Positions 1 to 64,000 of a stretch of DNA of 64,000 nucleotides are shown here, piece by piece. The stretch is from NCBI RefSeq assembly GCF_011745625.1, contig NW_027191454.1, positions 372,001 to 436,000 on the forward strand, written 5' to 3'. This stretch comes from Cladosporium halotolerans. Its lineage: Eukaryota. The translations under genes were made by a program, and so were the position numbers. The notes under the pieces are model-generated. The model saw nothing but the letters and a program-made list of their open reading frames with translations. It was not told the DNA's origin and did not search any database. Within the stretch, counting starts at the first letter, position 1, and the number at the start of each line of letters is the position of its first letter.

Positions 1-4
1 CCCT

Positions 5-2680
5 ATGCTCAGCGAAAAAACAAACGAGGTGGCTGGCTTGCGCTCCATGACACAGCAAGATGATGAATTTCCATTTAATGGAGCATTCCAGACTTCGACT
101 GGAGAAGGCCAGTCTGTGAACACTAGAGGCCAGCCAGGTTCTGTCAACCCATGGACAAGTCAGAAGCCGTCAAAAACAATGTATCCGCTCCTTATGTCGG
201 TCGCACTACCGGGCAAAGAGAAACGTTCGAAGAAACGTAAAAGTGCTCACAAAAGGCTGCGCTATTCACCACGCAGCCGCCCCACAACAAGCACTTCAGA
301 CCATTCCGCGTCCACGGCCCTCCCGATAGCCCCGCCTGTCGAGGCAATGACTTCTAGCTTGGAGCTTCCGAAACCCATCGGCGAAGAGTCGTCTATGCCT
401 TTCCTATCGCCAACAATTCCCTCACGAGGGCCGTCACCATCCACATTCCCAGCTTTAGGCGATGACATACTTCTACCTCCCCCAGAAACTGAGTCGTTTG
501 GGTCATTGCCTTCCACAGCTATGAATGATAGTGATTCAGATGAAGAAACATTCGACGGCGATGCGCTCAAAGGGAGCGGTACGCTAATGATGCCTGGAGG
601 TGCCAACGTCCCACTCCCAAAGTCCTGCGGTGCATTCTTCTCTCCGAGCGGACGGCTGATAACCTATTTCCCTCCAAAGCCTCGGATGAAGTCAGCAAAC
701 ATGAATGGGCTCTCGCCAGATGACCCAGAAGAGCGTTCCACGAAAGCTTCGCGGCTGTTTCCTCTTTTTGGAAACCTTGCTATTGAAGAGCATGATTATG
801 AAGATTCGGAGACTGACAGTGTGAGCTCGCGAGAGGACGCTTCACATAATACTGACTACAAGTCTGGCCTGTTCGACCTTTCGAACCCGAGCGATCGATC
901 TTGGCCTGAAAGACTGGCGCCGATGCGAAACCTGGCGCATTCTGGTCATGACCAACCTACAGTCATTGTCAGTATTCGCAATGTCAATGATCTGATTCAT
1001 TTCAAACCTGAGATGGCCCACGATTATCAGGTCACTTGCGACTCAGAGCAGGCCGCAGTAGATTCGTCAATGGCGAACGCTGAAATTGCGCGAGATATCG
1101 GCTTAGACGATGTCGCCAATATCTGGAGCCTCTTGTCCGTACTTGTCCAGACCAGCGACAACTCCGTGGTCTCATCGCCCAAAGTCCACAGCATTGGAAA
1201 TTTGCCAAGAATTTCGACAACTCCGCCAGAGGCAAACAGTAAGAGGAGAGCTTCAACCCGAGTGGTATCTTCAGTGCATGATGTCAAGCTCATCGACATT
1301 GATATCCCCACCATCGCTCGACAGGCCAATCATTCTCTGCGCAGTCGCTCGCAATCAACGCTCGACTACTCAAGGAAAGAAGCCAGCGCCTTCGTCGGCT
1401 CAATGAGAAACCGATCAAGACTAGGTGCTTCTTGGTTGGTCAGCCAGATTTTTGCATGGACAGAAATGCGTGCAGATATCCAGATGCTGGCAAGTTTATC
1501 CGCCGTGCTGCTCTCTTCAGCACAGCCATTCGGTCGTACGAGTACTGCGTCGTTCAACGCACGCTCGTCTCTGCATGCTTCCGACTACTTCACTGATGGC
1601 TCCACTCATCAGGCACAAGCTTTGAGTCGAACAGCGCCCGTACTGCAAGCCGACTCAAGAACAGGGAGCTTTGTAAATCAATCGCCAGCGAAACCGCCAC
1701 AGGGTTCACACGTATCTTCCCGGAACGCATCGCAACCAGCAACGCCTTACATCGAGTCCCTCTCCAGCACACCGCCTTTTCCGTTTCCCAAACTATCTCG
1801 ACAAGGGTCGCGCTTGTCGGCATCCGGTTCCGCCAGCCCTGAGCATCACCGCAGCAGTTTCGGTGCGGCCGCGAAGTATTACGCCCAAAGCATTACCGAC
1901 AAGATCTCGTCCTACGGCACCTCTCCTCCTGCCAGGAGGTTCGGCACGAGCCCCAACAATGAGCTTTCGTCCAGCCTCCCTGGTGGCAGCTGGAGTAAAT
2001 CTGTATCGTTCGCCTCGGGTGTTGAACACGTCGGTGACAGCCGCTCGAGTGCCAGACTTGGCCCAGACGATGGATACGACAGCGATCGGACAATCGAAGA
2101 CACCAGTCTCCCTCAAACGCCAAAGCGGTACGCTGGGCCAATCACATTCACACTCAAGAACACCGACACTTTCGGACCGTCGCACGACACTCAAACGCGG
2201 CCGCAGCCACAGTCGCTTCTTTCTCCTGCGCTTACTGGAAAAGCAAAGATCTGGATAGGCCACTATGCAGAGCAGCTGCGCAGGTGGGACATGGAGATCA
2301 AAGCTGCCGAGCTTGACAACATCGCCGGTGCCCGGGAGGATTCAGTGACTCCTCGGGATCAATCTGTCTACCCTGTGCCAGCCAGTAAGGGCAAGGCCAG
2401 TTGCGGCATCTGCCACTGCAAGATCCGAGGCGTCCAGCACGTTTGTTCCCGCTGTCTCCACACAACGCATCTTTCGTGTCTGAAGGGTCTTCTGGACAGC
2501 TATAGATCCGAGGAGATGGAGTGCCCCACAGGTTGTGGGTGCGTGTGCTCGACGGTTCCTCTTGAAGAGCCGGTTTGGGAGGCCGATGAGAACCAGTCTG
2601 CTGCTCCGGTCATTAGGAAGAAACCGAGTCTCACGGATCCGCGGACATGGCGTGCCAGGATCCAGGGCGACTCTTGGTGA
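5..2680 (+). CDS. MTC5: C-terminal part of SEA/GATOR2 subunit WDR59/Mtc5/Sea3; 5' part probably outside the window
   Basis: 891-aa ORF starting at the window edge. Contains NVPLPKSCGAFFSPSGRL and DIQMLA motifs and a C-terminal RING-like Zn ribbon (CGIC..CSRCLHTTHLSC..CPTGCGCVC). Confidence 0.8.
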   Translation: MLSEKTNEVAGLRSMTQQDDEFPFNGAFQTSTGEGQSVNTRGQPGSVNPWTSQKPSKTMYPLLMSVALPGKEKRSKKRKSAHKRLRYSPRSRPTTSTSDHSASTALPIAPPVEAMTSSLELPKPIGEESSMPFLSPTIPSRGPSPSTFPALGDDILLPPPETESFGSLPSTAMNDSDSDEETFDGDALKGSGTLMMPGGANVPLPKSCGAFFSPSGRLITYFPPKPRMKSANMNGLSPDDPEERSTKASRLFPLFGNLAIEEHDYEDSETDSVSSREDASHNTDYKSGLFDLSNPSDRSWPERLAPMRNLAHSGHDQPTVIVSIRNVNDLIHFKPEMAHDYQVTCDSEQAAVDSSMANAEIARDIGLDDVANIWSLLSVLVQTSDNSVVSSPKVHSIGNLPRISTTPPEANSKRRASTRVVSSVHDVKLIDIDIPTIARQANHSLRSRSQSTLDYSRKEASAFVGSMRNRSRLGASWLVSQIFAWTEMRADIQMLASLSAVLLSSAQPFGRTSTASFNARSSLHASDYFTDGSTHQAQALSRTAPVLQADSRTGSFVNQSPAKPPQGSHVSSRNASQPATPYIESLSSTPPFPFPKLSRQGSRLSASGSASPEHHRSSFGAAAKYYAQSITDKISSYGTSPPARRFGTSPNNELSSSLPGGSWSKSVSFASGVEHVGDSRSSARLGPDDGYDSDRTIEDTSLPQTPKRYAGPITFTLKNTDTFGPSHDTQTRPQPQSLLSPALTGKAKIWIGHYAEQLRRWDMEIKAAELDNIAGAREDSVTPRDQSVYPVPASKGKASCGICHCKIRGVQHVCSRCLHTTHLSCLKGLLDSYRSEEMECPTGCGCVCSTVPLEEPVWEADENQSAAPVIRKKPSLTDPRTWRARIQGDSW

Positions 2681-2875
2681 TGATACTGTTCTCAGAAGCT
2701 TTCAGCTGTACAAATAATTGTATCATTATATCCCTTCTCCATTTCGCTCATTATTCCGGTGTTTGAGTCTGTGAGAGCTTCTGATTTCAACTAACAGGCA
2801 TCCAGAGCTGCGGCCGATATTGATCAAGCGCTGATAAGTGACACAGATTAAGCTTACTCATCAATTCTGAAATCA

Positions 2876-2976
2876 GCAAGCCTGGTCTAGCGGTTATGAT
2901 TTCTGTCTAACAACAGTTGCAACATGCATGCTGATGGCAGCACAGAAGGTTCCCGGTTCGATTCCGGGGGTTTGTA
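2876..2976 (+). tRNA. tRNA-Val(AAC) with canonical 28-nt intron (2913-2940)
   Basis: Acceptor GCAAGCC/GGTTTGT; anticodon stem TCTGT/ACAGA with loop CT-AAC-A[intron]C; T-arm CCCGG-TTCGATT-CCGGG; discriminator A; downstream T-tracts at about 2993-3004. Confidence 0.93.
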
Positions 2977-3922
2977 ACAGATGCTCCTTCAATTTTTGTT
3001 TTTTGTTGGTGTATTCAGAACACACGAATAGTTGATCCGTCGATTTTTGCGCGTGTGAGTTCAGCAGGAAGCCAGCATCGACTTCAACCTGAGGAAGAAG
3101 TGGGCGTGATGGACTGTCACAGTAGATGAGCTGCACGGTGTCGAACGGGGAGCATTGCTCGTACGCTATATTTTACACATTCTTCTCTTTTGTGAGTATA
3201 GGTCGTAGCATGTTTCGTCGTTCAAGCTTTCAAAATATATAGAGTCCTCGATTTGTCCGTCTGCGAAATGCGGAAGCCCGCCGGTTTACCCCAACCCTAA
3301 CCCTGTTAACACACACCTGATTTTGATACTTGCCAACTTCGCGACCAGTGACCACTCTTGATCTCGAAATAACAACTTGTTAGGAGATAAGTATCTTAGT
3401 TGTTTAATCGCAATGTCTCCGGCTCTTGTGGTGCGTTTGACCTTGTCAAATGATGTCGGCATCGATTTCGAGACAGTCAACATGCACACTGTTTGTCAGT
3501 ACCTCAAACTTTCAGGTTGAAGCTGGGATTCTATTCCAGACCACAACGCCCTTTCAGCAAAACTTCGGACACAGACACACAGATTCATAGCGAGGCTATC
3601 TGCCTGTACAAGTACACCAAAAGATTATCTCTCTTTGCCTCGTCTCGACCGCGCTGTCACTAACAGCAAAGCCTACAGCTCACGCGGGATTGGGGATACA
3701 ACACAAGAACGAGGATGGTGTGATAACATGATTGATTTGAGTCACAGCAGTTGAGTGCAAACGCAGCTCGCTGTAGACTATGGTTGCGCTCTCCCAACCC
3801 CCGAGACTCTGGGTATTGTAGAGGTGCCCTCCAATCTCGCCGCCCCTGGCTAACATCCAAGATCGCCCTGCCAATGGCCGTCATCGTCCGCAAATCTACC
3901 TTCTTTTCATCTCTACAGTCGA

Positions 3923-5029
3923 TCAGGTCTTTTTCCGCTTGCTTCTTCTTGCACCCGTGGCTTCCTCCGGCGCAGCCTCCGCACCCTGCTCATCGTAATT
4001 ACGCTTCCCTTTCGTAAACTGGTCCTTTTCACCGTCCACCCGCACACCCTCCCCACTCTCGCCCCGAGACTTCTTCTTTGCCGGCTTCTGCGCCAGAGCC
4101 CTCTCCCGCGCAGCCATCGCCTCCCTTTCCGCGCCCGGCTCCGCCTCGAGGATGTGTGAACCCTGGCTGTCGCGCTTGCGCTTCTTCGCGACTTTTTTGA
4201 CTTTCTTCTGCTCCTCCTTCGCGCGGATCCGAGCGTCGACCTCGGCGCTGACGTCTTCGTATTGTGCTTGAGGGACGTTGTCGATCTGCGCTGGCTCAGC
4301 GGCGGGATTTTGCTGCTCGCGATTCAGCTGATTGCGTCGCTTTCTCTCCTTGCGTATCTGCTTGGGTTTCAGGCGCTGTACGGTGTTGATTGTGGGTTGG
4401 TCGTTCGGCTTCTCGGGTGCAGCGTCCGCTTCTTCGCTCGTGGTCGTGCGCTGCTTCTTGGCTGGTCTATCGGTGTTCTGCGAGGGACTGGGATCGGAGG
4501 CGGCGTTGCGCTTGTTCGGTGAAGCGTTGTCATGTGCGTGTTTGACTTTCTTGTTGGGTGTTGCCTCGGAGGACGAGCTGGACTCATCCTCATCGTCCTC
4601 GCCCCTCTTGCGCTTGCACTCTGCATCTTGCTCAAAAGCCACCGTCCTAGCCGCTTCGGCTGTGTAGAGGAGCTTCTGAAAGCCGGTATAGCTCTCGTCG
4701 GCCTGCTTTCCGGCAGCAGGGTCCGGACCCGTCAATTCGCACAGCTGCTCGAAGATGCGCACGTAGGATTCGGTGGTGCTCTTCCAAGCTGCAACGAGGG
4801 AGTCCTTGTAGTCGGAGCGTATCGTGCCGTTGTTCTCGACGTGCTCTGAGGGCACTTTCACGTGGATGTGCTGGACGGTTTCTTTCGCATCGGTCAGGTA
4901 TAATTTTTGCTGATCCAATCGCGAGATGGCGCCGCGGAGGACGTCGAAGAGAGGCTGCGATGCTGCGTAGGCGGCAGTCTCTTGCGTGTCGGGGCGACTG
5001 GTGCTCGAGCGCGCCGCGTCCGGCAACAT
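3923..5029 (-). CDS. hypothetical charged, Lys/Glu-rich, probably nuclear protein (368 aa)
   Basis: Long single-exon ORF with several basic NLS-like clusters (KKRKR, RRSKRKK). No recognised domain. Confidence 0.75.
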   Translation of the reverse strand: MLPDAARSSTSRPDTQETAAYAASQPLFDVLRGAISRLDQQKLYLTDAKETVQHIHVKVPSEHVENNGTIRSDYKDSLVAAWKSTTESYVRIFEQLCELTGPDPAAGKQADESYTGFQKLLYTAEAARTVAFEQDAECKRKRGEDDEDESSSSSEATPNKKVKHAHDNASPNKRNAASDPSPSQNTDRPAKKQRTTTSEEADAAPEKPNDQPTINTVQRLKPKQIRKERKRRNQLNREQQNPAAEPAQIDNVPQAQYEDVSAEVDARIRAKEEQKKVKKVAKKRKRDSQGSHILEAEPGAEREAMAARERALAQKPAKKKSRGESGEGVRVDGEKDQFTKGKRNYDEQGAEAAPEEATGARRSKRKKT

Positions 5030-5536
5030 GATTGCGGTGTTGTTTTTCGTGTTTGAAGGTCAGTCGTGAAGCAGTGGCCGCAGACCAATGGGAGTGGTGT
5101 CGCAGGCGAACTTGCGACTGGCTTTGGTTCTAGCCCGGGCCGCGTGCGCCGCCCGCCCGGTGCCATGCCCCGCCTCGCCCGCCTTCACGTCCACTGCCCT
5201 AACCGCAACTGTCACGGCCGCTGCATGATGGTGTAATTAGCGACCAGGTGGGATGGAGGGAGGTGGGACATCCTGCAAGGTGGGATTAGTAGGGAACAAC
5301 AACACGTGCCAAAGACACACTAACTTCGTGGTCCCCAACCTGCCCTGAACCAAACTTAAACCACGCCCCTCCATTCGCAGCGTTGACGTTTGAGGCCACG
5401 AATCTGGCCCCACCGAAACAGCGGGCGGTGCTCTAGGGCGCCTTGTATCACCGTGAAACACCAAGCTCTTCCATACAGCAGTACATGAGCCACCCCTCCG
5501 CCCTTCTTCCTGGATAGTTCAGCAGAAATCGTCAAC

Positions 5537-7576
5537 ATGGCGACTACGGAGAAAGAGAGCCCGCTCGTCACGGCTCTGCCGCCTGAGACAGACTATATCA
5601 GCTACCTCACCATCGTCGAGCACTATCTCAGCGAGGAAAGCCTACCCGTTCTGCATAGGGTCCTCCAGGATGAGAAGCTCACGACAAATATCGGCTGGGA
5701 CTTGGTTCACCTCCTCGTCCCCATGCTGCCCCACTCGTCGCAATGCTTGCAGGACATTGCACGCCTTGGAAATCCCCGCGAGGTTATCCTCAAGGTCACG
5801 GAGTCGCTGCGTCTGATCGATTACGAGGCTCTCGATGAGCCTGAAGAGGACGAAGAGGATGCCGAAGCCGGTGCTAGCAATCACCCGCACAAGACTGCCC
5901 CTACCGCAGAAGGCAAAGACAACGTCGGCAGCTCCCAAGCCGCAGAGCTACCACCGCCTTTGCCACTACCAGTGAATCAATTCACAGCGCTTCTGTCTAT
6001 GCTTGCAACTCTGCACAACAGGATCAAGACAAAGTATCCCTCGCGCTTCCTGAGCACGACCTTGCAGGCTATTCTGGCGAGTTTCTCCATGGCTGTAAGC
6101 CACAGGGAGGAGATGGTGCTCTCCATTGTCCAGACTGTCAAGTCGATCACCGGAATTAGAAGACCTGCCCTACCCTCTCGAAAGAGTAGTGGTATGTTGC
6201 AGAGCATGGGCACGCCAGACAACCCTGCTCTCGTAGCACCAAAGGAGGGCGCAGACCCAGAAGGCGCGATAGCGCAAGACACCAGCCCTGAAGAGACCGG
6301 CATGCAGAACAAGCTTCTGCAATCATTTTTGACTCACGTATTTGAAGAGTATCTTCTGAATTTGTCGCCTGCCGATGATATTCCGGGACTCGCATGGTGC
6401 TCGCGACTGTCCGAGAAACTCAGCCCTGAACGAACTATTCCTGGAAAGGCCAGCGTTACAGAACGATTTACAACGGAGCAAAGGCTGGCTCGTCGTATCG
6501 ATGCTGTAGGTCAGCTCGTCTCTCTCGCCCAGGATCTTTTCATCAAGGATGCGCACCTTCTGGCGGCGGCAGTGATTGTCGATTCCGTTCCTTCGACAGC
6601 GGGCAACGAAGACGACCCACCCTCCTCTGCAGCAGACATACCACTGTCACGCGTGGGATCTCTGCTGCTTTACACCGCTCGGCAATCGTCGATATTCCTA
6701 CATGACACGCCTCCTAAGGAGACACCACAACCCTTTGCCATTTTCCCCGATCATCATGAGCTTCTCAAGCACTGCCTCTCATCTCCAGCATCAGGGACTG
6801 GTACTCTCGGGACCGAGCCTTACGCATTGATAGACGGCGCCATTGCACTCGGGTTGATGTGCCTTGAGCAAGACAATATTGGCGAGCCGCAATCCGACGA
6901 GGATTTTAACACTTACCTCCAGCTGGTCTCTCTCCTCTCGTCGAATTGCCCTAGCCCGAATCTACGCGGACACGCACACTACCTCACCTCGACCGTGCTC
7001 CGCTCTCACCCAGACGACAATGTCCGCCTCTCCTTCATCCGCGACACGCTCGAGCACTGCCCTTTCGAGAACCTCAAGGTTTCCGCAGTCGGCTGGATTA
7101 AAGGCGAGACGATCGAAGCAAACCCTCCCACACCACTCCCAGGACAAACCGACGCCGGCGCCGAGACACCGCCGGACTCCATCTTCGCCACGCCGGGCGC
7201 TCTCGACAGCCTTGCACCCTTCATGTTCCCCTCCATCAGCGCAGACCTGCTTACCCCGCCGATCGAAGACGGCTACGCCGCTTTTGTCGCCAACCTCTCC
7301 TTCTACCTCTCCTCCCTCAACTTCATCTACCTCCTGCTCTGCGCCAAGCATTTGCACGGCAGGCTGGAGATTCAAGACCTGTGGAAAGACAACGATATTG
7401 CGGGGAGTTTCTTGCAGCCACTGCGTGATGCGAGCGCTCGGTTCCGCGATGCGATGGCGCCCGGGAAGGAGCTGGAGGAGGATAAGACGGAGTCCGCGTT
7501 GGCGGAGATCAATGTGCTGGATGAGGCTATCGAGCGTGTGACGAAAGCCGTGGCGTTTCTGAATGATGAGTCGTGA
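5537..7576 (+). CDS. YAP-binding/ALF4/glomulin family (Ybp1-like, DUF1760) protein
   Basis: 679-aa ORF with LTTNIGWDLVHLL, LGNPREVILKV and IRDTLEHCPFENLK motifs. Confidence 0.85.
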   Translation: MATTEKESPLVTALPPETDYISYLTIVEHYLSEESLPVLHRVLQDEKLTTNIGWDLVHLLVPMLPHSSQCLQDIARLGNPREVILKVTESLRLIDYEALDEPEEDEEDAEAGASNHPHKTAPTAEGKDNVGSSQAAELPPPLPLPVNQFTALLSMLATLHNRIKTKYPSRFLSTTLQAILASFSMAVSHREEMVLSIVQTVKSITGIRRPALPSRKSSGMLQSMGTPDNPALVAPKEGADPEGAIAQDTSPEETGMQNKLLQSFLTHVFEEYLLNLSPADDIPGLAWCSRLSEKLSPERTIPGKASVTERFTTEQRLARRIDAVGQLVSLAQDLFIKDAHLLAAAVIVDSVPSTAGNEDDPPSSAADIPLSRVGSLLLYTARQSSIFLHDTPPKETPQPFAIFPDHHELLKHCLSSPASGTGTLGTEPYALIDGAIALGLMCLEQDNIGEPQSDEDFNTYLQLVSLLSSNCPSPNLRGHAHYLTSTVLRSHPDDNVRLSFIRDTLEHCPFENLKVSAVGWIKGETIEANPPTPLPGQTDAGAETPPDSIFATPGALDSLAPFMFPSISADLLTPPIEDGYAAFVANLSFYLSSLNFIYLLLCAKHLHGRLEIQDLWKDNDIAGSFLQPLRDASARFRDAMAPGKELEEDKTESALAEINVLDEAIERVTKAVAFLNDES

Positions 7577-8053
7577 TCTAGTGGCACTTTCCTCTTAGGC
7601 GCGGTCTCCTTGATCGCTACCTAGGTGTGAGCGCCGGCGCTCATGCTTTACACCCAGTCCTATAAAACCCAATGAATTCAAAGACGCTTGCATGTGCAAT
7701 TTGCCACCTTTCACCCGTGATGCTTGCGACTTTGGGTGGCGGCTGGCCTGTCTCCGCTTGCTGAAAAGAAACTGGCCTACCAACTTGGGATAAAATGCGT
7801 CGAATTGCTCCTGACAGAGCTTGTTGGAACATGAGTCGCACAAATGATACATGTTCAGCTCTCATCTACACATTAGGGTAAGATACGATCCTCTTCCAGA
7901 ACCATCCGAGAAATGCTTTTGCCCGGCCCTAAGCCCCCAATCCTACTACTTATCACCACAACCTCTCCCCGACCATGAAACCCGATACGTGATCCTCACC
8001 CCTCACCCCTCGCCCTCACACCATTCGCCCTGACCACCATCACGTCCTCCCCA

Positions 8054-10093
8054 TCACGCCAAATCATACAACTCCCAATCCCTCCACCTCTCCCTCCCCA
8101 ACGTAAATCTCTCCCCCGTCAGCGCATTCACTCTCCTCCGCCGCCCACTCCTCCTCGAAAAATAATCATAGTACGGCGGTCCCGTCGCGCCCAACTCCTC
8201 CAGCGGCCCCGCGAAACTCGCCAGGCTCAGCGGCGTCGCGTGCCCGGAGCCATCCTGGAGCAGCGGCAGGGGGTCGAAGCTGCGTCTACGCAGCAGCCGG
8301 GGCGCGTACGGAGCCGAGGGCAGAGGTGCGGGCACGCCGAGCGTGGGATTGTCGGATAGGAGGGCCGGGTAGGAGAGCTGGGCGACGACGAGCTTGCTGT
8401 CGTCTTTGAGGGCGGAGTTGGCGTGGTAGAGGGCTGTGAAGCGCGGGCCGTGGATCGTGAGGAGTTTCTCGTAGTTGCTTGCGCCGCGGGGGGCGGGGTG
8501 GTAGTGGTGGTTGTAGGCGAGGGCGCCGGGGGGTTCGTCGGTGCGGGCGAGGAACTGGCGCGCCCACTTGTGCAGCTCGGAGTGGATGGGCTTGTCTTTG
8601 TCGTCTTCGTTGTAGATTTCTTTCAGGGCTGGGATGGGGTCTTCAGAGGTGCTGGGGAGGGAGTAGAGGCGTTGTAGAGCGTAGTGGACGAGTTCGGTGA
8701 ATTTAATGCTTTCGGCGATTTTGAAGATGCGGATGTGATCTAGCAGGCTGAGGAGGCCGGGGGCGCAGGTCGTGCCGTGTTTGTGGACGATGATGGGCGG
8801 GCCTCTGGCCTCCGCTGGGTAGTGGGGAGTAGCGATGTCAAGGGAAATAACCTCCTCGCGCGCGTAGAAGCGGTGATTGATGAAGTCCCAGACACACTTG
8901 AGGAGACGCAATTCGCATTGCGGTATTACGAGCTCGAACTTGCCTTCTTTTTTGCCGACTTTCTTAAGACTCTCGAATTCCAACACTTTCGCTCGAGACA
9001 CCATGACCCTCTTGTCATCCCAGACTAGCTCCACGTACGTAGACGAATGTGGGCCGCGAAGTCGCTCCACTGTCACAATCGCCCCTTTGCGGTCGAGGTC
9101 ATGGACGACGGCGCCCTTCTTGTCCATTTCGAGCTCGATGGCGGGTGCGTAATGCGTTATCTGCCAGTTACGGATGTCAGCGCCGCGGAAGCGCCTATTG
9201 TCGTGCATGCAATGTGACTGTCCGTCTGCTGGCGGAGGACCGAGAGCGCCTCCGTGCGAGTCCATGGCGATATATGGCCGACGACCGCAGTGACGATCAT
9301 CGTTGTAGTCACCCATCTCAAATCCGTGAGACGCGTACCCATGCGCACCTTTCGAGCAACCACGCCGTCGGTGCGCATAAAAGATAAGACGGAGCGGTCC
9401 ATCCTCGCATTCCTCCGAAATCTCCTTGATCGTAGACAACAAAACGCCAAAATGCAATCCATCTAGCAGTCGGCCGTCTTGCTCGGAATCTTTCGACTGC
9501 GCGCCGCAGCACACTAGGAAATATGCGTGTATCATCTGGTGAATGAGGGCTTCGAGCAAGTCGTCCAATTCGGCGTCTTGCTCCTCATATGGTCTGCTGT
9601 TGAGCTCGATGCAGATCCTCGTGTCTCTGATGCCTGGGACGCTCGTGACGCCTGGCGAGCTGTCTGACAACGCCCGCCACTTGAGGTACACCATGCCCTT
9701 GAGCTTGCCTTGGAAGAGGGCCCGGTCAAGGGCGTCGAAGAGCAGGAACGGGCCCTTCTTGTTCAGGGGAGCCTGTCGGGCAAGGTCGATCGTATCGACG
9801 ATGCATGGTCGATTGCCGTTGAGGTGCTTGTAGCAAAATGCAGTCGCGTAATCTATTGTCCAGCCTAGGTCGCCACTCCTGTCGGCCAGGCTCGGCGATG
9901 TTAGCTCTTCGAGCGTTGTGTGAACTTTCGACACGCCATCATCGTTCCTGCGGCGGCGGTGTTTGAAGTCATAAGGATAATATCGATCGTCTCTACAAGA
10001 GCGGTTGCGGCGGTAGACGACGGGAGATAGCAGATGCGGGTCAGCGTCGAGATGATGGAGGGGTATTAGGTCATCATAGTATCGCAGAGGCAT
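8054..10093 (-). CDS. SprT-like metalloprotease-fold protein with degenerate HQxxH motif and a C-terminal BTB-like region
   Basis: Part of the 793-aa ORF; likely start MPLRYYDD at 10093. Shows the SprT-type FDALDRALFQGKL..ICIELN..LIHQMIHAYFL pattern, followed by a BTB-like segment. Confidence 0.65.
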   Translation of the reverse strand: MPLRYYDDLIPLHHLDADPHLLSPVVYRRNRSCRDDRYYPYDFKHRRRRNDDGVSKVHTTLEELTSPSLADRSGDLGWTIDYATAFCYKHLNGNRPCIVDTIDLARQAPLNKKGPFLLFDALDRALFQGKLKGMVYLKWRALSDSSPGVTSVPGIRDTRICIELNSRPYEEQDAELDDLLEALIHQMIHAYFLVCCGAQSKDSEQDGRLLDGLHFGVLLSTIKEISEECEDGPLRLIFYAHRRRGCSKGAHGYASHGFEMGDYNDDRHCGRRPYIAMDSHGGALGPPPADGQSHCMHDNRRFRGADIRNWQITHYAPAIELEMDKKGAVVHDLDRKGAIVTVERLRGPHSSTYVELVWDDKRVMVSRAKVLEFESLKKVGKKEGKFELVIPQCELRLLKCVWDFINHRFYAREEVISLDIATPHYPAEARGPPIIVHKHGTTCAPGLLSLLDHIRIFKIAESIKFTELVHYALQRLYSLPSTSEDPIPALKEIYNEDDKDKPIHSELHKWARQFLARTDEPPGALAYNHHYHPAPRGASNYEKLLTIHGPRFTALYHANSALKDDSKLVVAQLSYPALLSDNPTLGVPAPLPSAPYAPRLLRRRSFDPLPLLQDGSGHATPLSLASFAGPLEELGATGPPYYDYFSRRSGRRRRVNALTGERFTLGRERWRDWELYDLA

Positions 10094-11759
10094 GGACACA
10101 TGAAATGTTTTAGATCTTGCCAGCAGTTGCACCCAGTCAGCTGGGCGGCTAGCGAGGTGGCATAAGGCGATCAAATCTGATGCAGCTTGCTGAGAAGGGT
10201 CGGCTTCGTATTTGAGTGACCTTTCACGTAGGATCCTTGAAATCATTGATCCTGGTATGTTTGCTTCCATCCCGCGAGCCTGCCAGGAATTTCGCCATAT
10301 TGCATCAAGCAGAGGCAGGGAATGCTCTCTAACTGGGATTGTGATTGCCCCCGGCGGGATGCTTGTGGAGTTGGGGGAATACCAGCACGGAGTCATGCAT
10401 TCTGAGACCGCATTTTGCTGTGACGTTAGATGCAACTTGGACAGTCATTTAGCCAATCATAAAAAGCAAGCATCCGGAATGGAGCCACGACCGAAGGGCA
10501 GTCATATCTTGGCTTTGATGTGGCTGCACCGCCCAGAGACTTGTGCGGTGCAACGGAGGAAATGGACCCAACTCCGGCGTACGACTGTGAAAAGCAGCAA
10601 ACATCATTTTTGATTTGCGCCAAATTGTATGGACCGAGGCAGAATGAGCGTCTTTTCGCCCTATAAGAAAGCCGACAATCGGGACGCATCTGTCAGACAT
10701 TGTGGTGAGCTATCCAGTCATCAAATTCTCGGTTTCATGTCGCACGACTTCGTGGGATGGAAGCAGAAGTCGCACCCGCACAGGCCACAAGCAGTCGTTT
10801 GATGCCCTTAAGACTGTCGTGACAGGTGCTGAGGACGGAGGTCTGCTCGGCAGGATTGACCAAGAACGATCAGCGCTCGATACTGTACACAGATCGGTTT
10901 CAGATCTCTGCTGGAGTGAAAATCTCGGTGCTCGAACGTGGAGTCTGGCCGCCTTGGTGATACCAGATCAGCCAAGCTCAACAAGTTAGCCATGAGTGTT
11001 GTGCGAACAGTCCAGGGACCGAGCGCAGCATTCATGCCTTGTGTTGTCATAGAGGTCTGTTGCACATCCCACCTGTGCCCGCAAAAATGGTCATTTCGAC
11101 CCGATGCAGTGGAAGGCGCTGCGGACCAAATCATGTCTCAACACCCGATCTCTGCAGACATCATCCAGCAAACAGAAGATTCTGGAAGGGCTTCGTGACG
11201 GCCTGCTTGAGATGGACCGAAGATGCAGTTTTCCGAAGCGAGGGAAACACCAAGCGTGTCAGTATCCGTAAAACAGCCCGGCGTCCCGCATGAGTCCACT
11301 ACCAGTCTGTTGGGTGACGTATGTGTGTGGATGGGTGGTACGCTCGGTACGGTATCAGAAAATGGAGTCCAGGGCTGTGTCAGTAGTTAGTGTGAGCTCG
11401 CTGGATACCGTGCACCAGAACATTGACTCAGCAAAGGCGTCAGCTAGCAGAGATGACTCTGTGGTTGGGAGAGGGACGACTGAAGTATTTGCGAGATCGT
11501 TCCATTAGTCAACAAAAATAAACAGGCATTATGCACACAAGATGTCACAAGGTGGTAGCACCAAGCCATGCATCGGTGCGAGCGCCGAGCTGCTAGCACA
11601 AGCACAGAGGGCGAAGGCGCGCTCGGAGGGTGCCCGCATGTTTGGGTTCGTCGCTTCGTGGCGTGCGTAAAACATGTTGGGCCTTCTTCGACTCTGCGCG
11701 CTTTCGTCCTCTTCTATTCGCATCCACTCCCCTCCTCCTCACCGAATCTATTTCTCCAC

Positions 11760-12636
11760 TTAGTAGCCGGGACGGCCGTAGTCCGACCTGCCGTCACTGG
11801 TCCTGCCATCCCTGCCGTCGCTGTACTTCCTCCTGAGGGCTTGCAGCCTCTTCTTCTTGGTGTGTGCGTTGATGTAGGTTCCAATGAGGAAACCGACGAT
11901 GTTGAAGAACGGCACCCAGGCCTGCTCGGGCAGGAAAGCCTGGGCGAAGGCCAGAGCGATCGGGGAGGTGATCCAGGAAACCTTCATGACGGGCATGAAG
12001 CCCGCGCGAACGGTGGCGCGGATCTGGTGGAAAGTGCGCGCGCCGGCGATGATGGCCATGCTGAACAGGTAGACCAAGTTCTGGATCGGTGAGATCTGCG
12101 GCATCGTATGTCAGTGATTGCTTTGTAGTGCCAGCTTGGGTCATGTGGGGTTGCGCATACCAGAAGATTGGAGACGATGATCTGCATGATCTTAGCCTTC
12201 AAGCTCGTCCTGCCTCTGAAGGTCTTCTGGAGAAGGGAAATCATCACATGGCCCAAAGGCGCGCTAATGAATGCGCCGTAGACCGCCATCTTGGGCACAC
12301 GGCTTGTGAAGTAGTGGCCGCTCTTGTTACGGTCTTTCGCAATCCACGAGGCGAGGAACTCTTGAAGGGCGGCGAGGGAACCGGATGTGAGCATCTTCGT
12401 CTTCAAGGGGTCCTCCTGGAGCTTCTTCAGGTACCACTGAGATGTCACTCATGTTAGCGTTGCGCGTGCGATAACACCAAATGTCGCGTGATACGCGACT
12501 CCGAAGGTACACATACGGCAAGATATCCATTGGGGCTGCCGCCCTTGGTCAGGGCCTCGCCGACATTGTGCATGAAGTCCTCCTTCCCACCGCCAGTGGA
12601 GCGGACGGTCTCCTTCTCGAACTTGACTTGAGACAT
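11760..12636 (-). CDS. Mpv17/PMP22 family peroxisomal membrane protein; exons 12636-12517, 12436-12161, 12095-11760
   Basis: Spliced product WYLKKLQEDPLKTKMLTSG..KMAVYGAFISAPLGH..SWITSPIALAFAQAFLP. Donors GTATGT and GTATGC, acceptors CAG; frame is kept. Confidence 0.9.
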
Positions 12637-14054
12637 GACGTGTGGTTGCGGCTGCGCGATTGGCGCAGTTGGACAGTTACGTTGTCAGCTTGAGCGAGCG
12701 TGCAGGCGAGTAATGAAGGAAGTGTCGCAATGGTGCTTTGCCGACGCGTGAAGAAGCTCGGCTGGGGCGCCGGGTGGTGTTTACGGTAGAGGTATCGGCG
12801 GGCTACGACGGCAACCGGCCAGCGCACGCAACGGTCGCCGCTCAAGATGGAGAAACGGGCCGAGAGACCCACCTTCCCTAATTCGTGAATGGAGGCAGGG
12901 GTCCAGCATTGGCCTCGGCAACCCTATGAGACCTCAGCGTTGTACAGCGTTTGGGGAGACGCATGGAGAGCAGACCGGTCGATGCCATCGATGCGTGAGC
13001 GGTCAGGTGACACGCGACAATAGCGTGGCCCTTTCTCGATCATTTACGGTCTCTGTGAGCCACGAGACGACGACATTGAGCCAGCTCCTACCAAACTGCC
13101 GTGCAGCTGGCAGCGATGATCCCCCCGGCTGAATGTTCTACAGGCAATCCGCCTCTCCAGGCAATGCTGTTTACCACCCGCTCGGTATTGTTGGGTACCT
13201 TGACTGCGCGTACTTTATGTTCGAGGCCGTGGAGAAGATGTGCGAAAGATCATCCCTTATTAGGTAGTTGTACGACGTCAAACGCGGTGAAAAGCGTTTG
13301 TGCCCAGTCGCGTCCTGATACTTTGCCCGCTACTCTCAATACCTCAGGTAGGAGATCGTCGGAGATGTCAAGGCAGTTGGTGCCTTGCACGTGGGTGCGC
13401 GCACAGCTGTCACTCCTGCTGTCGAGGTCGAGGCGGTGCGACGTGTGGATTCCAGCACCGGCAGCCTCAGTGAAGGCCTGCTGCTGCTCGACGCCCGCAC
13501 CTGCGCTCGCGCCGACTGTTGCATGGTAAGGGAAGGCGCGAGGCCAGGACATAGAAGTCCCACCTCACTCGACCTCGAACACTCCCACACGCCACAATCG
13601 ACCTGCGCCTCTGACAGATCGCAGCCCACTGTCACGCCTCGTCGTCGCCGACGTGCAACCCCGAACCCTAGCCTCATCAACTTCACTTCACATTCGCCAT
13701 GGCGACGGACTTGAGCTCCGCTAGAGTCGCCGACCCTCCAGTTGAAGTGCCAGTGACGGCACACAGCGATCCTTTCATCGATCACGCGGCACCACGATCA
13801 AACCGCGGCAACCTCGCAGCTTTGATGACCGTGGTCTCACAGGTGTGTTTCCATATACATACATTCACGCGCTCGTTTGTCGGTGCTTTGTCGCATGAGA
13901 CATCCATCTGCTCTGCGCAGCTACTCATTGCCCGTATATTCGGTTCGCTCGCTCTTCGTACAGATACATGGGATTCTTATGCACAGTGCTGACTGCGCTT
14001 GTACGGTCGATACTCATATATTCTCAGGTTGTATCGCCACCTCCGCCTCGAGTG

Positions 14055-15533
14055 ATGGCGCAGAGATCCGAAAAGACCGCTCAGGTCCAGCCGCCTCGTC
14101 GTGCAATGTGCACTCACATCGCCACGGCCCGTCTGCATGGGAGCAACGTGTGCCAACTGTGTGGCAAGACTCCAGACGTCGGGTGGCTTTATGCCTGCCG
14201 CCAGGATTGGCTCACTGAGTACCAAGACTCCATGGTCTCGACTGCAGACATTGCTATCACGGTCCCTGACGATTCGAACTACTTTGATGTCATGGCTCGG
14301 CGAGCCGCTTCGCTCAAAATGAGCCCTAGCGTGACAAAACAGATCCGCGAAGGGTTCTATACATTTGATCAAGTCGAAAAGCTTGTTGCTCAGAAGGAGC
14401 ATCTCATCAGCACCATCAAGGGAATCGAAGGCTCTTCTCTTGACAGTACTCCTGCATCGCGTTCCTGCAGATTGGGCCAGAGTGCTGGACTCTCCAATGT
14501 CGTTGCATCGCTCGGTGTCAGCGCCAACGCAAAAAATACCGATCAGCGACGCTCCGAAGGATCACCAATTCAGGGCACTACGAAGCAAGCAAACGCAGGA
14601 AGGAGCTCTGCCGCACCTGCGACACAGCAGTCGCAATCGAAGGTGGACTCCTGTAACTTCATGGCTTGCCATACCTGTCGCCCATTCTGGCAAGATCGTT
14701 TGCACGCCAACATCGGATCAGTGCTGGCTGGAAGTCAACCTCCGTTGACTGAAGAAGAGGCCGCCGCCTTTCCTGTGCTAAATGCAAGAATTGTTCGGAA
14801 GCTTGGTCTTCGTAAACCTTCTTTCATCCACGACCCTAATAGCACGCGGCTCGAGCAATGGCAAAGCATGGATTTGACAGCAATGTCTACAGGAGACGGC
14901 CACTATGAGGGCGAAACACCATTTGACTGGACTCCGAGCACCGCTTCTAGCAGCATGTTTGACGACGATGCTGAGGAGCTCCCGACTGCCAATCCATTTC
15001 CATGCCCTGGGCCTGGTGTGTGCCCGGTCTATAGCCGCAACTCGGGTTGCGCATACGAGCAAGGAAGCTTCGACGACGGACACAGAGCCACGAACCATGG
15101 TTTTAGTACTCAGCACGGAGTAGCAGCTCCGACCACAACCGCGATGGTCACACCTAGCCGCCCTCGTATGCGGGCTCATCACAGCGAGGGAAGCGTATCA
15201 GACACCCCCGGCGGCACAACATCCAGCGCGTCCTCAATCAGCCTCCCCACGCCGACCACGATCCCCTTCGCTTCTACCTCACCCACTTTCGGAGGTCTTG
15301 ACGAGCCTCACAATCTAAGGGAGGGCAACAAGCCAGGCAAAGCCGCGACTGTCTGCGGCGTGCTCAGCCCCAGCATGGACTTCGACCACGTCAGACTGAG
15401 CGTTGGCTCAAACCTGACCAGACAAGACAGCAACAGCAGCAGCTACGGCAGCGAAGTAGAGGTCGAAGGCGGCGTTGCTTTGACCGAAGAGGCTGTCGGA
15501 TTGGGCCTGCCGGACATTGTCACCGAGCAGTGA
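14055..15533 (+). CDS. hypothetical protein with Cys-rich motifs and Ser/Thr-rich C-terminus
   Basis: ORF 13968-15533; likely start MAQRSEK at 14055. Motifs CTH..CQLCG..WLYACRQD and CNFMACHTCRP. Confidence 0.7.
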   Translation: MAQRSEKTAQVQPPRRAMCTHIATARLHGSNVCQLCGKTPDVGWLYACRQDWLTEYQDSMVSTADIAITVPDDSNYFDVMARRAASLKMSPSVTKQIREGFYTFDQVEKLVAQKEHLISTIKGIEGSSLDSTPASRSCRLGQSAGLSNVVASLGVSANAKNTDQRRSEGSPIQGTTKQANAGRSSAAPATQQSQSKVDSCNFMACHTCRPFWQDRLHANIGSVLAGSQPPLTEEEAAAFPVLNARIVRKLGLRKPSFIHDPNSTRLEQWQSMDLTAMSTGDGHYEGETPFDWTPSTASSSMFDDDAEELPTANPFPCPGPGVCPVYSRNSGCAYEQGSFDDGHRATNHGFSTQHGVAAPTTTAMVTPSRPRMRAHHSEGSVSDTPGGTTSSASSISLPTPTTIPFASTSPTFGGLDEPHNLREGNKPGKAATVCGVLSPSMDFDHVRLSVGSNLTRQDSNSSSYGSEVEVEGGVALTEEAVGLGLPDIVTEQ

Positions 15534-15993
15534 ACACACAATGGTAATCAACTCTCGTCCCTCTTGCAGCGTTTAAAGCCAGATCATGCACGTGTTTCGG
15601 ATTTTGCTTCTTTTCGTTGACGTCAGCTTTGCGGAAGTTATTGCAGGCCTGCATGCAGCTGGAGGCATTGATGTGCGTGGAACGGATTGGGGAAGCAAAC
15701 GGGCGAAGGCATTTGACAAGCAGTGTTCGTGAAAGCATCAGGCATGTCATGGCAGTCAGGTGCAGGCATCGTCAGCGGTACACCTAGCATAGCTATACAG
15801 ATGCCCCGTAATTCGAGCAAAATCACTTTTACTTGAAAGCACGCTGTTTAGATGGTTTGAGATATCATTGTCCCTACTACCAACGGCTAAGGTACAGTAC
15901 ATTTGCATGACATGAAGTCGCGCGCAAGCGTCCGCTGCCATTTCCCTTTTGTTCCGTCTCCATACCCGTAGCACTTGACTCCATGATTCGTTC

Positions 15994-16010
15994 TTTTTTT
16001 TTTTTTTTTT
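15994..16010. repeat. poly(T)17 tract
   Basis: 17 consecutive T between two convergent genes. Confidence 0.9.
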
Positions 16011-16475
16011 CGTTTGCTTTGTTTTTCGAATGTTTTTGGTGGGTTTTGGTCGTTGGCTGTATGTTGTGTTGTATGTCGTCTTTGCTGTTTGTCAAGATCA
16101 TCAGAGTAGAGAGTAGCAAATCCCACGGCCGCCTCGAGAACAAGAGAAAAGACCATTGCGAAGAATTCAGAGGTCTAGGAGATCGCGGAAACCCCGTCAA
16201 GAAGCAAAATCCATCCGAAAGTATTCAGAGAGAGATTGAGAATCCCGTGAAGGCAAACACCGATCCGAAAGAAGCCAGAAAGCATAAATAAAAATCAGGG
16301 CATTTCTGAAACTGCAGATTTTCAGAAATTGCAGGAATTTGCGGAAGAGCATATGTGCTCTTTGGGAATTTTTGTTGGCGGGCAGAAGTGGATGGAGTAC
16401 CGAATGGGGGCTGACTCGTCAGCCTTGAAAAGCGCGTGTGGAGTCACGCACAGTCGGAATGTGACGGTCGACCAT

Positions 16476-18299
16476 TTACTGGCAACCCTCAGGCAGGCCG
16501 TTGCCAGATTCTTCCTCGTCATCGTCAACTTCTTCGAAGTCCTCGGCGTCTTCACTCAGGACGGTTCTGGAGGACTCTTCAGCCTCAGCCTCGGCAGCGT
16601 CTCTCTCCTTGACTTCGACGAAGCCGTCACGCTCCAGCCTCTCGCCCTCGAGGTCCTCAACCTGGTTCTTGAGCTCATTGACCGTCTCATCGCGGAGCTG
16701 CAGGCGCCAGTTGGCATGCTCGAGCGCATGCTGCAAGTCCGCGATAGTAGTGCTCTGCTTGCGCGCAGCCTGCTCAAGGTCAGCCAGCGAAGCCGCCAGG
16801 CGGCTGATCTTGGTGCGCTTCACGGCGATCATGTCCGAGTGCGTCTTGTCGAGCAGCTTCATATCCTGCATCACGCGCTCGAGCTGCGCGTTGCCCTGCT
16901 GTAGCTTGCTGTTAGCGGAGTCGAGCGCCGCGTGCGTCTCCAATAGCTCGTTCTTCTGCACGACGCTCGCCCTGGCCCCGGCCACGAGGGCCTCGCGGGT
17001 GGATCGCAGCTGGTCGGCGAGCGCCTGCTTCTCGCGCTCGGCGGTTCGAGTAGCCTCCGCGTGGCGCCAGTCTTGCGCCTGCGAGCGCGACTCGAGGCGG
17101 TCGAGCGTGCACTTGAGCTCGTTGACTTCCTTGGTGCTGGTCGCGAGGAGCTCGCGCTGCTCCCTGGCGGCTGCGGAGGCTTCCTGGAAGCCCGAGACGC
17201 GGGCGGCGAGTTTGTCGGAGAGCTCGCGGTTCTCCTTCCGGCAGCGGGCGAGGGCAAGCTCGTGCTTCGTGGCGGCGGCGGCCTTCTGCCTCTGCAGGCT
17301 GGCGATTTGCTGGTCGTGGGCGGCGTTCCATAGGGACCGGTGGCTGAGGCTTGTCTTGAGCGAGTCGGCTTCCTTGACTAGTTTCATCACCTCAGAGTGG
17401 CGGGTGGCGAGCTCTCTCTTGGTCGCAGCGTGGGCCTGGGTCTCAGCGGCCAGAGACATGTTTGCTGTTGCGAGCTCGCACTCGAGGGCTTCGTTGCGCT
17501 CACCGGCAGCCCGGAGTTGTTGTTCCAGATTCCTAGATTGCTCTTTGGAGAGTACGAGCTCGGACTCGAGGTTCTCATAGCGTTGTTGAACTTTGTTGAT
17601 AAAGGTCTCGAGGCGAGTGATTTGCTGGCGGGCGATGGCGTTTGACTCTGTCGTGAGTTTCAGCTCTTCGGCGAGCTCGGTCCAGAGCCTGCATTGCTGG
17701 AAGTAGGCCTGCTCGGAGTGATCCAGGTCCTGCTTCAGCTCCTGATTGAGCTGCCATGCCTTGTTGGCGCGCTGCGCGTAGAGCCAGACGCAGCGCAGGT
17801 AGCGGTCGACTAGATCCTGGCCGCTCTCCCCTTGGACGGCGACACTGGCGGTGGTCCTGACGAGGGCTGAACGGCGAGGCTGGACTTCTTGCGACGCGAC
17901 CTCTTCCTTTAGCGCCGCCACCTGCAGTGCCTGGTTGTGAAGCTTCTCCTTCGCGGCGGAGAGAAGCTTGGTCTTGACGACGATCTGGTTGTCTCTCTGC
18001 TTGATCCTGAATTCGGCGTTCGCGGTCTGATACTCGGAAGATTCGAGGTCGTACTGCAATGTGCGGATTGTCCGCTCCAACTCCCGGATGCGCTCATCAC
18101 GAGCTGCGAGGTCAGCGACTGCTTGCTCTGCCTCGTCTTCGGAATCGCTGAGAGAGTTGTGGTATTCTTCGATACCAGTGCGATATAACTCGCACTGAGT
18201 TTCTAGCTCGGCGATGCGACGCGAATGGCTCTTGTCAATTCTCCACGCCAATGCGACGAATTGAATAGCGACCGGTAAAACGACTTCCAAGCGATCCAT
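16476..18299 (-). CDS. hypothetical long coiled-coil protein (607 aa)
   Basis: Single ORF rich in E/L/Q/A heptads, with an acidic C-terminal tail. Confidence 0.8.
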   Translation of the reverse strand: MDRLEVVLPVAIQFVALAWRIDKSHSRRIAELETQCELYRTGIEEYHNSLSDSEDEAEQAVADLAARDERIRELERTIRTLQYDLESSEYQTANAEFRIKQRDNQIVVKTKLLSAAKEKLHNQALQVAALKEEVASQEVQPRRSALVRTTASVAVQGESGQDLVDRYLRCVWLYAQRANKAWQLNQELKQDLDHSEQAYFQQCRLWTELAEELKLTTESNAIARQQITRLETFINKVQQRYENLESELVLSKEQSRNLEQQLRAAGERNEALECELATANMSLAAETQAHAATKRELATRHSEVMKLVKEADSLKTSLSHRSLWNAAHDQQIASLQRQKAAAATKHELALARCRKENRELSDKLAARVSGFQEASAAAREQRELLATSTKEVNELKCTLDRLESRSQAQDWRHAEATRTAEREKQALADQLRSTREALVAGARASVVQKNELLETHAALDSANSKLQQGNAQLERVMQDMKLLDKTHSDMIAVKRTKISRLAASLADLEQAARKQSTTIADLQHALEHANWRLQLRDETVNELKNQVEDLEGERLERDGFVEVKERDAAEAEAEESSRTVLSEDAEDFEEVDDDEEESGNGLPEGCQ

Positions 18300-18541
18300 C
18301 TTGCGGTAGCTTTCGAAGTGTCGTCTTTCGAGGCTGGTATCAATCTGATGCTGCCTGATGACAGATGTCTGACGGGAGGAGATGGAGACAGGGGGGATGG
18401 AAAGAGGGACATTTAAGACCAGGAGACGGCTTACAAGAATCTCAAGCCTACAATACTGTACATTTTGTATTTAGCTTTCGTTGTGCGATTGCTAGCTGCC
18501 CAGGGTCATGGCATTGGTACAAAGTCAAAAGCTGACTGCGA

Positions 18542-19714
18542 TCATAAGTTCCGTCGGTTATACGCCCAGAAAGCTTTCCAGGGCAATTTCCAGTCGGTGA
18601 CCCGGAGTTTATCGCTGAAGATATCGAAATCAACCTTTTGGAGGCGATCCAGCCAAATTTGCGTCGCGATGGCTGGCATGAAGACTCCAAAGGCCCGCTC
18701 AATTTCCTGGCTCTGGGACTCAGCCTTCCCCTTTGCGGGAAGGTAGACGTGCTCCTCTTCGTGCTGATGCTCGAAATCGTGCCCGGCGTCCTGTCCGGCG
18801 CGAATGTTAGTAAGCATTTGTCTGGCGGTGATGAGATGGTCATTGGCGCGGGTCGCAACTGTGAAGACAGCGTCCCGCAGACCGTGGGCCTCGGCTCCAT
18901 TACGCAGCACATCTTCCTCTCGCACGCCACACTCGGCCATAATGTCGAGCGGCAGCATGACGGCTCCCTGCCGAGTGGCTCCCACATCGCCGGGCATCTG
19001 GCCTGCTTGATTTGTATGCGAATTTTGCGGTCCAGGGAATGCGATGAGGGGAAGGCCTCGCAGCACCGCCGCAATACCGGTGGCTTTGCCAACATGACTT
19101 GCGACATGGTCCGCCGTCAAGCTGGCCATAGGTAAAGCTTGAAGAGTAAGGTAATGCAGCGTGCTGTAGGTGTTTTCCGCGTAAGACTCCACAGCAGCGA
19201 TATCAGGATAAGGCGGATTTGATAGGTATTTTTCTCGTGTGTCAATTATGCGCATAAACCAGCTCTTACTGAAAGTTGACCTTCCATCTGTAAGCTCCGC
19301 TATGCGATCTGCAGCCCTTGCTAACAGAAGTGCAATAGGCTGCTTGGGCGGAGTTCCTGCCAATGCTTTGGAGATAGCATCGCGTTGAAACTGCAGGCGC
19401 ATGCTCCCTATGGTGGGCGTGTTGGTCGTGTCGGCCGTCCGAGCAACGTCGATGTTGAATGCGCGCAGTGCGACGTAGGCGTCGCGGGCATGGGTCGGAA
19501 TATAAGGCAATAGCAGCGATGATGGAGTGTCGTATTTTCGCAAGAGATCCAAACAATATCTTCTTGCGGAAGCCAACTCTTCTGCCGACGATATTTGTGA
19601 GCTGGGCTGCTCGACATCAGACGAAGCAAATCGCCTTTGCGATGCGCGCCATGTTCCTCTGTTCTCTGCGATCACCCCAGCACCCCGTGTGCAAACCCTT
19701 TTTGTTAAGCTCAT
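18542..19714 (-). CDS. squalene/phytoene synthase family protein, NDUFAF6-like complex I assembly factor
   Basis: Arg-rich presequence-like N-terminus, plus YVALRAFNIDVA, ESYAENTYSTL and ASHVGKATGIAAVLRGLP. Confidence 0.85.
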   Translation of the reverse strand: MSLTKRVCTRGAGVIAENRGTWRASQRRFASSDVEQPSSQISSAEELASARRYCLDLLRKYDTPSSLLLPYIPTHARDAYVALRAFNIDVARTADTTNTPTIGSMRLQFQRDAISKALAGTPPKQPIALLLARAADRIAELTDGRSTFSKSWFMRIIDTREKYLSNPPYPDIAAVESYAENTYSTLHYLTLQALPMASLTADHVASHVGKATGIAAVLRGLPLIAFPGPQNSHTNQAGQMPGDVGATRQGAVMLPLDIMAECGVREEDVLRNGAEAHGLRDAVFTVATRANDHLITARQMLTNIRAGQDAGHDFEHQHEEEHVYLPAKGKAESQSQEIERAFGVFMPAIATQIWLDRLQKVDFDIFSDKLRVTDWKLPWKAFWAYNRRNL

Positions 19715-20012
19715 CTCCTTCTCTTGCCGGACTTGTGGACGCTGTCCGCATAAATCCCAGGTAGCAGATGCGGGTGTTCAGAGCGGCAGTGCACGTTCGC
19801 GGCGCGAAGTCGCACTGGGGAAAACAGATGAGATGAAATGGATGACGTCTGATTGATCGATTGATTGAACCCTTCTTTCCGAGGCCGAATTTGAGTCGCG
19901 TGAAAGCGCGTCTGCTCGCGACTGCCAGGTCCCGCTGTCGCCGCACGCCCAAGGCCCTCTGCCTAACGCTGCGAGGGCACCACCGCCACCACAGTCTGCC
20001 GCACACCACAGT

Positions 20013-23000
20013 ATGGCCGATCTGGACCAGCGTCCGCATAAGAAACGCCGTTTCTTTGTGGACGACTCGCCCTCTCAGGACCCTTCCTTGAGCGCAGAGC
20101 CCAGCTTGCCGGACGAGGTCAACGATCTGCCGAAATCACCGAGTCTTCAGAGGCAGCAGACCGGCGACGCCGCAGAACGCGATAAAGAGAATGTGTTCGA
20201 CGGTGAAACATTCAAGGCATTCACAGGAGCTTCGCCGCCTGAAGACACAATCTTAAGTCTCCAGCAGACATTCGGCAAAGACCTCGAACGAGCAATCAAC
20301 GCATATTTCGACGGATCATGGAAAAACACACCCGCGCCGCCTTCGTCTTCACGCACGCCGAGCGCCAGCACCTATAGATCATCCCCCTTCGGAAAGCCTT
20401 CGAGTACTATCCAGACTACTCCACAAGCAAATGCGTCCCCGCGAGCATCAGCAACGCCGGCTCCTCCTAAGCCGGCCGCCTTGGGGTCGATGCCCACTAA
20501 ACGCTACATCGGAGCTCTTGGTGTAGCAGGATGGACTACGAAGAGTGGCACTGGCCTGCTCAAGCCAGACGACACCATCAAGATCGAACGGCAAAAACAG
20601 GCGATACAGCAGAAAGCCGGACGGGGTGGCAAGTTCAAGCAAGTCGTGCGGAAGACGCAGGATATGATCGTGCGCTTTACAAACGGTCGAGGTGAGGAGG
20701 TGGGACGACTGGAGAAAGAGGCAGCCATGTGGATAAGCACTTTGTTGGACCAGAAGCTCTGCATATTTGAAGGGCACTGCATTTTCGCCCCAGAGCGGAT
20801 CAGAACGAACGATACTGTCTACTTGCAGCTCAAGTGCTTCCTGCTGCGATCTGCCTTCGAGGCTGGCAACTTTGTGAAGCCGGCAGAGAACAACAGAGAG
20901 ACGGGAATCTTCGAGGCCAAGGAGACCTCGGACGAACGTGATCTGCGTTTGCGGCAAGTGGCATTGGTCAAGCTATTCTCAGAGATCAATCTTCAGCCTT
21001 CAAAGATAAACGAGACGACCGCGAAACACAAGCGGGAAGGCATTCTTCAAGCTGCGGAGGTTGCGGAACAGTATGATCAGCAGGACACCAAAAAGAGCAA
21101 GGGGAACACGCCTGAGAATGGCGGATCATCGCCTCCGTCGGAAGAGAATGAGGAGGGCGAAGAGCTCGAGCAAGACCAATTGGACAGCCTGTATAGGAAG
21201 GCCCAGTCGTTCGACTTCGACACACCTGAAGCACAGCCCGCGGACAGCTTCACAATGGACTTGAGGAAATATCAGAAGCAGGCGCTGCATTGGATGGTTG
21301 CCAAAGAGACTAGCCAGAAGCAGGAGCATAAGGAGATGTCTATGCATCCGTTGTGGGAAGAATATCCCTGGCCGATTAAGGATGCAGACGACAAGGACCT
21401 CCCTGCTGTTGATGGCCAGGATTGTTTCTACGTCAACCCTTATAGCGGCGAGCTAGGCTTGGACTTCCCTGTTCAAGAGCAGACCTGTCTTGGTGGCATC
21501 CTTGCTGATGAGATGGGTCTTGGAAAGACAATCGAGATGCTTTCTTTAGTACATTCGCATCGTTCGCCCGAACAAGAGGCTACCATGAGCGGCGCCAAAG
21601 CCGATGCTATTGCAAGCTTGCCTCGACTTGGGAGGAATAGTAGTGGCGTTGAATATGCGCCAGCTACCACCCTGGTCGTCGCACCTATGTCGTTGCTTGC
21701 ACAGTGGGCGAGCGAAGCAGAAAAGGCATCTAAGGATGGCACACTGAGAGTTCTCATCTACTATGGCAGTGACAAGAACATCAATCTGCCGACGCTTTGC
21801 TCAGCTGCCAATGCTGCGAGCGCACCCAATGTCATCATCACCTCGTATGGCACTGTACTCAGCGAATTCAACGCTGTTGCTTCCATGGACGGCAACCGTG
21901 GATCGCACGGTGGTCTGTTCAGTCTTGACTACTGGCGCATCATCCTCGACGAAGCACACATGATCAAGAACAGGCAGTCAAAGACCGCTAAAGCCTGCTA
22001 CGAGCTAGCCGCCAAGCATAGATGGGTGCTCACAGGCACACCGATTGTCAACAGACTGGAAGACCTTTTCAGTCTGATCCGATTCCTGCGCGTGGAGCCT
22101 TGGAGCAATTTCAGCTTCTGGAAGACATTCATCACCGTGCCGTTCGAGAAGGGCGACTTTGTTCGCGCGCTCGACGTTGTCCAGACTGTGCTAGAACCCA
22201 TTGTCTTGCGCAGAACGAAGGATATGAAGACCCCTGACGGCGAGGCTTTGGTGCCACTGCCACCGAAAACGGTCGAGATCGAACATGTGAAGCTCTCTGA
22301 CCCGGAGCGAGAAGTCTACGAACTGATATTTGCTCGAGCAAAGAAGGCTTTCAGTGCGAACATGGAAGCTGGCACTTTGATGAAGAGTTACACGACCATC
22401 TTTGCACAAATCTTGCGGCTGAGACAAAGCTGTTGCCATCCTATGCTGACGCGCAACAAGCAGATTGTTGCAGAAGAAGAGGATGCTGCAGCTGCCGCAG
22501 ATGTCGCAAATGGCCTAGCAGACGATATGGATCTCACTGCATTGCTCGAAAGGTTCCAGGCAGACGAAGGCGAACAGGACGCGAGCCGATTTGGTTCCCA
22601 CGTCCTGAAACAGATTCAAGATGAGTCCGACATGGAATGCCCCATCTGCAGCGAAGAGCCTATGGAGGAGCAGGCTGTCACCGGGTGCTGGCATTCCGCG
22701 TGCAAGAAATGTCTGCTTGACTATATCGAACATCAAAGCAGTAAAGGTGAGCTTCCTCGCTGCTTCAACTGCCGTGAGCCCATCAATGCGCGTGATGTCT
22801 TCGAAGTCGTCCGTCACGAAGATGAAGACTTCGGAGATGAAGACACCAAGGCTCTCGTAAGTGCCTTTGGCGCAGGTGACGAGGAAGACGAAGACCTCTA
22901 TAACAGTACTCAATCGGCGAAGAAGAAGGATGCCGCTAAAAGAATCACTTTACGCCGCGTCAACGCACTCTCATCGGCCAAGATAAACACGCTCCTTACG

Positions 23001-23548
23001 CAGCTGAAGCGACTGCGGAAATCGGACCAAGTCCTAAAGACCGTCGTGTTCAGCCAATTTACTTCCTTCCTCGACCTCCTTGGACCTGCCTTGACCTCAG
23101 CTGGTATAACTTGGCTCCGCTTCGACGGCTCCATGTCCCAGAAAGAGCGTGCACGCGTTCTATCCGACTTTGCTAATCGACCCAAGTTCACAGTCTTGTT
23201 CCTCTCTCTCCGCGCAGGTGGTGTGGGTCTGAACTTGACATGTGCGAAGAGAGTCTTCATGATGGACCCTTGGTGGTCTTTCGCCGTCGAAGCACAAGCG
23301 ATTGACCGCGTGCACAGAATGGGCCAGACAGACGAGGTGAAAGTCACTAGGTTTGTCGTGGAAGGGAGTATCGAGGAGAAGATGCTGAAGGTAGGCTTGT
23401 CACAGACTCTGCATGTATTCAGCTTAAGATGCTAACAAATGAACAGGTTCAGGACCGCAAAAAGTTTCTCGCTTCATCGCTAGGCATGATGAGCGAAGAC
23501 GAGAAGAAGACGCAACGCATCGAGGATATCAGGGAGCTGCTCAGTTAG
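20013..23548 (+). CDS. RAD5: DNA repair protein Rad5 (HIRAN, SNF2 ATPase, RING); exons 20013-23390, 23447-23548
   Basis: HIRAN segment (IVRFTNGRGEEVGRL), GGILADEMGLGKT, ILDEAH, RING CPIC..CWHSAC..C..CFNC and QAIDRVHRMGQ. A 56-nt GTAGGC..GCTAAC..CAG intron restores the C-terminus VQDRKKFLASSLG..ELLS*. Confidence 0.97.
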
Positions 23549-23981
23549 GGACGAGCCGACGAAACCACGAGGGAGAGTAGTGGAGTCAAGACGCTGCTGC
23601 ATGTGCCAAATCGGGTCCAAGTCACCTTTTCGCGAACAACTCAGCATTCGCATACCCCGAGCGTGACGTTACAGAAGAACAGGCTGCTGATGGATCCCTC
23701 ACAAGACTGCACTTCCCCACGATGTGGAGAAAGCGGGGATAACTCTGATGATCTCGCGCCTCGATCCTTCTACCCGACCATTGGTTCTTCTCCAACTCCA
23801 ATGCGGGGATGCGTCTAGATCTCACGGTAAAATGATCTATAATTGCAAATACTAGATGGCCATGGCCGCATCAAATATAAGGCGCACGAGGGACGAGATC
23901 CTTGTACATCCTTGGACCCTTCCCACTCTCACAATCTTATCACTGTGAAATCTAGCTCAAGCTCACAACTCTCAGTAAACA

Positions 23982-25054
23982 ATGCCCATTCCTCCCATAA
24001 TCGCTTTTGACTACCTGTTTGCGCCCAATGCGCAGAAAGCGCGCAACTACCTCTTTCTTACCAAGACACCCTTCTCCATCTGCGAACAGCCTTTCGCCTT
24101 GCCACGCCCGGATCTCACCGGCCTGGGAATCACATACCGTCGCGTACCAGTATTGTGCATCGGCAAAGATGTCTTTCCCGACAACGCAAGTTTCTTGGCC
24201 GCTATGCAGGAGCTGTTGAAGAAAGAGAGCAAGGCGCTGAGAGAATCGCATCTGGACTCGGTGTACGAGGCTTGGGGCTATGTGAGTTCGCCCATGCCTC
24301 CATCTTACCCTATGATGTGAAGAGAGACAACCGGTGTACTGACTAAGACCAAAGCGTAGTTTCTGGCTCGCATTACCATGCCTGCCGGGTGAATTTATGA
24401 CGCCGCAGTTGGCAAAAGACCGTGCCAACCTGTTCCCTGTCTTCGCGAGAGAGGATTTCGGCAAGCTGCAGCCCAGCGCGAGGTCGGAGTTCAGGGCGTT
24501 TCTAGATGGTGCTGAAGAAGGTTTTCTGAGCAACACGACTGATGCGGCGCCTTTTGTCGGTGGCGAGAAGGAGGCTGGTATGGCGGATGTGTTTGCCGTT
24601 TGGATCATCAAGTGGTGGGTGGAGACGATTGGGTTGGCGGAAGAGACGGGGCACGGGAGGAATTTGTTTCCGAAGATGTGGAGATGGTGAGTCTATTGAG
24701 CAAGTGTGATACCCCTGAGAATGACTACGTTGCTGAAACCGCAATAATAGGCTCGAAAATATCCCCAAACAAGTCGATGGGGAGAAAGAACAAAAGAAAA
24801 TCCCTGTCGAGGAAGCCACAAAACAACTGCTTTCCTCGGCCTATGCAATGCCAGACATCGGCATTGACAAAAACGATACGCTGGGCTTGAAGGAAGGCGA
24901 AAGAGTCTCCATCGAGGCCTCAGATGCGGTGCCAGGAACCCATCCACAGTACGGGAAGCTTGTCGGCCTGAACAAGGCGAAGACTGTCATCGAGCTTGAG
25001 AACGGTCTGAGGATGCACTTCCCGAAAGTTGGTTATTTTGTGGAAAAGGCGTGA
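23982..25054 (+). CDS. glutathione S-transferase-like protein; exons 23982-24281, 24355-24686, 24751-25054
   Basis: FAPNAQKARNYL, LPRPDLTGLGITYRRVPVLCIGKDVFPD, ADV..WIIKW and C-terminal LRMHFPKVGY, joined in frame by two GTGAGT introns. Confidence 0.85.
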
Positions 25055-25305
25055 GAACGGTGATCTAATAACAGATTGGAGCCGGAGCTCCATAGAGTGA
25101 TGCTGTCTGCATACCATTTCCGTTGTCCCGCTTGCAGAGCTGACCTGCGAACGAGCGATTTCCAAATCGTTGGGAACACCTGATTATATTGGACTTTCAA
25201 CCATAGGTTGAGTTCAAGGTTGCTACACCTACAGACAGCCAAAAGGTATGTTTATCATACTATGAGATGGATGAGTACGTCGCTCCTGGATGTTGCAGCC
25301 ATGCC

Positions 25306-28300
25306 TTAAATGCTCATGACAAGGACGTCGGAAACCAAACCATACTCCTGAGCTGGTGGCAAGGGGCCCAATGCAAGAGTCCCACTGCTCCTCAGCCGGC
25401 TCCAGTGAGGTCTGACCGCATTTCCAAGCGTAGTTGCTACGACTACCTGGACCTCGTTCTCACCGGCTTTGAGATACTTGGAGATGTCGGCGACGGCATG
25501 CGTTGGATCCAGAGGTGGAAGTTGATATCCGTTAACCCAGGCGCGGGCAGTGTTTATGATGGCACCAAAGTCGAGAAGCGCACCGTCGGCCTTGCCTTCC
25601 GCTGGTGGCCAAGAGAAAGTCGTGTTGTAGAAACCACGCCCTGAGACATTGAACAGGGAATCGGAAATGGCATTCCACGATTGGAGCTCTTGAAGCTGCC
25701 ATGTGCTGTTGGTCTTGAGCGATTGAGTCTGATCAGCGTAAATGTCCTCTGGAGCGCTCCAAGATTCGATGATGAGGGTCCAAGACGTCAAATTGAGTGC
25801 TGAGCTCGTGCCGTAATCAATCTCAGAGTGTTTTGGGGGTTGCAAAGTGTTGGCATATCCGCTTGGTGCCGACCAGCCACCGGACATTGAGCTTGCAGAT
25901 CCATAAGCCTTTGCACTCTCGTTGTGGTGGAAGCCAATAATTGCGCTCTGGTTACCCGCAAGCATCAATGGAATGGTGATAGAGTCGTTTCTCTGCTGAT
26001 ACTGATCGATAGACTTTGTCTCGCCAGTCCAGGCATCATAGAAGTATGGCACGCCAGTTGTCTCGAAGGTGACACTTCCATTTGAACCGCCGAGACCGAA
26101 TTCTTCGTCCCAAGCGTCGTTGTACACGAACACATAGGTCTTTGCTGCCTTCTGATCCTCACGCCAGTAGGTGTACCATATTCTGTCAGCGTCGACTTGA
26201 GTGCGTGGTGCGAGTCCCAGCGATTTGAGTGATGCCGACAGATTCTCGGCAGGCATCTCGTGAACATTGTCCAGCTCGGTAAGAGAAGCCAAGGCTGATT
26301 TGACGTAGGAGGATCCGCTCGCATTGTATCCGGACAGGTTGAAGGGCATTCCGCCGGAAATGATGATTGGCAAGCCTGAGTGCGCATATTCTGTGAGCTT
26401 CTGCACACCTCCGACCGTCAAAGTGTCGTTGCCACGGAGCACGAACGCCTTGAAAGCCTGACGAGCTGGCGCGAGCGCTTTATTTGATACGTATGCCTCT
26501 GGCTCGACGACAAGATTGTCAGGACTAAGGTATTCGTAGGACCATCCTTAAAAACTTAGCGGTGTGCTGCACGAATTACCTGGTCAATCCTACCGTCTTC
26601 TATCAAATCGTTCGGATTGTACTGCGAGGCCTTGTCGAAGAACTGAGACTTCTTCAACCAAAAGGCTAGATCGATTTTGGGGATTCCGCTTTGAGATATG
26701 TACTGAACGCGAGCGGTCCAGTTCATGAACTCATCGTAATACTCCCAGGTTGGCTGCCTCGGACCGTGCATATTTGAGAAGCGGTAAGCAAAGGTGGTGT
26801 AACCGGGCCAAGTCGTGTTAGGGTAAGAACCAGAGAAGGTATATCCGTGATATACCTACCGCCTTGTTAGCGTCGAAGACCTCACAATTAGGATGTAGAA
26901 ACTTACAAAGTTGTTGATCGAGCCGACGATTGAGCGTTTGACATCCCAAATTAGATCCGTCATAGTCTGACTGTACGGTTCATTACGCTGAGCGCCAAGC
27001 TCAGACGATATAACTCGCTTGCCTGCTAAGTTGGCTGGACCAGCAAACTGTCTATACGCGTCGATTACGTGATTGAAGCCAAGTGACTCGGTCTCAGGAC
27101 CGTTGACTGCCGGAATATTGGCGAGCATGTCCATGGGTAGATTGTACACCACTTGCGCGGAGTATTGAGACTCGAGTGCATCTCTAGTCCAGTTGACCAA
27201 GGTCTGGAGATAGATCTTGTTGAGCTCCGTGAGCTACGGACTGTCAGTGGATCTCATGGTAATTTCAGTAATGCCATGTACTCTTCACTCACCGTCTGTC
27301 TGTAATCATCGACGTGTGCTTGGCCTTGATCAACCTCGTCGGTCAAATACCAGTGCGGCGAAGCGAGAGGCGCATCCGATTGCGCGTTAGGATAATAGAT
27401 CAGCGGAAGGTACTTGCGAATGCTGTATCCGCGGGCCTTCTCAAAAGCCTCGACTAGTGCAGGTGTCCACCAGACCAAGATGCTGTTTCCAAATTCCATC
27501 GAATCTTCCCATCCATAGTTTCCCACTTCCCGAATCAGTTCCCTGGTGTTGTTGTAGTCAAGGAGGTAATTCTCCCAGAAATCGATGACAAGTTGCGCTC
27601 CCTTTACCGAGAAGTGATCATTGAATCTTGAGCCATTTTGCAAGAACGATGTGACCGGAGACTGCGGGACAGTGGTGTTGAGATACAACGGAGATTGTTG
27701 AGCTAGGCCGATGGTGTGGTTCTGATAGTATGCGAAGAGCTGATACTCAATGCCGTTTGCTGAGGAAGGGAAGCCGAGGCTGATGCTTCCATCTTCGCCG
27801 ACCTGATCGGTCACGTCGGTAAGGGTTTCAGCTGCCAAGGTGTAACGAGATCCACTGTAGTTTTGACTGAGGAAAGCAGGCGCTGCCTTGAGTTGAACAG
27901 GTGTGCTATCAACCACGAGCGCAGTTGATGCAGAGACAAGCTCTCCTGTACCCCAACCGGGAAGGACATCACTGTAAGAGCCACCCAGAGGAATCGAAAT
28001 ATTGAATGGTTGAAGATTCCACATGACACCGTCATCGTTCGGCTCTGCTGGAACGCCTGATCCTTGGTTAGGACCTAGGGCGAAGTCCATGATGAGGTTG
28101 TGGTCTTTCGTGGCCTGCAAAGCAACCTCGGTCAACTCCTCTGAGATGCATTAGCTGCTGTACACATCCCAAGATACTTGTCAGCCGAGACTTACTCCAC
28201 GCATCAGATGCCCACCCATACTTGGTCCAATCTACTGGTACTGGCCCGCCCTCCTGTACGACAGATGGATAGTTGCCATACAAGTAATAGCCCAGCAACT

Positions 28301-28579
28301 CCATGCCACCAAGACCAGCTTGTTTGATAAGGGCAAAGTCATTTGCGACTTCGCTAAGATTAACAGATGCATCAGGCACCCAGTATCTGGGATTGGGCAT
28401 TAGACTTGTCTGAATTGCTCTCCATAATCAAATTCACACCTGAATCTTGGTCTGACGTTGGACGATGGATCTTGGAATGTTCCAAAAGGAATATCAGGAT
28501 TGACTTGATCATCCGAAATGCAAGCCAGTACCGTGCTGGCACACAATGCCGCCAGGACCGTCCTCTCGAGCGTCAACAT
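25306..28579 (-). CDS. secreted glycoside hydrolase, GH106 (alpha-L-rhamnosidase-like), multi-exon
   Basis: Signal-peptide-like start MLTLERTVLAALCASTVLA. Motifs FQDPSSNVRPRFR/YWVPDASV, GLGGMELLGYY, MDFALGPNQG, WEDSME and PETESLGF..ISSELGA, and a C-terminal beta-sandwich (LDFG..ARAWVNG..LKAGENEVQV). Spread over several ORFs. Confidence 0.8.
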
Positions 28580-29119
28580 GGCCTGCTGAACAATAGAGAA
28601 TATGTAAAAATTTTCCGTCAAGTCGAAGTAAACAGGCCCTGAAGTCACTGATATACCCTATTCAATGACGCCTGTCCTAGGGTCGATTTGCAGGCATTGA
28701 ACCGAGCTGCGCAATACATGCTTTCTCCGCCTTGATGTCAACAGGGTTGTGATGCGGGGAGGGAGACTATCAAACCAAACCCTACGCTATGCCAGGGACG
28801 CCTCAAGTTTGTTTGAAGGACTGACCCATTGTTGTACAAGATCGCCGCGCCCACACGAGGTTCTCCACAACCCGAAGTAGGGTCACTCGGACTCTCGGGT
28901 CAATGATGTCGGAAGATGGTTTTGCCTAGCCCATACTGTAACTTCGTTGAAGTGGGGGACTTGACCGAGTGGAATAATTGGATGTTACCCGCGTTTATGT
29001 GGACGCAGCAAAAGAAGTAATTTGCTGATGAATACATTAGATTGGGTTGCCGATTGATTGAGCCGGACTGAAAATGTTGTTAAGCTATATAATTGTCGGT
29101 TTTTCTCCCCATGCATTGA

Positions 29120-29139
29120 GACCCATCACGTGATGGGTC
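29120..29139. promoter_or_regulatory. perfect 20-bp palindrome GACCCATCACGTGATGGGTC with a CACGTG core
   Basis: Self-complementary; ends 3 nt before the tRNA-Ser 5' end. TATATAA lies at 29086-29092. Function is inferred only. Confidence 0.5.
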
Positions 29140-29142
29140 ACA

Positions 29143-29333
29143 GGCACTTTGGGTAAGCTTGCATCAAGCCGCCAAAATGTCACAACAGCGATTAACAATT
29201 TCTCCAGCGGAGTGGTTAACGCGCTGCCCTGCTAAGGCAGTTCCGTAAGTGGTGCCTCAGACATCAGTTGTCAACTTGCACGTCCTAACAGTTCTCCAGT
29301 TCGGGAGCGTGTGTTCGAATCACACAGGTGTCG
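29143..29333 (+). tRNA. tRNA-Ser(GCT) split by two spliceosomal-type introns; exons 29143-29152, 29208-29244, 29300-29333
   Basis: Spliced 81-mer: GGCACTT-TG-GCG-GAGTGGTTAA-CGC-G-CTGCC-CTGCTAA-GGCAG-T-TCC-TTCG-GGA-GC-GTGTG-TTCGAAT-CACAC-AGGTGTC-G. All stems pair, with a long variable arm and G73 as expected for Ser. T-tracts follow downstream. Confidence 0.9.
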
Positions 29334-29895
29334 AGACCTTACTTTTTCTATCCCTTTTTTTGCTTTGCTCTTCGACATGTTCCAAGTCAGTGATTGAACC
29401 TCGATCGTGATCAAATACGTCTTTAGCTTCTTCTGAGTAGACGTTTTTGCGTTGCTCTGAGATGGAACCACAAAGCTGGCTTGTCCTGAAGTTCGTGATT
29501 GCACCACAAGAAAGACTTGCACCCTGAGATTGCCTTATAGTAATTGTCTTTACTACAATTGGAAAACTAAGACACGGCCAGAACGTGCTTTCCAGCGTCT
29601 TGGGAGGCCATCGATCTCCTTATGTGGTCTTGTCACACATAGGAGTACGGCAGGCGATGCTACGAAATTTCGATGCGAGGAAACAACGGCAGATTGAGAC
29701 TGTATACGCACAGTGGTGCGATCAGGTAAGAATATCGAAATACGGCTAGAGATCGAATGAGAACGCAGAGAGAAGAAGAGAGAAGTAATTGCTCTGCCAT
29801 ATGCAGGCGTATTTTTCAACGGGTATCTGTTTGGGAAGCCGCCCGCCGCGGTCAGCTATCTATATCGTCACGCATGCCAGAACAAGGAAGACACT

Positions 29896-31684
29896 TCAGC
29901 TGGTCTTCGGTGCCTCAGCAGCGGCCTGGTCGAGGCTCATCTCGTTCAGGCCAGCGGTAATGGACGCGCTGGCGCCAGCTTTTCCAATCCTCTGCTTCAC
30001 CTCTTGCTCAAGGTTCGCCAGCTCGACCATCACGCCCTCCTTTTCAGGGTGACCCTCGGGCAGACCCATCTCCTTGATCTTGCACTTGCCGGCATTGAGC
30101 TCCTCGTCGCCGAGAATGACGGCAAATGGGACGCCGTTGACTTCTGCGGCCTTGAATTGCTGAGGAAGCTTGGGCTTGACTTTCCAGCTGAACTCGGCCT
30201 TGATACCTGCGTCCCAAAGCTTTCGAGCGACCTCCATGCGCTGAGTGAGAAGACCGTCGAAGCCCTTGCCGCCAAAGGCCATGACGTAGACATCAACCTC
30301 GTTGCTCCTGATGGACGCAGCGGCGGCATCAGCTGCGAGACGCTGCTTGGTAATGCTGAAGATTCTTTCCACACCGAACGAGACACCAACACAGGGCACC
30401 TGCTGCTTGCCGCTGAACATGCCAACGAGGTTGTCGTAACGGCCACCAGCAGCCACGGAGCCGACACCAACACTAGGGTCGTTAGACCTGTCTTCCTCGC
30501 CATCAGCAGGCTTTCCGGGCTTCGAGTCCTTCTTGCCCGCCTGCTGTAGCTTCTGACCTTCGCTAGTCTGTGGTGCCGAGCCCTCGGTGACAATCTCGTA
30601 GATGACGCCGGTGTAGTAATCAAGGCCTCTGGCCAACGACATGTCGAAGGAAACACGGTCGAGAACTTGGAAAGCTTCCAGGTAGCCGAAGAGGAGAGCA
30701 GCATCCTCGAGTCCCTGCTTCGCCGATGCATTCGCGACAAGCTTCTCGTCCGCACGCAGTTTCTCCAGAAGGTCCCTGCCTCCCTTGAGCACCACGTACT
30801 CTCCTATCCGGTCTGCGACCTCGCCCTCCAATCCCTTCTCTTCAGTCATCTCTCGACGGACCTCCTCCCATGGTGACTTGTCCAGCTTGTCCACAGCCGA
30901 GCTGATTGTTCTGATCTTGTCCGCGGGAACACCGCACACCTCGAAGATACCGTCCAGAATCTTGCGGTGGTTGAGCTTGATTGTGTACCTTCCCTTCCAT
31001 CCGAGCGCCTCGAAAATCTCGCAGGTAATCCTCATGATCTCAGCATCGGGAAGCATAGAGTCGTAGGTGCCAGCAATGTCGAAGTCGCACTGGTAAAATT
31101 CGCGCATGCGACCCTTGGTCATTGCAGGCTGATCTCTGCGGTAGACCTTGGCGATGTGGTAGCGTTTGATGCTCTGGACATTGGAGTTCATGGCGAGCCA
31201 ACGAGCAAAGGGGACAGTGAGGTCGTATCGGAGGGAGCAGAGCTCGCCGCCTTGGTCGGCAAGGTCGTAGATGAGCTTGCTGTCCTCGCCATATTTGCCA
31301 GCAAGGATTTCCTTTAGCTCAAATACAGGTCTACAGGGTTGTGTCAGCAAGATGTCCCAGGTGCATATTGTCTGGGTCATTAACCAACGTGTCAATGGTA
31401 ACACCACCGTGGCGCTTAAAGACTTCGGTGATGGTGCTGAAGATCTTCTCGCGAATGACCATGTCCTTGCCATCCCAGTCCTTGGTTCCCTTGGGCACCT
31501 TCAGGACGTAGCCGCCGCCCTTGCCATCCTTGTCCTTGCCCATGTCTTCTTCTGTTTCCGCGAATGTGTGGCAGTGTTTGGATTGGTAGTGTGAAAACGG
31601 CGAACGTCTTACTAGAAGAGATCGTGAGAATTCAAATGCTGAAACAGAATGAAAAGGGCGCGGGAAGGAAGAGAGTCGGCGCAT
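29896..31684 (-). CDS. HTS1: histidyl-tRNA synthetase; intron 31388-31331; upstream ATG 31684 (mitochondrial form), downstream ATG 31543 (cytosolic form)
   Basis: [57 protein letters not shown] and [13 protein letters not shown]. Confidence 0.97.
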
Positions 31685-31913
31685 GCAAGCGATAGTAGTC
31701 ACGGCGGGGCACAAGTGGGCGGCGGGTGTTTTGCGCATCCCACCTTTTGCTCGACTCACCTAAAATCTTCGGCCACCAGCCGCCGGCCAGCCAAACCCGC
31801 GACCCGACGTCAGGCAAGAGTGACGCGCCAAGCGCGGCTTCACTCCGCGTTCGACGCCGCCAACTACACCTCACGGGCTCGTATAGGTTGGTATTTACCA
31901 ACAAGAAGATGTG

Positions 31914-34260
31914 ATGGCGGCCCATTCAGCCGTGAGGGCGATAAACTCTCAAGAGATTACTGAAAAAGCACGGCGAGATCTACTCCATTTGCTGGAAGGT
32001 GTATGTAAGACCGCCGGAGATCTTTCTTGAGGATCTTGGTCGACTGACGCCATCCAGGTTCGAGGCAAGAAGAACCTGGTCATTGAGAAGTCTCTGGCCG
32101 GAACGATTGGTCTTTTCGTTAAGTTCAGTACGCTGCAAGAGTACGGCGTCGACAAGGTCTTCTTTCTCGAGAACCACAACGTCGACGCCAGCCAGCGCAA
32201 TGTGGTGTTCCTCGTCCGAGGCGAGAATGCGAAGAAGGCGAGGATGGTAGCCGGTATGCACGCTTTTCATTTTGTCTCCTGCTCGATAACCAGCTTCACT
32301 GTTGCCCCGTACACTACCGCAATGCTGGCCAGGGACTCCAAGAAGAACGAACAGATCCCATTCCTCCCACCCTGGCCGTTCAAGTTTGAGTCCCAGATCG
32401 AACTTTCTTAATCGTTTGCCAAAACGCCAGCATATCACATCACCCACCAAGATATGATCCATGACTAGGGAAGGGTCTAAATGCATGCTCACATTCATCC
32501 CATCCGTGCTTTAAACCTTATTGCGTTGCTACGAAGTGTAACTGACGAGAACAGAGCAAATCAGACTAGTCAGAAGCGAATCTCAAACCGACCATGACTT
32601 CACTGTCATCTGGGTCCCTCGAAGGACACTAGTCAGCAACACCATTCTGGAAGAGCATGGCGTACTCGGTGAAGCTAACATCGCCGAGCTTCCGCTGCAC
32701 TTTATTCCTTTGGAGCATGACCTGCTGTCGCTAGAATTGGAGAATTCTTTCAGTGACTTGATGCTGAGGAAGGATCCTACATGTGTGTGGGCTGCCGCAC
32801 GAGCTTTGATGCTTTTGCAGAAGCAATACGGCTTGTTCCAACGGATCCTCGGGAAAGGCGACAATGCCCAAAGGCTTGCAGACCTCCTTCAGCGCATGAG
32901 AAGTGAAGAGGACGTCAACGCGTCTTCCGACCCTAACAACTCTACTCTGACCTCATTTGGCTTGACCCCAAGCTCTGTGGTTGAGAACCTGATTATCGTA
33001 GATCGCGAAGTTGACATGCCTACCGTCCTGAGCACGCAGCTCACATACGAAGGCTTGTTGGACGAGGTTTTCGGCGTTGCCAACAACCAGACAGAAGTCG
33101 ACTCGTCAGTGCTAGGTGGCGCCTCGGCCCCACGTCCAGACCGTAACAGCTCACCTGCGCCGACCGCTGCCACCAAACGAAAAATCCACCTGGACTCGAG
33201 CGATAAGCTGTATCCGTTGCTCAGGGATAATAACTTCGCAACGATTGGTCCGACGCTCAATCGAACGGCACGACGACTTCAGTCAGATCAGCAGAATATC
33301 AAACAATCGGATCAGTCGATCGCAGACCTCAAGACATTCGTTTCGAAACTGCCAGCTCACCAAGCCGAGTCAGCGTCTCTCAATACGCACACGTCGCTAG
33401 CGCAGGAGATCATGAAGTTCACTCAGTCTGAGATATTCGGGCGATCACTGGAGGTGCAGCAAAACCTTCTCGCCGGAGCGGATCCCTCTACCATGCACGA
33501 TAATATTGAAGAACTTATCGCCCGAGGCGTTCCTTTCCGGGCCGTACTTCGACTCCTGTGCTTGGAAAGCTGCCTGAACAACGGCATTCGATCTCGAGAC
33601 CTCGAGTCTTTCAAACGGCAAATTGAGCAAGCCTATGGATACCAACATGTTCTCACCCTTGCTAACCTGGAGAGGATGGGCATACTTGTCCCACGAGAAA
33701 GCCACCGAGGCTACCTCAATCCCATAGCTAGCACTGCAGGCTCCACGACTACAGACACGAACGCCCTTCGACGTGCTCTGAGTCTCTGGATCGACGACAT
33801 CGCCGAGGCTGACCCCGACGACATCGCATACACTTTCTCCGGCTACGCTCCCATCAGCGTACGCCTTGTGCAAGCTGTCTTACAGAAGTCGCACCTACAC
33901 AACCTTGCTAACCCGCCCAAGCCGGGCGCACCCAGCAGTGCGCCCTCGGGCACTGGCTGGAAAGGATTTGAAGATGTCTTGTCGCGCATTCGTGGCGCCA
34001 CGGTAGATGTCACGCAGAAGGGCTCTGATGCTGATGCAAGTGCTGCCAGGAAAACTCTTCGTGGGAGCAAGGAGGGCCCCAAGACGACTGTCGTCTTTTT
34101 CCTCGGTGGTGTCACTTTCGCTGAAATTGCTGCGCTGAGATTCGTTGGGCAGCAGATTGGGGAAGCAACCGGGCGACGGCTGGTGATTGGCACGACGTCT
34201 ATCATCAGCGGCGATCGCGCGATGGCCGTTGCGGAAGAGAAACGCAAGTTTGGAGAGTAG
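31914..34260 (+). CDS. VPS33: Sec1/Munc18 family vacuolar protein sorting Vps33; exons 31914-32000, 32058-32253, 32555-34260
   Basis: Spliced N-terminus ARRDLLHLLEGVRGKKNLVIE..LQEYGVDK..WVPRRTLVS..PLEHDLLSLEL; later TQLTYEGLLDE, FSGYAPISVRL and VFFLGGVTFAEIAALRF. Confidence 0.93.
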
Positions 34261-35090
34261 TTGCGAGCATACGAGTAATGAGAGTTGAACTGCAGAAAGC
34301 ATCTACACGCATTTTCAGAACTCTCCTCTTCTGGCCCGCCTCTTCGTACTAGATGATCCAGACAGCTGCATTGACGGTGCACATTGCGCTTACGTTGGCC
34401 CTCCGGGAACGGTAAAGGAGTGCCTGGACGTGGCGTTTGCCATCAGGTGATAGTCAGCATGAGATGTAGGGTACAGTATTGAGGACGACGACATTGCAAA
34501 GTACCAACGCGCCTGTGTAGTCGGAATGCTGTTTATCCGGATGTTCTCACTTGAGCGGCTTGGTTTCCTTGCGGCACGTCTCATTTTTTCTAGACCACGG
34601 CTTACCTTACTGGTCCAAGGAAACGAAGGAAGAGCGGAGCCTCCAAGGTAGTTCCCTCGGAGTTTGTCTAACCATGGGGTGGGTCATCATGCCTCCAACC
34701 AACCGTCACACTCTCGACTCGAAGCTAACCTCACTACCCGCTCAAGGGCAAGATGCACACCACGTCGCAACGGAAAGCAACAGACACAGGCAAGAGTCAG
34801 CAGAAGCATGTAGCAGCAAACAGCTTTCCAATTGTCCAACATCGCCGAACCTCGCCTCGAATCTACATCCCCGCGATCCGCAGCCAGCAAATGCTCAGTC
34901 CGACGCAGAAAGCAAAAACACCAGAGTACGGCATTATCTCGTCATTGACCCCATGACAGTCGTCGTCCCGACCGACCATAGGCCTCCACCAACGCCTCGC
35001 TTAAAACAGAGAAAAAGCCATTATTGTAGAGTAAAACAGAAAAGGGGAGAGGAGAAGAAGAAATTTGCCAGAGAAGGCCAGTGTAGTCCC

Positions 35091-36756
35091 TCAGCTGCTC
35101 ATGAAGACATGGACCATGTGGTTCTTGAGCGCGCTCTTGCCGCAGCCGACGACGACGCACTTCTTGAGCGGCGGCGGGATGCTGGGATCGAGCGCTTTGC
35201 CTTTGCCCTTTTTGCTGGCGCTGGCCCGCTCGCGGGTGGCGCATTCGCCACAGTAGGCCTGGGGTGTACGTTAGCTTTGTGGTCTGTTGGTAAAGGGATG
35301 TGAATCATGGGGGAACATACGTGGCCGCAGCTCTTCACGACATAGACCTGCTGCTTTACCTCGTCTTTGCCGACCGCAAGCTCGTCTCCGCAATTTGGGC
35401 ACACGACCTCCTCGTCCTCCGCCGGAGTGCGCGTGAAACCCTTCTCGGCCGGTGGCGGGGGCTCGTATTTCGGCGTGGGAGGCCTGTTGGGCGCGATACC
35501 GAAGCCGAGGTCGAAGCCCACGATGTTATAGTCCATCCTCACAGCCGCCACGTGACGCGGTCGGGTCGGCGGCGCGCCGGCATCACCGAAGAGCTCGTTG
35601 ACCTGCGCCTCGAGCGCCTGCCTGGTCTGGCGCGCGGCGTCCGCGCGGCGCCGGGTGGCCTCCTGGTGTTCTAGGCGTGCGGCACCGTCATTGCCGAAGT
35701 TGGTGTACTGCCCGAACCAGCCGTCGCCTGGGACGCCGCCGCGTGTGCCGCGCATGCGCTGGACCAGGCGGCCTATGCCGCCCCAGACTGGCTGGTCGCG
35801 TGTGCCGATGCCGCTGCCTGCCATTCCGGGGCGGTCGCCGTTGATGCCAGGAAGAGTGCGGGTGTCCGTGTGAATGACTTCGTCTTCGTCGTCGTCGGCT
35901 GTAAGGTCTATTGTTGCGTTGTTGTTGCTGGTATTTGCATTATGAGCCATAGGAGTTGCGGTGCGGCGGGAAGCATTGGCAGGCGTTGCACGGCGGGAAT
36001 GATGTCGCGAGAGTGGTCTCGATCCGACTATTTCCACGTCGTCAAGTTGAGTAGCAGGTGAAGGTTGCCGCATAAAACCAGGGCGCCTCAGTCCGGCTGT
36101 GGTAGGCCTTGGATGTGACTCGGGTATGAAGAGAGAATCGTCCTCCGAAAAGGCGTGAGGTTCAAAAATGTGCTGAGTGTACGTCTGAGGGGGTTGCTGT
36201 TGTTGTGGTTGTGCTTCGTCGTCGGAGTCGGCCAGGTCAATGATATTTCTCTCAAATCGCGGCAGCCGCTGCGCACGGGAAGACGATCCTAAGGGTTCAG
36301 CACCTGCCATGTCCGAAGGTGGTCTCGGCAAAGCCAGATGCGAGTATCGCATGCTTCTGTCGTGGCCCCCATCCGTGAGATCTATGGTGTCCGGGTTATT
36401 CTGCATCGCACGACCCGAGGTCCCTTCCGTGCTGGATGCTGGCATGACTGGTCTCCTAAAATCATATCCGTCACCCGGGAAGTGCGGACGCACTGGGTCA
36501 GGTGTATTTATCCTCCTCCTCTGGGACTGGTGCTCGGGGTTGTAGTAGTGGTCGTCAGGTGGCGCTTGCGAAGAGCGGGAGAAGTCGAGGAAAGAAGGCA
36601 AGTGGTCTGCGCGGTGAGATTGAGCCATGGTACTATAGGGACGCTGGGTAATTCACATGTCAGCATATGAGGTGAATGGTAGAAGACCAGGGGAGGACAG
36701 CGGCTATGGCTGCGACTGCAACTGCGCACCTTGTTGGCGGTTCTCCCGTGGTCCAT
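35091..36756 (-). CDS. SIM-rich RING protein, Slx5/Rfp-like STUbL subunit candidate; exons 36756-36730, 36643-35321, 35258-35091
   Basis: SIM-like motifs TIDLTD, IIDLAD, VEIV and TIDLTADDDEDEV. The RING CPNCG..SCGHAYCGECA..CVVVGC is completed by the 35320-35259 intron. Confidence 0.75.
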
Positions 36757-37538
36757 GGCGTCGCACAAGAAAGCGAGCCTTCCTTGGTCGGTTGAGGTGC
36801 TGAGTGGCGTGCCCAGTGCAGGCTCACTGTGTAGCGGGCATGCGTGGAGTGTGAGAAGGTGGAGGGTATTCACTCCGCGAGCGAGGGGCCGTAGGTGGTG
36901 TGTGAGTTGGGTGTGTGGGCGTGACGTCGTGGGAGCTTGCTGCGGGAGTTCAAGAGCCGACCACAGCGCAGGGTCAGCGCGGAGTACCTTAGCTTTGAGG
37001 AGACAAATGCAAGGCGTGGCAAGACGAAAGAGCGAAGCGCCACCGTCAGCTCTACCACGCCTAGCGCCAGGAAGCACTGAATATGCTATTGGGCGACAGT
37101 AGGTAGCCAGGAATGTGTCGCTCGGTACCTCGTTCTTGAGAGGCCGCTTAACGCCGTGAACAACCACGAGCGAGTGATCGCCGGCGCTAACTTTTATGTA
37201 TATTCTTGGCCTTGCAATCGCGCGCCGTCACTGATGGGTCACTCGTGCCTGAACCCAGGAACGTTTCACTTGTGAAAGTCACTGCACTTGCTTCTCCTCA
37301 AACGCAGAGCATTCGACCGATCACAATCTGTGCAGAAAGCTCGTCCCACTCATGCGATAAATTCACCTTTATGACATTGTCAAAGCCGGATACTCTATCA
37401 CAGGAGTCTCAGCCCAGCTTTAAGCTCGAGCTGCTATTCGCAAAATACTATACACGTATCTCCACCTGATGGATCCTTGTCCAACGCCAGAACGCCCTTT
37501 GCCCTCCGGTAGGCGCAAATCGCCACTTACACAACCCT

Positions 37539-39134
37539 TCAAGCAAGTACACTGACGGCGCCCTCGTCCGTCAAAGCCACAAGGCTCTTCGCTTGCGCGC
37601 CCCACTGCACGTCAACAGCCTTGACAGCCCTCCGCAGCGGCTCCGACCATGACTTGCCCTTCTTCTCGTACTGGCTGACCACCACTCCTCCCAATCCGCA
37701 GGCGGCGAGGAACTGGCCAGTGTAGTCCCATGTGAGACCAGTGATGGCTGTACCAACTTCGAGACTAACAAGCTGAGTGAGCTTGCGCAGATCCCAGACG
37801 ATGGCGCTGCTCTGGTTTTGATGTGCGGACGCGAGCCATGTGCCGTTTTCGGAGAAGGAGATTGCGGAGATTGCGGAGGGAGATGCGGCGGGGAATGTGT
37901 GGGCGAGTTGGGAGGTCTTGACGTCGTAGAGTTTGATGCTGCCGTCTGCTGCGCCGGCGGCAATAAGGTGTCCGTCGGGGTGGAATGTGACGGTAGTGAG
38001 CTCTGCAACATACAAGTCAGCGATGTCCGTGTGAAGTGTCTTCATCTGAGCTTACCAGAATCGGAAAAGATTTGGGTGAGGACGGTAGATGCGTGAAGGT
38101 CGTAGAGGACATAGCTCTTGTCTACGCCCACAGAGGCAACGATGTCGCCGCAAGGGTGCACAGCGATGGCATTAGCTGCACCAGCGTGCTGGTGGAACTT
38201 GGCCTGCGCTGAGCCCTCCACTGCAATAACAACCGCACCGCTAGACGTGGCCACCGCAATCTTGTCGTTTGCCCAAGCGCCATCTAGCACTGCGCCAGCT
38301 CCCAAGTTGCTTCTCGTGGTGAAAGCTCCGTTCTTCAGGTCGTACACGCCCACCGCGCCGTCGGAGTCGCCGCAAAGGAAGAAGTCGCCGGTCGAGTCCA
38401 CAGCGAGAGACTTGGCTCCAGTGAACTGCGAATCGATGTTGTCCTTGACTTCGTAGGACGCGACCGCATCTCCGGTAGCCCAGCCTTCGGGTACAGGTCG
38501 CTTGCGACGAGTGGCCGAGAGCCTCTGCTGCGTCTCATCGATCTTCTCCAGGACGGAAGCGGACAGACCCTGACCATCCACCTGCATGGCATCGCCATTC
38601 GCCGCGCCATTGCTACCGTTCACAGTCACGCGAGACAGCGCGTCCCGGGCCTCATCCCTCTCCTTTTGCAAGCGCGCGATCACCCTTTGCGCAGAGTCAT
38701 TGTAGTATAGCGCGGTGCTAAGCTCTTGTCTCGTCTCCGCCAGTTGCTGCTTCAGCTGGTATGTCTCAAGTATGACGGCGTCCCATTCGTTTTGGAAGGT
38801 CGACAGAAGAGCAGGAATCGAAGTGAGGGTGGGTGGTCGGGGTTTGACGGAGCGCGGCTGCTTCAGGTCGAGAAGATCGTCGATGCTGAGCTCTTCGCCA
38901 TTGACGGGGTCGGTGCCGTTCTCAGAGATGTAAGTCTCTATCAAGCGCCTCTCGAAGACATTGCCTATACCTACTGTAAGTGGATGCGCGCGTGGTGATC
39001 TGGCCGGGGTTGGCTCGACTAACCGGACTTGCGGGATACGACAGGCTGCTGCGGCGCCTCGCCGGAGACTGCGCGTAACCATTAGTGTTTGATCATCAAG
39101 CTGACGCGACGCAAGACTTACTTGCGCACTGCAT
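37539..39134 (-). CDS. PRP19: pre-mRNA splicing factor / U-box E3 Prp19 (Pso4/Cwf8), multi-exon
   Basis: Spliced start [51 protein letters not shown]; C-terminal WD40 repeats (FHPDG, FSENGTWLA). Confidence 0.96.
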
Positions 39135-40192
39135 TATTGCTGATTTGTGGTGTTGCCGCTATACGCGCGCGTACCTCGAAACTTTTGAGAAGCTCGAGGT
39201 TGGAGGTCGCAGCAGCGCAGTTCGTCCGGTATGGAGCTTGCGCAGCGTGACGAGAAGTGCGCTGTGCAGATCAGCTGCAGTATTCACTTACACGCAGCAC
39301 CTCGCCTACACATGTGCCTACAGGAAATACCCGACATTCTGCAGTATTCATCGACATGTCTGCAAGGCACCTTGTTCCCAGTAGATCTGGCTGTTCAGCA
39401 CGAAGAGGTGTGTCCGTCCACGCACTGATGCATGCCCCGGCCGGACGGACTGTGCCTGCTTGACGGTAAGGCTGAGAGATGTGCACGGGGCTAGTGCATC
39501 GCCTCTGCCTGCGTGCTGGTGATGCCACCAATACGCGGGCGGCAGGGCATCCAAGAATTTCCCCGTCTACACGAAAACGCCATGCTCTGCTGGCTCTGCC
39601 GAACGTGAACGCCACGGCGATGGACGTGCCACGTGACATCAATGTGACTTGGGAGACGGGGACGACCAATGCGCATCGCTCGATTGGTTTCGGGCCTTCA
39701 TCGCGTTGGTTGAGGCTTGGGCGTGCCGCTCCACACGCCCATGGCAACGCTGGCCTGCTAGAGCCTTCCACAAGCCAGCGAGGCAGCCTTCACGTGCCCG
39801 CGCCGCTCTCACGCGACGGCGAGGGGTGGCGCGCGAATAGCACTCATACGCGGCTCGTTGCAAACGCCTCGAACCGTTCTCGCCCAGCGCATGCAATCTA
39901 GCCCACCGCGTTCCGGCGCAGCACGATAATCGCACAACCGCTGCCACAGCCCACCCTCGGCCGTGCTCCGGCTGAACCCGGGCGACGTCAAGCTTTGATT
40001 TGGAGGGGCTCTTCACCCCACTTCACCGTGACATCAGCTGGCCCATAACAAAACTCGAAGCCCTTTCATAAGTCACCCCTCCGCCGCCTCTCCTCTCTCC
40101 CACCACAATCCATACCCTTACAACTCTGCCATCTTGCTCAATTCCACTTTGATACCCCTCTACACCTTCATACCCCCACAAGACTCTACACA

Positions 40193-41336
40193 ATGGCTCA
40201 GTCCGTCCTTTCCCGCAAGACCGGTGTCATCGTCGGTGACGATGTCCGCGCCCTCTTCAAGTACGCCCAGGAGAAGAAGTTCGCCATCCCCGCCATCAAC
40301 GTGACTTCCTCCTCCACCGTCGTTGCGTCTCTCGAGGCTGCCCGCGACGCCAAGTCCCCCATCATTCTCCAGCTCTCCAACGGCGGTGCCGCCTACTTCG
40401 CCGGTAAGGGTGTGCCCAACAAGAACCAGGAGGCCTCCATCGCTGGTGCCATTGCCGCCGCCCACTACATCCGTGGTGTCGCCCCGGCCTACGGCATCCC
40501 CGTCGTCCTCCACACCGACCACTGCGCCAAGAAGCTCCTCCCCTGGTACGACGGCATGATGGACGCCGACGAGGCCTACTTCAAGGTCCACGGCGAGCCC
40601 CTCTTCTCCTCCCACATGATCGACCTGTCTGAGGAGGAGGTCGACTACAACATCCAGACCACCGCCGCCTACCTCAAGCGCGCCGCTCCCATGAAGCAGT
40701 GGGTCGAGATGGAGATCGGCATCACCGGTGGCGAGGAGGACGGCGTCGACAACGAGTCCGTCGACAACAACTCCCTCTACACCCAGCCTGAGGACATCCA
40801 CAACATCTACAAGGCTCTCATGGCCGTCTCCCCCTACTTCTCCATCGCCGCCGGCTTCGGCAACGTCCACGGCGTCTACAAGCCCGGCAACGTCAAGCTG
40901 CGCCCCGAGCTTCTCCTCAAGCACCAGCAGTACGTGCAGGAGAAGGAGGGCCTTAAGGACGAGAAGCCCGTTGCCCTCGTCTTCCACGGTGGCTCCGGCT
41001 CCTCCAAGAAGGAGTACCTCGACGCCATCTCCTACGGTGTCGTCAAGGTCAACGTCGACACCGACATGCAGTTCGCCTACACCGAGGGTATCCGCGACTA
41101 CATGATCAAGAACAAGGACTACGTCTCCAGCCAGGTCGGCAACCCCGAGGGCGCTGACAAGCCCAACAAGAAGTATGTTTTTACACTCTGCTTCCTTCAT
41201 ATAGACCAAATACTAACAAGACTTCTCAACCAGGTTCTACGACCCCCGTGTCTGGGTCCGCGAGGGCGAGAAGACCATGACCAAGCGCGTCGCCGAGGCT
41301 CTTGCCGACTTCAACTGCGTCAACCAGCTCTCTTAA
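40193..41336 (+). CDS. FBA1: fructose-bisphosphate aldolase class II; intron 41173-41233
   Basis: FAIPAINVTSSST, HTDHCAKKLLPW, GNVHGVY, LVFHGGSGS and PNKKFYDPRVWVREGE; very strong C-ending codon bias. Confidence 0.98.
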
Positions 41337-42130
41337 GCCATTTAGTTCCCGAACTATTTTGATCTGAGAGTTACTTTGGCGACGGTGTTGAGAAAACGGA
41401 AGACAAAAAAATAAGGCGATTGATGGGAGATTGATGAAAGGCAAACCTTCGAGTTTTCGAGGCATGATATGAATCTTTTTTCTTTTTTTGATGTAGCATG
41501 TCGTAAAGACACGAGTATGAGTCCAATGAACACCAAAGTTGTACAGACTATGCCAAATATTTCTCTTGCATCATTAGTTCATTCTCGCGTCCTGCTCTCA
41601 AGTCAATGACTCATCGTAACCGGCACTAATTGATTTGTCCGCAGCCTGTGTCGGTGAGGAACTAGAAAGCTTGTACAAAAGTGCATTTAGGGCAGAAGCT
41701 CGGCCTGGTTTTAAGGTAAATCATAACAGTTGCACACAAGCTCGGCTCGCTAGACATGACGAGAGAGCTCGGGAAACAGGAGCTTCAACAATGATGTGTT
41801 ATTGTAGCCATGAGTTTTCTGGAGGGAGAGCTTTCCTATCGCTCTCGGGTTATATGCTTGTACTCGCTAATAGAATCGTGACTGGAGCAATTGCCAATAC
41901 AGGCATCTTTGCGCTCGCTGTGATATCCGGCACCCCGAACAAAGATCTCCTGCAGGAGGTGTCGTCCATCCCGCTGATAGTGGCCGTGTGCCATCTCTTG
42001 CTTATAAGAGACGTACGTCCCCACGTCTGCGGTATCTCAGGGCAGCTGAACAAGCGTAATGCTACGGTCTGCAGGCCTTCAACCTGCCCGTGCCTGCACA
42101 ACATCAGATATCCCATCCGTCCTCCTCGCC

Positions 42131-43493
42131 TTACTCCTCCATCGCCTCGCCACCCCTCTTCTCCGTCTTCACCCACTCGACAAAATCGTCAATGACGCTC
42201 GGCCAACTGCTGTCCTCGCTCCAGAAGCTCAAGCTCTCGTCCTCCTTGCTCTTCTGCGCAAACACCAGCGTCTGCCTCCATAGATCGCGGTTGACCGCCT
42301 TCCCCCACTTGTTCTTCAGGAAGTCCAAATACCACTCGAGCCAAGGCGTGCGCGGCGTGGCCCAGGGCCAAACGTCGTCGGCGAACAGCACGCGCCAGAA
42401 CCCCTCCGCCTGCTCGAGGTCGATGGCCTTCCTACGCTCCTCGATCAGCAGCGTGAACGAGTGGTTGTACACGCGCTTCAGCAGCTCCCAGTCGCGGCCG
42501 AGCTCGGCGCGGCGCGCGAGCACGTAGTTGCGGATCTTGGGCACGGAGTCGGCGTGCGCGTCGAGCAGGGCGGCGCTGCCGGCGAAGCCCTCGCGGTCGA
42601 TGACGCCGATCTGCGGCGACTTGGTGAGCTCGAAGAAGACGAGGGCGCCGACGTCGTCGAGCGGGATCTCGAGGTCTTCGAGCAGCTCGCCGGCGCCTTG
42701 GAAGTCGAGCTCGTTGGGCGAGTCTTTGGGGTTCGTGCGGTATTTGTCGAAGAGCTGGTCGAGGGCTTTGCGGGTGGGATTTGAGGCGGAGGAGGCGGAG
42801 GAGCTGCTGAAGTATCTGTTTGCGGATTCCGTGAGCCTTTTGTTGGTGTGTTTGTGCAATGAAACCCTAGTTGACAATGTGTTTCCTGGTCTTGCGATAC
42901 GGTTCTTTTCTGTTGGTAGAAAGAAGAACCACTACCCGAAGACCAAAGAAATTTGGGAATACTCACGAGTTGATGGCAGCCGATGTGTTCCAGCCATGCT
43001 TTGCCAAAAATTTCTGCGCAGTCCTCGGGTCCGCCTGCGTCACCGAAACAAACTCGGTGGTAGCATTCTTCTGCTGTGACGTGAGAGCAGGCGCCATGGC
43101 TGATTGTTATTAGCCCGGTCTCCTTCTCTTGTTCCTTCGCCTCGCTTCCAAGGTCGGCAGTCTAGGTAATGCGTCGAATAGCGGAAAATGGATGTGCAAA
43201 CGCGCGAACGCGAAAGGTGCAAAGACTGGAGAGCAGGAAAGGAGTGTGAAGGGTGAAGTCAATTGCAATTGCAGGCAGGGAACGATGACATGAAGGTGGG
43301 GGGGCTTTCGTGCTCGCGGGGTTGACGTTCGTCGCCAAAGCTGTCCAGCCTCAGGCACAAACACATCACGGTGGCCATGGGGGTGCAACGAGGTACTGGA
43401 AAGATACGTACTCTTGCTGTGTTTCGATTTTTTGGAGCTCTTTGATGTAAGATCCTGGCCACGATCGACCTCGCTGGATTTGCGCTTGCCCAT
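42131..43493 (-). CDS. DCN1: defective-in-cullin-neddylation protein Dcn1; exons 43493-43412 (possible upstream exon), 43099-42967, 42815-42131
   Basis: UBA-like segment MAPALTSQQKNATTEFVSVT..WNTSAAINSYF; PONY domain ending AVNRDLWRQTLVF..WSEDSSWPSVIDDFVEW. Confidence 0.9.
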
Positions 43494-44188
43494 GGTAGTT
43501 GTGGTTGGTCGTTGCTGTGATTGAGTGGTAAGCGAGGGAGAAAGCTGGTTGTAAGGAATAGGCGAGCAAAAGGTGTTCGCAACGGATGTTCAAAGTCAAT
43601 GGCTAGTTGAGAGTGTTGAGAGCAGTGTTGGTACTTCTAGAAGATCGCATACGGTGACATGTGCCAACGGGCCACAAGGCAGGTGAAAGCAAGGCAGCAG
43701 CAAGTCCGTGAAGGACATCGTGCGCGTCGATGCACGTGAAACAGCAGGCACGAGCAAGCAGACTCGATCAAACGTGATTTTGCGTTGCTTGTGATATTGG
43801 ACAAATACAAGAATCACTCGTGAATGGGATACACATGCGGCAATACTATTCAATTCGCCTACATGCTCGAATAGGGTACCTTGTGCGGAAAACATTATGC
43901 ATAAGAATTGTGAAGCCAAAACGCTCGCTACATAACTATGTATTGCGCATGCACCAGATGACAGATTTATGCAAAATCCTCACGCTTACCTTATGTATAT
44001 AAGGTATGTACGCTGCTCTTCAATGAGAGTCATGTATATAGCAAACGAGCATTTTGCCAGGCTTACTAACCTTGAAATCCTTCCACTCAGGTCCGTCCGC
44101 ACTTAAGGTTCGATCTTGGGCTTGTTTCCACATCCATTCACCAAATTACAAGAAGCCCGAGACTTTATTCTCAATCTCCTTTTACATC

Positions 44189-44771
44189 ATGCACGAGGGA
44201 TCTTGTGGCTGTGAAGCCATCAAGCTGAAGTTGAAAGGCGAGCCTCTTGCCGTTGTAGGGAGTTCAAAGGATCCAGCCTATCCACACCAGCTAACATCTC
44301 TCTAGGGCCTCTGTCACTGTTCCGGCTGCCGCAAATTGTCGGGCGCACCTTTCACCTACAATTTCATTGCCAAATGCTCTGATTTCGAAATCACCGGATC
44401 GCCAAAAGCAGTTGCTAGAACGGGAGAAAGCGGCGGTGCGGTGAAGAACTTCTTTTGCTCAGATTGTGGTATGTACGACACGATACAAGCTTTGTACCTA
44501 TTACTAATTGCGAAAAGGGAGCCCTCTGTTCGGTGGCACTCTAGACCCCAGTGGCGAGCTGGAAACGGTTGTGGTTAGAGCTGGCATCTTCGACGATATT
44601 GGATTTTTGCACGGACGAAGACCAGCCGTCGAGATATATACAAGTCAGCGTCTGGAATGGCTAGCTCCAGTGGACGGCTGCGCGCAGTTTGAAGGCATGT
44701 TGCCTGGAGGGCTCCCTCAAGAAGATCAGCCAGGTGTGAGAATGGAACAAGAGGAACTCCGGAGGGCGTGA
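44189..44771 (+). CDS. GFA / Mss4-like (CENP-V) family Zn-binding protein, 3 exons
   Basis: Spliced product MHEGSCGCEAI..LCHCSGCRK..FFCSDCGSPLF..PAVEIYT..W. Confidence 0.88.
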
Positions 44772-44803
44772 AGGGAAGGCTTTATGCACATCCAAGCGGC
44801 ATC

Positions 44804-47129
44804 TCAGTCACCCAACGGCATGCCCTCCACCCCGTCAACCAGACCCCTCCAGCAGTCAGCCTGAAGCTCTGCGTACTTCACACGCTCCTGCGCCCACTCC
44901 TGGTGCGCTCTCGAGATGCGCCAGATCGTACTCTGGAAGAAGACGATCTCGTCGCGCACACACTCCTTAATGAACACGCCACGAGCATGCTGATTGACAA
45001 TCGATTGCTTGTCCTGAGGCGAATCGTTAGTAATCGCTCCTCATCAAGCAAGAGCACCACTTCAAGAAAACTCACATTCACAATCGAATTCTCCACCTTC
45101 TCCGCCTCACCCGGCTTCGCCGCATCGCCCTTCGCCTTGATCCCCTGCAACTTGTTCTCGCTCTGCAGAATCCTCTTCTCCAGCTGTGGGATATTGTCCC
45201 TCGCCAAACGATCCTTGCGATCGAACAGATCCCTCAAACTCACCAGCCCGTCACGAACGCTCTTCAAATCCTCCAGCACACCTTCGTCCCACGCCCTGCC
45301 TTCGTCCTCGAGCAAGCTCTGGCTGGTACCCAGGTGCTTCGCGGTCGCCTTGATGCCCTCGTTCAGCAGCGGCACGTCGTTCTGGTCGATCGCAAAGGCG
45401 TCGTTCGTCGTCTCCGTGATGGACGTCAAGTTCATGCCGAAGCGACCGTACTCGGCCGCGATGGCCTCCTTGCGCTTGCACAGGCGCTCGACGAGGTTGC
45501 AGAGATTGATGTAGAGGTCTGCGGAGCGGCGCACGCCAGAGCGCACGGTGTCGAAGGTGTCCTGCAGGTTCTGCGGCAGGGAGTCTTCGAGCGAGGGCGG
45601 CAGCGAGCGGCCGATGAATTCTTCCTGCACGGAGATGGTGGCTTGTTTGCGCCAGACGGCGAGTTCCTGCGAGGGTTGTTAGTTACGCTGATGCTTGAGC
45701 GAGGGGTGTTTGGTGGGCGTGCTTCTACCGTCGGGACTGTTAGGAACATGACGACGAGCTGCTCTTCGCGGAGCACGGGGTGGCGGACGAGCGCGTTGGC
45801 GAAGCGGACGAGGCCTCGGCGGCGCTTTTCGATGAAGAGGCTGTCTGCAGCGATGTGGTTGCCATTGATGGCCATCCGTTTAGGCGGCAGTAGGGGCAGC
45901 TGGCGGAAAGGATAGCGTTTGTGCAGGCAGTCGAGCAGCCAGACGAAGTCAGAGTACCGACGAATCACTTTCGAGTTCCGCCTGACAGACGCGACTTCGT
46001 AATTGCGATGTTGGAACAGGAACATGCCCTCCTTCTCCTCGAGCATAGCAATCGTAATGACTTCCTCCACGCCCTTGGGAACCGTGACCCGCGGCCCAGC
46101 AGCTCGCTGAACATTGTGCGCTCCCCCATTACCCTCGCCAAACCCATCGCCCTCCTCAGGCGTCGTCCCAAACCCACCGCTCCCTCCAGCAGCAGTATAC
46201 GCATTACTCGCTCCCCACGACGAGCCCGCCTCGCTGACCCCAGTCTGCTGGCTCGCATACCCCCCACCCCCATTCCCTGCCCCATTCCCCTGCGCCGTGC
46301 TCGAAAACGCACTCGTCGTCCTCATCGCCGGCGCAGGCGCCTGCGCCACAGCAGCCCCATTAGCATGCGCATGGCCGCGATGCATCTCCGGGCTCGCCCA
46401 AGGATCGCTCTCCCCAAACCCAAAGCTCGGCTTCCTGCCAGCACCCCGTTCCCTAGCCGGCGAGCGCTGCGCGCCCTGCTGTTGCTGCACCGGCGTCACC
46501 GGCCTCTCCTCCTGCCGCCTCTGCTCAGCCTCCACCTCCTTCTTCGCCCCCAGCCCCTCCAACGCCGGCGGCAACTCCGGCAACCGCCCCCTCCTCTCAT
46601 CAACAGCATCCAGCCCCACCTCCTCGCCCTCCCTCGCCAGCCCCACCAGCGCAAACAGCACCCAGCACTGCCCCCTCCCAAGCACCCTACTCTCCCCGCC
46701 GCCGCTCACAACGCTCCAAATCCTCTCCCCGACCTCCGCCCTAACCCCGCTCCCCTCAATCACAACCCGCCTCGCCTCCGCCTCCTCAACACCATTCCGC
46801 CCCGCCGCCAGCGCGTCCCAGGCCTCCACGTAGGACTCCGGCACCTCGGCGTCGGACAGCAGCGCGCGCACGACGGACGCGCCGGAGCGGTGCGTGGGCT
46901 TGCGCGGCGTGAAGGCCGCCCAGGGCGAGGAGGCGTCGTCGTCGCCGTCGGCGGCGGCGGCGGCGGCGGCTTGGGGGTCGTCGTCGCCGAACATGGAGGA
47001 GGAGGGCGGGGGTTTGGAGGCGGCGCCGTTGGAGGTGCCGTTCGTGGGCGCGGAGGAGTCGTCGAAGAGGGAGGATTTGGCGCCGCTGCGGGAGGGCGGG
47101 CCGGCGTAGTCGTCGCCGAAGAGGGACAT
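44804..47129 (-). CDS. MVP1: sorting nexin Mvp1 (PX-BAR), 3 exons
   Basis: MSLFG start; PX domain EKEGMFLFQHRNYEV..RRYSDFVWLLDCLHKRYPFRQLPLLPPKR; BAR region DRLARDNIPQLEKRI; C-terminus QERVKYAELQAD..GMPLGD*. Confidence 0.93.
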
Positions 47130-48164
47130 TGGGGTGGTTTTTTGTTTTTGTACTGGAGGTTCGTTTCGAGCTGGTCGGGGTTATAGGTGGGTGGGGGGGA
47201 TAGGAGCGTGGCGGGAGAGTTGTGGTGCTGTGGGTTGGTGGTAGCGGTGGGTGGGAGCTATCTCGAAGTAGCTGCGGCCGACAATCGCCGGGGCGTGTAT
47301 TAGGGACGTCGTTGGAGGATGCGAGTACAATTAGATCGATTAAGGGGAAATGTCAAGACGACGCTCGCTCGCTCGCTCGTCGTCGTCGCGCGATAGCAGA
47401 GCACAAGCAAGCAGGTGAAGCTGGGATGGCCGGCTGGCTATCGGCAAGCTCTCTCGCGCCTCGCCCCCGGTCGTCACGACATGCTTCCAAGGCCCAAGCC
47501 ACGCGATGACGGCCCGCGCTCGGACGCTTTCGTTGCGGCTGCGCGCTTGCTTGACGATTGGGCCTCGGCCGTTGAGCGAACGTCATTGCATTGGTGTTTG
47601 ACTTGAGACGCTTTGTGTACTTGTGTACTTCGAGACTACTGCGATACGTGTACGTACAGTCTTCAGATGGCAGTTTGAAATTTCGCTATATTCTCAACAT
47701 CTCTGTGCAGTAGAGAACAGCATATAGCGAGGAGGTACCGTATGTACAGTTCGAAACCCATCCCGACACCCAGCTCCTTTTTATCGCATGACTGGTTTCC
47801 CCATGTTGCAACCGAACCAGCCCTCCCTCCCAAGTCCTGACATTGGAAAAGTTACTCCCTCTCTTTGTAAAAGCAAAAACGATGAAACCCCCGAGCCGCC
47901 CTGATAACCCTGCTACTCTTCTGTGGAGCGGGATATGCCGATGTTGCAAAAATGCTCCGCCAGCGCCAACGCTAAATCAAATAAAAATCAAAGCTTCAAA
48001 ACGAAATCGGTGTGTAACGCCGTTTGAAGGCCGGTGTTTTGTACAAGTGGACCAAAGGTGCAAAGGTAGAAGATGGTGTGAAGATCGTCGAAAAGTCGTA
48101 AAAGCTGTTGCTGGCCAATGGGCGTCAACTTGAGTTGAAGCTTGCCAACGAGTTAAAAGACCGC

Positions 48165-50693
48165 TCACTGCGGTGTCCTTCTGGCAGGTGGTGTTGTGGA
48201 ATTGCGCAGCGGAGAGCTAACAGATACTGCAGATTCTGCAGGACCCCGCTCAGCATGCGCTTCAGTATTGCCGCTTCTTTCTACCAGCGAGTGAGCAGGC
48301 GGTGTGGTTGTCATTGTTCTCAGCGGCGAACGTCTCGGCGCGGGCACGATGATCGTACCGCCAGAGTCTGCGGAAGGGCTGATGTCGTCAGCTCGAGGTG
48401 GCGGATCATGCTGTCTGGAGAAACTGCCGCGCGAGATTGGAGCGGGCCTACGAGGCGTTGGTATCGTACTTGGGGATGCGGATGCACCGCCTGCTCTCAG
48501 ATCGTCCACGCGTGGGCTGGCAGAATCGCGGCTTGCCGCTTCTGCAGCGGGCATGCTGTTCTGTGTGAGAGTCGTGGAATTGCTGATATCAGCCTGAGTG
48601 GGCTCATCTCCAGAGGGGAGTGCGCCGGCGGCTGCGGGGCTATCACGTTGACGATGCTGCCGCGATTGCTGTTGCTGCTGTTGTATCAGAACCTCTGGGC
48701 TCCACGTGCGATTGCTCCCGCGGGGCTGTGCAGGGATGATGGTGACAGGCATATCGGCATCTTGACCTCTTCCAGAATTGCGGTCCCGGAAACGTTCGCC
48801 GGTTTCTGCGGCAAGAACGCCCAATCTATTCTTGATGTCCCACTTCGAGAAATTGTGTGCCGGGGTCATAGTACGAGGCAACCCGGCTTCAGCTTTGTCT
48901 CGTGCTTTTTGCACTTCAGCCGGAGGCGATGCTCGCTTACGTTTGAAGGGATTCGAGACAGAGTGCCACCTGCCATGCTGGCTGCGGTCACGGGTGGGGT
49001 GAGGATCGTCTGCGGATTCATCGTCCTCCTCTTTCTCCGGGTCTTTCAGCGTCGAGGCCCTATGATCCCCGTTGTCAATTACGTTCCCTTCCGCATCGAC
49101 ATTCCGCCGAATAGGCTGAGGGGCATTGCCTCCGTCGTCGTATCGCACGACGTACACGGTGCTTGCGGCGCTCGTGGTCTCCGTTCGGCTTACTGGGCTA
49201 GCGACGGCAGGTGGCGGTGTAATTCCATTGTCTCGGTTTCGCTGGCCTCGTCGCCTGGGGAGACGTCCGAAAGTTATTGTGCCGCTGCCAGCAGTGCCAG
49301 TATGGCTGCTATCTGTGGGTGCTTCGGTTTGGTGACTGCGTGCTCGACCAAGCGGAAAATGCTTGGGTGCGGGTGCCACAGGTTTTCGAAATCGAGCGCC
49401 GAATCCATGTAGACCTTTCTCCATCGCGCTGGTGTGGTCGCCTCCATTGTGATCGTCGTCTCCGCCGCCACGGCGGCCTCCATTTCGTAATTTCGCCAGA
49501 CCTCGTCGTCCAGAATTCCAGACTAGTTCGTTGCTAGGTGTGATGTCCAGCATTTCGTCGCCATCGAAGATTTCCCGGCCCAAAATTCCATCTTTCTTGT
49601 CGTCGCTTTCTATGGCTTCTATTCGTTCGACCCATTCCCAAACAATGACACTGGCAGCTGCAGCTCCAACCCAGCGGAAATAGTCGCCCCAGCCTGCAAC
49701 ATCCGAATTTGAGACGTCGGTGACGAAGAAAACGACCGGCGTAAGGACCGCCACAAATGACAGTAGCGCTATTAACGTTATACTCCGCATTTTCGGGTGG
49801 TAGAAGGCGTATCGTCGTTTCGTCAGGGAGTAGTAGATAACCCAAGCAGCGTAGAGTAAGCCGAGCGCCAGTTCAAACAAATAGGACAGAGCGGGTATCG
49901 CGTCCACAAAGTTCCGAGGTCTGACAGTGCCGAGGGTCATGTTGATGTAGAAAGAGTTTAGACATGAAAATGTCGTGTCGCAAACGATCAGCGCGAAACC
50001 GATCCACTTGATTAGGACCTTTTCCTTGTGTCGTGGAAAGAGTCGTATCAGTGTCTGTACTTGAGCCAGCCAGAGGAAGATGTCTGAGATGACGCGCGTG
50101 ATCCTGATTTCCATAGAGCCCATGACGTCCTGCCGCATGGTATTGGCATCCATAAAGCCCCGTTCGTATTGTCTTTCCAGAGATTTGAAGGTGTCCGCGG
50201 TCGCGATGGTGAGAGAAACGGCCACGGTGAAAGCGGCCACTTTCTGCAGCCAGGGCCGCGAGCCGACTCCGAGTGTACTGCCTCCACCGTTCGCGCCTCC
50301 AATAATACCATGCTTGCCACCGAGGCCGGGTTGCGACACTGGGCTGCCGAAGAAACTCGTCCGAGGGGTGATGATAAGCATGAAGACCAGGATCCACGCG
50401 ATCACCGTCGCCGCGGCGATCACGTATGTCTGAGGTGTGGTTGAGGCGTAGAAGGGGTCTTTCCAGTCCGCGATCACGCTCGAATATCCTTCGTTGTAGT
50501 CGCCAGCGCCGCCGGTGCACGCCGGCTGGAAGACGACACTGGTGGTGAGGGTTATGACACTGTCGGCCATGGAGATGACGCCGTTGGCGGGCAGGGGAAA
50601 GGGCGTGCAGAAGGGCGTCGACGAGGGCGCGGCCGAGGTGGGAGGATTCCATAGTTGGCGCTTCGAGGGCGCATAGCCGGGAGAGGGTGACAT
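48165..50693 (-). CDS. palH: ambient pH sensor PalH/Rim21 (7-TM plus long disordered tail)
   Basis: DPFYAST, RPWLQK, FLWLAQVQTLIRLFPRHKEK and VWEWVERIE..KDGILGREIFD; likely start MSPSPG at 50693. Confidence 0.93.
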   Translation of the reverse strand: MSPSPGYAPSKRQLWNPPTSAAPSSTPFCTPFPLPANGVISMADSVITLTTSVVFQPACTGGAGDYNEGYSSVIADWKDPFYASTTPQTYVIAAATVIAWILVFMLIITPRTSFFGSPVSQPGLGGKHGIIGGANGGGSTLGVGSRPWLQKVAAFTVAVSLTIATADTFKSLERQYERGFMDANTMRQDVMGSMEIRITRVISDIFLWLAQVQTLIRLFPRHKEKVLIKWIGFALIVCDTTFSCLNSFYINMTLGTVRPRNFVDAIPALSYLFELALGLLYAAWVIYYSLTKRRYAFYHPKMRSITLIALLSFVAVLTPVVFFVTDVSNSDVAGWGDYFRWVGAAAASVIVWEWVERIEAIESDDKKDGILGREIFDGDEMLDITPSNELVWNSGRRGLAKLRNGGRRGGGDDDHNGGDHTSAMEKGLHGFGARFRKPVAPAPKHFPLGRARSHQTEAPTDSSHTGTAGSGTITFGRLPRRRGQRNRDNGITPPPAVASPVSRTETTSAASTVYVVRYDDGGNAPQPIRRNVDAEGNVIDNGDHRASTLKDPEKEEDDESADDPHPTRDRSQHGRWHSVSNPFKRKRASPPAEVQKARDKAEAGLPRTMTPAHNFSKWDIKNRLGVLAAETGERFRDRNSGRGQDADMPVTIIPAQPRGSNRTWSPEVLIQQQQQQSRQHRQRDSPAAAGALPSGDEPTQADISNSTTLTQNSMPAAEAASRDSASPRVDDLRAGGASASPSTIPTPRRPAPISRGSFSRQHDPPPRADDISPSADSGGTIIVPAPRRSPLRTMTTTPPAHSLVERSGNTEAHAERGPAESAVSVSSPLRNSTTPPARRTPQ

Positions 50694-51678
50694 GGCATCT
50701 GAAGTCGCCGTCTGGTGGCGGGCGCGCTCGAGGGTGTGTGGGCGCCGTCGGGCAGGCGCAGCGATCAGGGCGGGCGCATACGAGACGGTCGCATGTGTCG
50801 AGACGGAGGGCGATGAGGGTGTCGACGCGTGTGGCCAGGCAGATGCTAGCGTGCGGAGTGGTTGCGGGTGCGGGCGCGGTGTTGAGCAGGACGGCGGAGA
50901 CACTTGGGGTGGCCTGGCGGTGGTGTGGGCTCGGGCGGTGCGAGGCGTCGAGCGGCGTGAGGCAAGCGGCGCTCAGACGCAGTCGCTGCGGGCGCAGGCG
51001 ATCCTTGGATGGCGGTGCCAAGTCCAGCTGGCAGCCCGCTAAGATGGTGCCTCAGGTGCTTACAGGCTGGGGGGTCGCCTTGGCCGGTCGGGGGCGGGCA
51101 GGGAGGGCAGGGATGGCACGGCTGCCTCTCTGCGGACGTTGTTGCGTGCTGGCGAGTGTTGCGCAACCATCCTGCTGCGACGGCAGCCTGGCCTGGCGAG
51201 TGTTTCGTCCGGAGCGGTTGGCCTCAGGCGCGCGCACATCCCTTCCGCCCCGGGCGCAGGCTTCAGCGGGCGGGAGTCTAAGCGAAAGAAGCAGCGCTGG
51301 TGCCCACGTGCGGCCATCCCCTCCTCCCTCCGACTCCCGCCGGTCGCTCGCCGGCCAGACTCACGAATGCAGCTGTCCAGCGACACGGCTCGAGCGCGCC
51401 TTTCCTTCCCCGCAAGCTCGCCCGCAGGCTAACAAACTTCCGCGGCTGCCTGCCTCTTTCGGTCCACGGGATATCAGATGCGGCCTTACCTACCTAGGTT
51501 CTCAGATCATCCAGCTCGACATCACATTATTCAGCCGTACTGACGTGATCACGTATCGCTCCATATACTGCGCCTTACATACATTCGACAAGCTAAATCG
51601 ATTCCATACACAATCCTACAAAAACCATGATTCCCACTTACCATCTGGTCTATCATCAAGTAAAATAATCAAACCGCC

Positions 51679-52743
51679 ATGGCCAGCTCCAACCTCAAGA
51701 CCTTGCATCCGTGGCTTCAGGAGAACGACACCAAGTTGTCGTCGGGCGGCACACTCAAAAGCTACAGCCACGACAATGGTTCCGACCCCATCTTCTGCAT
51801 CGTCCATGGCTATCCCCAGTCGAGCTATATGTAAATACAGACCTGTCCAACCCCCCAAAACCACATCCACCAACGCTAACACCGACATCCCAGGTGGCGC
51901 CACGTAAGAACCCCAATCCCGAACACCCACCACAACCACTAAACCTCCCGTCCCCACCAGGTCCTCCCAGCCTGGAAACCCCACGCCTCCCTCTTCATCC
52001 CCGAACTCCCCGGCTACGGCCTCAGCTCCCTCCCCCCGGACCCCTCCAAGCGCGCCATCGCCCACCAAATCCTCTCCGCCCTGCAAACCGTCCTCCCCAC
52101 CTCCCCCGCCCGCCCCATCTACTGGATCGCGCACGACCGCGGCGCCCGCATCGGCCACCGCCTGCTCACCTCCCCCTCACCGCCCCCCAACCTCCGCGCC
52201 GCAGTCCTCATGGACATCGTCCCCACGCTGGCCCAGTGGCGCGCCTTCGCCAACCCCGCCGCCGCGACCGCCTACTTCCACTGGCCCTTCCTCGCGACCG
52301 CCAGCGCGCCGGACGCCATCGAGGGCATGGGCGGCGCCGCTTTCTGCCGCATGATCCTGGCCCGCGGACGCGGCGGCAACGCGCTCGGCGCGCAGAGGAT
52401 CGACGCGGACGACGCGTACGCGCACTATGCGTCTATCTTTGACGGGCGGGATGCGATTCGCGGCAGCTGCGCGGATTACGCCGAGGGCAGCGTGCCGGAG
52501 TGCGAGGCGCAGGAGGCGGAGCAGAGGGCTGGGAGGAAGGTTGGGTTGCCGGTGCTGGTGGTTTATTCGGAGGGGTCGTTGGGGCGGATGCATGATGTCG
52601 AGGGCGTTTGGAGGGAGTGGGTTGAGGAGGGAAAGGTGGAGTTACTTGGGGTGGGGAACGGGCATGGGCATTATTTGCCGGAGAGCGCGGACGGGGTTGT
52701 TGCGGAGGGGGTGCTTGGTTTTGTGAGGAAGCATAGTGGATAG
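51679..52743 (+). CDS. alpha/beta hydrolase, fluoroacetate dehalogenase / epoxide hydrolase family; exons 51679-51830, 51894-51903, 51961-52743
   Basis: Spliced product has HGYPQ..MWRH, PELPGYG, HDRGAR, MDIVPT, YFHWPF, CADY and GHYLPE. Confidence 0.88.
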
Positions 52744-52892
52744 GGGGCAGAGGAGCTGGGAAGAGGCGCTTCACGATGAATTACGATTAACGTTGTCTTT
52801 GTACAAAGTCCACGCCGCGCGATGCGTATGACGAGCGCGCTGGAATAAAAAAAAATCAAACCACCTCTCCAAGGGTATAAGGTACCATCCCC

Positions 52893-54617
52893 TCAAATCT
52901 TCGAAACATACCCCGTGTCGCAAACCGGCGCCGCCCACCCCACACTCCACCTCACGCTCCCCATGATAACCACAACCAACGCACACCCACACGCCAGACT
53001 CGCCAGCGCATACGCATACGCGCTCCGCATCCTCAACCCCCTGATCTCCGCCACCCACGTGCTGACCGTCGTCAAGCACCCGCAGAACCCGTCCTGCACG
53101 CCCTGCAGCACCTGGCACCCCACCAGCCCGCCGCCCACCATGCCGTTGACGCCGACGCCCACGTGCTGGATGTCGTAGCACATGGCCTCGATGGCGACGC
53201 CGAACATGTTCGCCGCGAACGTGCCGAGCGGGAACGAGGGCACGAGGGCGTTGAGTTTGTTGGACGCGTAGAAGCGTAGCAGGCAGCCGGCGGGCGCGAA
53301 GAGGATGGGGAAGACGGCGACGCCGCGCCAGGTTTCGGCGGCGCTGCCGCTGCTGGTGGTGCGGTCTGGGGGGAAGATGGCGAGGAAGAGCGCGCCGAGC
53401 CAGCAGCCGAAGCCGAGCAGGACCATGGCTGGGTCGAGGATGCGGCGCGTGAAGCGCGAGGGGATGCGGGGTGTTATGGGGTTGAGGGCGAGGGCGACGT
53501 GGGCGCCGACGATGAGGGAGCCGAGGGAGAGGGCGAGGGTGGCCAGGATTATGGCCAGGATGGCGGCGAGGGAGTAGCCGCCGTTGCGGGAGACTGTGGC
53601 GGTTGTGGTGATGGTGCCTGTGGAGGGGTGGTTGACGGGTGCAGGGAGGTCGTTGGAGAGGGCAAGGAAGACGTCGCGCATGAAGGAGCTGAATGATGTG
53701 AAGGATCCGCAGAAGCCGGTGGCCAGGCCGACGTAGAGAGGGATCGTCTTTTTGACTTTTGCACGTTCGGCGGCGGCCACGCCTTCACCTGCCCCAGGGT
53801 CTTCTCCTTCGTGTTTCTTCTCCGTTTGTGGTCGTCGTCTTGGCTCCCACTCATCTCTAAACATCTGCCTGTCCTCTGCGAGAAAGCCCATAAGAAAGGA
53901 ACCGCCGACGTTTGCCCATATTACGGGAGTCACCACGGGGGTCCCAGGGTAGAATGCAATCCATTGAACACCAAGGCGCGCTAGAGTGCCGAATATCGAA
54001 AAGAAAATCAGATGCGACACAGTGTACAGAAGCGACAGCCAGTCTGCAGGACGCGCGGGCAATGGCTCCTTGTGCAGATAGTCCGCGGCTGAACGCGACG
54101 CAAAGGGTAAAGGCGATTCCTGTGGCTCTCTTTCAGGCTCGCCGGGTAGCAGATTCTGTCGCTGTGCGGATTCAAGGTCGGTATTTCCAGGTTGTGATGC
54201 CACAGGCGGAGGAACAACGTTCTCCGTCAGATTCTGGCCTTGCGCGGCCTGTCCATTGCCACCGCTCTGCCTCTGAAAGGAAGCGTTTCGACTGAAGTTG
54301 GGGACATCTCGTCTGTTCGGAGTGCTTGAGCCGCCAGAGCCATTGTTGTACAACTTGGGAATTGGTGGTAGCGCTGTTGTATCCTGGGTGAGCCTCCAGG
54401 AACTCGTCTTGGGTTCCTGGTAACTTGCGCGCAGAGGTCGGGCCTTCACAGTCGATTCGCTTGCAATGCTTTCAGAAGGCGAGCGCCGCTGCTCAAAATT
54501 GCTGTGTCGTCTCGGAATAGTCTCAGCAACCCAAACGCCTTCGGAGACGCCATTGTCCGGATCATGGACCAAGCTCCGGGCCTCCAATCCAGGAAATGAG
54601 CGCTCACGCCTCTCCAT
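52893..54617 (-). CDS. FEX1: FEX-type fluoride exporter (two Fluc/CrcB domains)
   Basis: IFGTLARLG, ANVGGSFLMG, GFCGSFTSFSSF, LLRFY, GTFAANMFG and GFCGCLTTVSTW. Confidence 0.92.
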   Translation of the reverse strand: MERRERSFPGLEARSLVHDPDNGVSEGVWVAETIPRRHSNFEQRRSPSESIASESTVKARPLRASYQEPKTSSWRLTQDTTALPPIPKLYNNGSGGSSTPNRRDVPNFSRNASFQRQSGGNGQAAQGQNLTENVVPPPVASQPGNTDLESAQRQNLLPGEPEREPQESPLPFASRSAADYLHKEPLPARPADWLSLLYTVSHLIFFSIFGTLARLGVQWIAFYPGTPVVTPVIWANVGGSFLMGFLAEDRQMFRDEWEPRRRPQTEKKHEGEDPGAGEGVAAAERAKVKKTIPLYVGLATGFCGSFTSFSSFMRDVFLALSNDLPAPVNHPSTGTITTTATVSRNGGYSLAAILAIILATLALSLGSLIVGAHVALALNPITPRIPSRFTRRILDPAMVLLGFGCWLGALFLAIFPPDRTTSSGSAAETWRGVAVFPILFAPAGCLLRFYASNKLNALVPSFPLGTFAANMFGVAIEAMCYDIQHVGVGVNGMVGGGLVGCQVLQGVQDGFCGCLTTVSTWVAEIRGLRMRSAYAYALASLACGCALVVVIMGSVRWSVGWAAPVCDTGYVSKI

Positions 54618-55086
54618 CGTCGCAGTCGTCGTCGCTAGTCGCAGAACAACATGGCGGGCCTGACACGCGTATGCAGGGCTGGGCTTCAGGTGTGTTGAAG
54701 AAGTCTATGACACGCGACGGACCGGACTGGAAAGGGATGATCATGGTGGTGTGCCGGACTACTGGCCGTTGGAACGTTTCTCTAGCCTTTTGCTCCGCCG
54801 AAAGTCGATTCCGGGTCCGGCGCGCCCAAACAAACCGGTGGCTGAAGACGAAGCCGATCTGCAAGGCGCTGCACGGTTCGTTCCGGAGCCCGCCGCAGCC
54901 AACCCCACTCGTCATGCTCACATGCGTCGCCTATCTGGCGCATGTGCACCTTATCAGGGCAAACATTATTGATGCGACGTTGGCCTCCACGTAGCAACAA
55001 ACTGAGAGTCACGTTTGTGGTTTAAAAGCGTCCTACCTTCGATCATCCAAAGTTTAGCAACAACCAACACTGTAACTGTCGTTATC

Positions 55087-55850
55087 ATGGCCACCTCCGT
55101 CTCCAATGTCCACGTATCTAAACACCCATGCCTCCGGGCGAAGCTGAGCCTCTTGCGCTCCAAAGCCACCAATGCGAGAGATACCAAGCAGCTTGTGCAT
55201 GAGATCGCCACCATTGTCGGCTGCGAAGCTCTAGCTCAGGGACTCAAGACCACCGAGACGGGCAAGGTACGCATCCTTGTGTTTATCCGCAGCAATGTTG
55301 TCACCTCCCCATGTCCAGCCTTACTGATATCGTGTTGCTTATTCAATAGAGCGTGACACCTCTCGGATATGAATACACAACAGAAAGCATAGGCCCCGGC
55401 TCAGTTTGCCTGGTCCCCATCCTCCGCTCCGGTCTCTCCATGGTCGACGCCTTACAGTCTCTCCTCCCAGAGCCCGTCCCCATCCACCACCTGGGCATGT
55501 ACCGGGAGAAGACGACGCTGGACCCCGTGGAGTACTACAACAACCTACCCTATCACAAAGCCGGCGACCAGTCCAAAATCCCCGAGCTGGCCATCGTCGT
55601 GGATCCGATCATCGCGACGGGTTCGACCGTGTGCGCGGCGATAGAGACGCTACGGGACTGGGGCGTGCCTCGGATTATCGCGATTTCTGTGCTGGCGAGT
55701 GAGGGTGGTCTGCAGAAGGCTGCTGCTGCTTGGCCTGAGGGGGTGGACCTGTGGGTTGGGGCTGTTGATGCTGGGACGGATGATAATGGCATGATTAAGC
55801 CTGGCGTGGGCGACATTGGTGATAGGCTGTTCTTGACTGTCGGGAAATGA
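55087..55850 (+). CDS. uracil phosphoribosyltransferase; intron 55267-55349
   Basis: HPCLRAKLSLLRS, LVPILRSGLSM, PRPP-binding VDPIIATGST and GMIKPGVGDIGDRLF. Confidence 0.93.
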
Positions 55851-56092
55851 ATGGACCAGCAGTTTTCAACGCATTATGATGGGTCCAACGTTGGATATTC
55901 TGAGCATGTAGACTCGAGTATGAAATCACTTGGAACCACTGGATGATTGTCAGGAGCTCATGATATGGCTCATGACAGCTTCGAAGTCAAAATATCTCCC
56001 ATCGGATGCCCGGTTCTATGCAGTTTCCTCTATCTTAATTGCCGAAAATCTCTATGTCCAGAATCTGACTCTCAAGATCGGCACCTCTTCCT

Positions 56093-59000
56093 TCATCGAT
56101 CCAATCCATCCAACTCAACAAGCTTTTTGACCGCACCCACAATATCACTCCCACCCAAATCAAAGCCAGGCTCATCAACCTTCCTCGCCAACAAATCATC
56201 AAGCATCATCCTCAGCCTGCTCACAAGCACACCAATCCTCGCCCATCCCCTCAACCTCACCCACCCATCGACAACCAAGCCCCTGCCCTGCGGGTCGATT
56301 CCAATCGGCCCACCAAACATCAGCAAGCTGTACACATTGAACGGCGTCAGATCCCTAATGAAAACCTTGCTCGTCGCCATCTTTGTGAAATACGACATGT
56401 ACACGCTGTTGCCCGGGAAGCTCTGCGCGCCAAACAGCGTGGAGCTGGGGTGGATGAAGACACGGCCGTTTTCCTCGTTGAAGAACTTGATCGTGCGGGC
56501 TTCCGGGTCGAGCTCGACGGCGCCGGACGACGAGGCCGCGTACTTCTTGTCCGGGAAGTCGATGCGCGCGAGCTGCGGCTGGAAGGAGCCGGCGACGAGC
56601 GCGCGCAGGAGCGTATCGTTGGCGTTGTGGCGGTTGTAGGGTTCGGAGGCGGGTGAGCTGGGGTGATAGGTGGAGGGCAGGAAGCCGGTCTCTTTCAGGC
56701 TTGAGGAGTATTGTGTGCGGTTGGTGGAAATGTCCATGAGTGTTTGGTGGTTAAGGAAGACGCTGTCGCACCAGCGCCGGAGTGAGGATGTGGGCTCGCC
56801 GGAGGCGCGGCGGGAGGACCATTCTTCGTACGCTCGCAGGTCGCAGATGAGGTCGCCTAGGCCGCCGCCGAAGGCTGACCTGGCTGCTTTTGACTCATCG
56901 CGTTTGGCCTGCGGACTATTGAATGGACTCTTCACTGTCAGGACAGCGGCAATGGTCAGGCATGCTTCAAGGCAGCCGAAGGCTGCACCGTATACCATGA
57001 GCTTGCCACAACGCAAATCAGCAGGGATCATGGACAGGTGTCGACCCAGGGCCGTCAGCTCAGCATCGTCGAGAGCACCCATACGACCAAGCAAGCGCAA
57101 AGCTCCGTCGACCGCGAGGCTCTCTGGGGGTGTGAGTGCGGACGCGAGGAACGCAGGTACATCTGCCACGCCCATAGCTTTTACAGACAGACACAGCTGC
57201 TCGAGCGGCACTCTCCTGATCTCAGGCTCCGGCCTCTCGTCCATTTTCACTTCCTGACTGCGAGTGAAGAGCTTGTAGCACGTTCCCGCGCGTACTCTGC
57301 CAGCACGACCGCGGCGCTGCTTGCACGCTGCACGAGAGGCCCACACTTCCGCAAGCTTCACCATGTTGTTGGCTGGGTCGAAACTGGTTTCCTTCACCCT
57401 GCCTGTGTCGATGACAGCTACGATGTCGTCAATGGTGATAGATGTTTCCGCAACATTGGTCGCTGCGATGACCTTTCGGAGGCCATGCGGCGGTTTCTGA
57501 AAGACTCTGCGTTGCTCCGAGCTCTGCATCGAAGCATGCAGCGGGAGAGCGTGTAGTCCTGGTAAGTCACGTAAGGCCCGCAAAGTCTGATCAATCTCTG
57601 CCACACCGGGCAGGAAGATGAGGATGCCGCCGTCTTCGTTGCCGAGGCCCTGGTCGATAACATGGACTGTTTGTGCCAGCAAATCGTAGTTTATCCTGGT
57701 TCCAACTGCCCTGAGTGCAGTAGTGATGGTCTTGGTATCAGGCTTCCCGCCCGTCCTCGGGTCATTATCCATGACGGAATCGACAACCGACCCTGCCTCA
57801 TCATCCGCACTCATGCCGCCAAAGCCAGTTGCCTGGAGGATCTCGTCCAAGTACACGTCCGTTACAGGGTGTGTCCGGCCTTCGATCTCGACCTTGCCAA
57901 CAGAAGCCATGCCCTTGAAGTACGACTCGAAAGTCGCCGAGTCGAGCGTGGCACTCATGAGGACCAGTTTCAGATCTTTCCTCTTCTTCAGCACATCCCT
58001 GATGAGCACAAGCAAGAAATCCGTATCCAAGCTGCGTTCGTGAACTTCGTCAATCACAACGTGACTCACATCAGCCAAGCTGCGCAAGACATCGTCTGCA
58101 CTTCCACCTGATGTCTGCAGCCTTCGGAGCAACACGCCAGTGGTCACGAAGCAAATCTTCGTCATTCCTGCCTTCTGTTTTGACTCGCCACGAATGGCGT
58201 AACCGACTTCATCGCCAACCCTCACGCATCGCTCATCTGCTACTCTGTCCGCCAACCCTAGCGCGCTAATACGCCTGGGCTGCGTGCAGATGATGTTCGC
58301 TTGCTCGCCGAAGCAGCGTTTGATGAGATCATCGAGAATAAACTGCACGCTCTGAGTCGACTTTCCTGATCCAGTTTCACCGGAGATGATAGTGACTTGG
58401 TTCTTGGTAACAGCATCCACGATCTTCTCTTGCAGTTTCCACGCAGGGAGATTTTGACGGGTTTGCAGCATCTTCTTTTGCTCCGGCAAGTTTTGTCTCG
58501 CAGACCACTCTGCCAGGATGTTCTGGCTGCCTTGCGTATTGGGAGTCCACGCGATTGGCCTTGGGTGCCTGCGGGGCTTTGACGAAGCTGGTCGGCTTGT
58601 CGAGGATTCGACGAGTGTTGTTGCAGCACTGGCAATGTCGCTCAGCCGCCCAGGCTGCTCGATGATGGCGGGTATTTCATTTTCGAGCCAATCCGCGATG
58701 TTGAACAGCATCTGCTCACCAAGCAAAGACTCCTGACAGTGGACCAGGCATTGCCTCAAGATGCTCAGCTTGATGTAAGCAGGGAGCTCTGACTCTATGG
58801 ACAGAATGGGAACGGCGTTCGGATAGCCTTTGGTTGGAGGACGAGCGCGCAACGTGATGGGCTTCTTGGACGGCGTTTGCAGTTCGAGTACGAGGGTGCA
58901 TACTCTTTCGATCTTCGTGAATTTCTCGCCGAAGATCGCAGCCAGTGTCTCAAGCTCTTCATCCCAGACCTCGAAATCGGCTGGCGTTGGTTTTTGAGCC

Positions 59001-60238
59001 GGTTTACTTTCCTCTTCGCCCTTGAGAAGACTCTGTAATTGTTCTGCTGCCTTCGTCTCGTCTCCAAGACATGCATCTAATATTTCTGCACACACATCCG
59101 CAGCATAGCCACTTGCAGAGAGCCGCTTCAACTTGCCTTCGCGCTTGAGATCACTGCTAGCCATACTGACACCGGCCGAGTAGTTCTCGGGGAGGGCCCA
59201 TTTGGGCAAGTCGTCTTCCGGAACATGGATGAGCAGCCACTCCAGACATTCTTCCTTATCTTTGCAGATCTCCGTCGCCTCTTGAACGTGGCTTCGTCTG
59301 AAACCAGTTGACGATAAGTCGTCCATAATGCTTTTCGAGGCTTGTGTGCTCAACCGCACTTGATGCGGGTTCCAGACCCCTTGGCTTCTGACCAGTCGTT
59401 CCACCTCCCGCCGTGTCCTTCCTCCCATCTCAACCTTCGGCACCCTTTGCCAGCCCTTCAAGACGTGTTTTGATTGCACCTGTCCGTCGAGGCTGACCAC
59501 CTGTTCCTTCTTGTCCTGCTCCGAAGCCTTGGCCTTATCCGCCCTCGCCTTCTCTTTCGCAAGCTGAGCCAAATCATGCGCCTTTTTGGCTGCGAAAGGA
59601 TCCGCCTCGTACAAATAGCCCTGGCCTTGTGCAGTTGCCTCGCTCTTCAAATCCAAAAAGTCTCCCTTCCACAAATCTCGATACTGCGGAGGCAACATCA
59701 TGTGGATATTCTTCATGTTGCTAACCCTGAATAAGGCGTAGGCGGCAATGAAGTGCCTTGCTTCGACAGCGCTGGGTTGTACGCCGCGCTCCTTGTTATA
59801 ATCCTTAGGTGGGATGATGGGTGGTAAGACGGTAATCTCGCCGGTCTTTGGGTTCTTCTGGCGCAATATCACTCCTCCAGTAAATCCGCCGTTGGATTTG
59901 TGTACAGTGTATTCGGGTCGTTCCCATCGCTGCTTTTGACAGTGCTCGTTGAAAAGTGTCTGAGGGAGTTTGCCCGTCCATGATGAGCCCGCGATCAACG
60001 TCCTGGTGTCCGGCTTCTTTTCTGCTTCAGGCTGAGCGCCTGCTGCAGGCGCATCGTTGCCTTTGCCCTTCCCTGTAATTGCTGGAGGTGCATTTTGTGT
60101 CTGTTTCCCTTTCTTCCCAGGCTTGTCGTTTCCAAATACGATGTAGCTCGTGTCTTCGCCGTTTATGGTGCTTGCGCTGGCTTGTGACTTCTTGCCTCCA
60201 GGCTTATTGCTGCGCGGCGCATGCGGTTTGTTGACCAT
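56093..60238 (-). CDS. DEAH-box RNA helicase, DHX57 / YLR419W / Ucp12-like
   Basis: GETGSGKSTQ, CTQPRRISA, DEVH, MSAT, ATNVAETSITI and QRRGRAGRV; UBA/RWD-like N-terminal region; likely start MVNKP at 60238. Confidence 0.92.
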   Translation of the reverse strand: MVNKPHAPRSNKPGGKKSQASASTINGEDTSYIVFGNDKPGKKGKQTQNAPPAITGKGKGNDAPAAGAQPEAEKKPDTRTLIAGSSWTGKLPQTLFNEHCQKQRWERPEYTVHKSNGGFTGGVILRQKNPKTGEITVLPPIIPPKDYNKERGVQPSAVEARHFIAAYALFRVSNMKNIHMMLPPQYRDLWKGDFLDLKSEATAQGQGYLYEADPFAAKKAHDLAQLAKEKARADKAKASEQDKKEQVVSLDGQVQSKHVLKGWQRVPKVEMGGRTRREVERLVRSQGVWNPHQVRLSTQASKSIMDDLSSTGFRRSHVQEATEICKDKEECLEWLLIHVPEDDLPKWALPENYSAGVSMASSDLKREGKLKRLSASGYAADVCAEILDACLGDETKAAEQLQSLLKGEEESKPAQKPTPADFEVWDEELETLAAIFGEKFTKIERVCTLVLELQTPSKKPITLRARPPTKGYPNAVPILSIESELPAYIKLSILRQCLVHCQESLLGEQMLFNIADWLENEIPAIIEQPGRLSDIASAATTLVESSTSRPASSKPRRHPRPIAWTPNTQGSQNILAEWSARQNLPEQKKMLQTRQNLPAWKLQEKIVDAVTKNQVTIISGETGSGKSTQSVQFILDDLIKRCFGEQANIICTQPRRISALGLADRVADERCVRVGDEVGYAIRGESKQKAGMTKICFVTTGVLLRRLQTSGGSADDVLRSLADVSHVVIDEVHERSLDTDFLLVLIRDVLKKRKDLKLVLMSATLDSATFESYFKGMASVGKVEIEGRTHPVTDVYLDEILQATGFGGMSADDEAGSVVDSVMDNDPRTGGKPDTKTITTALRAVGTRINYDLLAQTVHVIDQGLGNEDGGILIFLPGVAEIDQTLRALRDLPGLHALPLHASMQSSEQRRVFQKPPHGLRKVIAATNVAETSITIDDIVAVIDTGRVKETSFDPANNMVKLAEVWASRAACKQRRGRAGRVRAGTCYKLFTRSQEVKMDERPEPEIRRVPLEQLCLSVKAMGVADVPAFLASALTPPESLAVDGALRLLGRMGALDDAELTALGRHLSMIPADLRCGKLMVYGAAFGCLEACLTIAAVLTVKSPFNSPQAKRDESKAARSAFGGGLGDLICDLRAYEEWSSRRASGEPTSSLRRWCDSVFLNHQTLMDISTNRTQYSSSLKETGFLPSTYHPSSPASEPYNRHNANDTLLRALVAGSFQPQLARIDFPDKKYAASSSGAVELDPEARTIKFFNEENGRVFIHPSSTLFGAQSFPGNSVYMSYFTKMATSKVFIRDLTPFNVYSLLMFGGPIGIDPQGRGLVVDGWVRLRGWARIGVLVSRLRMMLDDLLARKVDEPGFDLGGSDIVGAVKKLVELDGLDR

Positions 60239-60634
60239 TATCGCTTGGGAATATTCACCAGGTCTATTCTCATGCTCTAACGGGACGATTCGTAAATCAA
60301 AGAAAGTTGGGCGCAAGTAAACGCCGATCCCCCTTCGGCATGTGATTTTCGGTGAATGGAAGCCGCGAAATCTCAATGACGATCGCGGGGCAGGGCAGCA
60401 CGAGTGAACGTCCCACGCTCTTGCGAAACCCTGCTTGCGCCATCCCACTTGACCACCACCTCACGCTTTACCAATCAGTCCACTCCACGTCAACCACCGA
60501 ACGAGTCCTCATTCACGGCTTACAGGAACGCAAAACTCATAGAATTGCCAGGGGTGACCGCAGCGTAGCCACCCAGGAAATCGGAGGCGCGAAGACAGCA
60601 CAGCGAGGCTTTGACTCAGCATACACGAAACAAC

Positions 60635-61217
60635 ATGTCGGCGCCACTTCCCAAGCGAATCATCAAAGAGACGGAGAGGTTACAGAATGAGCCGGTGCCG
60701 GGTATCTCAGCGGAGCCGCACGAGGAGAACGCGCGCTACTTCGACGTCTGGGTGGACGGACCGGACGGCAGCTGTTACGAAGGTAAGCATACCAAGCCAG
60801 GCGGCTCACGTTAGGTTTGAGGGAAGTTCAGCCTCTGACCAGGGACAGGCGGCAAATTCAACCTCGAGCTCTTCCTTCCAGACGACTACCCCATGTGCCC
60901 GCCGCGGATACGATTCCTGACTCGCATCTACCACCCGAACATCGACAGGCTCGGCCGCATCTGCCTGGACGTGCTCAAGAACAACTGGTCGCCCGCCCTC
61001 CAGATCCGCACGATCTTGCTCAGTATCCAGGCTCTGCTCGGCGCGCCGAACCCGGAGGATCCTCTGAACGAGGCTGTGGCTAAGCAGTGGAAGGTTCGTA
61101 TACTTCAAGATTGGCACAAAGAGGGAAACAGTAAGTCTAATAATCGCACAGGAGAACCAGCCCGAGGCGATCAAGACCGCTCGCGAGTGGACTCAGCTCT
61201 ATGCTCAGAAGAAATAA
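60635..61217 (+). CDS. UBC13: ubiquitin-conjugating enzyme Ubc13; exons 60635-60782, 60849-61093, 61152-61217
   Basis: [63 protein letters not shown] and AREWT. Confidence 0.95.
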
Positions 61218-61808
61218 ACAACAAATGCGAATGCTTCCATGACCCTTGCGACTTCAGTCGCGAATCTTTACCTCCTATGGCATGCTATGCGTTTGGGCGA
61301 TGAATTTCTGATACGTATACCAACGATTACCACCGGTTCGGTACATTCACTGCATTGCAGAGTAAATAGCTCGATTCAATGCCATGAACATGCAATCAGA
61401 AAAGGCAGGTCCTGATCCCTGGGACCTCACTTCTCCAAGGCATCCATGTTCGAAAACTTGCCATTTACGGTGGGATTTTCGCGTGAAATCAGGCGTATGG
61501 TGACTTGAAGCTCTAGTGTGAGACGCAGAATCCTTTCAAGGACAGGATGAGGCTGTTTGGCCAACCGCTATTCACCGTCGTGTAAGTCTTCGAATGACTG
61601 GGTTCACACTCACTCGACCTCTGCTTACGAAAGCGCGATGTAGGAAATGCTGCTGTTGCTTGTTACTCCACCAGTGAAGGCTTCATGTTACTCGAGTCGA
61701 AGTCACAAAGCTCAAATCTCCTGTATGTAATGCCATCGGCATGTCTACGATGCATTATATAGCAGCTCCCTAATACCTACGGATCGCCATCGGTACGCGA
61801 TCATCGAG

Positions 61809-64000
61809 ATGTTGTCTCCCAAAACCACGAACATCTTGCAAAGAGCCATATCGCAAAGATCCCAAGGGCAACAAGATACCTCCATGTCTCCAACGAATGA
61901 GGTAGCATCGCAACTGCGGCGGAGAGAATGGCGCGCGAAAATGCCAAGACTTAACCTCACCTCATTCACATGTCAGTCGAGCCCCGCCGCAGCCTTCCCC
62001 TTTTCTCAGTGCTCCTTCTTCTGACCTCGAAGACAGCACCACCAGCACAATCTTTTGTGCAACCGCCGTCGCCGCCCTCGCCTACCTTCTCTCCCTCGCC
62101 GCCCTCCTCACCACCACCGCCTCCTCCCCCTCCGGCGGCGGTACGACCACCGCCGCCACCACCAATGCAGTCGCGGCCGGCCGCCGAGCGGCCCTCCCGG
62201 CTGTCCCTGCTCCCGGTCGTGCGGGACCTCGACGCGGCTGCAGCAGGGCAGCCGGGAGCAACTCCATCTGGCCCGGTCAGCCAGATGGAGTGGGACGAGG
62301 AGGAGGAAGCTCCTCCTCGTTCCCGTGAGAAGGTACGTCAACGTTTTCGTGAAGTCTTCAGGCGGGCAGCGCAGGCAATGGAGGAAAGGGCAGCAAGGGT
62401 AGCAGCAGAGGGAGTGAAGGAAACGCAGCGAGAAGATATTGGAGTGAAAGTCACGCGCGGACGGACTGCGTCGAGTCAATTGGATCGAGCGATCAAACCA
62501 CGCCGAAGTGAAAGCGTCAAGATCGCACGCGCCGGCATCGAAAAACGCCGGCTACGAGAGGTGAGTATCCCCAATCTTCAGGCGTTGACACCTCACTTAC
62601 ACTTCACAGCTCCCCAGCTCACGAGCTCACGATGAGCTCATGTCGCCCGGCGCCTTCGCGCAGCAACGCGCGTTCCCATTGACAAGGATTGATGCTAAAT
62701 TGACTGAACAGGGAGCACCCTGGCCCAAGAGGCTGAGGGAGAAGGTGTCGGCGCGCTCGTTGAGGAGCAAAGGCTCTCTCACGAGCCTCAAAAAGCCGGG
62801 GCAGGGCCCCGCAACATCCCAGAGCTCGCTGAGCTCTTCTTCGCCGCGCCCGCCGGCCGTCAGTGGCATATTTGCCACTGAGACGTCGCCGCCGGTGCCA
62901 CCAATCCCGGCGAAGTACGCCCACGAGAGATGTGGGCGCGTCGGGAAGGCTGGGGCACCAGGCCCCATCGACGACGATGTCGCGCCGTTCCTCTCTTGGG
63001 AGGGGCGTGCGCCGGCCGGCGAGGCCAAAAACTCGCCGGAATGGCGGATTACTCCGCCGAGTCTGCGGAGCAAGCTCCAAAGACTCGCCAGCAGCACGAC
63101 GGTCAACACCAGACCGTCCGACGAGTTTTCACCAGGGTCAGAGGACCCATCCTGGGACGCCGCTGTCGACCGGGTCAAGGAGCAAGTGCTCCAGCGGCAG
63201 CAAGAGGAGCTCCGCAAGCAGAAGGCCGCCGAGAAGGCCGAGAAGAAATACCTGAGAAGCGTCAGCAGAGACCGCGCAGGACATTTCAAATGGGCAAAGC
63301 AGGCGATCGATCTCCTCGTTGGCAAATACGACCAGCACGGCTGGCTGCCGAAGAAAGACCCCGACGATTTCGACGACGACGACTGGAAGTTTGTCCTGGA
63401 GACTCTCAATCACAAAGACACGAGGGCACTACGCGACAAGCTCTTCCAGCGGCCAGAATGGCAAGGAGCGGACATGATCCGCCGACACAAATACGATGAG
63501 GAGATGATCAAGAACCCGACACCTGAGTTCTTGGCCGCCCGGAAGGCTGAAGATGCTGAAAGGCGCAAAGAGTACGGTTTCCGCAAAGCATGCGGTATGC
63601 TCACCAACGAAGAAAAAGAGCGCGAGCGCCTTCATCCAACGCCTGCCCCCACTGGGTTGGGAATCAGCATCCCATCAGAGCTTGCTGCGCAGTATGCCCG
63701 GGTACCACACATGCCCTACATTCCAGGAATATCGTTATCACAGCCAGACTTGAGACTCGAAAGGCCCGGGGACAGCAGCCCCCAAGAAGGTGTTGAATCC
63801 GCGGCTCGTTGGGGCATGGAGGAACTGACTGGTACGTTCAATATCGAAGGCTTTGACCCGCGTCTCAGTCGGCTTGGATCTCCAGAAGTGAAGCGGTACA
63901 TCCAAGAGAGTACTATTTGCGAGCAGCATCCTGGAACATTAGTGCAACCAGATACTCGATTTCTCAGGTCACTAGACCCACGACAAAGCCCTGCCGGATG
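61809..64000 (+). CDS. hypothetical proline-rich protein running off the window end; exons 61809-61971, 62037-62560, 62610->64000
   Basis: GTCAGT..CTGAC..CAG and GTGAGT..CAG introns keep the frame. The last exon has no stop from 62610 to 64000. No recognised domain. Confidence 0.6.

Follow-up and report, generated by a model that had tools for sequence, protein, structure and literature searches.

In textbooks, spliceosomal and tRNA introns are described as two separate systems. The relevant sections of reviews also keep both kinds apart and assign them to separate machineries (PMC12530127, PMC10275265). The locus at positions 29143-29333 of the window, i.e., the whole 64,000-nucleotide stretch of Cladosporium halotolerans DNA analyzed here, raises the question whether a nuclear tRNA gene can nevertheless carry introns of the mRNA type and, if so, which machinery would remove them. 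The host is a dothideomycete fungus and the locus is a real tRNA gene. With regard to its nature, we consider it likely that it is a functional nuclear tRNA-Ser(GCU) gene with two U2-type GT-AG spliceosomal introns, and that its RNA polymerase III (Pol III) precursor is spliced by the spliceosome.

Gene anatomy and the joined tRNA

The preliminary description of this locus had placed two introns at 29153-29207 and 29245-29299, and these boundaries proved to be exact: if both segments (55 + 55 nt) are cut out, an 81-nt tRNA-Ser(GCU) remains (Table 1). Intron 1 interrupts the D stem, following nucleotide 10. Intron 2 follows nucleotide 47, where it separates the TTCG loop from the 5′ strand of the variable-arm stem. 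Neither is located at 37/38. The boundary of intron 1 can be slid by one base (G/G) with the product being unchanged, and the boundary of intron 2 has no ambiguity. In uninterrupted homologues, exon 1 is directly continuous with exon 2.

Table 1. Features of the interrupted tRNA-Ser(GCU) locus in window coordinates
Feature	Position	Strand	Description
TATA-like element	29086-29092	+	TATATAA; 57-51 nt upstream of the mature 5′ end
Palindrome	29120-29139	.	Perfect, 20 nt, CACGTG core; ends 3 nt before exon 1; matches its own opposite strand
Exon 1	29143-29152	+	10 nt; acceptor 5′ strand, U8, G9, G10
Intron 1	29153-29207	+	55 nt; GTAAGC ... TTAAC (29192-29196) ... CAG; branch A 12 nt before 3′ end
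A-box-like element	29205-29215	+	CAGCGGAGTGG; last 3 nt of intron 1 and start of exon 2
Exon 2	29208-29244	+	37 nt; rest of D arm, anticodon arm, 5′ strand of variable-arm stem; anticodon GCT at 29231-29233
Intron 2	29245-29299	+	55 nt; GTAAGT ... CTAAC (29285-29289) ... CAG; branch A 11 nt before 3′ end
Exon 3	29300-29333	+	34 nt; variable-arm loop and 3′ strand, T arm, acceptor 3′ strand; ends with G73
B box	29312-29322	+	Inside exon 3
T5 and T7 runs	29343-29347 and 29355-29361	+	Candidate Pol III terminator; 10-28 nt after 3′ end

Running a tRNA finder on the in-silico spliced sequence had been proposed as a check. ARAGORN identified the joined sequence as tRNA-Ser(gct) with 81 bases, matching the uninterrupted homologues: 80 of 81 positions are identical to an uninterrupted gene on another fungal contig (L057), and 79 of 81 to three further ones (L005, L016, L030), with the two differences forming a compensatory 27-43 pair. 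The cloverleaf with a long variable arm of a class II tRNA, the anticodon GCU and G73 are present after joining. The claim that every stem is paired once the GT/AG segments are removed holds as well. When the 23 cloverleaf pairs were counted across the introns at four loci, 84 of 84 cells were paired, compared to 37-45% for slid partners.

On the unspliced locus, ARAGORN called no tRNA, neither with nor without its intron mode, and the Rfam tRNA model yielded a partial match only (29206-29325, model positions 9-63, 31.2 bits with a gathering score of 29), just as the preliminary description had expected of standard finders. As such finders miss or truncate genes of this kind, fungal tRNA complements may be counted too low or wrongly described as missing an isoacceptor. 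In the rest of the window, Rfam searches at E-values up to 5 gave no other tRNA-like match, and a P10 match was at chance level. A control in which every GT..AG segment or pair of segments within 29100-29380 was removed resulted in a tRNA call by ARAGORN for 107 of 1073 constructs, including constructs lacking intron 2 alone, with the acceptor strand being taken from intron 1. As ARAGORN is too permissive to discriminate in this setting, the enumeration was rejected and the comparison with uninterrupted homologues was used in its place.

Conservation in related loci

A pattern of D arm plus anticodon loop gave 112 distinct matches in metagenome contigs. Three of these (L009, L018 and L041) exhibit the GT-AG layout, 84 are uninterrupted, 20 have a 37/38 intron and five are cut. 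The three loci with the GT-AG layout all originate from one metagenome, may be paralogues of one organism, and include one contig (L041) that ends inside intron 1. Joined L009 and joined L018 are each recognized by ARAGORN as an 81-nt tRNA-Ser(gct). Their first intron occupies the same site as in the window (53 nt, GTAAGC..CTAAT..CAG in L009; 54 nt, GTAGGT..CTGAC..CAG in L018), and the second is found at the same site in all three loci with a length of 51 nt each (GTAAGT or GTAAGG, CCTAAC or CCTTAC, TAG or CAG). Exon 1 is identical at 10/10 positions among the window, L009 and L018, and exon 2 at 37/37 positions in every pair including L041. Exon 3 of the window differs from those of L009, L018 and L041 only at three T-stem pairs, of which both sides are changed. 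Identity of intron 1 across pairs amounts to 28-36/55 and that of intron 2 between the window and these loci to 33-35/55, both near the shuffle level, and no similarity of the window flanks to the metagenome loci was found beyond the tRNA gene. The intron-1 junction pattern had 0 matches in prokaryotic genome contigs.

Further copies were found in public runs (X1, X2, X3, X20), which were compared as contigs and which behave like DNA or have no recorded type, none of the listed runs being recorded as RNA. The two-intron structure is also present in contigs of the independent runs X1 and X2, and X3 keeps intron 1 only. For the close relatives among these, the listed substitutions fall into introns and flanks and none into an exon. 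The X3 relative shows four differences between 29127 and 29244, each of them within the leader or intron 1; its exon 3 has 0. Intron 2 of an X2 contig carries at least eight substitutions and one insertion, with none listed in GTAAGT, CTAAC or CAG. Run X20, which is from the same species, contains a second gene copy with a different, unrelated intron at site 1, in which CTGAC and then CCAG precede exon 2. An X2 contig likewise has unrelated sequence at site 1; in the X20 copy and this contig, the sequence ends with CTGAC or CTAAC, followed by CCAG. Contigs from X3 and X2 lack exactly 29245-29299 (GT..AG), leaving a joint without slack; in X3 this joint represents either a presence/absence difference at the DNA level or spliced RNA.

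The recurrence of the same structure in X1 and X2 (with intron 1 only in X3) and in three metagenome contigs, together with the formation of all 23 cloverleaf pairs in all sequences, speaks against an assembly artefact or a chance resemblance. No point in favor of such an origin was found, and its probability appears practically negligible.

Near-identical uninterrupted genes occur in other fungi and in the mixed run X2. This would fit with the locus being a non-functional relic, i.e., a redundant copy with introns or intron-like insertions, the tRNA being supplied by intact copies elsewhere. The preliminary description had suggested an alignment of related loci and had regarded decaying exons in orthologues as an argument against its own reading. 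The alignment contradicts such decay: exons and splice signals are conserved, and the exons are invariant or compensatorily changed while introns and flanks are randomized. Promoter-like and terminator-like elements are kept as well. Moreover, exon 2 is carried by only two contigs of X20, and in each of them site 1 contains an intron, although contigs can document only presence and not absence. A relic is hence very improbable.

Splice signals and comparison with mRNA introns

All seven introns of the window and the metagenome loci start with GT[AG][AG]G[CTG], namely GTAAGC and GTAAGT in the window and L009, GTAGGT and GTAAGT in L018, and GTAAGG in L041. A branch motif of the type Y-T-N-A-Y is likewise present in seven of seven introns (TTAAC and CTAAC in the window, CTAAT and CTAAC in L009, CTGAC and CTTAC in L018, CTAAC in L041), and its branch A precedes the 3′ end by 10-12 nt. 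The motifs of window intron 1 (TTAAC) and L018 intron 2 (CTTAC) are slightly off the commonest forms CTAAC or CTGAC. The 3′ end is YAG throughout (CAG in six, TAG in one), and partial paralogue contigs also end with CAG. With 51-55 nt, the introns of the tRNA genes are within the range of local mRNA introns: the three introns of a neighboring gene measure 51, 55 and 59 nt, start with GTAAGT or GTGAGT and contain CTAAT, CTGAC or CTAAC. From the branch to the intron end they span 10-11 nt, this distance being 10-15 nt among plausible local mRNA introns. Neither of the two introns recurs within the 64-kb window.

These features also bear on the idea that the gene is functional and its introns are removed by a protein-only pathway, i.e., by a ligase together with the tRNA splicing endonuclease or some other nuclease, with the GT..AG and branch motifs being incidental. 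According to the relevant parts of the reviews, this is the pathway of all nuclear tRNA introns described so far (PMC10275265, PMC12530127), and atypical positions in the D and T arms are described for Cyanidioschyzon merolae (PMC9602550, PMC3978253). In a crude test with simplified geometry, no central 4-bp helix of a bulge-helix-bulge with flanking bulges was found at any of 16 offsets in any of the six complete introns. As the canonical intron of the tRNA-Val gene in the window scored 3/4 in the same test and thereby also failed, this test discriminates poorly. Minimum-energy folds of the precursors, a weak test, had no conserved structure; the predicted folds differ and the intron bodies are unconserved. 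The features conserved in all seven introns are exactly those of spliceosomal introns (5′ site, branch motif at 10-12 nt, YAG), and the mature domain that is measured by the eukaryotic enzyme would presumably be unable to form before splicing. A protein-only removal is thus quite improbable for this locus. The mentioned tRNA-Val gene (2876-2976) has a normal 28-nt intron at 37/38, as already stated in the preliminary description.

Promoter, terminator and flanking elements

The TATA-like element upstream of exon 1 is a probable TFIIIB/TBP site. Elements of the same type are located at -48 in L009 and at -43 in L018, and 10 of 31 uninterrupted homologues contain one within 80 nt upstream (e.g., L057 at -52 and L028 at -53). 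The T5/T7 runs are a probable Pol III terminator; T4-T5 runs follow 8-15 nt after the 3′ end in L009, L018, L041 and uninterrupted homologues, and other 3′ flanks seen in the public runs carry T-runs too. These consensus matches, shared with uninterrupted homologues, suggest transcription by Pol III.

By the usual A-box consensus, the element at 29205-29215 is putatively A-box-like. The alignment of the Rfam tRNA model begins at this element (29206, model position 9), and CAG directly precedes exon 2 in all copies seen with intron 1. Intron 1 puts the A-box-like element 55 bp farther from the TATA-like element. Such a stretched TATA/A-box geometry is not known to work for TFIIIC/TFIIIB on tRNA genes, and Pol III might also start inside intron 1.

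It is conceivable that the same gene, with the same spliceosomal removal of its introns, is transcribed by RNA polymerase II (Pol II) into an snRNA- or mRNA-like precursor starting from the TATA element, from which RNase P and RNase Z would excise the tRNA. Splicing by the spliceosome is as a rule coupled to Pol II, a TATA element 51-57 nt upstream suits either polymerase, and a type 2 Pol III promoter would not readily accommodate an A-box-like element that intron 1 parts from the 5′ end. Yet, T-runs begin 10 nt past the 3′ end in the window and 7-11 nt past it in L009, L018 and L041, and the position of the TATA element relative to exon 1 is that of uninterrupted homologues, which are ordinary tRNA genes. 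In addition, the B box is intact, the CAG of intron 1 restores an A-box-like element, and Pol III transcripts can be spliced, as described in the pertinent part of the source for fission yeast U6 (PMC5855946). Transcription by Pol II therefore appears unlikely.

Neither window intron contains a run of four T. Avoidance of T-runs was considered as a Pol III signature and rejected: as only two of 31 candidate local introns, a list including false positives, have T4, its absence from the window introns is uninformative.

The perfect palindrome upstream of exon 1 (Table 1) is either a putative 5′-leader hairpin or a putative protein site. Contigs of X1 and X2 cover it, and among the differences listed those in this region adjoin it (29117, 29119, 29140). 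The X3 contig begins at 29127, inside the palindrome, and the similarity of a second X2 contig to the window starts exactly at 29120. The palindrome is not present in L009 and L018.

Proposed maturation of the transcript

For the reading preferred here, with a Pol III transcript and spliceosomal removal of both introns, we infer the RNA-level steps, the polymerase and the order of processing from DNA anatomy and conservation. Pol III, placed by the TATA-like element, would start about 15-30 nt before exon 1, read through both introns and stop at the T5/T7 runs 10-28 nt past the 3′ end. The resulting precursor of about 220-240 nt could not form a cloverleaf, as intron 1 splits the D stem and intron 2 the variable arm. 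U1 would pair with GUAAGC and GUAAGU, the branch-site machinery would bind UUAAC and CUAAC 11-12 nt before each CAG, and two 55-nt lariats would leave. The joined 81-nt body would then fold and might undergo RNase P cleavage, 3′ trimming and CCA addition like any tRNA-Ser, and seryl-tRNA synthetase would recognize its long variable arm and G73 in the same manner. As the two-intron layout is kept in related fungi, the spliceosome is probably needed for the maturation of this tRNA-Ser(GCU).

Significance and comparison with known systems

No report on spliceosomal introns in tRNA genes was found in the freely accessible literature, in line with the preliminary description, which had known of no established case, and a tRNA gene with mRNA-type introns is apparently unreported so far. 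A conserved tRNA gene that requires the spliceosome would break the separation between spliceosomal and tRNA introns. The non-coding RNAs listed with spliceosomal introns in the relevant part of one source are U6, U2, U5, U1 and rRNA, with tRNA not among them there (PMC5855946); tRNA would extend this list, and the locus would be a second, cleaner case of the spliceosome acting on a probable Pol III transcript. A broader reading, which we put forward only tentatively, is that every tRNA-Ser(GCU) gene of a dothideomycete lineage is spliceosomally interrupted, in which case AGC and AGU codons could only be decoded if the spliceosome processes Pol III transcripts. On this reading, reverse splicing or an introner-type insertion would have brought the introns into an abundant tRNA, and their turnover would be continuing, since near-identical relatives differ in whether they have intron 2. 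If true, nuclear tRNAs would have a fourth maturation route, and splicing capacity would be directly linked to translation.

For Dothideomycetes, introner-like elements and recent intron gain have been described in a paper that makes no mention of tRNA (PMC4457414). The introns of this study resemble these elements in belonging to the same fungal class, in being short and spliceosomal and in varying in presence between relatives, as is the case for intron 2. Introner-like elements are, as described there, many near-identical copies in protein-coding genes (PMC4457414), whereas neither intron has a second copy in the 64-kb window. Spliceosomal introns of ascomycete rRNA genes (Bhattacharya et al., 2000, cited in the relevant part of PMC5855946) are similar in residing in a gene for an abundant, structured RNA that is not transcribed by Pol II; there, Pol I and a different RNA are concerned.

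Canonical tRNA introns at 37/38, which are removed by endonuclease and ligase and which occur in the window's own tRNA-Val and in 20 of the 112 metagenome tRNA-Ser(GCU) homologues, likewise interrupt a nuclear tRNA gene and have to be removed before function. Unlike these, the gene described here has two introns, at 10/11 and in the variable arm, which destroy the mature domain, conserve GT..branch..YAG and match local mRNA introns in length and signals. Several introns at non-anticodon positions, including the D arm, are also known from tRNA genes of Cyanidioschyzon merolae and archaea (sections on these introns in PMC3978253 and PMC9602550). Those introns are described there as needing a bulge-helix-bulge at the exon-intron junctions (PMC3978253, PMC9602550), whereas the crude test revealed none here and spliceosomal features are conserved instead.

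The closest known case are the U6 genes of fungi with mRNA-type introns (Tani and Ohshima, 1989, 1991; Canzler et al., 2016, cited in the pertinent part of PMC5855946). Like fungal U6, the locus encodes a short, structured and presumably Pol III-transcribed RNA with one to several introns, a TATA or TATA-like element upstream and a T-run terminator, which is a probable one at this locus. In both cases the introns have canonical 5′, branch and 3′ sites and are otherwise unconserved, some being shared by descent and some being lineage-specific. In contrast to fungal U6, the host RNA is a tRNA and not a component of the spliceosome, and its product must pass through the whole of tRNA maturation. 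As the tRNA does not belong to the spliceosome, the U6-type origin by "reverse splicing at the catalytic centre" is not obviously applicable. A tRNA gene that needs the spliceosome would also bear on the origin of new introns, as a tRNA is a host RNA outside both the spliceosome and the set of Pol II transcripts.

Anatomy and surroundings of the tRNA-Ser(GCU) gene

The exon and intron coordinates and the splice signals proposed in the preliminary description agree with the sequence itself (see table), and its expectation that cutting at GT/AG leaves an 81-nt Ser tRNA was borne out, as the three exons joined by script gave an 81-nt product which ARAGORN calls tRNA-Ser(gct). It also foresaw correctly that standard finders miss the gene. 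At the genomic locus ARAGORN made no call with its intron mode either on or off, and the Rfam tRNA model aligned only in part, covering 29206-29325 with its positions 9-63 at 31.2 bits (gathering score 29), an alignment in which intron 2 is handled as an insertion and exon 1 is missed. A laxer Rfam scan of the window yielded no additional tRNA-like match. When only intron 2 was removed, ARAGORN still called a Ser tRNA (29196-29334) with a poor acceptor strand taken from the end of intron 1, meaning that the program is permissive on edited sequence. This borrowed acceptor strand is ruled out by the conservation of exon 1 in the metagenome loci L009 and L018. The sole tRNA that ARAGORN finds in the whole window is tRNA-Val(AAC), with the normal 37/38 intron ascribed to it earlier, so that ordinary tRNA introns occur in this genome as well. 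At 40819-40866 Rfam weakly matches the Pseudomonas sRNA P10 (21.7 bits, E 0.74, gathering score 37), almost certainly by chance.

The tRNA-Ser locus sits in a 1.2-kb spacer. As both flanking genes lie on the minus strand, the tRNA gene is neither an exon nor an intron belonging to a protein gene on its own strand. The histidyl-tRNA synthetase has its best named relatives in the Dothideomycetes (82-83% identity), for the most part in Teratosphaeriaceae-like fungi, which indicates a dothideomycete origin of the window.

Features of the tRNA-Ser(GCU) locus, its flanks and the tRNA-Val(AAC) gene in the window
Feature	Position	Strand	Remarks
tRNA-Val(AAC) gene	2876-2976		canonical 28-nt intron at 37/38; T5 and T6 runs downstream
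Hydrolase-like gene, introns	26856-26906, 27234-27292, 28141-28195	-	GT-AG, 51-59 nt, connect open reading frames
Glycoside-hydrolase-like gene	5′ end near 28657	-	flanks tRNA-Ser locus
Palindrome	29120-29139		perfect, 20 nt, CACGTG core; ends 3 nt 5′ of tRNA
Exon 1, tRNA-Ser gene	29143-29152	+	read from sequence
Intron 1	29153-29207	+	55 nt; GTAAGC; TTAAC 29192-29196; CAG
Exon 2	29208-29244	+	anticodon GCT 29231-29233
Intron 2	29245-29299	+	55 nt; GTAAGT; CTAAC 29285-29289; CAG
Exon 3, tRNA-Ser gene	29300-29333	+	read from sequence
T5 run	29343-29347	+	downstream of tRNA-Ser gene
T7 run	29355-29361	+	downstream of tRNA-Ser gene
Histidyl-tRNA synthetase gene	stop codon at 29896	-	flanks tRNA-Ser locus

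Intron boundaries and conservation of the two-intron layout

The tRNA-Ser gene is real and conserved, and the strongest test of its intron boundaries is the comparison with uninterrupted genes. Metagenome contigs scanned with a pattern from the exon-2 D arm and the anticodon loop returned at least 119 stretches, with 112 distinct matches, by script count, among the matches listed. Of these 112 listed matches, 84 are uninterrupted tRNA-Ser homologues, 20 carry an ordinary 37/38 intron, three (L009, L018 and L041) show the two-intron GT-AG layout and five are cut by a contig end. The joined product of the window is identical to the uninterrupted gene L057 at 80 of 81 positions and to three further ones (L005, L016, L030) at 79 of 81, both differences being a compensatory 27-43 pair. 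Given this identity with contiguous homologues, both junctions are placed exactly where those homologues predict. The share of 37/38 introns among the listed matches implies that the type of intron in this tRNA differs between fungal lineages; in tRNA-Ser(GCU) homologues such as L006, L022, L026 and L036 the 37/38 introns are about 13-25 nt long.

The three two-intron loci stem from one metagenome and may be paralogues of one organism. L009 and L018 contain introns at both site 1 and site 2, while the L041 contig, which has intron 2, is truncated 4 nt ahead of exon 2, where it reads ACAG. Intron 1 measures 53 nt in L009 (GTAAGC..CTAAT..CAG) and 54 nt in L018 (GTAGGT..CTGAC..CAG), and intron 2 measures 51 nt in all three (GTAAGT/GTAAGG, CCTAAC/CCTTAC, TAG/CAG). 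The joined exons of L009 and of L018 are each called tRNA-Ser(gct), 81 nt, by ARAGORN. Compared segment by segment together with the window, all pairs are identical in exon 1 (10/10) and exon 2 (37/37), exon 3 matches at 28-34 of 34 positions and the flanks at about 50-60%, with no synteny between the flanks of these loci and the window. Intron 1 identity (28-36/55) is at shuffle level, the observed score being reached by 330 and 430 of 1000 shuffles; for intron 2, identity of the window with the three loci is 33-35/55, a score reached by 26, 199 and 26 of 1000 shuffles. In the four-sequence alignment the cloverleaf across the introns is paired in 84 of 84 cells, versus 37-45% with slid partners, and pairs vary only in the T stem, where three are changed on both sides. 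The orthologue alignment suggested in the preliminary description therewith came out in its favour, with identical or compensatory exons and kept splice signals in L009, L018 and L041. Judged from the sequences, this is the signature of selection on the joined RNA, in which the introns would be selected only for their splice signals.

Relatives and further gene copies in sequencing runs

Contigs of four public sequencing runs (X1, X2, X3 and X20) were compared with the window over 28900-29700. X20 shows no differences; it may be the window's own sample, so that it is not independent. X1 is about 94-97% alike to the window and retains intron 1, and of intron 2 it has at least 29245-29275 and 29293-29299. 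The differences listed for X1 within the gene (29159, 29183, 29200, 29268) are all intronic, with an exon difference being possible among the five of 22 differences unlisted for its first contig. A 153-nt contig of X3 has exactly four differences in 29127-29244, at 29140 in the leader and at 29159, 29183 and 29200 in intron 1, and zero across 29300-29334. In X2, which is a mixture, a contig across intron 2 exhibits eight listed substitutions and one insertion, all within 29264-29293 and none in GTAAGT, CTAAC or CAG, plus one further unlisted difference.

X3 and X2 contigs skip exactly 29245-29299 (GT..AG, with a joint without slack) and retain intron 1. Intron 2 is present in X1, with which X3 has its variants in common. 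The gap is either a DNA presence/absence polymorphism among near-identical relatives or reflects partly spliced RNA, and under either reading it supports exact excision at the intron-2 boundaries.

A 28.9-kb contig of X20 carries a second gene copy, which matches 29204-29238, continues with six other letters and then matches 29300-29333; this copy is thus without intron 2 and has a different variable arm. Its unrelated sequence just upstream of 29204 ends in a CTGAC motif and then CCAG, so that site 1 is occupied by another intron here, an arrangement also seen, with a CTAAC motif, in an X2 contig. Those X2 contigs in which no intron separates exon 1 from exon 2, and in which the 5′ flank is another, A-rich one, are uninterrupted copies from other loci or other organisms. 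In X20, exon 2 occurs on two contigs only, both with a site-1 intron; contigs can reveal a copy but do not prove that one is missing, and the genome may also contain an uninterrupted Ser(GCU) gene. The 3′ exon (29305-29334) has a summed depth in X20 of about 4.7 times single-copy and is followed by two or more additional 3′ flanks that contain T-runs, which indicates a small gene family sharing T arm and acceptor strand.

The palindrome is covered by X1 and X2 with none of the listed differences inside, and the similarity of a second X2 contig to the window starts exactly at 29120, as if the palindrome were part of the duplicated gene unit. L009 and L018 lack it. Possible roles are a leader hairpin and a protein site of the bHLH type.

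Splicing and transcription

The introns of the adjacent hydrolase-like gene (51, 55 and 59 nt) start with GTAAGT/GTGAGT and contain CTAAC, CTAAT or CTGAC, with a distance of 10-11 nt between branch A and 3′ end, which provides a local standard for intron signals. In the seven tRNA introns of the window and the metagenome loci this distance is 10-12 nt, and the tRNA-Ser introns match the local mRNA introns in length and signals. A bulge-helix-bulge with a 4-bp central helix was found at none of 16 offsets in six introns, by a crude script which failed on the canonical Val intron too, and predicted precursor folds showed no conservation. The reference point of the eukaryotic tRNA endonuclease is the mature domain in its folded state, which should be unable to form as long as introns interrupt the D stem and the variable arm. 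This favours the spliceosome. On sequence grounds both introns have every property of spliceosomal ones, no tRNA-type feature was found in them, and removal of both by the spliceosome is very probable.

Consensus matches point to transcription by Pol III. The B box is intact, and T4-T5 runs follow 7-11 nt past the 3′ ends of L009, L018 and L041. A TATA-like element lies at -57 relative to exon 1 in the window, at -48 in L009 and at -43 in L018; in uninterrupted homologues (e.g., L057, L028) it lies at -45 to -53, and 10 of 31 uninterrupted homologues have one within 80 nt upstream. The A-box is displaced by 55 bp through intron 1, which is awkward for a Pol III reading. An A-box-like element at 29205-29215 consists of the CAG of intron 1 and the start of exon 2, and this CAG is found in all copies seen with intron 1. 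Pol III would start upstream of exon 1, as in intron-bearing U6 genes.

Origin of the introns and comparison with known systems

The two introns of the window are identical at 38 of 55 positions, a score reached by 8 of 1000 interior shuffles, with the likeness mostly in the region from branch to 3′ end. One may derive from the other. Neither was found again elsewhere within the 64-kb window. Introner-like elements and recent intron gains are described for the Dothideomycetes (PMC4457414), a paper that does not mention tRNA. Another candidate origin is reverse splicing into an abundant RNA, as discussed for snRNAs and rRNA in a U6 review (PMC5855946).

The preliminary description knew of no established case of spliceosomal introns in tRNA, and our search of literature open without subscription likewise turned up none. 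Nor is one reported in the available parts of two tRNA reviews (PMC10275265, PMC12530127), a permuted-tRNA review (PMC3978253), five papers on intron evolution (PMC5647799, PMC11782384, PMC11146597, PMC8476143, PMC4457414) and the U6 review, which names U6, U2, U5, U1 and rRNA as non-coding hosts of spliceosomal introns (PMC5855946). The tRNA-Ser gene resembles the U6 genes in that putative spliceosomal introns reside in a non-coding RNA gene probably transcribed by Pol III, a situation known so far for U6.

What the first reader, a model, noticed from the sequence alone, without database searches (positions are those of the whole stretch)
51679..54617. Fluoroacetate-dehalogenase-like enzyme paired tail-to-tail with a FEX fluoride exporter
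Seen: stop codons are about 150 bp apart. The hydrolase has the nucleophile Asp with two Args (HDRGAR), the acid Asp (DIVPT), His-Trp (YFHW), Tyr (CADY) and the base His (GHYLPE). Known: these match the catalytic, carboxylate-binding and His/Trp/Tyr halide-pocket motifs of bacterial fluoroacetate dehalogenases, which release fluoride; FEX/Fluc proteins export fluoride. Inference: a fungal defluorination-plus-export module. Caveat: many family members with these motifs do not defluorinate, and FEX is widespread in fungi.
Basis: partly seen in the sequence, partly recalled or inferred. Interest (0 to 1): 0.72.

Follow-up and report, generated by a model that had tools for sequence, protein, structure and literature searches.

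The report
Fungal dehalogenase-like gene beside fluoride channel
A mould carries an intact relative of the bacterial enzymes that strip fluorine from fluoroacetate right next to its ordinary fluoride-export channel; the enzyme is untested and worth assaying, but the pairing looks like an inherited gene neighbourhood rather than a dedicated detox module.

Summary
A three-exon, 315-aa alpha/beta hydrolase (both introns seen spliced in a close relative's RNA contigs) ends 149 bp from a two-domain FEX channel; each gave one locus in this Cladosporium-like genome. All eight fluoroacetate dehalogenase (FAcD) active-site residues are present and kept in 109 of 110 scorable homologues; the model's best matches are solved FAcDs (Z 29). 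The module reading is weak. By locus tags and accessions, hydrolase and FEX are adjacent in 4 of 14 related genomes, while hydrolase and its other neighbour, the pH sensor PalH/RIM21, are adjacent in 10 of 14 (within ten genes: 10 versus 12). No FEX lies near the hydrolase in 13 fungal metagenome loci with 2 kb or more downstream, where its neighbours are changing housekeeping genes. The FlK thioesterase of real bacterial fluoroacetate clusters was not found. Best reading: an old, vertically inherited fungal FAcD-family hydrolase, probably able to hydrolyse haloacetates in vitro (about 0.6), natural substrate unproven, in a loosely conserved PalH-hydrolase-FEX block. A selected defluorination-plus-export module is not excluded (about 0.15). 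Its subclade lacks the gate tryptophan (RPA1163 W185), hinting at a roomier pocket.

The parts
51679..52743 (+). FAcD-family alpha/beta hydrolase, 315 aa, exons 51679-51830, 51894-51903, 51961-52743. D113 nucleophile, R114/R117 carboxylate clamp, D139 acid, H161/W162/Y227 halide pocket, H291 base; Gly at the position of the RPA1163 gate W185.
51831..51893 (+). Intron 1, 63 bp, GT-AG
   Evidence: spliced form in X1 loose ends
51904..51960 (+). Intron 2, 57 bp, GT-AG
   Evidence: spliced form in X1 loose ends
52744..52892 (.). 149-bp convergent intergenic stretch holding both 3' ends
   Evidence: one X1 contig runs across it (51961-54712), which shows no single transcript
52893..54617 (-). FEX fluoride channel, 574 aa, single exon, long polar N-terminus and two CRCB domains; motifs TSFSSF 307, PLGTFAAN 463, TTVSTWVAE 516, YALAS 536
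48165..50693 (-). PalH/RIM21 ambient-pH sensor, 842 aa, head to head with the hydrolase; the more tightly conserved neighbour (control)
55087..55850 (+). Uracil phosphoribosyltransferase, head to head with FEX (469 bp between the starts), one 83-bp intron; context only
45435..47180 (-). PX-domain sorting nexin (MVP1-like) exon beyond PalH; part of the same inherited block
   Evidence: L010; merged MVP1/PalH model next to the hydrolase in Fulvia fulva

Best explanation
Two ordinary, independently working genes in an inherited block. The hydrolase belongs to an old fungal clade of the FAcD family. Shown: intact gene, spliced in a close relative, eight active-site residues, FAcD fold. Inferred mechanism, from RPA1163 and DehH1: R114/R117 clamp the carboxylate of a small 2-substituted acid, D113 displaces the leaving group by SN2 to give a covalent ester, H161/W162/Y227 hold the leaving halide, and H291 with D139 activates water to release the 2-hydroxy acid. 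I put in-vitro fluoride release from fluoroacetate at about 0.6 and fluoroacetate as the natural substrate at about 0.2; a chlorinated or bulkier 2-substituted acid is at least as likely, since the subclade lacks the gate Trp. FEX is the housekeeping fluoride channel. It would remove any fluoride that the enzyme makes wherever its gene lay. The two came side by side once in an ancestor of the Cladosporium/Mycosphaerellales-like group, inside an MVP1-PalH-hydrolase-FEX block that local inversions have since reshuffled.
For: Residues: 8 of 8 align with DehH1 D105, R106, R109, D129, H150, W151, Y213, H272; 109 of 110 homologues with all eight columns filled keep all eight (120 aligned). Fold: pLDDT 93.5 (exon-3 part only); rank 1 Daro3835 Z 29.1, rmsd 1.7 A over 241 residues. 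Vertical history: all 52 fungal-type rows form one side of a branch (SH-aLRT 100, quick tree) and the window groups with Cladosporium fusiforme inside a 20-row Cladosporium/Mycosphaerellales-like set at 99. Linkage: adjacent to FEX in 4 of 14 genomes, to PalH in 10 of 14; discordant 1 vs 7, sign test p 0.07, genomes not independent. PalH sits between the two in Teratosphaeria nubilosa and Hortaea. PalH is head to head with the hydrolase in Aureobasidium-like loci L012 and L017; L013 and L017 have 10 kb downstream without FEX. Elsewhere the neighbours are SOF1 (L021, L025, L027), an NSUN2-type methyltransferase (L018, L019), MYST/Cef1 (L007), kinesin/amidase (L016). Dothideomycete gene order is shuffled by intrachromosomal inversions with leftover blocks (PMC3516569, passages and section 9). 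FEX is the general eukaryotic fluoride exporter (PMC5417652 abstract and section 5; PMC11139923 passages).
Against: Proximity is well kept at the loose level: hydrolase and FEX within ten genes in 10 of 14 genomes (PalH 12 of 14) and 13 of 17 with FEX mapped; Acrodontium and Pseudocercospora musae keep hydrolase near FEX but have PalH on another contig. A Cladosporium-like locus, L004, has 5.4 kb upstream without PalH. Conserved blocks are few in this group (58 in Mycosphaerellaceae) and the authors argue that long-kept blocks are selected. Only one control pair was tested, and head-to-head pairs tend to outlast tail-to-tail pairs (recalled). Real FAcD-crcB clusters exist in bacteria. Gene distances are read from tag or accession numbers, not from DNA. 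No activity data.
Confidence: 0.7

Rival explanations
1. A selected defluorination-plus-export module: the enzyme detoxifies fluoroacetate or a related organofluorine, and linkage to FEX is kept because the product, fluoride, is toxic.
For: Both genes intact and one locus each; eight residues conserved; within ten genes in 13 of 17 genomes, adjacent in 5 of 17 across distant genera: Cladosporium, Saxophila, Fulvia, Acrodontium, Zasmidium; bacterial precedent on pUO1 and in Caballeronia S22; fungi are reported to defluorinate fluoroacetate (PMC5485738 passages).
Against: Adjacency less conserved than hydrolase-PalH (4 vs 10 of 14); convergent orientation; no FEX in 13 of 13 fungal loci with 2 kb or more downstream, 6 of them with over 8 kb on both sides; no FlK match in the genome, 2 candidates scored, and no such gene among the neighbours; a fluoride channel is rare beside bacterial family members too, 1 of 136 loci.
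Confidence: 0.15
2. The enzyme is not a dehalogenase in practice: the FAcD-type site is kept for another hydrolysis of a carboxylate-bearing substrate (for example an epoxy-acid or activated ester), and the FEX neighbour is irrelevant. This changes only the enzyme part of the best explanation.
For: About 30% identity to DehH1 (84 of 282) and a long branch to bacterial members; near-equal fold scores to proteins deposited as putative epoxide hydrolase (4B9A, Z 27.8) and putative acyltransferase (4NVR, Z 28.7); kept across many fungi from habitats where fluoroacetate is unlikely to be common (inference from names); gate Trp absent in 0 of 116 scorable close homologues having it.
Against: All eight residues used in the literature to define FAcD are kept; the two best sequence matches, Daro3835 and Alr0039/NOS0089, are active defluorinases (PMC11022551 passages); W185 can be replaced, even by Gly, in active RPA1163 variants (PMC13328661 passages); 75 of 117 scorable bacterial loci also lack that Trp.
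Confidence: 0.35
3. The selected unit is the three-gene PalH-hydrolase-FEX block: a pH sensor, the hydrolase and the fluoride channel are kept together for co-regulation, since fluoride toxicity depends on external pH.
For: All three lie within three or four consecutive genes in C. fusiforme, Saxophila, Fulvia, Polychaeton, T. nubilosa and Hortaea, 6 of 14, in two different orders of genes. pH dependence of fluoride uptake is recalled, not from a call.
Against: The unrelated MVP1 gene travels with the block too; the block is split in Acrodontium, Recurvomyces, Oleoguttula and P. musae; not found among the Mycosphaerellaceae blocks of PMC3516569 by six protein ids (supplement files 1-12 of 29 searched; ids may differ between catalogues).
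Confidence: 0.07

Closest known systems
Bacterial fluoroacetate dehalogenases of the alpha/beta-hydrolase fold (EC 3.8.1.3): Daro3835 (8SDC), Alr0039/NOS0089 (3QYJ), RPA1163 (3R3U), FAc-DEX FA1 (1Y37), DehH1 of pUO1
   Same: Fold (Z 27-29, rmsd 1.7-2.1 A), Asp-His-Asp triad, two Arg, His/Trp/Tyr pocket.
   Different: 26-33% identity; eukaryotic gene with two introns; separate fungal clade; Gly and Ile at the W185 and K181 gate positions by the HMMER alignment; no activity data.
Bacterial fluoroacetate resistance clusters (pUO1; Caballeronia sp. S22 replicon g)
   Same: An FAcD gene close to a Fluc-family fluoride channel.
   Different: Those are co-oriented clusters on mobile plasmids with a methyltransferase and FlK-type thioesterase; here a convergent pair among housekeeping genes, no FlK match, linkage not tighter than a neighbour's.
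Fungal FEX fluoride channels (S. cerevisiae Fex1 type)
   Same: Two fused CRCB domains and all four conserved pore-II motifs.
   Different: Nothing notable; 60-78% identical to orthologues in the region searched.
Fungal proteins already labelled 'Fluoroacetate dehalogenase' in NCBI (Lecanosticta, Teratosphaeria destructans, Pseudocercospora fuligena, Fulvia fulva)
   Same: Orthologues at 47-51% identity where listed.
   Different: Labels are as the sources wrote them; I found no paper testing any of them.

Membership tests
FAcD (alpha/beta-hydrolase fluoroacetate dehalogenase) | alpha/beta-hydrolase core with helical cap | tested here: met
   Model of residues 56-315 matches FAcD structures at Z 27-29; PF00561 E 1.5e-5, just under the curated cut-off for this partial query.
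FAcD | Catalytic triad Asp-His-Asp (RPA1163 D110, H280, D134) | tested here: met
   D113, H291, D139 align with DehH1 D105, H272, D129 and with 3R3U.
FAcD | Carboxylate clamp of two Arg (R111, R114) | tested here: met
   R114, R117.
FAcD | Halide pocket His, Trp, Tyr (H155, W156, Y219) | tested here: met
   H161, W162, Y227; residue set taken.
FAcD | Gate Trp lining the tunnel (W185); typical of characterised members, not essential | tested here: not met
   Gly in the window; no Trp at +24 to +34 from the pocket Trp in 116 of 116 scorable close homologues; present in 42 of 117 bacterial loci; replaceable in RPA1163.
FAcD | Hydrolytic release of fluoride from fluoroacetate | not testable with these tools
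   Needs an enzyme assay.
FEX fluoride channel | Two fused Fluc/CRCB domains | tested here: met
   Two PF02537 stretches, E 2.6e-31.
FEX fluoride channel | Motifs ooFooX, ooXooF/W with Glu, PxGTxxxN, YxxxS/T | tested here: met
   All four found, definitions from PMC5417652 section 5.
Fluoroacetate detoxification cluster (bacterial type) | FAcD gene next to a fluoride exporter | tested here: met
   149 bp apart.
Fluoroacetate detoxification cluster (bacterial type) | FlK thioesterase and methyltransferase partners in the cluster | tested here: not met
   Neighbours are PalH, UPRT, a DEAH helicase, a PX protein; no PF22636 match in the genome, which may be incomplete.
Selected fungal gene cluster | Linkage better conserved than that of neighbouring pairs | tested here: not met
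   Adjacent 4 of 14 vs 10 of 14; within three genes 7 vs 11; within ten genes 10 vs 12 (counted from the same table). One control pair only.
Selected fungal gene cluster | Co-regulation by the substrate | not testable with these tools
   Only assembled contigs were available.

The most novel reading that the evidence does not exclude
The hydrolase is a true fungal fluoroacetate dehalogenase, the first from a eukaryote tied to a gene, with a naturally open gate that accepts bulkier 2-fluoro acids, and its long-kept closeness to FEX in Cladosporium and Mycosphaerellales-type fungi is a eukaryotic counterpart, reached independently, of the bacterial FAcD-crcB clusters.
Probability: 0.15. Interest if true: 0.75.

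Novelty: new member of a known kind. Interest (0 to 1): 0.35.

Why it matters
Fungi have been reported to defluorinate fluoroacetate since 1981, with no gene assigned in the review I read (PMC5485738), and current FAcD mining is bacterial (2,150 bacterial sequences). A diverse, intact fungal FAcD-family clade (59 of 129 rows) is a ready set of candidates for C-F cleavage, and its gate-less subclade resembles engineered RPA1163 variants that act on larger substrates. If the linkage were selected it would be a new eukaryotic detox cluster; the comparative evidence here makes that unlikely.

Tried and rejected
Recent horizontal transfer from bacteria: rejected; two introns, one fungal clade on a long branch, no close bacterial hit (best 35% in GTDB). 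An ancient transfer was not tested (no outgroup root). Hydrolase-FEX fusion: the 11 longer relatives scanned carry no CRCB domain; longer length classes were not searched. Second, dedicated FEX copy: both CRCB matches in the own genome are the two halves of this gene. RNA contigs of X9 cover PalH and FEX, and X6 only FEX, but not the hydrolase: a part without cover, no weight given. The X1 contig across both genes shows no single transcript. Rachicladosporium was dropped before the 14-genome tally: its three tags are all far apart (01818, 08155, 09474) and come from multi-member clusters. Genomes with only one pair mapped were kept out of the paired tally: hydrolase-FEX Zasmidium 1, Baudoinia 2-3, Dothistroma 3; hydrolase-PalH T. 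destructans 1, LTR85 1, Salinomyces 1, Peltaster 1, P. fijiensis 1, LTR08 71, P. fuligena 92 by accession. NCBIfam has no match for the hydrolase. The careful tree did not finish; quick IQ-TREE and FastTree trees only, half of the GTDB loci and L037-L083 left out. Chan et al. 2010, the screen that would give a base rate for inactive look-alikes, is not held; that many look-alikes are inactive is recalled. Earlier findings of this scan: none returned. No complex prediction was run: no binding claim.
Full report
Observation. The region holds a + strand hydrolase in three exons (51679-51830, 51894-51903, 51961-52743; 315 aa; GT-AG introns of 63 and 57 bp) and a single-exon - strand FEX (54617-52893; 574 aa), with 149 bp between the stops. 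Contigs of run X1, from a close relative at 95-99% identity, have loose ends that read across both predicted junctions and also splice the UPRT intron, so the gene model is right and the gene is transcribed in that relative (4 of 24 listed runs were laid). Nearest named relatives of the hydrolase, FEX and PalH are from Cladosporium (68%, 78%, 88% to C. fusiforme). Each gene gave one locus in the own genome of 27.9 Mb.

The enzyme. Of 22 PDB sequences matched, the best are Daro3835 (E 5.7e-30), Alr0039 and RPA1163. The literature defines the FAcD site by eight residues, D110, R111, R114, D134, H155, W156, Y219, H280 in RPA1163 (PMC13403318 and bioRxiv 10.64898/2026.10.11.758284, passages). The window's D113, R114, R117, D139, H161, W162, Y227 and H291 align with D105, R106, R109, D129, H150, W151, Y213 and H272 of the 294-aa hydrolase of plasmid pUO1, whose length and D105/H272 numbering match DehH1 as given in PMC11022551 and PMC6100074 (passages). 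Of 120 homologues aligned, 110 have all eight columns filled and 109 keep all eight. An AlphaFold2 model of the exon-3 part (260 aa, pLDDT 93.5) matches Daro3835 at Z 29.1, rmsd 1.7 A over 241 residues; the 50 rows shown lie between Z 27.4 and 29.1 and include proteins deposited as putative epoxide hydrolase and putative acyltransferase, so the fold does not decide the activity. Daro3835 and NOS0089 are active on fluoro- and difluoroacetate. One difference: the gate pair K181-W185 of RPA1163 (PMC13328661 passages) aligns with Ile and Gly. No Trp lies in that stretch in 116 of 116 scorable close homologues, against 6 of 22 fungal loci and 42 of 117 bacterial loci. In a FastTree tree of 129 rows the window falls in a 29-row subclade (support 92) with no gate Trp, while 24 of the other 30 rows of the fungal-type clade have it. 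W185G variants of RPA1163 are active and better on a bulky substrate, so this hints at a roomier pocket and does not argue against catalysis.

History. All 52 fungal-type rows form one side of a long branch (SH-aLRT 100) against 49 bacterial rows, and the window nests with Cladosporium and Mycosphaerellales-type proteins (99); Aureobasidium, Elsinoe and Sphaceloma form another group (quick tree, midpoint root). The best bacterial matches are at most 35% identical and come from many phyla. ESM Atlas look-alikes are Ascomycota clusters first, a haloacetate dehalogenase cluster at rank 10. So this is an old, mostly vertically inherited fungal family, already labelled fluoroacetate dehalogenase in some NCBI records. 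I found no paper that characterises a fungal member or the pairing in six searches (listings only); the library lacks most subscription journals. A review reports fluoroacetate-degrading activity in Fusarium, Aspergillus and Penicillium with the gene not determined for F. solani (PMC5485738 passages); none of these genera is named among the 120 hits listed.

The channel. FEX has two CRCB domains and the four motifs that PMC5417652 (abstract, section 5) finds in all FEX proteins. It is an ordinary FEX, the first-line fluoride defence of fungi (PMC11139923 passages).

The linkage. I used locus tags and consecutive accession numbers as a proxy for gene order, for hydrolase, FEX and, as control, PalH, the hydrolase's other neighbour. 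Distances hydrolase-FEX / hydrolase-PalH: C. fusiforme 1/1, Saxophila 1/1, Fulvia 1/1, Acrodontium 1/other contig, Polychaeton 3/1, T. nubilosa 2/1, Hortaea 2/1, Lecanosticta 8/3, Recurvomyces other contig/1, Meristemomyces LTR62 44/1, Oleoguttula other contig/1, NU459 10/1, P. eumusae 12/9, P. musae 7/other contig. Adjacent: 4 of 14 against 10 of 14; within three genes 7 against 11; discordant 1 against 7, p 0.07 with non-independent genomes; within ten genes 10 against 12. With Zasmidium (1), Baudoinia (2-3) and Dothistroma (3), hydrolase and FEX are within ten genes in 13 of 17. Rachicladosporium was dropped as uninformative. The sample is limited to genomes that appear in the top 120 hits of the searches. 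In 26 fungal-type metagenome loci, 13 have 2 kb or more downstream of the hydrolase and none holds a FEX, by tblastn or by a FEX profile that did detect the pUO1 crcB; L012 and L013 encode the same protein. The two Cladosporium-like loci end at the gene. PalH is head to head with the hydrolase in L012 and L017, an MVP1-like gene is next to it in L010, and PalH is missing upstream in L004. In other lineages the neighbours are different, locally stable housekeeping genes. This is the pattern of an inherited block reshuffled by inversions, as described for Dothideomycetes (PMC3516569 passages and section 9). The same paper notes that long-kept blocks are few and may be selected, which keeps a functional reading alive; the block was not found in its supplement files 1-12 of 29 by six protein ids, and file 9 has no domain names to search (17 files not searched, four .doc files unreadable).

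Comparison with true modules. On pUO1 the order is methyltransferase, thioesterase, dehH1, an insertion sequence, crcB, LysR, all but the last two elements co-oriented; Caballeronia S22 has the same set (PMC11812338 passages). The fungal locus has only the enzyme and the channel, convergent, and no FlK match in the genome. Among 136 bacterial or presumed bacterial loci of the family, with flanks of varying length, only pUO1 showed a Fluc gene (CLC-F exporters not tested), so family membership does not imply such a module.

Verdict. Observation confirmed; family assignments supported; module not supported but not excluded (0.15). Best explanation (0.7): an uncharacterised fungal FAcD-family hydrolase and the housekeeping FEX in an inherited PalH-hydrolase-FEX block. 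In-vitro defluorination about 0.6, fluoroacetate as natural substrate about 0.2; these odds are my judgement. New member of a known kind; interest 0.35, resting on the untested fungal enzyme clade more than on the pairing. PMC11223199 was also read in passages and added only that conserved residues were used to predict activity in Delftia enzymes.

Noticed in passing
window 48165-52743; L012, L017: PalH/RIM21 and the hydrolase are a head-to-head pair kept from Cladosporium to Aureobasidium-like fungi (adjacent in 10 of 14 genomes plus 5 of 7 more); RNA contigs of X1 end at 50907 and begin at 51313, so a shared promoter of a few hundred bases is possible.
   Followed up: partly
tree: P0073, P0086, P0110, P0118, P0105, L007, L020: Sordariales-type proteins (Podospora, Immersiella, Cercophora, Lasiosphaeria) nest with Exophiala-like proteins at support 99, against the expected species tree; possible fungus-to-fungus transfer or hidden paralogy.
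   Followed up: no
tree: The gate Trp (RPA1163 W185) is absent from a whole 29-row fungal subclade and present in 24 of the other 30 fungal-type rows: one apparent loss.
   Followed up: partly
The hydrolase diverges faster than FEX in 5 of 5 genomes compared (46-68% vs 62-78% identity) while keeping its eight site residues.
   Followed up: no
P0546 (608 aa): An FAcD-family domain joined to a beta carbonic anhydrase domain; may be a merged gene model. P0447 (544 aa) has an unassigned 267-aa N-terminal extension.
   Followed up: no
P0309 (Fulvia fulva, 1433 aa): A database model that merges PalH and the MVP1 sorting nexin, which are separate neighbours in this window; probably an annotation error that shows the conserved order.
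   Followed up: no
L021, L025, L027; L018, L019: In two deeper fungal subclades the hydrolase has its own stable neighbour: SOF1 in three loci, an NSUN2-type tRNA methyltransferase in two.
   Followed up: partly
L164:7075-8430 (plasmid pUO1): An IS481 element sits between dehH1 and crcB, and the annotated crcB is short (98 aa), recalling the frameshift extension noted for the S22 crcB.
   Followed up: no
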